Shown: positions 1 through 64,000, counted from the stretch's first letter. The stretch: DNA of 64,000 nt from Bugula neritina (GCA_964035545.1 OZ037766.1:29514640-29578639); one strand, 5' to 3'. Notes: a model not told the origin generated them from the sequence alone. Program-made: numbers and translations.

Positions 1-102
1 TCAATTTAGGAAAATTAATATGCTTGATTTCATGTTGCATTAGCTCAGTGGTTAGCAGTTGCAACTTAATTTATGCTTTCAGTCACTCACATTGTGTATA
101 GT

Positions 103-3780
<3,678 letters not shown>

Positions 3781-4443
3781 AGCTGCAGCTGTTTTAGGAC
3801 TATATGAAGTACAAGCCAAGTCTAGCAAGATGAGAAAGCTAAGGTGTAAGTTGTGTACTGAACGCCTACTTTCGTCACTACTTGTTTATATACTCGTGGA
3901 TAAGACTGCTTTGCCGTAACTGAAACTAGTTCAGATAATTTTATTTGATTTTGTCTATTCAATCAATTAAGCAAACAAGAGAAATAAACCTACGCAAATG
4001 CCATTAGAATAATACCCTATGCTATTCTCTTAATAACTTTACGTCTAATATTGACCTGTATAAGAATAAAATGTTTTTTATGTTTAATATGAGAAATTAT
4101 ATACCGGAGTATTAATTCTTACTTTCAAACGTACACTAAATCACATTGTTTGACATCTGTTTTTGCAAACTATCAGTTTTATTTGTATATAACTTGATTT
4201 AGCAATGATTTGTCTAACACTATAACTTTATACCCATAAAAACTTTCACATCCATCTAAAAATACTTGAAATAACATTGTATTATTTACTATTACAAGAA
4301 TGTATTGCTAGATTTAAAATTATATATAAATACACTTAGTTTGAATTTGTATAATATTATTTTAATTTATTCAAGAGATGACTCATTGCAGAAAGCAAAC
4401 TAATTTAACTGCAGTTATTACATAATACATTGTATTTACAGTT

Positions 4444-4743
<300 letters not shown>

Positions 4744-5787
4744 GCGTTAGAACCTGCATTGGTAAAACACTTATTATATTGGTATCTCCTATTTTATCCG
4801 CTGTCGGTCATACAGCATGGCCTGGACAAAAAGATACTCAATGTTATTGCATGCCGATTGGGTTTAACCTCATAATTTGAGTTTTAAATTTCTGCATTTA
4901 ACTTTCAAAATCACTTTCTTCTTTGTACATTCCTATTTAGATATGTTGTACATTTGCAATGCATAATATAATGTAGTTGTTTCATATGATTAAAGACAAT
5001 ACCTTATTGATTATAATTTGTCTTCTATACATGACCACAATGCTTGGTTACAGGTAACTTTATCCTCTTCACGTTGCAGACTGTCAATGATTTGCCATAG
5101 CAACTGTGTTTACTTAGCCTAGATAAAATATTCAGAGTACAATATAAATACTGGTGATTCAGGCTCAGGCCCATTACCAAGCAAAGTGGTTAACCCAATA
5201 GCCTGTCACCATATGCTTGTTTACCTAACTGTACTATGTGCAAATATTACCTGGAATAACTGGGTTGCCTCAAAAGAATTATGTACGACCTGCAAATCAT
5301 TTAGTTTTTGCTCATTTGAATCACAATAGTTTCTGTTGGCCTGACAAACACTTGCAATACCTACGATATCACACCAAAGCTGACCCATTTAATTTAGCCA
5401 ATTAGAAACTGGTAGGATCATATGACTGTGATACTACACACTTCCCCACTCAATAGAAGACTCACATGAGCTTACAGTTGCTATCTCTCTGAGAGCTCTG
5501 ATAGAAACGCCTTTTCAAAGGTGGGCTAAGAAGTTCTTCTCTAATGGGGTAGATGTGTGACCAGTGAACTGGAAAATTCTAGTTCAGCGGAGCAACTATA
5601 TGTTTTTCATAACATCACCACCGGTGTTTGAACTCCAACCACAGCGACACATGTTTTCTGCTGCTCCTTAATAAAAAGTTATGGCATAGTATTAAACTGC
5701 ATTTATAATTTGCACCATTGGACTAAATTAATTGACACATATGGGCTTCAAAACTGGAATATTATAACTGTCATATAATAAATGTTA

Positions 5788-5971
5788 TATATATATATAC
5801 AAAATATATATACAAAATATATATACAAAATATATATAAAAAATATATATAAAAAATATATATACAGAATATATATACAGAATATATATACAGAATATAT
5901 ATACAGAATATATATACAGAATATATATTCTGTATATATATACAGAATATATATACAGAATATATATACTG

Positions 5972-6007
<36 letters not shown>
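5788..6007. repeat. AT-rich minisatellite (atatatatacaga-like units) plus (TA)n
   Basis: Tandem ~13-bp units seen directly. Confidence 0.9.
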
Positions 6008-6010
<3 letters not shown>

Positions 6011-6977
6011 TTATTGTTTATTGGTTCCTGATTGGTTCTTTCAAATTTCAAATATTGCTTATATTCTTTAAAGGCTTTTACCCTGGTGATTGTAGAATTG
6101 TCAAGTTTGCATTATACGTTGAACAATGAAGAACGCTATAGCTTATAACTTTACCAAGCCAACTTGAAAATCAATAATATTTGCGTCATGCATTTAAGAG
6201 TGTGCTGTAGTTGAATATTTTAATATTTATAAGTGTTTAAATGTGGACAGAAATTCATTATTAAGCTGTTTTATTTTGCAAGAGAATGAATCTAATTTCA
6301 CCTAAGTGTGGTGGTTGAAAAATTGAGATAGCTTAAGTTCTTTAAGTTTTTTTTATAGATTTTGCTTGAACTGTTATAGCTTGCAGTAGTAGGTATAAAC
6401 ACGCTTAAACTTTACAATAACAAAGAAATATGCTGTGAATAGACAGCATATGGTTTGCAAACGTATAGCCAAGGACTCTGGATGTTTCAGAAATAGTATA
6501 TTTTGAGCAACTTAGAAAGAGTTGAACAAATAGGTAATTAAAAACAACAAAACCAATGCATGTAATGTGAGATTTTTGGTAGCAATTAAAAGTAAATATT
6601 GAAACCAGCATTTTATTCTAAGGAATTTAATTTTGGTGATTTAATATAAATTATACTTCACAATAAATAAGCTGTATGCAGAGTAATAGTAATAGAGAAT
6701 ATGACAAAAGTAATATAAATAATCTAGAGGACGTTAACATATAGTATATAATTGTATTTAGTTTTATATAGAGATATCTAGATTCTAGCATATAGACGTA
6801 TCTATAATAATATAGAATATAGACGTACTTGGTATATATAAATGTAGATAATCTATAGAAATACATTTTCTTGTTTATATATAGATGTATCTATATTATA
6901 GATATATCTAGTATATATAACTATCTAATATGATTTATAGATGTATATATAGATGCAAGGGTGAGCAAATATTATAT

Positions 6978-9900
6978 TCATGGATCCTCACTGTCATCAT
7001 TTGGAGCTGATTTTGATGCCGACATATAAGCACAGCAGGCAAAGCAGCAGGCAATCAACAAAAAAATAGGCGCTAGAGCTATTAGTACCCATTTGACGAT
7101 AGTTTCGTAATACACAAATTTGTATAACGTTTCTTTACAATAGAAGTTTTCATCAGAATATAATGTATTAGTAGTGAAGCATCCTCTCACGCTGGTTGTG
7201 TTGCCAGTTAGCATATTTTCATCACATTCCTGCATCTTGAACACCCATACACTACCTAAAAATAGAATAGAATATTGACAATTATTAATGGGTATATTTT
7301 ATCATTATTAATGATATTGATAATGGCTAAAAGTATTGATTGATGAACTTAAATTAATGAATATAGATTACTAGCATTATATTATTGTATATATATTACC
7401 TATCCTATGCAGTATCATTTTAAATATATCTAGATATTACAATCAAGATTTCAGATAATTTAGTATTTTTTGTTACATGGAATTTTCCTAATGCACTCTG
7501 AATATTGCTATAAACAATTTAAAAAGCTCATAATATGAAAGATTTACAATATTTTGAGAAGTTGTGTTGTCATGGTAAACTTATATACATTAGGAAGATA
7601 ACTTCTAAATAAAATTTATACAATTAAACTGGTACAAAAGGCCAAAGTTAAGATAGGACTTTCATCGTTGAACATTTTCAGTCTGCCTAAAGATAATATT
7701 CCAAATAAAGTTTTGTGTGAAAAAATATCATTGCGGAGTAACATATAGGAAATGGATTGAGTTATGGTTAGCTGGTAATATAAACTGTGGCAGAAAAACC
7801 GAGTGATTTAAATATTAAGGGACAGGGCTCTAGGAATAATGGCAACCAGCATAAAGTATTCAACAAAAAGAGGCTAGGTTCTTACCACATATGAGCCATA
7901 CAAACAGGAATGTCATAAGCAGAGATGAACAACAAGTTCCTAGTGTTTCTTTAGGGGTGGTTTCGGCCTCGTCTTCACTATCTGAAATAAACACCAAGGC
8001 TATATATAATGATATAATATATCACACACTAGACTATATAATAACAAAGTAGGGTTACAGAGTTGCCTTTGCTATAACATCATGTTAGTTTAGCTTATAA
8101 ATGCATTAGTTTAAACCTTACTTATGTTTAATTTATTGCTGTTTTAGTAATATTATATGATGCATTATTTAACATGCTTTCTTGATATATGAGTACTTTC
8201 TGTTATGGATTTTTCATTAAAGTAAACTATAGAATTTTAATTATTAAATACTGCTTCTATAACTAAACGTATTCATATCTGGTTGTTTAAAAGGATACAA
8301 TACATCTTTGAGCCCCAAGCAGATGTTAGATATGCAACCGCACTGAGTGATGATGTTTATATAAAGTAGATATCAACTGGACCAGCAATATTAGCTGTAG
8401 TTTTCCATATTATTGTGCGTATTAGCAGCAGCTGCAGGCAGCAATATAAGCAAACATAATATATCAACAACTACATTTATTGCTATTTACAACTGGCAAG
8501 CTTCATCGCACTTGTTTAAGTTTATGTCTCATATCGAAAAAACCTTTATAAAGGTTTTTTTGATATGAGACATAAACTTAAACAAGTGCAATAAAGCTTA
8601 CCAGTTGTAAACTTTTAGAGTTCTGCCAAACAGATACTAATTCATTCTGTTTGGAATAAGACTCAAAATTATAAAGCTTAATCTTATGTTATGCAGTACT
8701 AGACATACTAATGTCAATTAAACAGCTTATGTTGCAAATAAGAAGCTAATATTGGTAGTAAGTAGTTAACTAATCATTTGAAATAAACATTTCTATAACA
8801 GCTAATGCTGGTTGTACTAAAAAAAGGTTATTGAGATAAAGAAAAAAAAGGTTTTGATGGTTTAACTGAAGCATTTGAAATAAATTGTGAGAATTATACA
8901 TCTCTATCACTTTAAGTTGGCTCTTTGCTGTTGGAATAATATTTTCAAGAGAAGTGTTTTGTGTGCGAAACTTACTTCTTTCCTTTGCCCTTTGACCTCC
9001 ACAGCACCCTCCAGATATTATGGCAAACACTCCCCCCACAATGAGGTATATGGGGAGCAGTTTTTCTGATGGACAGTCTTTGAGGTAGAGAGACCCTGCA
9101 GAGCAGAATAACATTTACTGTCTACAGTCATATGCAACTGATACATCATATGGAACTGGCTTTAAGGCTAAATATATAATCAGTTTAATATATGAATATT
9201 TAACAAGCAAAACAATCATAAAGGGTTATGGAAGTTTAGTCGTTAGTATATAGTTTAACAGAAAAAAGCAACGTGTATATAAAATTCTAGTTCAAATAAA
9301 AATCTGGACTATTAATTTCTATTTATTAAGAACAGATTAGAAATTGAAGTAATTATAATCAAAATGTTATAACAACATAAACACTTGACCAGAGTTAGGT
9401 ATTGCTATATGGTTGTCTTTAAAGATTAGAAGTATTATAGTCAAATGTATATTATAGCCTTTACAAAGCTCTTGGATTAATGCAGAACGTTTGTATTACC
9501 ATACAGTAAATAAAACAATGATTACTTAGCAAACCAATGTGTAAACTAAATTTAAATTTTAAAATTAAAAAAAAATTTGCAATTGACTATATAATCATTT
9601 CGGTGCAGTAATGAAAAATTTTAATATCACCTATAAATTCTCCTATTAAATTTTGCTACTTTTCTCTTTTATTTTAAACAGGTTTTTCTCAGCCTCTTCA
9701 CTGTTAAGCTTTCTTCTATTAAATGCAGCCAACTCTCATTACCATCAATATCAATTTCCATATTTTATTATTCCAGATAGAATATACATACCAATTACCA
9801 CCTCAGCCACTGGTAGAGCAAATCCAACCAAACTACAACATAACCCACACAGAGCAAATCCTAATGTTCCGCAGAATTTTGTTTTGTATACTTTAGACAC

Positions 9901-9998
9901 TTCCTGTGTGTAGTTTACAATTCCTCCATTTTCGGTCTTCTTATTTGACAGCTCTTGGAACAGGCTGTCATAAGATGGTGGTGGGTCATTGTACGATG
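6978..9998 (-). CDS. TMEM272-like membrane protein, paralog 2 (start exon not located)
   Basis: Exons 9998-9792, 9095-8976, 7981-7886, 7255-6978; same phase-1 intron positions as paralog 1. Translation SYNDPPPSYDSLFQEL...FALPVAEVVIGSLYLKDCPSEKLLPIYLIVGG...TFLFVWLICGSVWVF...FYCKETLYKF. A possible 24-nt phase-1 micro-exon lies at 12380-12357. Confidence 0.85.
8486..8611. repeat. Near-perfect 126-bp palindrome (hairpin/MITE-like) in a TMEM272-like intron
   Basis: tttacaactggcaagcttcatcgcacttgtttaagtttatgtctcatatc... mirrored by ...gatatgagacataaacttaaacaagtgcaataaagcttaccagttgtaaa; centred on cctttataaagg; 4 mismatches. Confidence 0.9.
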
Positions 9999-10270
9999 CT
10001 ACAAGAAATAAATAGTGGGTAAAAGCAGCATATATATTGAGTGTTTGTAGGTGTAAATGAGTAAAAACTTCAAATTTCAATTTGTGAAATGGAAAGAAAA
10101 ACTATATTTTTTAAAAAAGTCAATCAAACATCAGTAACTAATTTGAAAGCTTGTTAGTATAGTAAATATAAAATAGTTTCATAAAAAAATTACTTTCAAC
10201 AGTTCTAGAATCTATAATAGTCTTTAGGCCCATGAGGGAAATTCGTACATATTGACCAAGGGTTGAATAT

Positions 10271-10349
10271 CTCGCGAGAACATAACTTCCTATGCTACAT
10301 TTCTAATCTAGAACACAGGCTTTCTCGATTTTTCCATTACTGCACCTAG
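10271..10349 (-). repeat. Dispersed ~80-bp interspersed repeat, copy B
   Basis: gagaacataacttcctatgctacatttctaatctagaacacaggctttctcgatttttccattactgcaccta is the reverse complement of 2892-2972 with few differences. Confidence 0.8.
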
Positions 10350-12152
10350 CTACTTCTATACAAGCTACTAGCATACTAATAAGCTGAATAGAAACACTGG
10401 CACTGTAACCTATAGAGCGTAGGGACACACTTGCATGCTATCGGAGTGCTAAGTAAGTGTACACAGCTGCTGGTAGTCTCAACATTATGTTTTACTGCAT
10501 ACATTCAAGAGTGTATAACTAATCAAATACATTTAAGCAAACCATCTGAACAAGTGCTTGAAGCCAACAGCTAAATATAGTGACACTGAATAACAAGTGC
10601 TCCAATGTTACTGGGAAGCTAAAACACCTGATGATATTATAACAAGGATACAAGTCTGGTATATTTACACATTTGATGAGCTCGCAACTTCATAATTTGA
10701 AATGAAGCCAAATAACATACATCACTGCATTTAATCGACTATAGATTTTCAAGCTGAGGCACTTATTTTAAGTGTAATTCCTGCAAAGGATTCTGGGGCT
10801 CATATTATGCGTTTACATTATTTGCATATGGGTTTCATTATTATTACGCATTATGTTATAGCCATCGACAGAGTATAGAATATTGAGCCACTTTGTATAA
10901 CCAATACTACATCCTTCTCAAACCTAGAATAGCATTGCGTTATATTGATCAGGAAGTTGAGTGAAAATCAGGTGGCAAAGTTAAACTAGGTCGCTTAGAT
11001 ACATTCTAACATTGGGGTTAGGGCTGAGTTTATAGACCAACATCGATTTCATGGCAATATTTAGTAGAGCTTGCAGTTAGTGTAGCACTACTCTAAAATC
11101 TTAAAATTTTGAATTTGCCTCAGCCTTTCATCAGCTCCTACTTTGAGTTGGTAAACTTTCATTTGCATACCTTCCTAATGCTCATAATTAATCATTCAAT
11201 GTATTACAGAACATATAAATCAAAATAATAATTATAATTTATAGATAAATTGTGATTCCTCTGAAGATTGGACTGCCAATTAAGTTGAAACTACGTATAT
11301 GTAGACTTTCACTTGCTCTCGTACTGATACTGATAATTATTATTATAGTAATAGTGTAGACTGTAGGACATAAACTTAAGGAATCAACGTAAAAGCTTTG
11401 AGTTCTAGCAATAACTGTATCACTTACTGATTCTCTCAGAAGAAGACATCTTTGAAACTGAGTATAAAGCACTTTTTAACTGATGACTGTAGAAGTAGAA
11501 GTACTAAGTTTATAATCGAAGAGAGAGAAGCAGCGCATTGAAGTACTACTCAGCTCGGTAATGTATGCATGATGTGCCTTTATTGGTTTAGGCTTCAAGT
11601 AAAGAATAAACAATGTTTTCATTCATAGCAGTTATAAGCCTAGCATTTCTTTGATTCTATTATAGGCTGATTGATTACCGCGTGATACCAGTATCGCACT
11701 GGCTCGGGCTAGATATCTGCTAGTGCAACAGTTGCTAGGCTACGCTAGTTAATGGTAGCATGAGTCATCTGCTGCAGACAACAGCTACATTATTCCAGGG
11801 TAATATATGTGACCTTTTTTATTAGTCCTAATGGAAGCTGCATTATTTTATAGTCTATATGAATAACTACTCGCATAGCTAATGTACCATGAGATTGGCA
11901 ATATTGCATTACACCACGTGACTGTGATAAACATAAAATCCTATGCTGATAAACAGCTATCCAGTGCTTTTGCCACAATAATATTATTATTATTGAACTA
12001 TTACTATACAATCCTCTAGTACATGGGCACAGCTGCCATCCACTTGTAATACTAGAAAACTTACATTTAGGTGCAGAAGTAGATAGATTGAGATAGCCTA
12101 TGCTCATTAATTATGTTATTTTATAGTGTTTGCTTTGGTATGCAGGCTGAAA

Positions 12153-12320
12153 CTCTCAAGAGAACATAACTTCTTTAAATTGTTACATCTCTAATCTAGA
12201 ACACAGGCTTTTGTCAGTTTCTCCATTGATGCACCCACTGAACTGAAACTGAAACTGAACTGAACTGAACTGAACTGAAACTATAACTATGGGGATTATA
12301 GTTCAATGGCTGCACCTACT
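12153..12320 (-). repeat. Dispersed repeat copy C followed by a (CTGAA)n tract
   Basis: gagaacataacttc...ctaatctagaacacaggcttt...ctccattgatgcacc, then ctgaa/ctgaaa repeats at 12238-12281. The motif cactgaactgaaactatagttcaat recurs as reverse complement at 49181-49205. Confidence 0.7.
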
Positions 12321-13361
12321 TCAGAAATTAGCAGACAATGTAAATAAAAGACTCACTAAGCCTACACTCTCTTTCACCATCTGTTGATAACAAATTGAAT
12401 GTGTAAACTCCATCAATAAGCACTTGTTACAGTGGCTACAAAGATACATTAAACTCTAATTTAAACTAAGTACAACATTCAACATTTAAACCATAGAAAA
12501 TAAAAATAAAACAAATGTGGTTCATTATTTCACTTTTTAACTCTATTGTGGCAGTAAATATATTAGGAAGGGGGAGGTTTATGAGCCATCACACCAACTG
12601 AATAAAATATTAATAAAAAGAGTGTAGAGCTTAGCTACTCCTGTATGCACAACATAAAATATATTATTAAGGTTGATAAGGTAGCATATATCATAAGCCA
12701 AAAACCTGTCAACTACCGCCTTGTCAACTACGATTGAAACGTATTGCAACTGTAAACAAAAATTAGCAGCTGCCATCTAACTGGCAAATGTGTGAATAAT
12801 CTGGCAACTGTATGCAGAAAAGATGACAACTCCAAACAATTATACATCGCAGTACCTAAGTTCTAAGGTTCTAAAGTCTAATTCAACCACATAAGTAAAA
12901 TGAACACCGAACTTAGCAAACATGTAGGGAATTTAAAAGAGAGAAACTTAAATTTTAATATGTTAAAATTATAGCACTAAATTAAACATAATGAAAATAT
13001 GTGGATTATATTCAAGCATCATTAGTAGGTACAATTTTTACAACATGATGGGAAAGTTCTATATTAAATTATATAATTATGTGAGGCTGGAGTTATGCTC
13101 TCTAAAGATGTAACACGCACGCACGAACATGTATATGTATTATAAGTATAGAGACAATAAGTACATACATTACAATATAACAACTTTTGTTGAGGTGAAT
13201 TATGGAAGACAGGAGTAGTTGTTGATTTAGATTGCAACTACCTCTAATAAAATTATAGTTAAAAGTTGTAGTAATATAATATTGTATTGTAGTGATCTTT
13301 AGCGAGTAGTGATTTTAGATTTATCTTTCCAATTTTCTTGTTTTAATTTTTTGTGCATTCA

Positions 13362-13657
13362 TGTAAGTGGCCGAAGATCGAAGGTGTGAAGGTGTGGGGA
13401 CCCCTGACTGGTTTCAATAGCATCCGATTGTCAGCTTTGACATCTCAACAGAAACCCCGATTTTTGAATGCGTTTGGTAGACGTTTCTCAAAGGAACCTT
13501 TTCCCCGCAGTATAAAAGGAAGCCAGTTTACAGAGTAGAATTAGTCTACCACTGAAGCTCCCCACACACAGATACAGTTATTAGAATTCAATAAAGATTA
13601 CTCTACTCGAAAACCTATCTTGTTCTCATACTATTACGGAGTTATGCTCCCACTTAA
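13362..13657 (+). mobile_element. Probable solo LTR (~296 bp)
   Basis: GC-richer island starting TGTAAGTGG and ending CCACTTAA (imperfect terminal inverted repeat), with TATAAAA at ~13511 and AATAAA at ~13590. The terminal CA and a canonical TSD are not intact. Confidence 0.5.
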
Positions 13658-14901
13658 TTGCATTCTATATAACCACAAAACTACTACAGTATGTTATTGA
13701 AGTCAACATAAATTACAAAAAGTAAATTATGTATGATTGTGCATTTAATAGCTCTAAAAAGGCCACACATGCCAGTGTCAATTCTACAGTTTTATCATGG
13801 TCACAACGTGTTCATGAAAAATCTGGCAATAGTCAAGTATTTTGTACTTGTAATCAAAACCAAAGCTATTGTCGACACTTTTTAGCTTTATACTCAGTAA
13901 ATATTAGCATAAATTTCAAGGTTTTACTTTTCTCAACTGGCATGGTGAGAGGTGTAGGAAAAAGAACTAAATAATTTACTCTAGGACTAGTTTTACTTCT
14001 TAGAAAGTTTATAACTTAGCCTACTTGAGTTTCACTCAGACTAAGTAATTGCATAACACAATAAAGACACAAACATATTTAATATAGCTCTATGTTATGC
14101 ACATAATAAGCTCATGCATGGCTGTGCATTAATGCAAAACCACTGTACAACTACCAAACTATATTATAGTCTGTAGTCTGCACATTCTGGCAGCAAGACT
14201 ATAATTAGTTTGCTGCTATAAATAAAATGATTCAGCTACATTTCAAACACTGTTTGTGTAAGAGTAAAATATAGTTTTTTTTAGTTAGTTTAAAAAGCTT
14301 TATCTGAATATTTATTGGAAAATAAGGGCTATATTTTCAGATAGGATAAAGTTAATTAAATTGCAAAGGGTATATGTTCACTACGCTGATCTTGAGCATA
14401 TCAAAGTACACTATGCAATAGAAAGATTCGTAATAAATCATCAAAGTTTTGAAAACAATACAAACTTATATAGAAGCACAATAAAAACCAGTATATTAAA
14501 TATATAGCAAGTAGATAATTTGGAAAACAAGAAAAGTCAATTAGTAAGATTCTACAAAACAAAGTTGAAAAATCACAAATAAAGCACTCTAAACTATGAG
14601 AACTTAATGTTATTTGTAATACATTATTTCAAAAGCTACGAAATAAAACAAGTTATGGTAACTTTGTAATATTATATAATTATGTTATATAGTAATAAAT
14701 GCAAAACAATAGATAATTTTCTGAACTTGTTCTAAACAACAACAAAATGCTTAGGCAATTTTGACTGATCACAATGATTCAGAGTGAGTCAAAATCATGA
14801 GTGAAAGCAAGCCAGAGTAAGTGAAGATGAGCTAGTATTATTCAAAGTGAGTCACATTGAGTCTGAATTAGTCAAAGTGATTCAAAGCCCACTGCAAGTT
14901 T

Positions 14902-17504
14902 TTAAAGACACATGGCACCTATTTGGAAAATGAGAATGAGAGCGGTGAGCACCCATCGGATGACAAGGTCGGTGAATGCAAACTCATACGCTGTTTTATG
15001 ACAGTAGAAACTCTTAGAGCTGTAGGCGCTGTCAAAGGTAAAGCAGCCGTCTGTGGCGTTGGTCTGTGGAGTTAATACACCTTTGTCACATGTCTTCAGT
15101 TGGAACACCCACACACTTCCTATAAATATAATCATGATTCAAAGTAAAACAGAAAAACAATTAGGATATATGAATACAATAAAAAGTGTTTATACTTTTA
15201 TTTGACTAATGAAAACAAGAAGCAAAAGTACCATAGCCGGAGGTTGCAATTAAAATTTTGTACAATGTAATGGTGCTACTACCAGAAATGGGTATTTTTA
15301 GCTTGATTTTGTGTGTTAACACAACATTGTCATTTAACAGTTTTGATAGCAACTGCAAGACATACGTTGAACTGGATAAAAGTAAAATTTCATCGACAAA
15401 ATCCTAAAAAAATTCATAAAATGGCAATATTACTCATGTGTGAAATATTGCACACACATTTTATCTGTGCATAATAATATAAATCACAAAAACTTTGCAT
15501 GAGTGCCAGATTTGAAAACCAGAATTTATTGCTTTATTGTTGCTAGAAACTATTTTTAAACTTGATTTTCGTTCAAATCAATGATGCTGAAAAGTTGATA
15601 ACAGCTAGTGTTTAAGTTATCTTCACTTAAACTCCGATAACCTTTTATTAGCTATATTAAGCTCATGTTAATCAACATGTTGAAGTCGTTAACCCTATGC
15701 AATCAATGTTGTACAAGCAAAGACTTAGCCCAGTTGGATTGAAAGATGCCTTATTGCCATGATCAATGACCGCAGCTTGTAAAGTAAAATCTGCAGAGTT
15801 TATTCACTCTATTCAAACTGTGGCCAGACAATGCTGCTTTCATATGTCAAAGGTTAATGATATTTGAAAGGTTTTTGTTTGCTATCCCTTCCATTTATAA
15901 CTAGGAATTTATAAATAGTAAGTAAACTTTAATGGTAGCCTTACAAGAAAGCTGGTGGGAAAATGAGCAACTATATTAAAAATATGTATATAGCATAATA
16001 GGAATAAGAAAGATATAAATAGATTTAGAATAAGTAGTGAAAGCAACAATTAGCAAAGTAAAATCAAATTTTAGTTTGATTAATCAACATTATCACCATG
16101 CTCAAGACATTGATGTCTTCAGCCTATTACATCATTTGAAATATCAGTTACAAAAGTTAAGTGCAAATTTTGACCAACTTTACAGTGCAGTGATTAATGA
16201 AATTTAATACTGATACATATTGACCAAAGAAGAGTCTGATTATATGCCTGCTGGCCATGCCAGTCCTTTGAATCCATAGTTATTCTATATATATGTTACT
16301 ATATTACTAGTGGCTTCAGACAGAACATAGAGATATGCACTTCCCATGCAGCTGTACAGCCCAGTTTGATGTATTAAGATATTCACTATTATTAAACTAA
16401 TAATAATGTAAGCTTTTAATTAACATGAAGTATTGGATGTTGTATATTCAATAGCATATATACCTCTACACACCTGCAGGTAGTACGGTATGTATACTAG
16501 ATGTATATGAAGCTACCTTGAAGGCTGTAGGCCCTATACATATACATGTGGCCTACATTTGGGTAGTGAAATAAACTTACCACAAATTAGCCATGCAAAC
16601 AGAAATATTGACACAATGATTCCACAGATGTCAACACTAGAGGCTCCACCTTCATCATTGCTTGCTAAAATATATTATATAATATATACAATATCTAATA
16701 TTTATACTATATATACATTATATTATATAATATTATATTATATTTTATATGTGCATGTGCGTGCGTGTATGTGTGTACATACATACATACATACATACAT
16801 ACATACATACATACATACATACATACATACATACATACATACATACATACACACATACACACATACACACATACACACATACACACATACACACATACAC
16901 ACATACACACATACATACATACACACATACATACATACATATTCATACATACATACACATACACACATACACACATACACACATACATACATACATACAT
17001 ACATACATACATACATACATACACACATACACACATACATACATACATATACACATACACACATACACACATACAAACATACATACATACATACATACAT
17101 ACATACATACATACATACATACACATACACACATACGCACATACACACATACACACATACACACATACACACATACATACATACATACATACATACATAC
17201 ATACATACACATACACACATACACACATACACACATACAAACATACATACATACATACATACATACATACATACATACATACATACATACACATACACAC
17301 ATACACACATACACACATACACACATACACACATACACACATACATACATACATACATACATACATACATACATACATACACATACACACATACACACAT
17401 ACACACATACAAACATACATACATACATACATACGTACATACGTACATACATACATACGTACGTACGTATGTATGTATGTATGTATGTATGTATGTATGT
17501 ATGT

Positions 17505-17541
<37 letters not shown>

Positions 17542-17543
17542 AA

Positions 17544-17595
<52 letters not shown>

Positions 17596-20000
17596 ATGTG
17601 TATTATATGTACATATTATTGTATATATACATGTGCAAGTCACCCAATCACTGGACCATAATAAATGCACCTAAATAATCAACGAACCATTGCAAGACTT
17701 AGGTCTTCATAAAAAAATGACATTACAAAACCTTCATGCCTCTGATTTCATAATTGACTATTAATTGTAGTTGGTTACAAAATTTAAGATACAATAGTTG
17801 GCTATCATATTTCTCTAAAAGTTCCCTTTCACGCTCTACATAGCAGAAATTATCCACGCCAATATCCTGGTACAAGGGAGGTGTCAAAAAAGAAAAAATT
17901 CCCTATTACCTTATAAGAATATAATAGTTTAGTATAATTCCTGGAACCAAATTGTCCCAATACATTTTATAGTTAACGATGATTTGTAGCACTCTAAACC
18001 TTACAACGTAAGTTTAGTCAGTTTAAAGTGACCCTGTAATATTGTATTATATCTCAGACAGCATCTCATCCAATTTATCACCTGCTTAGATTATTATGTT
18101 TGTTTTAATTAGACCATAAATTGCAGGTTTTGGTTATTTCACTTATTTAATTAGCATTACCTGAGAGCATGTATGACTAGCAGCGGAAATATATTATAAG
18201 ATTACTATATGTTACATTTTCTCTATAGCATAAATCTATGCGTACAAGTGTATGTTACAGTTGTGCTAAATTTGAGTTCAGCCATCAGCTAGTCACATGT
18301 AACAGCTAGTTATTGTGATAATATAATTTTAAAATACTAAATTTACTATTATTTTATAGCAATAGCTTTTCATGATGAATAATTTATAATACCAATGTAT
18401 CGAAAAGACGCGATATGTGCAACACATTTTAACTTTCATAAATAGGTCATGCAATTACTAACTTATCATGAAGAATCAACATGAGATGCAATATATTTTA
18501 GTTTTCCAACACGTCAATTGAGGAATTTTACAGAAATACAGAAACTCACATCTAGATCTTAGTTTAGCTCCATCACCCCCTCCGGAGCAAAAGGCGAAGA
18601 CACCAGCAACTATGAGATATATTGGTAGGTATCGCTGTACTGGGCAGTCACGGAGATACAAGGCACCTATAACAACAGTTTCATCAAATAGGCCAGCGTG
18701 AAACTTTCTACACATATTATATATTTAAATACAAATCATCTTCTAATTAAAAAATATTTCAATATTTATACTGAAGCTCTCTGAATGATTATATCTAAGT
18801 ATCTGCTGGCAACGTTTGAAAATATTTTTGTGAAAAAATCACAGACCCTTATTATACTTACTTTGATGTAAAACATAAGCTTTTCGGTATGCAAAATAAA
18901 TCAACCAAGGTGTCAGAAAATAGCAAACTGTTTCCTTGTTTACTAGATTTTAATGCTTTATATATGTAGATATTTGTCTCTTTTTGGTTCACACTGACTT
19001 TCAAATATCATGCATAGCCTACTTTTTAATTGTAATTTTTTTATTATTATTGAGGCCTTGCAGTGTTCTTGAATTGAGATAGTTTAGCAAAGTGCTAGCA
19101 TGCAATTTCTGTTAAGCTAGCTCCAAAGAAATGTATTGAACTTTATAAATTTATTGCTTCTGCCTTATAACTTTACCATAACTATAAGTGTATAATCTTT
19201 TGTTCATATATTTATAGCAATTAAGTCACAATAACCAAACTATAATAATTTGCGAACTTTAAATGACGCAGAAGTTGAAATACCTCAATCAGTTCAAATT
19301 TAATCTAGCTTTAGAAAACATGGATGTTAATAGCAGCCAGTTGAACGATGACCTAATCATGCACCTATATTTCATACATTCATAGTCATATATACATTCT
19401 TAGCTTTTCACAATAAAGCTTGACTACCTTTGAACATGAACCATGCAGCAAACAATGTGAAAAGAATAAAAATCTTGTGTTGCAGGTATTTATGTAGTTA
19501 TAAACTTTTGAAAAATATTCTATGCTATTTGGTTTTCCTATGAATGTATTTACACAATAATATTGTTTTAAGCAATTAGTGCAGTACGTGCAACTTTAGC
19601 GTATAAAATTTATAAAACAAATATAAGTCACGGCACAATATTGTAGCAATTATGATATCATAACATACTGTATTTATACCAAAATATTTTATAAATTATT
19701 ATATTTCTTCTTGTATGGCTGATGTCAAGGAATTTGAGCATGTTATTGTGAGTCATACTACGTAAGAGTTTGCAGAAAGGATGCTGTGTAGGTTTGTTAT
19801 TGTGGTAGAATAAATGTATACATCTTAATTCTTAAAATTTAGAGTACATTTGCAGTGTATGGTAAGAGGCAAGGCAAGTGGAAACAATACTCATGGTACT
19901 CTTATTACTTACCTACAGCTATTTCTCCGATAGACAAGGTAATACTAAGGAGAATCACTATGACTGCCACAATTATCAATATTTTCTTTCCTGCAGACAT
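14902..20000 (-). CDS. TMEM272-like membrane protein, paralog 3 (short form, ~168 aa)
   Basis: Exons 20000-19913, 18666-18550, 16664-16581, 15119-14902, phase-1 introns. Translation [53 protein letters not shown]...[15 protein letters not shown]...[13 protein letters not shown] probable 5' exon ends at 20831 (GTAAGT donor). Confidence 0.8.
16778..17595. repeat. Compound (CATA)n/(CACACATA)n/(GTAT)n/(TA)n microsatellite
   Basis: Seen directly; source of the spurious HTYI/CMYV ORFs. Confidence 0.98.
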
Positions 20001-22452
20001 TTTCCTAGCTTTATATCTGTAAAATATTGTTAAGTTGGATCTCATAAGACTTGACTGATTTAGAAGGAAACTTTAGTAAAAGAATTACGAATTTGTCTGC
20101 TATAATGTTTCAAAATAGTAGCAAAATATAATCAAGGTAAACAATTAGTGAGAGTGAGCTGGGTGTTGCTATATGACCAACTTCCCAAGTTCTTACTCTA
20201 AACCCCACCTTAAATTTTCAAACTAGTGAATAAAATTTGTGATCTAATTTTTTGCAGATATTTAGTGCCAATATTTAAAAAAAATTCAACTCAATTTTTA
20301 AACTTTCTACTTGTGAATAAATAAAGTGGAAAACTATACTTTGAAGTAAGCTACAGATCAAAATTATAGGCTTCTCATTTAATATTATAAAACTTAAAAC
20401 TGTATTTGTAAAAGTTATGCAGTTTCAACTTTAAGATCACCAAAGCACATTAATATAGCCAAATGTTAAAGTCAGCTATAATACAATATGCAACTACAAA
20501 AGAAGCAACTTTAAACACAAAGCTAAAATGAGTTTAAGGATTTGCCCAACTATAAAACTGCATTGCACATTATATTATGCATTACACTAAGCATTACTTT
20601 ATGCATAACGTAAACATTATAAACTAAATTTTATACAGTATACATTATACAAAGCACAATACATTATAAGTTATATCATTGTAAATGTAAATGAGTACAA
20701 CTCGTTATGTAGTGATAAAAATAAATTCCAATTAAATTGATATAGCAGTGAAATTATAGCAGTTTTGCTATTCTTTTAAACAACAGTAAGTCACACTGAT
20801 ATAGAGTTATAATCAACCCTGACAACTTACCGTTTGCCTGGTGGTGCGAAAAGAGGAGAACTGGGAAGTAAGGCCTGAAGCCTATATACTGAACTATTAT
20901 AGTAACCAGCTAGGCGGATGAATCTATATAGGTTGTTATGCACTGTAGATTCTGTACGATACATTGCACTCATTGAACTAGAAATAATTTAATCTCCAAC
21001 CAATCAAATCTTTCTGTAGCTGTAAATGTTCTGCACTGCATGGTTGTGCGGTTTTCAATCGCAGGCAATATCATATTATATGAAAATATAATTGTTTGGT
21101 GTGTCATATAAGTCATGCTAGTGATAATTCGTATTGTCTTTTTCGCACCTTGCAAAATATTATAAATCAAATGTAGCATGAGACGAACAGACTCTTATTA
21201 GGTGTAAATTTATTGTAGCATGGCGCTTCCCAAGGAATCATAAAGCATTAACACATGCATCAATAGCTTAATTAAATGACTCTCCATCAATTCCATTAAC
21301 GTGGCTCTTGAATCGTTAAAGCATAATCTTTTTGAAAAAAGGTTTATAAGCTTTAATCTCACCGGAGTAATTTTACACAAAAAGCAATAATTTAGGCTTT
21401 TTGAGTCAAATAGCTTTTTTTCATGTATGTTTATAATAAAGCGAAAATATAAAGTATGCATATATATATGAATAAATGTAAACAAACATATAAATGGGTT
21501 AGTCAAATAGACAATTCAAGAAGAAAAATGCTTGTAGACTGAGATCTCTCATAGCCATTGTATGGGACTAAGGTCGGGCTTTAGCTTACCAGCCCTTGAT
21601 AAGACTTTGATTTATAGGTAAAGAAAATTGGGTAATTTACTTGAAAACGTTAGTTTTAAAACAATTTTAATGAGCTGTTCTAACGGTCGATTTAGTTAAA
21701 ATAATCATAATGAAATTCTAACTTTAGTTGAATGAAATTGTATTATTGCCCAAATGCCACATGTTATCATAATATATATACAAAGAATATTTTGGGAGTC
21801 ATCTTACCTAGAAATACTATACAATTTGATTTACAGTGGAAAAATTAATTGTGCATTTGATCCTGTATTTTGCTGAATATACAGATATAAGGTGAATTAA
21901 TGTTAATAAAAGTAGTATATAATTAAAAAGCAGTATTGCTGAAGCTTTAAATCAAGCATTGTTTTACTACATTATAGGCGCAGCCTTCAAAATATAAGGT
22001 GTATATACATATAATATAGTCAAACAAGTAGAAGCATTACATCTATTGGTATTCCTCAATTAAGCTTTTTAAACCACACATTAAGCTGATCTTATAATAA
22101 TTTTACTTATAATTAACATGAGATAACTTTCAACTAATTGATATAACAGTAGTTGATGGTTCAGAAACTAAACAAAGTAACACATGCAGTTATAATTATC
22201 TGTTTTTATTCATTAAGATTATTTGATAAGCAGATGCAGTTATTTGCTTTACATGATAGCACAGCTTTATTCACATGTATTAGGCAGCAGAATATTGTTA
22301 TTAAAAGATTTGTAAAGTGTTGTTGAAGACAATATTTAAACAGAAATAAAAAAACAAAAAAAGGACTTTTAAAGCAGCTGCATGAAGTTTAGCACTGCAC
22401 TTATAGCTGTGCTAGAAACAGTGGAAAGTGCGAAAGGTGTTAGAGCGGTCTT

Positions 22453-24475
22453 TTATTTACTGCTGGACTCATTTTTATCGTTTCTCTTTATGTATTCCTT
22501 TAAAAGCTCAATCAGCAACTCTTTTTGCATTTCTTGCCTGAAACACAAAAGTTTGATATTTTGTTGGAAGTAGTATTTTGTTTTATAAGAATTATAGAAA
22601 CCACGTAAAATAATGAAATTCTAAAAAAAGCCCATGAGTATGCAAGCATATAATAATAATTTAGCTTGAAAGTAATTGAAAAGCTGCATGTTTTTTATTT
22701 GATCTACTCAATGTTGACTTTTCTAGAAAATTATCTGTTTATGCTTTACATCCATTGCATTATTGAGTCACAACATTTAGAAAGTTATACCACACATATA
22801 ACATGCTTTCAATACAATGATAAACTGACTCACATGAATATATGATATATAGAAAAGCTACATGTACATGTCTGTACTATTGTTTTTAGAGTCTGCGTTT
22901 GAAGTTAGAAAATGCAATTCCTTTTGTTATCTAATTTTAATAAAATAAGTATATAGTTTTGAATCTACAAACCCATCTAGAGGATCTGTTGGTGCTGTTT
23001 CTATCTCTAAGGGAAGGGATTCTCGTCCATAGTTTACACTTTCTTGCGTTGGAATGTCATAGTCACTGTATCGTCTTTCTAGACTACACCAGGTATTGAA
23101 AGAATGAACTTTATTACAAATAACTGAACACTAAAGCATGATAAATAACTAGTTTATAATTAAAATGCTTATAATATAATAATAAACTTTCTGGGTGTTT
23201 TATCTTCTCTCAATTTTTTTGCAGTTTTAAAGGACTAGAGCCATTATTAATTTAATTAAAGCATTCGGAATTATAAATTTAATAAATTTAAGACAATTGG
23301 TTAATTAATTTTAAATTTAAATAAATTTAAAAAGCATTATAAACTGCTCTAATATAGCGTTTCACACCTGTCATAAAATGGGTTTGAATCTTGAATCACT
23401 CTCTTTCGCTGACCACCCATATAACGAGCTTGACATATGAGCTGCCCTTGGCGGCAGCGACTGGTTGAAGCTCGTTTGACTAGAGGGTCCTCCCTATATG
23501 CTGCCGCTAGTGCATTCCACAGTTCTCTAGAAATCAAGACACAGCTCACTGTTAGATAAGTTTCATACACATAGCATTCATATAGCAATTATAATACTTA
23601 ATGCTGACTGCAAAGTTGTTTTAAAATGCTAAATTTTTAGTTTATATCCCTACGTCATTACAATGCTGGGCAAAAAAGTTCTAGAACAATTTTACTATTA
23701 CCTAATTTTTTATTAACTTTTATTAAGTTATATATATATATTTTTATAATAAATTTTCTTTAGGCTGAATGCAACAAAAAGAAACACTATTTTAGTATTC
23801 TAAAAAGCTTAATTAGGTAGAAAAATGTTTAATAAACTTTTGGAAGATTAGATTTATTAATGGCTTTATTGAAAATAAATATATTTTAATTGCTTGTTTT
23901 CAAAGTATTCTTTTATATGCTAAATACTGTTTGTTTGTAGATTAATATTTCTTATAGATATGTATTTCTTTAGAAACTCACTTTTAAACATAATTGGAAA
24001 AGAACTTTAGATTCATTATTTATCTAAGTTGTTTATTTACATATAGTAATGCTGAAAGCTATTTATTTAACTTATATCAACTAAGTTTTATTTCAAAGCT
24101 AAATATTTAATTCAAAATTACAATGAGGTATATTGATCACATATATCTGCATGTTTACCAGCGAAGCTAGCTACTGTTTACAAAACAATTTGCAAACTTT
24201 ATTATTTTTAGAGCCAAGTGCAATAAGACAACCTGAAATTGATTCAATTAATTTGTTGAATGTTCCATCCATCCTGTCAGAAAACTGTTATATAAACAGA
24301 TCGTGCAAGGCCATTTCTAGACAATTTTATGTTGCATGAATATAAGTTTAAAAAGATACATAAATACAAACTTTTCGGAAATTTGGTGTGTTGCAGAAAC
24401 GCTGGTATAAGTCAGGCAGCAACATCCAATGACCATCAGCATCATTAAAACATGCCTGTTAGTGCTGTCACCCAT
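22453..24475 (-). CDS. Putative neuropeptide/peptide-hormone precursor (152 aa, 4 coding exons)
   Basis: Exons 24475-24372, 23526-23368, 23083-22973, 22537-22453; three phase-2 GT-AG introns; 459 nt, open to TAA. Translation MGDSTNRHVLMMLMVIGCCCLTYTSVSA-THQISEKELWNALAAAYREDPLV-KR-ASTSRCRQGQLICQARYMGGQ-RKR-VIQDSNPFYDSLE-RR-YSDYDIPTQESVNYG-R-ESLPLEIETAPTDPLDGQEMQKELLIELLKEYI-KR-NDKNESSSK. Signal peptide ending V-S-A and several basic cleavage sites. Confidence 0.75.
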
Positions 24476-25940
24476 CTTTGATCAAATTACCTTTGCAGAA
24501 TTTGCTACAAAAGGCCAATAATTTTTTTTATAAATATGCTTCACAACTGATAACATGCTTGACCTAGCTGATTTTTTATCTTGTGTTTATTAGTCGATTT
24601 TGACTTTTAGCATATTATACGAATGAATTAGGTACAAATGAACATAACATTCTAAAATTAATGATGAGAGGTTACAAGCTGTTGTTACATTGTAGGAGTT
24701 GTCTTCCCTGCTTCGAGTGTTGCAATTGTTAAAATATTTTCGTAGTTTTCTACTCCTTGACATTCCTTTTGATGTTTGACTAGCTCACCATTTACAGCCT
24801 CATATTGATAAGGCTTTAAGTTTTGGAACTAAGAGCTAATCTAACGTGGACGTCCTCTTGAATGGGGTTGTAATGGAATAGAGACAAAGGCTCACTGAGA
24901 TATAGAATAAACTAGAACTTTAACACTCACTGTTTCACTGTTTTTCAAAAATAGTAGTTAATGGAGTAGAGACTTTTTAGGTCAAGTTATAGTCGTAGAA
25001 GAAATGACTATACACTAGATTTACATAAGTTCATAAATTTAACACTTCTAACAATAAAAGAGCCAAAATAAAAAATTCAACTTATTTTCTTAGTAATTAT
25101 AACGCAGCTCTTGTTTTAATATATTCTAACTTTTTACTATTTCAATATAATTTATAGTTATGAGATAATCTAGCGTTTTAAATTGAATGTTTGGTTTTAT
25201 TAAAATTTTGGCATAACAACGGGGAGCTATAGTACACAAAAAATTTCCCCTGTCACCATCATGGTCTTTATTAACACCCCCATGACAACTAAGCAGCTTT
25301 AAATTTTGCGCATCTTATTTTATTGACAATATTGATGGAATATGGAAGGAGATCCAAATGGTTCTTGTTATATGTTTATAGGTAAAACTCTAAGCACATG
25401 GTTAACACCTGCAGTACAATAAATTTTTTTGTTACACCTTTACTATTTTGAGACTATAGAGCTATAATTAGCGCACAATAAGTTATACAAACATTATGAG
25501 ATATTATTATTACATCTGTTAGTTTATTATGGCGTACATTCCCTATTCCTATTTTGAAATAATATATTCTCTATATTATAGATTAATTCCATGCTGATTA
25601 TGGTAATAACGTTTTGCTAATTGACCAACAATGTTGAAGCTCAGTTATGCAATAATAAAATAATATACAGAACGCCAGAAATTTAATATATTTCAAGTAT
25701 AATTTAACATTTAATGCTCGGTTTTATTGAAACACGTGCTATTAAAATTACTGCGAATTGAGTTTATACTTATTTTCCCATTATAATATTTTATAAGATT
25801 TTTTTGATCTATATAGTCAAAATTAAAATTTAACCAATGGATTTAACTTTCTTTAACTTAGCAAAACTTTACTTACCTTAAACTATTATAGCCAATTGAA
25901 TAAAATTTATATTTATTCATTATTGAATTGGATAACTTAC

Positions 25941-26130
25941 TTCAACGTGGTATATACGTGTAGACAATTCTTGAGCAAGCGCCTGGGAAGCAAATGTGCC
26001 TTAGCTGATGAAGGGGTCTTTCATGTATAAACACGGAGTAGTGGATAGGAGTGATTGCGTAGATACGATGAGTCGGAACTGTTTGTGTTGACGTGATGAG
26101 TGGGCTGTCTGTTGTATCAGTACTAATCAC
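25941..26130 (-). promoter_or_regulatory. Candidate non-coding first exon and promoter of the prepropeptide gene, with a CRE-like site
   Basis: GC-richer island ending in a consensus donor (GAA|GTAAGT, exon end 25941). TGACGTGA at 26089-26096. The ATG exon has its own acceptor (exon start 24504), so an upstream UTR exon is expected. Confidence 0.4.
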
Positions 26131-27559
26131 TTTAAATTGCATCTCTTACAACTTATTCAAGAGTCTCTCTTCCCATCCTCTCTTTATCTCAAGTACTCTC
26201 AGCTAATCTTTATTATAGTAGCCATGTGCTATAGAAAACTCTGATGCAGTAAGCATGTGATGTAGATAGACTGAAAAGTAGGCTTGTTTATTACAAGTTT
26301 TTCTACTAGATGGGCTTTTACACAGGATTACTTTGATACAAAATATTTACAAATATTTTACTTCAAAGAAAACATTACTATTGCATAAAAACATGGCGCA
26401 ACTTTATTATTGCAATTGTTTATAATATAACTTGCACAAAATATTTAAATTTTGATAAAATGTTTTTTACAATTTCTGTGACATTATTAGCTTAATGATA
26501 GCGTTTTAATCCTATAATTAAGCACAGGAATTCGTGAAGTTCTATAACTGCTAAGAAGCTTCTATAATATCTTCTATATTATGATGATCCAACACTATGC
26601 TATGGCCCAGCAACTGTTTTAGCTTATATAAATGCAAAAGCTGTCTTTAATTAGCCTGACTATAAAGATGACATCACGGAGTTGAGTTAAACAGCAGCTA
26701 CTATATATAGGTTTGTGTCAATCAATGTTTGAGTGACATGCCTTGTTGCACATCTGAGAGTAGCCTTTGATCTGTTGGAGATAGCCTGAGCTCTAACTTC
26801 TGTGTGTTCTGTTATCCGCAGCCACGCTTTTTAGTTTTTACTCTCTAGATGTAAAATACCGTTTCAGCCCAACGTCTTTCTAGGATAAAGCGTAATTAAA
26901 GATTTTAAATATTTAGCTTTTGTTTGGAGATGGGTTGTGGCTGGCATGGAAACAGAGAATCTACTATAATTGTTATCCACAATACACTCATTTTTCTTTT
27001 TGTGTTGGGTAAAAATGATTTTTTTTTCTTCACTATTGCATGTAGTTGCATTATGATAACTTTAGATGGTATAAAGCAATGATACATCACCACAATTGTT
27101 ATATCTTCCACTTGAATAAAGTTGCAAAGTTGTAAAGTTATTGTTACTCGATGACATTTGCACCAACTGAACTGGCCACCATTAGTATCAAGTGCAATGA
27201 GTTATTACTTATTGAGTCACAGAGCCGTTATAAACTTACTAATCTGTCTGACTCAATGATTTTTTTGATGCTATTTGGGTGCAGTTCTCTTTGAAAAACC
27301 TTTCTTTAGATTTATACTGTGAAAAATTGTTCTCTTATCATAGTTTACAAAATTAAAGAAACTTTTCATTGCAGTAAAAACTCTATTAATGAGTTTGAAT
27401 GTACATGATGAGTGAAAATACACAAATAGCTAAAATTTTGAAAGACCTTATTGTATAAATATATATATAGTTATATATCTTGAACACATAACTTGAAATT
27501 ATTTGATGTTATGTTGAATAACACAATTTGTAAAATAAGATATGTCATTCCAGGTATCA

Positions 27560-27925
27560 TATAAGACGCTTCCCACTTTATAGACGCTAGGCTAAATTAC
27601 CCACTTCGAAGCTCCCCACTTGGACACTTCCTATATAGTTATATAGACGCTATATATATTTATTTTGTTACAATATATACTTTTCATATGCAATTTATTT
27701 AAATATTATTGAAATATATGTATATTTAAATAAATTTGAATCAGTTGTTTGTTATTTAGCACATTAATAAACTTCTGTGATCTGCATTAACTTATTAATT
27801 TTTCGTTTTCTATACTTGGCGTTGGTAAAGATATTTTGTTAATAAGTAAATTAAATTAAATTAAATAGCATCTAATTGGGAAGCTTCCAAGTGGGAAGCG
27901 GCTATCTAAGGTGAGACCGTATATG
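27560..27925. mobile_element. Degenerate MITE-like element with inverted subterminal CCCACTT repeats
   Basis: Left end has several gcttcccactt/cccactt units (27567-27630). Right end has the reverse complement gcttccaagtgggaagcg (27883-27900). AT-rich core in between. Confidence 0.4.
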
Positions 27926-30900
27926 AAAGCTTATTGGCATATATTTTGGCAACGACAGATCATAGCTATACTTGGATTATAGTATAAAATCTTCTTTCAA
28001 CCAAATAGATATGCTTCGGCTATAATTATAGTTACTCATATAATATACAATGCTGTTGTAAATTATATCAGATTTTGGCTATTCACAATTCCTCCTGATA
28101 AAAATAACTTGATGATTTATGAGCATAGATATTTTATAAGCAACTAGATAGAAAACCAATGTGATATTTTTATTTTATTAAAAAGTATTGCCTAGTATAT
28201 AAACAATCAACGTATACAACTGCTACTTAGACATATCTTTTTATATTTATCTATATAATTGATCTAATGAAGATAAGTATAGTTAAAAGTATTTAGTCAC
28301 TCATTGCAAAACTTAGTAATTTGTCATAGTAACTTAAGCAAGTCCATGCTGACTGCTATAGCTGGCAATTTATACAGAATGCCCTCCTATTGGTTAATAT
28401 TTTTCTGCCTCTAACTTTAGAGCTCTCTTTGCATAGTCCTGTGTATAGAAGGTTAGAGAAATTCACCAATTAGAAATCAATAGTTTTCTTTATTGAATCT
28501 AATAACGTCAAGTGAAATCTAAAATTACACAATAATAATCTTTCAACAGCATAATATTATTTAATAATATAATTGTTTGTTCAATAGGAAAAATATAACT
28601 TTGAAAAATTACAGAAACTTTAACAACATGACACATAACCACACAAATAATTTTCATAGTACAAAAAAGTAAAAAACATACATTTGTAAGTTATACAACA
28701 CAGTACTATCTCTATTTTCTATCTTATTATAAATACTATTATAATATCTTCTAATCTGTAACTGGTCAGTTCAGCTGCTATATAGGTGTGAACTAGCAAC
28801 TTTAGGAGTTATTGCTAGTATAGTACCTAATTTTAGCATCTGAAATAGCCCCTTTTCCCATTCATCAAGGCAAAGGTAGCCCAGGCACGTCCAAACCTAT
28901 TCATGACAGCTACAGATGATATTAGCTACGGTGTTGTTTGAACAGAAATTAATTACAGTAACACTCTGGTCTAGTTGTTATAGAAGCCAAGGTTATCTTA
29001 TAGCCAAACGCGTGCTTATTCACTCAAGAAAAGCTACCTCGATGATAAATTTACTAGTCAGGACTGAAACATTTCAACAGATTTTATGTTTATTATTTTA
29101 TATCACAGATCAAAGTAATATTTTTGTCAACAACCAATTTTAATTTGTTTCGCTTACAAATTGGATAATTATTTATACAAATTTTAAATTTGGCTGAAAT
29201 ATGCAATATTATATATATATATTCGTAATCAAATAAACTCTGTTGTTCGGATGCAAAATCTTTTATCTAATTTGAAAATTTAATAAACTGATGATGTAAA
29301 TGAATTCAGTCACTGGTATAACAGACATACACAATATGTAAGCTTCATTACCTATAACAGCTAAAGGCAAAAACATATAGCCTTAGGGGAATCACTATGG
29401 AGTTTGAGGTAGGGCAATGTGTCACCTCAGGTGGCTGGGTGTGTATATAGCCTTAGGTGGAAGTTGATACAAGTTATGCTTTCCACAAATAAGCTGTCAT
29501 TCATAGACAATGAAATACAGCAAAGTTATACAGTATATACCACAATGTTGACCACAAATAGCTGTTCTTATCTTTGTAACTCTCTGTTTTTGTGTATGTA
29601 AACAAATATTTACATTGATGGGTACAGCAAGTTTTTTTGCAAATAACTACTCACTACAAATATTGTCTTAGAGATAAAATTTTAAGTGAAAGTATTAGAA
29701 AGATTGAGCCAAGGGCTTCATTATGTGGCTGATAAGATATTATCTCTACCTGGTGTAACGTTTACTGCTATAATTAATTAACATACTTATGCTTTTAGTT
29801 ATTTAGCTAGCTTTTAAGCATGAAAAACAAACTAGAGTAATGCAAAGTAAGACAGTATGCTTTTATTGCAGAAAATGTTTGAAATCACTCACAAGATGCA
29901 ACTAAATTAGTATAAAATACGGCGAGGAAATTTCTAGACAACATACAGGATAATAAGAATATACTGCCTTATAACTTTAAGAGAGCTCAAAATAAATATT
30001 TTTTTCGATCAGCTTATATTATATTATTATCTTCACAGTAGCTTAGAGAAGTAACCTATGGTGCAACAACTCCTTGAGTCATAACCATTAGATTCATTAC
30101 TAGACCTAACATGCATATGAAATATATGTAGCTTCAGGTAGGAGAAGGGGTGTGGCCTCTAGCTGGTGAGTAAGAAGTTTTAGGCAGAGAGAAGGGTGTG
30201 GTCTCGGCGGAGGGGGTAAATTGAATTTATAGCCTAAAATTTCAATTACGAGTTTCTAAGAATATTGTTACAAATCAAATTATAAAAAAGAAGATGTTAA
30301 TTAAGACTGAATTTGACTTTATATTGCATATATAGGATCTGTACTAAAAATAATCACCAGAAAATTGTTCCAGCATAAACACAATTATATACAACAACAA
30401 ATAATGCCCAAGATCAAAAAATTATTATATGTATACTTTACTAAACAAAGGACCACATGCTTTAATAAGCTAAATAATATATTATACTGTAGTTATAATT
30501 ACAAAATATAATAAAATTCACAGTAGCACCTGCAATAATATCTTGTATAGATCATATAGAAATAAAATGTTTATTGTTACTGCATCACATTAAGGCATCG
30601 TTTGTTTATCAGCAAATGTTTTACATGCTTTGCTAGTGGTTAATTTCGGCTATACTCAAAATAGGATTTAGTAGAGGACGACTCCTAATGCAACTGAAAT
30701 AATATGTTTCCGGTGAGCAGTTATTCTATAATATATTTTTTATTTTTATAATGCTTTAGTTAAATTAACTGCGAATACGGTAAAACACCATTTGAAAAAA
30801 CTAGTATTTAAGCTATACAATACAGATATAAGTTACTGCATACTGTAGGAACACACTACGACTATTTGTAGGATATATGATGTCTTGAAATTATCATTCT

Positions 30901-32112
30901 GAGCCAGTTTTAGCACTTCTATAATATATACTTCCCGATGAGCAGCTTTTCATATCAAATTATATTAAGCTCTTTGATATAAAAGGTATACTGAGTATGT
31001 ATCAAGATTGTTATTATAATATGTTGAAAGTTTCACTGACTTCAGGTCTGACTTTTCAGCTACACTATACTTGATAAGTTAGAGGTATTTTTAAAAATAC
31101 ACTCAGAGAAGATGATTTTAAAGCGGCTTTATTGAACTTAATATTGCACAGTGATAATAACGACATTGATAGCTAATAGTAGGATTTTATTTCACATTGC
31201 TCAAAAATTATCATCAAAAAAATTTTAATTGTTAGTTGAATGTATTCAGTCAAAACAAAGGCATTATATTATACTGATCAGGTAATATATGCTTGACATG
31301 TGCTATAGAAATTAGTGTAATAGTTGCATAAGCTAGTGAGAGGTATTGATTTTGATTTCAACTTGATGAAAAGTTTCCTTTCTGGCTACTATTTGTATTT
31401 GCAGAGGGATCAAGTTATAAATAGATTATGATTTATAATTTAACCTGACACTAATGGTTGCTGTGAGACTGTTACTTGAAAACTCTTTCCCTTTCCTCAC
31501 CAAACCATTCAAATCAATATTTGAGCTAAACCATTTCATCCAAATAATTTAAATGAATAAAAATTACAAGACTATATATTATTTGCATATAGCCACAGTT
31601 TGCTATCATTGTCTCTCTTATGTGCTATCATATTCGTATGCTATAATATTTTATACAAGTTGATCATTATATTATTTTGTTGCATTGCGCTACAGCTGTG
31701 TGGGAACTCTTCTCTTACTGCTATGGGATCCTACATAGTTGGCTTAGCAATTTGTTGCAGTACTATAGGTGAGTTGAAAGTTGGTAGCTTTAAAATGATG
31801 TGAAAAATTACTATAAATGTGCACCTTTCGCGTATTATTTATACTAGAAAACCAAACAAAAGATAATTTTATGTAGTATTTAGACAGTATATACTGTATA
31901 TTGTCATTGCAATAACAATACCAGCTACTAATAGCTGCAGATATTGCAACTAATTATATATAATTATCAATGCACTCTTCTTAGTAATGAAAAAAAAACT
32001 TACTTTATGAATTGTATCAAGTTTAGTATAGTGGGTATAGTAAGTATAGTATAGCATATAGTAAGTATATTAGATATTATAATGAGCGCAGTGACCTTAG
32101 ATAAAAAAATGG

Positions 32113-34715
32113 GTTTGTTTGTTTGTTTTTATTTTGTAATAGTCGGGAAAAAATTAATTGAGAAAAAAAAAATAAACAAAATGACAGGGCCTATGGCGCA
32201 ATTATAGCACTGTAGCTAGTCGAGGCACCGAGCCATGAATGGTTGACAGTTTATAAGATTTCTGTTTAGGTTTTTGAAAGTTTTAGCAACTTAAAAAGTA
32301 TTATTTTTTTATCTGGAAATTTGCCATTAGATGGTCTCTCAGGGCAAGTTTGAAACCAGCCTCCCTCTCCACAGCACGAATAGAACTAGGCAATTTATTC
32401 CATAGCGACGAACATTGGAATTCCACTCTTCGTTGACCTGCAGCAGTTGATGATGGAGGAGTTTGTAGGCTGAACTCTGAAAATCTTGTGGGCTAGTTAT
32501 GTGTGAGATGTGTTAGTTGAGAATAGTAAAGTTTATGTGAGAGCAGTATTAGTTTGAATTTGTGTAGAGTGTGAATAGGCATGATTGAAGAACTAAGAAA
32601 CAGTGGTTTAGATGGGGAAAGGTGATGCTTTTTATATATAATTCTCAGTATTTTCTTTTGCAGTAAATGTAGTGGTTCAAGATAAATGTTTGCTGCATTA
32701 CCCCACGATTCTAAGCAATATGTTAATTTAGAATTTACAAAAGAGTTATATATTTGTATTAGAATTTTTCTAGGTAGGTGATTGGAACATTTACTTATCA
32801 AGCCTACTAAGGGCCTTAGGTTTTGACAAAGTTTGCTGCAATGTTGTTGCCAAGAAAGATGTGAATCTATTATAATACCTAAGAAGGTAGTTGGTTTTAC
32901 TTCCACTAATTTTTTGTTAAACATTTCTAAGGCAAAGCCATTTAAATCTTGTTTATTTTGCGCTGTTTTGATTATCATGTAGTTTGTTTTACTCATATTT
33001 ACAGTTAATTTATTTTTATTGCACCAATTTTCAATTTTCTTTAATTCACAGTTTATGATGTCCATATTGTTTAATAGATTTTTTGATTCAAAGAAGAGGT
33101 TCGTATCGTCGGCAAATAATATAGGGTCTAAATGCATAGTTACATCTGGAAGATCATTTATATAAATAAGGAATAGTGTAGGACCAAGTATGGATCCTTG
33201 TGGTACTCCACATGTGATATGAATAAAGTCAGAATATGTGTTGTTAATAATAGTAGCCTAGACTGTTGACGATTGGACAGATAATTTTTAATTAGCTTCA
33301 CACTGTGACTTGAAAAGTGGAGCATTTTTAATTTAGCTAATAAGATTTCATGATTTATTGTGTCAAAGGCCTTACTAAAATCGAGGAAAATTCCAGCTAC
33401 AGAACTACCATTGTTCATGGCATTTAAAACCTTATTTGTTAGATTAATTAAGGCAGTACTTGTTTTTCTATTTCGTCTAAAGCCGTACTGCTTATCAGTT
33501 AAATAATTTTTGCTTTGTAGAAAATTTACTATTTGCTTATTTAAAATCTTTTCAGCTATCTTACTGAAAACAGGTAATATAGAAATTGGGCAGTAATTAC
33601 TTACATCAGTAGCTATGCCTTTTTTGTGTAGAGGAACAACTTTAGCTTTTTTTAGTTCATTTGGAAAAGCGCCATCATTGATAATTGTGTTTATAATGAA
33701 AGATGAGATGCAGATATTTTTATTAGGTTAGTGGGAGCTAAATCTAATCCTGCAGCTTTGGCTGGGTTTACATCTTTAAGTAAGCTTTCAATGACTGTGC
33801 TTTCAATATTTGTAAAGCTAAACTGTTCATCAAGTTTTTTATCTGACTTCCGAGCTGTAAAATCAAAATTGTCGTCAGTGAATTTCTTTGATAACGTTGT
33901 TCCTATGGAAGTAAAGTATTTGTTAAAACTGTTTGCTATGTCCTTATCTTCAGTTAGTGTAATATTTTCAGATGTTAAGCTTTTAGGAGCATTTAATCCC
34001 TTTGATCGATTTTTTCCTAGATGTTCGTTTATGACTTTCCAACATTTACTAGAATCTGAAGTATTTTCAAAAAAAGATTCAAAATATGAGGTCTTGGATC
34101 TACGCAAATTCTTCGTAACTAAATTTTTTAGAGTTTTATGTTTAAATTTAAGTTTCAAGTTTAGAGGGGAATTTAAGGATTGTCTATAAACATAATCCCT
34201 TTTGTTCATCAGCTTAATTAATTCAACACTAATCCAGGGTCTTTTATTTGTTTTAAGTTTGCGTGGCCAATTTGTTGAGAATTTTACTAATGGAGCATGT
34301 TTATTGCATAAATCCATAAATATTTTAAAGAAACTGTCATACCTAGAATTCACATCTTTCTTGGCATATACTTCGGAGTTCCAGTCTACTTTAGAAAGAT
34401 CTTTCAAAAATAGTTCTTCATTTATTTTCTTATAATTTCTAATGTTTGTAGATTTAGTTATATTAAAATAGTTAGTTAAATTTTCTATTTTGATAAAAGT
34501 AGGCAAGTGATCTGCTATGCTTGTTGTTATTGTTCCAGATGTTAAGAATTTATCATAAAAATTAACATTTATATGATCTAAGCAAGAATTGTATCGTGTA
34601 GGAATCTGAATTGAATTTATAAAATGAGAGCAGGATAGGATGTTGAGGTAAGATGTACTCACAGGATCGGATTTAAGAGTGTCGATATTGATATCACCTA
34701 TATATATGTTCTTGC
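32113..34715 (-). mobile_element. 5'-truncated, frameshifted non-LTR retrotransposon (CR1/L2-like LINE, ORF2 remnant)
   Basis: AP-endonuclease tail motifs GDINID, PTRYNSCLDHI, ADHLP. RT motifs YCPISILPVFSK, QYGFR, FLDFSKAFDTINH, GVPQGSILGP, LFADDT, FLGIIIDSHLSW. Split over ORFs 33691-34746, 33158-33418 and 32493-33137. 3' tail of AATAAA plus (AAAC)n on the minus strand near 32113-32135. Confidence 0.93.
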
Positions 34716-35364
34716 TGAAATTTGACCACACCCACCAAACCAGCAAATAAAAATGTTTTGAAAATATTAGGCCACGTTGAAATTGCTCTGTTTCAAGGAA
34801 ATTATGTTTTTAGGCTGTTAGCCTATTGGAAGTTTCATAATAACACTTGAATAATTCTTCTAATATCAATAATAAATATTTTAGTAGCATCAGCCTTTGG
34901 TTGGCTTAAAGGTCTAGGTGCTGTTCCTCCAACAACACCAAACTAGCCCCTCTATGTTGGATGCTACTTAGTTAGCAGTTCTGTAAACAATCCACCAATG
35001 AAGAGAGAGACAGAGAATGTTCCTTATATGGTAGTAGAACTCTGCATTGGTTTGTGCATTGTAAAAGGTAATATACTGATTGACAACTATATATATACAC
35101 TGTTTATACCTTATTAACTGATGCACTGTGAATCTACTATAGTATTTTATTGTATAAATATGACAATTTTTATTACTATAATATGTCTATGCAGTTAAAC
35201 CAGCAAAATTTCATTTTAGAAAAAAAAATTATTGCATATAAAATAAAAATTTATATTGCTTTATTTTCTGTAATTTGGTGTTAGTATATTACCCCCTGTT
35301 TAAGCTATTATCCAAGCTAGTTAATTTGAAAACATAGGTGTGAACAATCCATGCATCATGTATG

Positions 35365-35467
35365 TATATTCGGCTGTTGATTATTACCATCAAAATATTA
35401 CACTTGTATACCATGTGCACATTGTATACAAGTGTAATATTTTGATGGTAATCAACAGCCGAATATA
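35365..35467. repeat. Near-perfect 103-bp palindrome with TA ends (MITE/foldback-like)
   Basis: tatattcggctgttgattattaccatcaaaatattacacttgtatac-c-atgtgcacat-t-gtatacaagtgtaatattttgatggtaatcaacagccgaatata; one mismatch and one 3-nt indel. Confidence 0.9.
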
Positions 35468-36259
35468 ATTTTCAATTTCTTCTTTATAACTTGGATACTC
35501 TCAAAGTATGAAAATATATAAAAGTCTTCAACACTTGGCTGCTAAAATCAACATCTAATCATGCTATTAAGTTTGTATACTCACTATACATCTGTTGACT
35601 GGAGATATAATATCACGATGAGTCATGCTTTAGGTCAGCCATATGCTGGGTTAGATGCCGGAGGGAGATGTTCGTGTGGATTGAGTTATGACAGAGATGG
35701 GAGCACATTTGATAACCTCTGTAATGATCAGTGTACAGGAAACTCAACTCAGTTGTGTGGCTCTAGCATAGCTATGAGCGTCTACCAGACCTTCTCAGGT
35801 AGGAAATCTTCAGTTTTTGCACAAATAAAAAATGCACACATGCATGATGTGTACTGAGTACATGCATGGCTAATATTTGTCACAAAATTCATATATAAAT
35901 ATACATTATACATAGTCAAAATTTTCTACAAAATATAATCACACATGACTAATATTATTTATTACAACATTGAGTATATATATAAAACACATTGCTAATA
36001 ATTTATATGTTTACACATGTGAAGCCTAAATTTGATTTCTTGTTGAACGACTTTTTACAGCAAAGCATCTTTTCTTTGTTTACGGTTGAAATTTATCATA
36101 AGAACAATTCATTAAGTGTTTCTAATTTTTAAGTAGCCTACTGCAGTGCTTGCATATTTTAATTTTCGCTTCAAACAACTATAATAAACTATATTTTCTG
36201 TTCATTTCATATATTATGTTATTTCTTAGCAGTTGTCATTTTTATTGTTTATTTATTAG

Positions 36260-37512
36260 ATGAAGGAAAAGTATCAAAATCTCGAAATGTCAATTTAATT
36301 TCTGGATCAACTCGCTACAATTCAATAAACATGATTTCCATAGAAGAGGATGTTGTAACTTTTATCGAGCATCCTCAAACCTCCAACTCTATACTTGCTG
36401 CCACTAGTCAACAACTGATAACTGTAGGCAGCGATGGTGAATGCACAGTGGTAGCTGGTGCAGCTGTAGATCAATGTCGTTTTGAGTCGAATGACTATAG
36501 CTTTGACTCAATCAGTCACATTTTACATGTTGACTTCAGCTACTTTAGATCTGAAGCAGATTTGTTTGGCAGCAAGTTTTACATCCTTGTTGCCGAAGAA
36601 AGCAGGAATTGTATAAGAATAGTCGACTTGGAGAATATAAACAAACATACGGGCACTGTGATTGGTCAGTGTGATTTGTCAATGTATAGTTTGGAAAATA
36701 TGCAGTTTCAGTTGAAAGATATAGCCTTTCAATCTCCAAAATACTTGTCGGTAATTAACTTGTCTAATTCTGGAAAAATTATTATCAACGAATGTTCCTC
36801 AAATCAATACGGTTGTCCTCCAAATCACGTGGTGATACATGTATTTGAGTCTACAATATTTGGATACAGATACACTAGTGGCGCTGGCTATGTGCCATCG
36901 ATACCTACAGACTTTCATTACCCTGCTGTTTTTCTATATGACACTTCACAGGTTACTGGCTCTTCATCAATTAATTGTTACTTTGCAACGCTTTATGAAA
37001 ATGATGGCACCAGTTATTCATCCTTTATAACAAACGAGTATGAATATAATTCCTTTATACCACAAGTATATTTAGGCTGGTACATAGTCCTATATAACAA
37101 AAACATTGTCTACTTGGATTATGAGAATGATTCTAGTCGAAAGCTCAAAGTCCTGCCGATTCAAAACATGACTCATGGAGAGATTGAGTCGTTGAGTCAG
37201 ATTTTTGTCTCGTCTCGAATCAACCAAATTATTGCGTACAGCCAATCCAGTAAAAGCTTTCATTTTATCAAAAATTTTGGTTCGAGGTTTGCGTATCGAG
37301 TGGAACTCACTGACAGTTACTGTTCATTGGAGACTCTGGAGAGGGTGTCATGTGACTCTGTCGAGTCGTGTGGCTTCTATTGTGCTAAGAATAGTCAATG
37401 CAATGCGTTTAGTTTTGCTCTTAGCAGAGGCTACTGCCTGCTACACAATCAAGATCGAACAAATGATGAGAAACTTCTAAAAGGAGTGGTGTGTTATTAT
37501 TCCATTATGTAA
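36260..37512 (+). CDS. Large intact last exon (NHL-like region plus PAN/apple domain) of the WSC-domain gene
   Basis: Contains the 393-aa ORF 36331-37512; open back to the acceptor tattag|AT at 36260. Confidence 0.75.
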
Positions 37513-38131
37513 GCCAATCATTTGACTTGCTATGAATACAAAGCTAAAACAGTTGCATTCTTGAGTCAAATCTGCATTTCAAAAACATTATAAGATAGCA
37601 TTGATACTAACTGAAAACTAAACGAGTAAAATGTATACTACCAAAACTTTTTTTGCTTCTCATGTTTGCCTATGATTGCACAGTTATTTACATTTTATTG
37701 CATTATATAATTCTAAAAAGACATTATTGAACATGTGCAACTGCAGTTTGAGTTTTCTTGGCTTGCATATACTGCATGCTGAGAGTCATTATAACTTCAA
37801 AAGATATTTGCAAGCAACTATTTTATATCCTGTATATTAAATATAATATATTACTTACTTATGTTATACTTAGTTATGATAACAAATCATTTCCAATTAC
37901 GTCAATTTTGTCGTGGATAAAATATTACATATCTATAGAGCAATTGCAAGCGTAACTATATTGTAAAATAGTTTCGTAATTGAAAATTAAAATTATTATA
38001 TGCTTTTCAACTATGTATACTTGAATGAAAATTTTAAATATTATAATAAAATTGTTGTATTGTGTGCTAAAAGTATATAAAATTAAACTTTTACTTGCAT
38101 GTCTGCCTTCTAAGTAGCTTATGCAGTCCGC

Positions 38132-38497
<366 letters not shown>

Positions 38498-39440
38498 ACG
38501 ATCTGCCTTCTAAGTCTAGCCAATACTTCAAATATATAACAGATAAAGTCACACACACAATTTTAAAACATCGTCAAATAATTAAACAAGTAATTGCTGT
38601 TCTAAACATAAATACTACTTTGATTTAACAAGTGGTTCTTATAGTTTCTTTTTCATGCAGCATGGCTACTACTGAACTTGTGGAATAACTATAGTCAACA
38701 AAATTGTTACTTTAAAATCGCGTAATTCTGCAAAAAAAATTATAAAAAACCCAAATCCATTATGCTTTTTAAAGTTCAGCTAAAACAGCTGAACTAACCA
38801 TGTTGGTATTATAATTATGCTAATATACATAAGCAGAACATTAATAATCACAGCATTTTATTAACTGGGGAATGTTCCTGTTTATAATATAATACTTTAT
38901 AGAACTGTAGCCTAGCCACTGTATATTGCTAGTTCGAAATCATCCTGTTATAATTCAATACTAAGGTGTTAATTAGATATTATGAACAAAGCTCTACTTA
39001 CAAATAAAAATACCCATGATTTTCTATTTCGATGTCAGATTGAATATCCTAAAGTTATTATATAGATATCTACTATTTGATTAAACTCAGGACCTTGTTG
39101 GTAGTATAAGAATATACTTGCTATTTTTAAATAATTATTTTCTACAAATTAATCGATACATTCATTTCAAGTTCAGACCTGTCCATATACTCTTTCTTCA
39201 ACTCAACAGCAATAAAAAGGCCAGTTGGCAGGTCTGGTTAGTATAGCCACCAAAGTATAAGCCTTTTGTTCTCAACGTATTGTCTTCTTTGAATATTATT
39301 GTTTATTTTTTTTTAAAGCTCAGCTCCTTCTAGCTGTTCTTAGAAAGGTAGCACAGAAATTAATTGCGTACATGTATAACTTTTAAGATAGGTTTAGAGT
39401 TACTGTACTACCGAACAGCATTCAAAGTAAATTCAAGGCA

Positions 39441-42400
39441 ATGAAGGCATCTTTTGTCATCTGCTTTCTATCTCTGCTGTCAGCTTGTCAGCTTGAGCAG
39501 CTTTCATATCTCAATGAAGCAAAAACAGACGTTGCAGGATTAAATCCATTTCTCAGTCTTCTACAGAAGGAAGACACAGGCAGATTATTAGTTAAACAGT
39601 CAAATAAAATCAGGAGAAACTCTGTAAATCAAGTGGATGTGACAGAGGAAGATAAAAATAGCTGCAAGTGCAAGGACCGAGCTGCAAAGAGATTGAGAAG
39701 AGAGATTAAAGATGTTTCTTTTCAAAGATGTGAGTTTTTCAGTTTGTTATATTGTAGTAATTTCAAGTGTAGTAATTTTAAGTGTAACATATTTATTTTA
39801 CAATAAAAGTGATGACAAGTCGAACAAAAAGACAGCTTAAAAATTTCTTTCTATAATTGTTAGGACACTACACTGGAATATACTGCAAAATTCCTAGACA
39901 TTATTTCCATTATAATGTATATGAAGTTATGAACTATACTTTTATCTACATTTTTGTGGTCTAAAGATTTATTTCTTTTTTTGAAGAAAATATTATTATT
40001 TAATATAATTTACGGCCTAAGATGCATCAAACAAATATGGCAAGCAATTTCTAATGCATTAAATATTATAATATTTATGCTGCCACATACATTAAAATTT
40101 TCAAAAAAGAAAAAATATATATGTTCAAGCATTTAGTAGGATAGACCTGTTTATAAAATAATTAAATATATAGCTTTAATAATTTGTCTATTTGAGGCAT
40201 ATATCTACTATAGCACATAAAACAGTTTAGTATTATTGTTTTTTTAGAAATTTTTAAACATTTCAATTAAATAATATATAAAAGAAATTTTTTTTGTAAA
40301 ATGCTTTGGTAATCCCTGTAAATCTTATCTTTTAGTTTTAAATAGTTTTTAATTATGCTTTTAACTAAGTGCCCCTTTTAGATTTACTATTCATTGTAAC
40401 AAAATGGCGATATTTTCTAAATGTGGCAGTAAAATAAATGATTAATAACGCAGCTCAGTGGGATAATAAAATAATTCTTGCAGTTTCATTAATTGGCATG
40501 CGGCTTACAATAAACAATATTTTATGTACATTGTAGAGCTATTGGCAACAATTTAAGGCTATCATAGCATGTAATAAATTCAAACAAACATTTCTTTATT
40601 TACACAATATTCTAAGCTGCATGTCATTATATATGAGGTGTAAAAATTACCACATCTCTATAAGGTATTGAGTATTGACGGTATTTACTATTTAATTGTG
40701 AAGTTCTTTAGAATACTTTATAATGTAAGTTCTTTACACAAAATATCATTACATCATGTAGCACAATGATATTTTATCATCACTATAATAATTTAAATAA
40801 ATTTAACCTGCCAACAAATTTGAATAATAAATCAATTTTTTAAGTATTTGTATTTTAACTTAATGTATATTTATAGGTACTGCTTGGAATGGAGAGGAAG
40901 CTTTGCTGTTATCTAATATCAGCCTCTCTCCTTCCCCTCTCATAGCCCCAGGAAATCTCCACGTCAACTTTGATGCAGAAGTTAAGAAACAACTTCCAGA
41001 AAGTATTCAGGTATGTATCATCAATACAAACATAACACAGTGTTTTTGCAAAGCTCATTTTGTTCTTTAAAATCCCCAAAACAGAAAATGTATTATATTA
41101 TATTATATTATATTGTATTATAGGAATATGTATAAAATAAAATATAGCAATGCAACATATAGGAGCTAACGTATATTTCAGTAACAAGACTTCGATATAG
41201 TATTAGAACAACTATATTTGAAATTGAACTAAAAACTGATGCATCAAATTATAAGCTGTTTGATTATAGAAAGAAAATGTATCAAGTTGAACAGCAAGAA
41301 AGTAGTTTACTTAGTAATTGATGATTTGAGTTGAACTCAGTTATATGTTTGCATAGTGCAGCTGAGCAAATACAAGTCTATTGTCGTGTTGAAATGTAAT
41401 GGAATCAATGGAACAGAATAATTAGAGAACAATGGTTAATATACTGGCAATGTGTACTTAGGTGTGTTCAAAATATTTTATTTGAAATATGTTATAGAGC
41501 ACCTGTTTATGAAAGCAGCTGGTTAACATAGTAGTATACATTTTTCATTTCTGCCACATGTGAAAGTAATTGAAATGCCAGATTAGTTGTATTAATAAAG
41601 AAACCAATGAGATTAAAATAGTTTAGTATAATATACACATGTATCAAACTCCATTGTGTAAATGTATCTCCATTTATTCTAACTCATCTAATGCTAACTT
41701 TACAGTAGCTGATGAATTTTAGTTGTGCAGAATGGCACTCTGCATGGTGCTTAATTAATTTTTGGTTTTGTTCAATTGCAATTTTTTCACAAAAATAAAG
41801 ATTATTTAACAACATTGGGGAAATAATATGCTTTTAATAGATGCTCTATACATAAGTTCCTTAGATGTATATACATGAGCTTTAATGGTGAAACCGCAAC
41901 CATAAGTCACAACCACAAAGATTTATGCAGCAGCTGCATTTAGAAAGTAAATTTTTGTAGGTGTAAACTTGACTGAAGTTGTATTACTCACTCCATCCTA
42001 ACATATATAATAACATAGTCATAAACACCATATTAAAAATATGTCTTTTTTGTTAAATAACCTATTGATAATTTATGAAGTATTTTAACTTTTGTCCATA
42101 AAATTTCTGGCTGCACACAACCTAGAATATGCATTATGTAAGCACATGTGATCACATTGCTAATTGACTCAACAGAACTGATGTGAAAAACCACCATTAA
42201 AAATAAATGTTGATGAACAGGCGAATAGTTTTTGTTTGACTAAAACCTTTTTAATGAACGTATTTATTAATGCATTTAATTTCAAAGTTACACCTCATTG
42301 TAGTAATATGCAATTAATATATCTTTATACTCCATCTAATGTGAAATAACACAATTATAATACACTTTACTTATATGATGTGCAACAATCATTTTCATGT

Positions 42401-43930
42401 AAAAGCAATTAGTTATTATGTAATCATGCAGGTTTTCTTTTTAGATTATGTCATATTTTATTAAAATTGATTGTGATAATATTTCCAGATTGATGTGGAT
42501 GTATACAAATACATGTTTGATACTCTCCCTGTAAGTGTGCCGTGTCTTACTGTACGTAATGTGAAGGATCTTAGCCTGGGTTCATGGTAAGCCTTCATCC
42601 CTACTTTTATTGTGTCTCAATTTATGATACATTGTGAAACTATAAACTCCTAATGAAGGCTTTTTGCTTTTTTTTATACTGTAACAGAAGACTTCAGCTA
42701 ATTTGAAATAAATGTACTTAGAATACATAGATTTGCATCAACAAAAATAGTCTATCTTAATTTAAAACTGCAAGAAAGCATGTGCTAAACCCTGTGCTAA
42801 GTATTTAGTTCAAATGCCAGCCTGGCAATAAGTGATGCCATTAATTGGTTTATGATAGGATTATTTAGGCAACAATTTTTAAACAACTATACAAAATATG
42901 TATCCTTACACTTTAGAATATGTTTCCCAGAATATATATAAATTAATACAGTTGTTAGTTAGAAAATGACAGACATGCAGATCACTAATTCTCCTTTCCT
43001 TTGGCAATTGGGATCAAAACATTATAGCTAATAACTTCCATTTTTGTCAACTGAAGCATAGCAATTCTTTTTGCTGAGCTTTGATTCCAACTTAGACGAA
43101 CATAATTGTGCATATTGTTGCTTAAATATCTTAGCATCATGCTGGCAGTCTATTGGTTTATTGCAGCACATACTGGGATGTCTGCAGCTCGGTTAAAGGG
43201 TCAGCTTGCCCTACATTTCAGAGCAACAGCTTGCCGTGTGCTTGTGAGGAGATAACTCCTGGGTTCTATACATTCAGCAAACCTCTAACCTATATCATAC
43301 CAAACATCAACAGCATATTTGATGTCCTTGTCAAGGTGAGTAGAGTCAGTCATCACAGTGAGTAGAGGAGACAACTCCGGCTGCTAAATATAAGATTCTA
43401 TGCTATCAGTAACAATAAAGAAAAAGTTGTTTGCTAGAATGATATTTTTGATCAGGGATGCGTTTAATATTCATGATTAATTTGAAAACTAGTGCGCATT
43501 CATAACCCTCAAAAAATTGGTGAAGTTTCTTCCTTCGGTTTGTATACCATAAAGAAAAAATAGATGAGTAAAATCAACATAATATTGTACGAATGTTTCT
43601 TTAAAAATAAAGTTACATTGAATTTCGAAAATCTCTTGATGGAATATAAAGTTCGGGGTCATTGATTGCAGTGGTTAAGGAGGGGCAGGTCTCTGTTGCA
43701 CTCAATGACTTCAAACCATGTGCTGCATTTAGTGATTTCCTTAAATTTTATCTGCCAACTGTAGGGTATAATTGTTGCTATAGGGATCTTACAAAATGCG
43801 GATGGCATTCACAGACTCTCGTACTAAAGCTGAGTTTGGTTGCATTGAGGCTAACTGGAAAATCACGAAGCTCCATAAAGACAAAGACTCCTACAGAGCC
43901 CTATTCTTTAAACAGCGCAACAGCCTATGA
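39441..43930 (+). CDS. GM2A: Ganglioside GM2 activator-like / MD-2-related lipid-recognition (ML) protein (~278 aa)
   Basis: Exons 39441-39729, 40877-41010, 42489-42586, 43167-43335, 43784-43930; frame closes. Signal peptide, then SFQRC...ISLSPSPLIAPGNLHV...VPCL...GSCTYWDVC...LPCAC...PGFY...GSYKMRM...EFGCI, matching the GM2A pattern (LEPDPIIVPGNV, IPC..IGSCT, LPCHCP, GNYRI, LGCI). Symbol indicates family, not proven orthology. Confidence 0.85.
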
Positions 43931-45320
43931 ACTATGTTATATAAATTATTTCAATATATTAATTTCAATAATATGCTGTGAGCAATACATAATTGACAAT
44001 GAACTTTACTATATACCATTTTTACAATATAATATATTATCTTGTAAAATGTTTAACTTAATGCACTACAGAGCAATTGATTACAGCAATTTATAATTAT
44101 CCTAGATATTGTATTTTGTGTACAGAACTGCTACATAAAGACATGGTATTTGATGAATTAAAACTCTTGTTTTTTGAAGAATTTTTCACTTTTGTAAGAT
44201 TAGTACTGTTGAATGTTTTAATTTCACTGGCCCCATTCACTATTTGATGATAAATATTTACAGAAACATAATATGTGGTTTGAAAAATTGGTATCCTTTA
44301 AGTGTTGATGTGACGCATATAGCTCTTTACACTTTCTATTGCAGCATACTATACCAATAGTTATAATGCGTCAATCAGAACTCGTGTATCTGTATGTACG
44401 GCCATTTTATTTTCTCTACAGAGTGAAGGCTGACCTACATGAATAAAAGTGTATGTACAAAGAACAACTTGTATAATAATAGACAGCGAAATCAAGTGCA
44501 AATATATTACATAATAATTACATATTACATAATATATTATATATTAATTATATATTAATCTTAGCTGAGACAACTTCATATTCTCTAGCCAACAACTAAT
44601 TAACATTGAAACTGAAAAACAAAACTATGCAACACATTTTAAAATGAGCAACAGTTAGAAGTAAAGTATATAGTCAATAGTTATTAAATTATAAGAGTAA
44701 ATAGCTCAAAAAGACAACTCCTCGAGAGCTAAAATGAGAACAAATGATTATAGTGATGGAAAACTTTAGACGTCTTCCACTATCGCTTGCACTTTCTATT
44801 TCAATTAAAAGCTTGAGACCTGATGATTCGAACCGCAATAGTTTTGTAACGTGAAAGAAATATATCAAAGTATAGAAATGGTGTAATTCAGAATCATTTA
44901 CCATAATAATGCTTTTAACACTCTTTTTAACATGGTTTTCCTGATGCTAATTATTATAGCCGGAACACCCAGTGAACATCAAGCTTTGTAATTATATAGA
45001 AAGTGCCGAGTAGAAGACCTTTGATACTAGCAACTAAGTTGTGGGAGAAACACCAATACCTGGAAAAGATCATATATGCTAGAAAACTACAAAATGAGAA
45101 AATTGCTAATCTATAGAAAATATGATAAGCTGAATTATCAGACTGGAAATTTTTGCTATTTAAAAAATAAGAACGAGATTTATTTATAAGACTCTTATAT
45201 TGAGAATTGTCTCCTCTATAATATCACATGACCACTCGGGAATATTATAGCAAGTAAGAGCTGAGCTGAACATGATTTACTGCGCAATGATTGACAAATA
45301 TTTGAGCTGGAATCACGGAT

Positions 45321-48300
45321 TCACTTTTCTAACCAGGAAGGAGGTTCCGCATTGGGTTTCCGCAGTTGAATGCTAAACTGAGTTAGAATGGTTTCCAGTT
45401 GCTGCTGATTTCCAGAGAAGAAGGCGGCTGTTGCATTGTGGAAGAGTAGTAGCTGTCTGTGTACAACTTTGTTCTGCAGAAGAAAGAGAAATAGTATTGA
45501 GAGTAAGGGGAGATCACTACAAATCAAACATCACAGTAACATCACATGCTGAAAAAACTGCATATTAATAAAAGACAAGACACGTGTATCGATATACTCG
45601 CAATTCAACAGCAAACCATTACAAGGACGGGCATCTTTCCTACCTCTTCATATGCAAGAATAGCAGAAGGACACATGGAAGAAATGTCATAGCTAACGCA
45701 CACACCTACCGCTAAACTTAAAACCAAATAATATTATGGTCATCGATCATACAAGTAAATGCAGCAAGAGAAATGGCATACCCTGTTTTCTTCCAAGAAC
45801 TGTAGTTTTATCACAACGTCGGCCTTCCACTGTTCGTAACTCTTCTTCTTAGCTTCAAACTTACTCTTAATCTCCATACTTTTGGAAGAATTGGATGTCC
45901 CAGACTGGATAACTTGTTCATGCTCTGTTCTGTATGTATCGTACTGCAGCCTAGCAACAAGTGTAAACAGTAATGTAACCTAGCAACAAGTGTAAACAGT
46001 AATGTAACCTAGCAAAAAGTGTAAACAACAATGTAACCTAGCAACAAGTGTAAGCAACAATGTAACCTAGCAAAAAGTGTAAGCAACAATGTAACCTAGT
46101 AACCAGAATGCAAAGGCAAGGCCCTAGTAACAGTTATGTGAAGCAGTATTGCTTAACAACAGAAAGATACAAATATAACAGTCAAGCAGTTAAAACAATT
46201 CAGATTTGTGGCTTAGCAATAACGGTAAACAATGGCTGAAACCTAGCAATAAAATGCAGACTAGTATAACAATGAAAATCCTATTTTACAATTAACTAGG
46301 CTTCTCCAAAACCATGTTTTTCAAGATGCAGTTTAAAAGAAACAAATTCTTGCAACTGGTAAAAGACTTAATATAATTATGTAGTTTTCAAGCACATTGG
46401 TTGACTAGAAAATTAAAAAATTATTAAAAATATGTTATCCCGCATATTGCTTTGGTTAAAACGTGGACTCAAAAAACGACAGCCTCGAACAATAATAGAG
46501 GGTGAAGACCTCACCTAGCATACTCGTACTTCTTAGCTGTATCCAGGCAGTCCTGCATTGTCTTGTCACATAATGTCTTCAAGCTGGACGCAAAGAAACT
46601 TATAGCACCTGCAGGTAACAGTCAAAAATATAGCAAGTAGTGCAGCATAACCACACCAGACTATAAATCCAACAAGAACAGTAATGGCACGAAAACTACA
46701 TATATTTAAAACTGTAAAATTGACCAAGTCTTTCGTCCTGTGAAAAATACATGATACAAAATTCAGCCTTTTGCATCCATTGTTCTGTGAATGTAATAAA
46801 AACTGTGTGAAAAATATTTCATAGTTTTGTCCAAACGCAATAATTTCTTATCAATATAAAGAATTTAAAACACAAGAACCTTGTAATATCTTGTGCACAT
46901 TGTGAAATTATACACCAACACCTGTCAACTAAGCAGCAAGGCAAGCAGCTGCAAACAGAAGTAATGCGTATACTGGGCTGAGTCAGAGCATGCTCCTTAC
47001 CTAACAGTTGCTCAGCATTTTTTACCAGAACCTTCTGAGTCTCTGCATTCATAGTGTAATCACTAGAGAGTTTCGGGTCCCTCAGGGCTAATTCTCCGAA
47101 TATATGAGTCATTCTTTTCTGTTCAGATATTAGAAGAGAATATATAGAGTTATACAGGTTACAATAAAATACTGCCACCACCAATACTGTTAATATTATT
47201 ACTTCTATTAGTACTGCAACTAGCACTGCTACTACTAGTACTACCACTAATACTACTACTGCTACTATTACTACTACTACTACTACTACTACTGCCACTA
47301 CTGCTACTGATACTAGTTCTACAATGGCATACCTGAGTATCTACAAGGCTTTGGAAATAACTTTGCATATTGCCAACTTCATCCAGGAGTTTTCGATATG
47401 TAGTTTGTAAGACTCTGAGCTCAGATAATGCCACTATAAAATGTAGAGAATAGTGACAGCTGCTAAGAGTAGAGTCCTGTTACATACTAACTAGTAACAC
47501 CTGAAATTTTAGTATAACCAACACATAAAATATAGGACACCATACTACAGCATAGGACAGTTGGAACATCAGCTGAAAATGAAACAATGCTAAATATCAA
47601 CACAAAAATGTAAATAGTAAGTACAAGTAAAATATATTCTAACTAACAATTAAATACTATAAACAACAAGTAAATACTATAACTAACAAGTATATACTAT
47701 AACTAACAAGTAAATACCATAACTACTAAGTAATTACTATAAAGTGTTAAAGTAAATAATCTGTTTAAATTAGTCAACCTAGTAGCGTGTAGTGAAGTGA
47801 GGTCAGCCTAAAAATAACCGTACATTTTCTAAAATTTATCAAAATTTGGAGTTATTTTCACAATAGATTGTTTGAGCACAGTGGGAAGACAACTTAAACA
47901 TATAAAACACATTATGCAGGTCTTGGAGTGCAAAGTTGGTCACAGAGGAAAGAAAAAGCGTAAATTAAATCAAGATATGGAGAATTTGACGTGGAAGTAA
48001 TTTATCAACAGTTCAGCATAAAGAGCAATACTGTGAGAAGAGAATGCCTGGCCCGATGTGTCTTAACCAATAACAATCTCAAAAATATATAGCCGTGAAT
48101 TTTTTTTTAAAACAAGTAAACACTCCAAAACTTACATGTAATACCCACTTGAAAAATAAAATAAAACACAGTGTAATTTGTAAACCAGAATTCAGAAACA
48201 AATTGAAGAGGAGATAACTGAAAAATAGCATAACATACTATAGCTAGTGAAACTAATTAATGTTTTACTACCAAGTTCAGAAATCAAAAGATGAAAATAA

Positions 48301-51300
48301 TTGGATTAGACATCAACAATCTACATTTCAAAGGTTGAATTGTGTATATCATTATTTGGCGACAAACATACATTAGATAAATATCCTCACATGTACAGGA
48401 AGATTCCAGAAGGATAAGCCATATACTTACCATCAACTTTTGGGTCGAATGTTTTTGTTCCCTTGCCCACCATTTCATTAAAAAGTTGCTTAGTTGTACG
48501 GAAAGTATCTAGAGAGAACTCCTTCACCTGAGCTTTCACCTGGTCAAACTTTGACCCACTAGATACAGGCGAAGTCTAAAACAGTCAACATAATACAATG
48601 TACATTATCATACACTGAATTATATATAATATGAAAAGCACTATGATATGATATAAGGCTTATATACAATAATGTCATATATAATATATGGTTTATGTAA
48701 CACGATATAAACAAAATAAAACATATACAATATGACACATGCATATACAAATTTACATATCTTTGTATATTGTATTACTGGTTTATAAAATAGAGCAAAC
48801 TAAAACTGCTATAATAAACAGTTTCATTGAGTAATTAAATAGTAGAAATACAAGTGTGAGAAGGTGGCTAAAGTTGCCTTTATATCTTCACGATTTTCCG
48901 TCAGAATTTCAATTTGGCCGGGTTGAAATTTCGCCGAGTTGCATTGCATTGTAAAAGCCACTCGTAAAAATTTTTGTACTGTGATAACTTAATCGGCCAA
49001 TTTTTGGATAGGAGTAATAATTCCTTGTAAACATCGTTATTTAGTTATTACTTTGGCGATTAGACAACGTACTTATACAGTTATAATTATATAGCCTACG
49101 CCTTCTCAATTATCGCTTTTATGCTGTCCGCTTCACTAATTCACGACGTTTACAAAGGGCATCACATAGCTATTATGCGCATTGAACTATAGTTTCAGTT
49201 CAGTGATTATGCGAGTCAAATTTCAATTTCAGAAAGTGAGCAACCGCATCAATATGATTTCAACGAGTTTCAGTTTGACTATAAAGGGGTACCCGGACAA
49301 GCATTATTAACTTAAACTCGGTACTTTTTTCAGCAGAGGTATAAACGCAACTTTATACATAATATCTCTACTGCATAATATATCATAGAATAATATTAAT
49401 ACACAGAAGATATGCGTACATGCCATTGAAAGGTGTAGTCCACTACAGCCAATGAAGTTTATTTTTAAAATACACTAAAACAGTCACTGCTTATTATTAT
49501 AGCACATGATTTGAGTTGATTTCACCAGCATAGTCTAAATTTAGTGCTCGGTGACAACAGAAGTAACGCAGAAGTGCCACCTCATCAGTACCAATGGCAC
49601 AGCCTATTATATCCTTTTTGTTTGTCTACCAGTATTCTAATGTTAATCCCACCACTAGACACTCAATGCTTAATCAACTTCAGTTTGAAATTGCAAATTG
49701 TATGCAGTTTGGTATTAGAATGAAGAAATATATGTATCAATTTTTATTAGATATAGAGCTTAATAGAGTGGTGGCGAAAATTCGACTTGCCTGCCTACTA
49801 TCTAAGTGATATCATACAAATGTAACATGAACTAATACAATAGGCAACTAAAACATGACATCGATGTATTGGCCAATAGATACAGCAGATCATGACTAGG
49901 GGAGAGAAAGTGATAAGAGGTGATATCTCTATCACAACTATTATATGGGATAAACACAAACAGCTGGTCACATAGAAACACTCATGTGGCATAGTATCTT
50001 AACATCTGCTAACAGAGTAGAGAAAAGAAATATATTACCTCTGCCTCAAAATTATATCAGTCAGAAAACTCTCAATTATGCCAATATAAAAGCAAGAAAA
50101 AAGAAATTTAGCAATTATTGAGTGAACAATTACTTCCTAATGTGTCACCATGGAAACCATATATACAGTATGATAAACAAAAGTGTTGTAGTTAATAGTT
50201 CAGTCAGTATTAGTTAGTAGTTTGGATTAACTTCATTCTTTTCCCAAAGTATGTGACTTTTTAATCTATTTTGCAAAAAGAAAAGCTTAGTTAAATGTTT
50301 CATGTTTAACCTCGAACCTAAACAGTCACAGAACCTAATGGAATAAGTATATAGCTACTAGCAAACATCTCAGTGTGAGTAAATGTCTAGCAGTATCTCA
50401 CAATAATGCAACTACTAAAAAGTGTCAGCGTCTTTAGTCTTTAGTAAACCAATGAATGAGTTCCTTCATAAACTTAATTACTACCAGCAGAACGTGTCTT
50501 GAGTTAGGGTAGTATATATTCAGGGGAGATAACCCAGCAGATCAAAGTTCAGTTGAGTACAATGATTGTCGTAACTTAAGAGTTTAAAACAGTATGGGGG
50601 TAAGAAGTACAACATACCACAGTAGGGGGGTAAGAAGCACAACATACCACAGTAGGGGGTAAGAAGTACAACATACCACAGTGGGGGGTTTTGAAGTAGA
50701 GGGCGCAGTGGCTGACATATCCACTCCTTCGTAAGATTTGCCTCCACTTGGCACATCTACAAGTATATTCGTACAATATAGTATTCATAATATAGCATGC
50801 ACAATACAGTATACATAATACAGTATACACAACAGTATACACAATACAGTATACATAATACAGTATACACAACAGTATACATAATACAGTATACATAATA
50901 CAGTATACACAACAGTATACATAATACAGTATACACAACAGTATACATAATACAGTATACATAATACAGTATACACAACAGTATACATAATACAGTATAC
51001 ACAACAGTATACATAATACAGTATACATAATACAGTATACACAATACAGTATACATAATACAGTATACACAACAGTATACATAATACAGTATACACAACA
51101 GTATACATAATACAGTATACACAACAGTATACATAATACAGTATACATAATATAGAATACACAATACAGTATACATAATACAGTGTACATAATATAGAAT
51201 ACACAATACAGTATACATAATACAGTGTACATAATACAGTATATACAATACAGTATACATAATATAGTATACACAATACAGTATACACAATACAGTGTAC

Positions 51301-52038
51301 ATAATACAGTATACACAATACAGTATACACAATACAGTGTACATAATACAGTATTCACAATACAGTATACACAATACAGTGTACATAATACAGTATACAC
51401 AATATAGTATACATAATACAATATACACAATACAGCATGTGACACATTCCAGCATATATAATACAGTAAACATACATATAATACAAATATAATAATTATA
51501 TACTAGAGAGTACGGATATACACATAATAGTCCACAAATATACATATTGCAATCTAAAAATTACATAATCTAGTCTACAGAAACAGTCATTATAATCCAA
51601 GAATATTGATATGGTCTAGAAAAGTAATGACAACAGTTTACCAGGCATTGGTGCAGTTATTTACAGAAGTTGAAGTTATTTCATTTCAGAACTACTGTTT
51701 AGACAGATAGCCCACACAGATAAAACTAGTGTGTTCCAAAGCACTGAGTACTACAGTAGGACTAAGTAGTGAAATAAGACCGAGTACTATATTACGACAA
51801 AGTGTACTATACCGGGAGACTTGAAAGGACTCTCTCCATCGTCTAAACTTAGAGACGAGAATGGGGGCTGAGAGGTATCATTTAAATCCACAGAGGAAGT
51901 TGGGTATGGAGAAGTGGATACTTCAGGGTTGCCAGTGTCTGTTTCTCCATCGCCAGGACTATTATCTAACATCTGTCGTAAGTGTTTACGAAATGCTTCA
52001 TCTTCTGACTGCTCTCCGTTCTGTTGATTGGTGGCCAT
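45321..52038 (-). CDS. ARFIP2: Arfaptin (AH/BAR domain; ARFIP1/2 family), ~361 aa, 8 coding exons
   Basis: Exons 52038-51813, 50756-50677, 48575-48431, 47433-47333, 47118-47001, 46608-46515, 45950-45782, 45473-45321; frame closes. Motifs [46 protein letters not shown]...[41 protein letters not shown] match arfaptins. Confidence 0.93.
45950..46102. repeat. 29-bp minisatellite (5+ copies) overlapping an arfaptin splice acceptor
   Basis: Unit cctagcaacaagtgtaaacagtaatgtaa starts at 45950, 45979, 46008, 46037, 46066, partial at 46095. Confidence 0.95.
47170..47315. repeat. Degenerate (TAC)n trinucleotide repeat in an arfaptin intron
   Basis: Seen directly; gives the poly-V and poly-S ORF artefacts. 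Confidence 0.9.
47640..47742. repeat. ~20-bp tandem repeat (aactaacaagtaaatactat)
   Basis: About 5 degenerate copies. Confidence 0.75.
50589..50688. repeat. 29-30-bp minisatellite (~3.4 copies) overlapping an arfaptin splice donor
   Basis: Unit acagtagggggtaagaagtacaacatacc; on the minus strand each unit carries TGTG|GTATGT. Confidence 0.9.
50800..51435. repeat. Minisatellite of 12-14-bp units (tacagtatacataa / cagtatacacaa)
   Basis: About 630 bp of tandem units; source of the YTVLCIL ORFs. Confidence 0.97.
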
Positions 52039-52254
52039 GACTGAAACAGAGCTCACTTTCACTCACTTGACTTTAAAGCATACATCACTGGTTTCAACTT
52101 CCGAGTTATGCAGGTAAAATAATAAGTTTATGTATTTTTTAAAACTAGTATTCTATTTTCAATAACTGCAAAATCTTTAAACACCATCATGACGATTTTA
52201 CTTTCATTAGGCTTAGCACCAACAATATTATCAATATTACTACTAACAGAATTA

Positions 52255-53350
52255 ACCTTGAAGTCGGACAAGTAGAATTGTTGAGCTTACACTTAGTTTG
52301 ACAAAACGCTAAAAGTTAAACTTAAACTTGATAGTTAATTCAGTAAAAGTAAGAGTAAGACTAAGTCTAGGCAGGAAATCAAACTGAAACTGAACATAAA
52401 GTTCGAAATGAATTTATACTAAACTGCTAGGTGAAAAATAAATATAAAAACTAAAACTTTGGAAATATTGCTTGTGGTGTCAAAACTTGCAATTAATGCC
52501 TGATAATACAAATTATAAGCTATAAAATTAAATGACAAACTTCTTTAATTCATTAAAACTGATCCGGAAACTAACGTTGTTATATGCCTGTTACTCCGTT
52601 ATTTCACATCTACCAACCATAGACATTTTATATTTTTCAAATCTAAAATTTTTAGATGCAAAAAAAAATTAATAGCGTTTGATTGTAAAATGTTTGTTTG
52701 AAAAATCTTTTTTTTTAATTTTCGTTCTTGTACAATGTACAACAGTTCTGAAACGGCGAAAACTTTATCTTTACTCAAATTATAGAATCATCTTCTTTAA
52801 GTTAGCAAAATTTATCGCACACGTGTCTTTTAGCAATAAAACTGCCTGCAAGCGTCAACTGAGTGGGGCTAGTCATTTCCTTCCCTGCCTAGCAACATAT
52901 GACGCCTACTTTTCACTTCAACCCTGTAAAGTATAATTCTGTTTGGGTAGAAAATAACTATTTGTACCTAGAAATAGTGGTTTAAAACGTATTAAAAATT
53001 TAAAATCAAAATATTTTCTTGTTTTAAATTCTTTTCTTAAAAGTTTGCTGCAGTTTTAGAATGAAATCGAGCCAGTATCGCCGTTCTCATCGACTTTGAT
53101 ACTTAGTCTCACAGTTTCAGTCACACAACCCTAATTTGATTACAATTTTGCAGACAATTTATACGTTGAATAACGATTAACTGCGTTTATTATGTCATTT
53201 AAACAACACTGGTTTACCTACTTTGCTAAATTATCTGAGCATTCAAACTAAGCACACTCACGAAAGTGTTGCTAAGGTGATGGTATTTTGGAAGAACACA
53301 AATCCGAAAATACGCGTGTTGGGCCACATCTAAGTGCTAAAAACGTCATG
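52255..53350. promoter_or_regulatory. Putative bidirectional promoter between arfaptin (-) and the RBR gene (+)
   Basis: Head-to-head genes about 1 kb apart. TCAGT initiator-like motifs facing outward at ~52383-52393 (-) and ~53117 (+). Donor-like sites at ~52255 (-) and 53350 (+) fit 5'UTR exons. Confidence 0.45.
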
Positions 53351-53576
53351 TAAGTGCAATTTACTTTTGTTTGTTGGTTTAATTCTACACATTGCAAATA
53401 AATTTTAAACTGCGCAATTTGTAATGTCTGCTTTGGTGAGCAGGCTAGTTGGTTGATGTAAAATAGCCACATATGTTTTGTTTTCATTACCTACTATTGT
53501 TACACAATTGTGTATTGGACAGGTGAAACCATTGAAGCCTTGCAAACAATTTTCAATAAACTATTTATAGGTGCTG

Positions 53577-56500
53577 ATGGTGTTAAAAAGAGAAAAGCGT
53601 GGTGTCAGTAGTGGCAACACTATACGGCGACTTGCAGGTGCTTTTTCTAGTAAGGAGTATCAGAGATACGGCTGTCTAATTGTGACACAGGAAGTAGTTG
53701 AAGATGAGTCATCTATAGCTAACACAATTTTAGAGCGACTAGATGAGGCACTTCCTACTAGTGGACATTTAACATGTCAATTCTCTCTAAACAAATGCAG
53801 ACGTTGGTTGCTACCCGACATTATATCTAGCTGGATATCTTGTGGGGTTGAATTCACAGACCTTCATGTAGGTATTAGCGCCTACTGCAAAGTTATAGAT
53901 TTTTGTTCAAAAGTATCAGTGGCATGCGAAGGTATTTAGTAAAAATAATTTTAGATATATATATTATTATACTTCTATTAATTTAAAATTTAAATTAGCA
54001 TAAATTAAAAAAATATTTTTCAATATGGTTAGTTTTTATAACACAGACAACTCAGGCTGCCTATCTGTTTTAATATAGTTTATGCATATATTTAGTTTTA
54101 ATAAATAGTTTTTGCAAACAAAGCATCAATTTTAATTTTCAATCCACTGGAATATTTCTAGTTTTATTAGAATACAATACACTCTCTATTATATTTTACT
54201 CAGTAAAAATTTAAAAAAAACTTTCTTATCAAGAAATAAAACCAGAAAAACCAGTCATCAAGAAACAGTTTTATTACTATGTAATTCTACAAGGTAACAT
54301 CAATTTTATAGTGACATCATTTATCTATGTAAATAATTATACTAGTATACAATCCCCTTGTTTAATATCATAATAATACAAAGCCTAATAGTACCAAACA
54401 CCTCTAAATCTGTTGTTTACTTTGCTTAATGAAATAAACATGCTCAGGAACACATGCCAATAAAAACAGTCACATAAAAGGATACACACAAACCAATTAT
54501 ATATTGCAATGAAAAGGAACATAGTCAGTCTACTCATGATTAAAATTATTTCTGTTCTCTTGCAGATAACACTTATTGACCACATCCTGACACCATATGC
54601 TACCACTCTGAGTCAAATTGACACTGATACCGAGTTAGTACATGAGGATATCACTAGCCAATTTGCGAGTAATGGGGTGTGTACTCAGTACCAGAGTACA
54701 ACTAATGGTGGACAGCCTATCAGCTCTCATAAGCCTATGAACCTAAAATCTGTGAGGAGAGGGAAGCAGAATGAAGATCACATCAGCAAGGCTGAAAAGA
54801 GGCGCAGAAACCATGAGGCTAGATATAAACCGAATATAAGTCTTAAGGAAGGTGAGTGAATACCTGCCTAGGCTCTAACTATAAGTCTTGTTTTACTAAA
54901 AATATTGCAGCTTTGATTTTGTTGAAAAACCTTAAAAATTTATAAATGTTTGAAAGTTTCTGCTGTTTGACAAGTATGATCTGTTATTGATTGACACGAG
55001 CAAATGCTAGTAATCAGTAAGAGGGATCAATTAAATAAAAGTTTTATTATAATATGCTTTGTATAATATGTGCTGTGCTATACTTTTTAATAAACTGAAC
55101 ATATGTAATAGCATGCTTGTACTTTCTGTAACAGAATTTAGCTTTCACCAATGTCACTAACAGAACTCAAATTAATTGCTGACTTTAAAATTCCTCTCTT
55201 TTAGAGCCTAAACTTTGTTCTGCCTCCTACGAAAGCACAGAGCTGCAGACGTATGAATGCCACGTCTGGTATCCTGATCAGAGCAACAGAAGACACTTCA
55301 GGAAACTCGTTAAAGCAACTCCAAGTAAGGCAGTCTGTATTGTGAGGTGACATGGGGATAGCGAACATGCATTGATTTACATAAATAAATTTCCAGTGTT
55401 ATAATAAGTAATTATGCAACTGTAAGCAGTTAAACTAAAAGATATCACCAACACTATATCTTTTGAGGAACTCCATTGTGTTGAATGAGGTAAATGTTTT
55501 CTTGATGATGGTTTTGTTATCTAAACCAATTTGCACAAAGCAGTATTGAAACTATATAGTTTATATAGCTTATTAATAATACTTATTAAGGGTTCATAGC
55601 CGTTGTCCTTGAGAGAACCCCTGATGGAAAGGTTTTTTAACGGGGCTGAGAAATTTTTTTCCTATAAAAGAGAAATTATACTGAATGATTTCGTAACATC
55701 TCTAATGGGCTTTACTGGGCTTTGGCCTCCTGTTTACTAAGCCAATTATTTAACTTTAACTTATAGTTTGATTGTTTTGAAGGTAAAAGACAAAAGGTAA
55801 GCAGGTGTCATCACAAGCATTCCTATTCCTGTTTGGCAACCAACTTCCAGAGCTACGGTGTTGACACGGCAGCCATGTTTGATGAAGATTTCAAGACAGA
55901 GGCCAAGAAAACAAGAACTCTTCCTTCAATTAGGCAGTTTTCACGATGTTCACCACCTGTCTCAACGAAGCCATTCATTGCTAGTCATACTGAGATTTTT
56001 CTAGAAGCTGACGTTTTTGAAGGAAGTTCTTTGGCAGCAGATAAGCTGAGTCAGTCCTTCTGTACACCCAAAGTGTTTGCTATCGATCTGGGGGAAGATT
56101 TGGGTTTACACATGGACGAGTTTTACCTGGTTCTGGTTTTACGAGCTGAGGATACAAACATGAATAAGTACAGGTTGGACAAGATGGTTTGATACATATT
56201 TATACAAATCACCTGAACTTAATTATTACACTATGAGAATGCTATATATAGCTATTACTTTGCTGTCTGCATGCAACTAGCCTTGGTAAACTCATACTGT
56301 TATAGCTTTTGTTGCTTGGCAGTTTTAATAATTTTGAATTCAGTTTCAATTCAATGAGAGAAAAGTAATTATTTTATTTAAAGATTGAAAAATTTGTGAG
56401 TATAAAAATTATGAAAATTTTTATATGTATTAGAAAAATAATGTGTATACATTTTGTTTAAAAATAGCAATTCAAATAAATAACACAATTATTCAATGTG

Positions 56501-59500
56501 GTATGTATTTATATTGTATTTTATGAATATTTTTACATGTGTTCCGAAAAATTAATTATATATCGATACACATATTTATATATAAACATAAACGTTTTAT
56601 TTTTGCTTTATAGAGTTTTCTGCACTGGATCCCATATGTCTGATGAAGATTCTACTCACATTCCAACATTGGTTTGCAATGCTAAGTATGATTTAAAGAC
56701 TTTGAAAGACAGTGCAATAAGACATGGACATGATATGATGTTAGAAAAGTGAGTGACTAATTAATAACGTTCTTGCAATTTGTATATATTAGTATATTGA
56801 ATCTAGCATCAAACTTAAATTTAAGCAATGTAATATTATATGTGCTAAAAAGCCACTGTGCTCTATAAGCGCATATTAGATGTTAGGTTCTAGCAATGCC
56901 CTCGGTGATTTACTTTTAATTAATATACTGTTATGAATATTATATTCTGCTTAATGTACAATATAATAATATTATATATAGCAATACAGTGTATAAGACA
57001 ATAAATAATATTTCAATTTGTCTATAACTCATATTCAATAACTGGCAACGTTCCACTTCAATAAGTGAAATAAGATTTTACTAAGACTTTCTCAAATTCA
57101 ACTTTTGTTTAATTTAAATTTAATTTATTCAATAACTGATCTTGTTTTAAGTATAAGAAAATTAATGCTGACAGTTTTTTACAGTTATCAATTTTGCTTT
57201 GGGTAATAATTCCCACAGCCTCAATGTCAAACTCTCTTTGTGATAACAATTAGGGCACATTATGTTTTCCAAAGCTTTTAAAAAAATAGCAGTGAATTTT
57301 TCTTATATGGTTTCAGTTTACTAAATAAATATGTAATCTTATGAGCAAGGAATTTGTATAGCTGTAAGATAGCATTCAACTAAAAATGTAATAATTAATT
57401 GCATTATATTTGTGCTATAGTGAAAAATATCTTCTCTTTTTAGTCAATACAGACCTGTTACTTTAGCGGACATGATAACTGATAAGGAGTTTCTAGAATA
57501 CATAAACTCAGAATTCAGCGTTGTGGATGCTAATAACAATTCAGTAAGGCACTGTTCTTTATATAGCTACAGAAAAAACAACAGAAGTTATCTTTTCATT
57601 AGTTATTGTTGTAAAGTAACAAGTCTATTTGTAATCCATTTGTTTAATCATATGCATCCATTAAAGTTATAAATGATTAATTTTGGTAACTGGGATTTTG
57701 TTTACATTGTTTTAGGCATATGCAATCTTTTATACACAACATCATCATAATAATTATCATTACATTTCCGTAATTTCAGGAGTTAGGTTCAAGGTCACAT
57801 CTAGTCACTCCCACTCACTTCCAGCGAGCTCTAAGCTGCAATTTGCAATGTGGAATGTGTTTTGAAGAGCTCAATGACTTAGTCCTCCACTCCGCCATTT
57901 TACCCTGTCAGCACTACTTTTGTAATGATTGTTGGTCAGCATATCTGACAACTAACGTACAAAAGGGCAAAGTTCACATAAACTGTCCTGAGTACGGGTG
58001 TACTAGGGAAGTTGATTCTCTGTTCATTTTGTCTCTAACTGACTTCTCCACGTACACTCTTTACCAACACTACCTCTCAGGGTATTCAACCTCTAGTCAA
58101 AAGTTTCCTGAACATCATCAATGCCCAAACAATGTGTAGGTTTTATTAGAAATATGAGTTTTTATATAAAGTAAATATAATCTGAATTTCATTTTTTATT
58201 ATTTTCCACAATAATTAAGTCAAACGTTTTATGTAATAGAACGCAAATAGAAAATACGCTGATAAGTAAAAACCAATGCGTAAAAGCTGTAACTTTCTTA
58301 CGATTAATGTAAATTAACTTTAAAGAGCAGTGGTGTAGCTTGTAACAAGTGCTGTATTATCATTGTACCAATAAAGTACTACCAACTTGTTTGAAGCATT
58401 CTATTATTTATTTAGACATGATTCAATATTTTTATTTGTTGCAGCTGCCGCCTCTCGCACTACATAAAGGATGACGTAGTTGCTGTCAAGTATTATTCTG
58501 GTACTGAATGCTGTTTCTGCTGCCGAAATGAACCTCATTGGCCGCTGACGTGCACACAGCTACTCAGTTATTATAAAAAACTTCATCAGAATGGTAATGT
58601 TTACTCAGAGATATAATAATATATTCAGTATAATTATTGTTGTCATGATGCATGCATTTGTATTCTCACTTATATACTATATAATATTATTATGCATACA
58701 AGAGTGAGATTATGGTGAGTTAATGTCTGTTTTAACTTCAACTATCTCAAACAATTGTGTACTCAGTTACTAATTTTTTGCTGGTATTTGAGCTACATAC
58801 TAATAAATAGATAGTGTAACGGCCAGCATGGCCTTTTCGTAACTCATCCTGTTAGTACAAATAAATAAAAACCCAAGTATTAAAAATGCATTCACAAACT
58901 AGTTATACTTAGCTTGTCAAACCTATTGTCATTGACCTTGGGCTATATTTGTTTTCCATAGAATTAGCAGCTGTTTTGAGCTGTTATGTTAGCCAACATG
59001 TCTTGTAAACTAGCTAGCTATATAAAGCTTTGTAGGCTACACATGTGTTTGTTCTAGACTTGGTTTAGCTATGGTAGGTCAAGTGCTATAGAGCTATGAC
59101 CAGTGCAGCCGGTTCATAGAACTAGTAGAGCCACTCAGTTTTCAACGTTGCCTTATGGCTCCAATAAAGTACTATCAACACCATAACACACAAACGGCAA
59201 CTGCAGATAGTTTTATATTTTATGTAAACTTATTTTAATCTTTTTAAAAATTGAATATAATACTGTAGCCCATAGGTGAGGAATTAGTTTCATGGCTCTT
59301 TTTGTTAAAAATAATTATCAAGCCAATTAAGAAAATATATTGCTTTTCGGTTTTTGTATATTTCTCAGAATACCCATGCAGCTGTCTTATTATTCTTTAT
59401 ATAAAGTTCATATGTCAGTCAGTGATTGTGATAAAAGACAAAATAGAGCAATATCTGTTTTTTGCTTTTACGATAATATATATATTTTATTTTTAATATA

Positions 59501-60902
59501 GGCCTAGCTCGACTTGTAACAGTCAAAGAATCTTTTCAAAGTGTGAGTAAAGACTAAGATTTTAACAAAAAATATTTTAACATTATCCTATAGCGCTAGC
59601 AATATAGATGAAGCTTATAATATAATATTTATATTATATTATGCTTATAGAGATGCATGTATGTAACGAGTTGATTATAATATTATAAGAAATGAGCTCT
59701 TAGGCACATAATACAATATATGCAACCTTGATTAATATTTTTTTCAAACAACATGTTTTAATGCGGTTAATAAAACTTTATAATCAAAGTGTTTTATATA
59801 GCTAGTTATATATATTATATAAGTTATGAGATAGGCTAGTTAAGTTATATATGCAGATGTTATATAAATAGTACCATATGGTACATAATATAGTTATATA
59901 AAATATATAGTATGAATGGTGTAACTTAAACTATAAGCAGCTTTAATAATTGTTATACCAAAAAATACTTTAGGAAACTTTTCTAAATATTATAACTTCA
60001 TTCACTAAATTTAATAGCTGATATAATAATTATTATATTTTATAAAATTATGATATTTTACTTTTGCACCAATTAAATACTATTTATCTGCTACAGAATG
60101 AAGAATTATATGCTGGGCTTCCAAATACCACCAACAGTTATTACAACGTAGCCTGTAGACACAGGTTATATAAGTCACCTTACTTGAAAGCTAAGCTTAC
60201 TGAAACCTGCTCTAAACTTCTCTCCCGTGTGAGTATGAAGTATTCATTTTTTAAGTAAAGTAAGCAAAAGATCTGTTTAGATGTAATTGCACAATTACTT
60301 TTCATGGTTAAATTTTGCAAATTGTATTACAGTAGTTTCATTTACAAAAAAATAATTATGCACTGAAAAGTCAGGAAACAAGTTGACAGCATTTAGGATT
60401 TGAATGCCAATTATTTAGGTAGCTTGCAGAACTTTTATTTGCTTATGACATTTTGAAAATAACTTAAACATTACAGTGTTTGTATGCAGATGCAGCACCA
60501 AATAGTATAAAAAGATAGTTCATTCTCAAAACAGGGCTGTTGAATAGTTAAGAAATATTTTAATTTTTACAACAGATGAAACTATCCGGTGACTTGAAGA
60601 CTTATGCTGAAGAGCAAACAGTGCTGAGATGTCTCCATCAAGTGGTAGCTCTGATAGAAGAAGTACATAATCTGCTGGAATTCTGTACTGTACTCAACTC
60701 CGTAACTAACGGCAACGCATACGCAGTTCCCAGCATAGCTTTACTTTCTTATCAAGTGAGTTGTCTTGAAAGTGAGTTAAATGCAAGGACATTAAATTCT
60801 GTTAAATTTTCCTACAAAAGTGTTAAGAAGCAGCAAGAGCAGCTTATACAGGAAATCTCATATGTCATATCAAACCAGAAAGTTGGCAGAGATAGCATTT
60901 GA
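53577..60902 (+). CDS. Ariadne-like RBR-family protein: RING1, degenerate IBR, helical C-terminus, no RING2 found (~775 aa, 11 exons)
   Basis: Exons 53577-53867, 54566-54851, 55205-55324, 55783-56173, 56614-56748, 57444-57543, 57780-58135, 58445-58593, 59502-59542, 60097-60228, 60576-60902; frame closes (start codon and the donor at 56173 are less certain). RING1: CGMC...PCQHYFCNDCW..YL...INCPEYGC. IBR: CPNNVC...ECCFCCRNEPHWPLTC. Confidence 0.8.
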
Positions 60903-61948
60903 TGCTGTATATATACTCTATAATAAAAGATACAACTCTGTATTCAGATTGTATAATAGGCAGCAACTGAAGAATTAAGTTCTAATAAATCGAGTGTATA
61001 TTTATAAATCATAATGATCACTTCTCTCTTTTGTCTACCCTCTAAAATCAAATAATTGTTTAATGCGTTTTTACTTTTCAAATTTTTGGTTATGTTGATT
61101 TTTTAACAAATATATAACTTTAATATAATAAAAAAAGTTGCATTTCATATATGATATTAAAACTGTTTTGTTTTTATTTTTGCTATAATATTATTTTGAT
61201 GTTTGATACTGGTTATTGATTTTATGCTTTATTTCAATTGCAATTTTTTAATAATTGTTCTTTTTAAGAAATTACTATTTTTGGTAAAATTTATAAACTT
61301 GATTCTTTATCTTTCCGTTGTTAAAATAGCAATACTTAGCTCAATCTCATTATTTTATGCATCCTTTTCTACGCTTTTCATGTTTTTTAATGTTTTTTAA
61401 ATTTATTTAATTTAAAATTTAGCTTGTAGATGTAGAGTAGTAAAAATGTAGAACAATGAAATAAACCTTTCTAAAAATTTAGGTCTTTACTAAAATTACA
61501 GCTTCCTGTTTATAGTCAATCAATCTTTTATATGATCACTTTCTGAATGACCTCCAATAAAAGTTCTTTTCAACCTCATTGTTTATCTATTTACTTTGAC
61601 CTGCTAAAATTATATTATTCTACCAGCAAGCTCTGTTTGGTTATTTGCTTCAATTTCTACTAGATGAATAATTTTATATAGACCAAAAATACTTGCACAC
61701 TCATAGCTATACGGATTAAAAAGCATGAATGTATATTATTTTTTGAATTTATTGTGTGAAATATAAAATAATGTATAGAATTACCATACCATAGTTTAAT
61801 CATGTATACTACAAAAAAATATTGTTAAACTAGTGATATTGATAAAAACCACATAATAAAAAAGCATACAAGCATTATATATTATTGTTATTATTCTATA
61901 ACATAAAGCATGCAGTCTGGTGCATGAGATTCCCAGCATTTTTTTTGT

Positions 61949-63639
61949 TCATGATATCATTTTCTTTAGACCAAGGACACCCGACTCCTTTCTTATAGCT
62001 TCAGGTAGAGGGTAGACTAAAACAAATGGGTTACATAATCAGGTTACAAAACAAAAGAAGTAATTGAACCTTTGATACCATTAAAACTAATTCATAAAAT
62101 AGCCCTATATATAATATATTATAGGAAATTTGTTTTAATCCGGAGATAGATTAGCCATCATAGAATCAATGTAGTGTTAGTATAAATCTAAAATTAAGCT
62201 GATTCTCAATCTATATGGAGATGAATATATGCTGGTTAGATTTTTATTTCACATAATAATTTAAAGTTGCTATAAATAAAATTCAGATCAATTCAAAATA
62301 AGTTTTCTTATATATTAAATTGTATTTTATATAGTACCATACAATAATATGTTATTGGACAATATTACTGAGTATTATGGACTATTTTGTTGCAACATTC
62401 AATAGCATTGCTAGCAGCTATAATGAAGTAAAAGTTTCAAAACTTCTCAGATTCTGCCATACACACCTTCAATCTCAGTAATGCCACCATTAAACACTAT
62501 GCGTAGTTTTCCTTCTGATCGAACTTTGATTTGCCACCATGTAACCTCTGTTCCAAATCCAACGCATTCTATGGGAAAACAAAATGTGCAATTTGCAAGT
62601 ACATATTTTTACTAGCATTTGTAATGCAAAGAACTAAGTAACAAATTCAAGTTACATAGATCTTTTACAGTGTCACTACTCACTACACACTTTACCATTG
62701 TTTTCTGGGAAATTCTGGGAAACAGAGCAATATCATTGTTTGTGTTTCCATTATATATTATGCTACACAATAGTTTTATAATTTCGTTCAAAATATTTGG
62801 ACTGGGCTGACTGGCTTTATACTAGTAGCTGGTTAATTGAAATAATTCTTTTTACAATTTGTGAGCCTGCATGTAGTATATATAATGTAAAATATGTAAT
62901 CAATTTTGTATATATTGTATAGTTTATATATATATATATATTTTTTTTTATATTTTTTTATAATTTAGTATACCACAGTCAAGTTTGCTCTAAAACTCAA
63001 TAAATTCTTAGGATAATACTGCAAATGAAATTATCAAAATTATAAATAATTATACCCTTATATTAACCTGCTATTGCTTTGGATCTTTGCACCAGGCTTG
63101 ATAGTTGTTTAATGTTTAAATAAATCTGATGAGCATTAGTACCTTTGTCTAATAATTATGTTTATAAATAAGATTGCTTTTAGCTCACCCTTATTGTATA
63201 CTTTGACATTGACATGTGTTGGTGAACTTTTAGATAAATGCTCTATCCAGGACTGCAGTGTCTGTTTGTTGTGCCACGTCTCCCAAAGCTGTTCTTTCTG
63301 CTCTAGATTGTAGATTAGCAGTTGTGATTGACTTTCATGAAGCTTATCTAGTTTATTAAAATATTGATAGAATTGAAAATCATTCATTAATTATATAATG
63401 GAGTATTGCAATCTACAGCTATGGTTCATTGTAAACTACATCAGCATGTGCACAAGAGCACCTGTTAACGAGGGCACCTGTCAATGGTATTCATAGCATA
63501 GCTGTCAGCTCTATATACTTACATGAAAGATGAGGTGTGGAAGTACAGACTGTAGTAGAAAACTTGGGCAGTTGTCTATGGAGGGTCACAAATATGATTA
63601 CGCTTGTCACGGTTGTTATTGTCAGCACGCATGCTCCAA
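61949..63639 (-). CDS. 3' part of an uncharacterised single-pass membrane protein gene (5' end not located, probably beyond the window)
   Basis: Exons 63639-63523, 63347-63189, 62568-62467, 62016-61949; phase-1 introns, internal exon lengths multiples of 3. Translation ...GACVLTITTVTSVIIFVTLHRQLP...QLWETWHNKQTLQSWIEHL...NKECVGFGTEVTWWQIKVRSEGKLRIVFNGGITEIEVYPLPEAIRKESGVLGLKKMIS*. Confidence 0.65.
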
Positions 63640-64000
63640 CTAATAAAATAAACCGTAACAAATATATTCATTAAAATCTATTTTCCTATATATGAATAAA
63701 TTTTTACAAAGTATATTTTAATTGTGACTATAGGAAAAGTAAACTTGCTGAAAGAAACTATAGATTGTGACTGCATTGATTAATCTCTCAACTTGTGTCA
63801 TGAAAGTCTTTAAAGAGCTATATGATTGTAAATATGGCGGCATTAAATTTTAAGTTCTTGCAGCCTTTTGAATAGTTCTTCAATACTTGGTTCAGCTACT
63901 TTAAATAAATCTAGCATTGTGATGTCACTTTATATAATAATATATAACAAATATATAAAATGTGTCCGTTGGTATTAACTAAATCAATAAAATTACATGA

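Follow-up and report, generated by a model that had tools for sequence, protein, structure and literature searches.

The window analyzed here is a stretch of 64,000 nucleotides from Bugula neritina (GCA_964035545.1 OZ037766.1:29514640-29578639), and all positions are counted from its first letter. Four short exons on the minus strand, 459 nt in total, can be read directly and, translated piece by piece, give 152 codons followed by the stop. All three introns have GT and AG at their ends and split a codon after its second base (the split codons encode K, S and G). The initial annotation of this DNA had described such a gene, with four exons, three phase-2 GT-AG introns and a 152-aa product, and the direct reading and translation bear it out. 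Its remark that a single exon is visible as an ORF also holds: exon 2 alone shows up as an ORF long enough to be of use (79 aa, 23349-23588). The parts of the gene and its flanking signals are as follows:

24526..24532, minus strand: TATA-like element (TATAAAA in TATTTATAAAAAAAA), 51-57 nt before the ATG
24475-24372, minus strand: exon 1, coding part, 104 nt (34 codons and 2 bases); leader and start of the propeptide
23527..24371, minus strand: intron 1, phase 2, GT..AG
23526-23368, minus strand: exon 2, 159 nt; propeptide ELWNALAAAYREDPLV, KR, 21-mer, RKR, VIQDSNPFYD
23084..23367, minus strand: intron 2, phase 2, GT..AG
23083-22973, minus strand: exon 3, 111 nt; (S)LE-RR-YSDYDIPTQESVNYGRE, then the acidic variable spacer SLPLEIETAPTDPLD
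22538..22972, minus strand: intron 3, phase 2, GT..AG
22537-22453, minus strand: exon 4, coding part, 85 nt including the TAA; (G)QEMQKELLIELLKEYI-KR-NDKNESSSK
22455-22453, minus strand: stop codon TAA, at the end of the exon 4 coding part
22266..22271, minus strand: AATAAA, putative polyadenylation signal, 182 nt past the stop

The whole codons translate to MGDSTNRHVLMMLMVIGCCCLTYTSVSATHQISE in exon 1, ELWNALAAAYREDPLVKRASTSRCRQGQLICQARYMGGQRKRVIQDSNPFYD in exon 2, LERRYSDYDIPTQESVNYGRESLPLEIETAPTDPLD in exon 3 and QEMQKELLIELLKEYIKRNDKNESSSK, followed by the stop, in exon 4. The ATG at 24475 is set in the context AAAGATGG; a TGA in the same frame lies 9 nt upstream of it. The TATA-like element is a candidate promoter element, and the AATAAA would serve as the polyadenylation signal. 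The gene is single-copy in the assembly (one copy found in 216,009,554 bases, 321 pieces), and a search of this 216-Mb genome for paralogues returned none.

Two further observations bear on this locus. The only public run found spans the whole stretch, introns included, without a difference; it shows no spliced joints and is most likely the assembly's own DNA. The draft B. neritina annotation has an 85-aa gene upstream, which was set aside because its ORF is broken in the window.

The encoded protein

The protein begins with the leader MGDSTNRH-VLMMLMVIGCCCL-TYTSVSA, encoded in exon 1. Kyte-Doolittle hydropathy and the -3/-1 rule of thumb were used to call the signal peptide that had been claimed for the product, and both point to one: the leader consists of a charged n-region, a 13-residue hydrophobic core (9-mer means 2.5-2.9 over residues 8-21) and a c-region ending in V-S-A before T, in agreement with the -3/-1 rule. 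The order of parts past the presumed cleavage site is a propeptide of about 23 residues, KR, a 21-mer, RKR, VIQDSNPFYDSLE and RR. Next come a stretch rich in Tyr and acidic residues and an acidic spacer that varies; an amphipathic stretch, the last KR and a short tail end the protein. The corresponding features are:

24392..24475, minus strand: predicted signal peptide, 28 residues, cleavage after VSA
23477-23472, minus strand: KR before the 21-mer, dibasic site
23409..23471, minus strand: predicted main product ASTSRCRQGQLICQARYMGGQ, with a C-x6-C ring and 3 Arg, not amidated
23408-23400, minus strand: RKR past the 21-mer, tribasic site
23076-23071, minus strand: RR in exon 3, dibasic site
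22488-22483, minus strand: KR in exon 4, dibasic site

The translation thus contains the cassette KR-ASTSRCRQGQLICQARYMGGQ-RKR, followed by RR and KR sites, as annotated at the outset. Cysteines occur at residues 18-20 in the hydrophobic leader and at two positions in the cassette, and nowhere else; the exon translations agree here too with the initial annotation, in which the cassette pair were the only Cys outside the leader. All told, four di- or tribasic sites fall within 124 residues, placed exactly about the only Cys pair.

The ring of the 21-mer reads RQGQLI, and the eight residues past it are QARYM-GG-Q, directly followed by RKR. Calculated values are a pI of 9.7 (with 3 Arg), a GRAVY of -0.64 (hydrophilic) and, for the disulfide-closed form, a monoisotopic mass of 2311.07 Da (2313.09 Da for the reduced form). 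Since no Gly precedes the basic site, the 21-mer lacks a C-terminal Gly for amidation and is predicted to be non-amidated. The 21-mer is not repeated in the precursor. Exon 3 is acidic (9 D/E versus 3 K/R), and the structure predicted for the Bugula orthologue in the ESM Atlas is disordered (pLDDT 0.51). Monobasic cleavage at a Gly-Arg in exon 3, which would release a Tyr-amide peptide, was considered and is thought unlikely, because the basic residue expected by the monobasic cleavage rule at P4, P6 or P8 is found at none of these positions.

Conservation in a second Bugula genome

The initial annotation called this gene hidden. It is not hidden from everyone, as GenBank already has a model of it, KAF6021249.1 (locus EB796_020442, Bugula neritina, 146 aa, "hypothetical protein"), with all four exons and the same three junctions. 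For this model, AUGUSTUS was run with transcriptome hints on the B. neritina draft genome (PMC7576161); the result is a prediction made independently rather than proof of expression. When exon 2 is searched against 1.84 billion protein representatives, KAF6021249.1 is matched at E 2e-27, with 52 of 52 residues identical. What is new is therefore not the gene model, but its reading as a candidate peptide precursor.

The genome used for comparison, GCA_010799875.2, is deposited as B. neritina, and its contig aligns across the whole locus. With gap columns left out, identity between the two genomes is 78-89% in introns and flanks and 90-95% in exons. Intron 1 is 85.5% identical without gap columns (76% with them), intron 2 is 88.8% identical and intron 3, which has many indels, 78%, both without gap columns. 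All six splice dinucleotides, the ATG context, the TATA-like box and the AATAAA with its flanks are kept in the second genome. The stop is replaced there by GAA, and the frame continues for five more codons. Substitutions between the window and GCA_010799875.2 were counted codon by codon, exon by exon:

Exon 1 (whole codons): 4 synonymous, 0 non-synonymous
Exon 2: 10 synonymous, 0 non-synonymous
Exon 3: 4.5 synonymous, 6.5 non-synonymous, plus one in-frame 3-nt indel
Exon 4: 2 synonymous, 3 non-synonymous

The 3-nt indel is the only one in the coding sequence; together with six amino-acid changes, nearly all in the spacer half, it makes up the difference in the exon 3 product. All 14 substitutions in exons 1 and 2 are silent, which random placement would yield with a probability of about 7e-10, and pN/pS across all exons is 0.125 (Fisher p 2.5e-8). 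It follows that the frame is read by selection and that the ORF chain is not a product of chance; an accidental chain is ruled out by the orthologue with its identical junctions and by the overwhelmingly synonymous substitutions. Judged by the two genome sequences, this is a genuine, single-copy, four-exon gene under strong purifying selection.

Within the precursor, the 21-mer itself has four synonymous changes and no non-synonymous ones, and such perfect conservation despite silent change argues for a constrained ligand. The initial annotation expected conservation to be confined to the Cys peptide. In the one relative compared, this is not the case: little or nothing has changed in exons 1 and 2 and the first half of exon 3, and besides the 21-mer the conserved parts include the N-terminal propeptide, VIQDSNPFYDSLERRYSDYD and the region VIQDSNPFYDSLE-RR-YSDYD. 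With this sole available relative, at a dS of about 0.2-0.35, conservation cannot single out the active peptide. Since conservation extends to the propeptide and the VIQDSNPFYDSLE-RR-YSDYD region, co-released peptides may matter.

Searches, proposed processing and alternative readings

Among the 1.84 billion protein representatives, the only homologue of exon 2 found was the Bugula orthologue. Two weak matches, one to a repeat protein and one to a 24-residue stretch of a 2021-aa protein, were taken as chance. When the orthologue and exon 2 served as queries for a word-based search of 5.8 billion proteins, nothing beyond the orthologue came back either. Pfam gave no match for any exon or for KAF6021249.1, even at E 10 (a CCHamide model is outside this set). 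The sequence also lacks the defining motifs of CCAP, elevenin, allatostatin-C, calcitonin and whitnin, in keeping with the initial annotation as far as allatostatin-C, elevenin and calcitonin are concerned. In the literature, the peptide's strings were not found in the main texts or in the nemertean, brachiopod and phoronid precursor lists searched, and a reading of the gene as a peptide precursor was found neither in the texts searched nor in the bryozoan neuropeptide survey. Wong et al. 2016 cloned 11 precursors from B. neritina, and the gene is not among them; in the one study dedicated to bryozoan peptides, with 11 precursors cloned, the two-Cys ring peptides are of vasopressin type only (PMC4990251).

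A comparison by language-model features gives a broader view. The ten annotated ESM Atlas clusters nearest to the orthologue are all neuropeptide or hormone precursors, including CCAP, galanin, CCHamide-2, neuromedin-B, FMRFamide-related, corazonin and kisspeptin. The top neighbor is a CCAP cluster (PF11105) with a score of 0.92 and 181 of 256 features shared, and a second CCAP cluster scores 0.91; 4-10% of shuffled proteins also reach scores near 0.9. Of the 10 best annotated neighbors, just 2 belong to the top family, no family is dominant, and at such agreement the top family is, by the Atlas tool's own caveat, probably wrong. Thus, the scores support the class rather than a family. Exon 2 alone has no feature neighbor above 0.88. 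The claim that the protein has the layout of a precursor processed by prohormone convertases is supported by the signal-like leader, the dibasic sites around the two-Cys 21-mer and the acidic tail.

In our reading, the protein is probably a secreted prohormone cut at four basic sites, with the disulfide-closed 21-mer as its principal ligand, a neuropeptide or hormone. The leader would be removed after VSA, furin/PC-type convertases would cut at KR, RKR, RR and KR, and a carboxypeptidase would trim off the basic residues. The main product would then be a non-amidated, basic 21-mer with one disulfide and a C-x6-C ring. It would signal as a neuropeptide or hormone, most probably via a G-protein-coupled receptor. 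Here we infer secretion, cleavage, disulfide, cell type and receptor, with general prohormone-convertase rules as the basis for cleavage and disulfide.

Signal peptides and dibasic processing are not specific to neurons, and the same parts could belong to a secreted host-defense or other non-neuronal peptide, in which a cationic disulfide loop is held inactive by an anionic C-terminal propiece. Many invertebrate antimicrobial precursors have an anionic propiece in such a layout, and insect thanatin is likewise a peptide of 21 residues with a C-x6-C loop. The basic 21-mer (pI 9.7, 3 Arg) and the strongly acidic exon 3 would fit this arrangement, but the peptide is hydrophilic and weakly cationic, the gene is single-copy, and no antimicrobial family appears among the feature neighbors. 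Immune effectors usually evolve fast, whereas the 21-mer is invariant between genomes despite four silent changes. A defensive role is on balance improbable. Another reading is that the small protein, either secreted or anchored in the membrane, is left uncut and its basic pairs are incidental. The leader could serve as a signal anchor, and conservation spans nearly the whole protein rather than the cassette alone; against this stand the predicted disorder, the crowding of four basic sites exactly about the sole Cys pair and a spacer with the variability and indel tolerance typical of prohormones. We give an uncut protein very little credence.

For a processed prohormone, the question of family remains, and there are two kinds of answer: the family is either lineage-restricted, or the peptide is a strongly diverged relative of excitatory peptide (EP, GGNG)/CCHamide or of CCAP. 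Of these, we somewhat favor an orphan or lineage-restricted family over diverged membership. Tentatively, the gene may found an unrecognized neuropeptide family, either confined to bryozoans or shared with other lophotrochozoans in forms too diverged to see, with a non-amidated C-x6-C ligand and a receptor of its own.

A new family, if true, would add a signaling system for a phylum whose peptide complement is almost unknown; Bryozoa are among the phyla least explored for peptide signaling. Descent from EP/CCHamide or CCAP would instead show how far these families can drift. Bugula is a major fouling organism, and its larval settlement is under nervous control. Several canonical peptide families could not be found in Bryozoa. 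A conserved, single-copy precursor of a ring peptide offers a concrete candidate ligand for synthesis, localization and tests on orphan receptors; its value is that of a good candidate rather than of a demonstrated signaling system.

Comparison with known peptide families

The peptide was compared by eye with lophophorate and nemertean precursor sequences (PMC8557429 supplement) and with published criteria (PMC6617912, PMC3434067). Elevenin (L11) is similar in being a non-amidated two-Cys peptide with an Arg past the first Cys and an aromatic residue four positions past the second. The phoronid and brachiopod elevenins, however, follow C-[RW]-K-x-x-[FY]-x-P-x-C-R-G-x-[WY], with an eight-residue ring (PMC8557429 supplement); the Bugula ring has six residues and no Pro, and no C-R-G follows, so that the peptide departs from C-x8-C-R-G with a ring Pro. 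A genome scan with the elevenin pattern gave three matches, one an EGF-like exon and two elevenin-like strings in unconvincing gene contexts.

With the allatostatin-C/somatostatin type, only the C-x6-C spacing is in common. Spiralian allatostatin-C comes last in its precursor and has a hydrophobic ring followed at once by F or Y (PMC8557429 supplement); none of these traits is seen in the Bugula precursor. Calcitonin/DH31 has an N-terminal ring, a helix of about 20-25 residues and a Pro-amide, whereas here eight residues past the ring lead to no P-G-basic ending. The whitnin precursors of molluscs and annelids are likewise small, contain several dibasic sites and include one peptide with a disulfide bond (the disulfide is predicted in the Bugula case). 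They carry SPTR first, PKYMDT next and last an ERYM peptide that is amidated and has a 12-residue ring (PMC3434067). The whitnin/SPTR pattern is absent from Bugula, and only the string RYMG is in common: R-Y-M-G stands at the start of the molluscan ERYM peptide, where Y-M-G precedes the amidated 12-residue ring, while in Bugula the order differs and no PKYMDT-like peptide is present. The RYMG match may be due to chance.

CCAP (PF11105) resembles the Bugula precursor in architecture rather than in the peptide. Both precursors are of comparable size, about 140-155 aa, and the parts follow in like order: signal, propeptide, KR, disulfide-ring peptide, RKR, dibasic sites and helical tail. In arthropods, the CCAP precursor has a propeptide of about 20 aa, KR, the ring peptide, RKR, a short peptide, a dibasic site, an acidic stretch and an amphipathic helix, a likeness that we treat as a lead only. 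One might thus suppose a CCAP-type precursor that retained its architecture as its ring peptide became unrecognizable. The two CCAP clusters among the feature neighbors would agree with this, as would the strict back-translated patterns FCNxFxGC and FCNxFGC, which were not found with processing sites anywhere in the genome. The one Pfam CCAP match in the genome (E 0.35) is antisense to another ORF and was rejected. In nemertean and arthropod CCAPs, P/x-F-C-N is invariant (PMC8557429 supplement), but the Bugula peptide lacks this motif: in place of the core x-F-C-N-x-[FY]-x(0-1)-G-C with amidation it reads SRCRQGQLICQ, its ring has six residues rather than four to five, and it carries no amidation signal. 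PF11105 gave no match for the exons or for KAF6021249.1 at E up to 10, and the 2-in-10 agreement among the best neighbors also tells against the top family. Descent from CCAP accordingly has a slight probability at best.

For EP/CCHamide, the criteria were taken from PMC6617912, and the 21-mer shows two of the five hallmarks. Its two Cys form a ring (C-x6-C, disulfide predicted), and a Gly-Gly, the alternative to Gly-Ala, lies past the second Cys (C-QARYM-GG-Q). The other three are absent: the C-terminus is not amidated (the 21-mer ends GGQ-RKR), about 23 residues and KR stand between the signal peptide and a peptide that should follow it directly, and the ring, RQGQLI, lacks the expected aromatic residue, which in the family is often accompanied by His. 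Rare exceptions are known, namely precursors with a spacer past the signal peptide and one without amidation (PMC6617912). The initial annotation had dismissed EP/GGNG and CCHamide. That judgment was made a little too fast, since the brachiopod Novocrania EP, KCRQWSSHHCWGGNGKR (PMC8557429 supplement), has the ring start CRQ and the GG-N/Q ending in common with the 21-mer; a strongly diverged peptide of EP/CCHamide type is therefore possible. Such a bryozoan member would have kept the ring, gained four residues before the Gly-Gly, lost amidation and acquired a propeptide in front, and it would act on an EP/CCHamide-type receptor. Besides the shared letters, with Q where EP has N, the feature scores of CCHamide-2 and of two clusters of neuromedin-B/bombesin, the deuterostome counterpart by receptor (0.89-0.90), lean the same way. 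So does a strict back-translated scan of the genome, which returned only chance strings without processing sites for the canonical C-[FWY]-G-G-[NH]-G-basic-basic; a scan of this kind would miss intron-split or looser peptides. As the strict scans gave no canonical CCAP or EP/CCHamide peptide, either family is possible as the gene's ancestor. Weighed against the missing amidation Gly, the position away from the signal peptide and the ring without aromatic or His, and with few letters in common (CRQ, GG), matched by eye, EP/CCHamide membership is unlikely.

EP/CCHamide nonetheless appears, on the peptide and precursor sequences, to be the least bad family fit for the 21-mer. There are differences: five residues rather than one separate the second Cys from GG, and a 23-residue propeptide with KR stands ahead of a peptide that has no amidation signal. 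As to likenesses, the ring start and the GG-N/Q end recall Novocrania EP (KCRQWSSHHCWGGN-amide), the C-x6-C spacing is that of arthropod CCHamides (e.g. GCSAFGHSCFGGHGKR), and in both systems a single two-Cys ring peptide lies near the N-terminus of a small precursor and is followed by a long, partly helical C-terminal region.

Divergence between the two assemblies

The window and GCA_010799875.2, a draft genome reported to be of type S from Virginia, are both named Bugula neritina; the genome of the window appears to come from the Plymouth specimen. The draft carries an orthologue of the precursor gene on contig VXIV02003083.1 (L002), and when window positions 21000-26500 are compared with this contig, introns and flanks are about 11-22% different, and dS in the precursor-gene exons is 0.17-0.35. 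Either the two genomes are as far apart as cryptic species, or the contig of the draft belongs to another Bugula in the sample.

Start codon and upstream conserved block

Set against L002 8448-8477, the predicted product of the orthologue in GenBank (KAF6021249.1, EB796_020442, ‘hypothetical protein’) begins at an internal Met, MMLMV.... An ATG upstream of this start, giving MGDSTNRHVL, is kept in both the window and L002, and starting there yields a better signal-peptide n-region than does the internal Met. Farther upstream, about 1.45 kb from the precursor-gene ATG, alignment of the window with L002 revealed one more conserved segment:

25919-26176 (L002 6687-6959), minus strand in the window: 258-bp conserved block

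Its identity between the two is 91%, above that of the surrounding introns. The draft annotation treats the block as exon 1 of an 85-aa gene stopping 7 nt short of the precursor-gene ATG; in the window, the 85-aa ORF is interrupted by a 1-nt indel and stops. The block may instead not code for protein: a conserved non-coding element is one possibility, an untranslated 5' exon another.

Other features of the window

16559-17670: low-complexity repeat of about 1.1 kb, with HTYI/CMYV runs in all reading frames
32493-34746, minus strand: retroelement with long ORFs, among them one of 214 aa and one of 351 aa
35561-35854, plus strand: ORF encoding a WSC domain (PF01822, E 2e-9)

GC skew within the repeat is -0.375. 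For the 214-aa retroelement ORF, Pfam gives a match to the end of RVT_1, narrowly under the cut-off at E 8e-7; the 351-aa ORF, which lies upstream of the 214-aa one, matches nothing in Pfam. The WSC-domain ORF probably represents one exon of a neighbouring gene.

Elevenin-like strings elsewhere in the genome

Scanning the genome (G000) with a motif for elevenin, the two-Cys neuropeptide family compared with the 21-residue peptide, gave elevenin-like strings at two loci:

L013 1498-1554 (G000:C5:8070392-8070426): HCSKELFYPLCRGILFTG-stop
L011 (G000:C3:17167217-17167251): CWNGFFKPRCRG

No clear signal peptide or processing site lies close to either string. These resemblances to elevenin may be due to chance, or the strings may be pieces of an unannotated elevenin gene.
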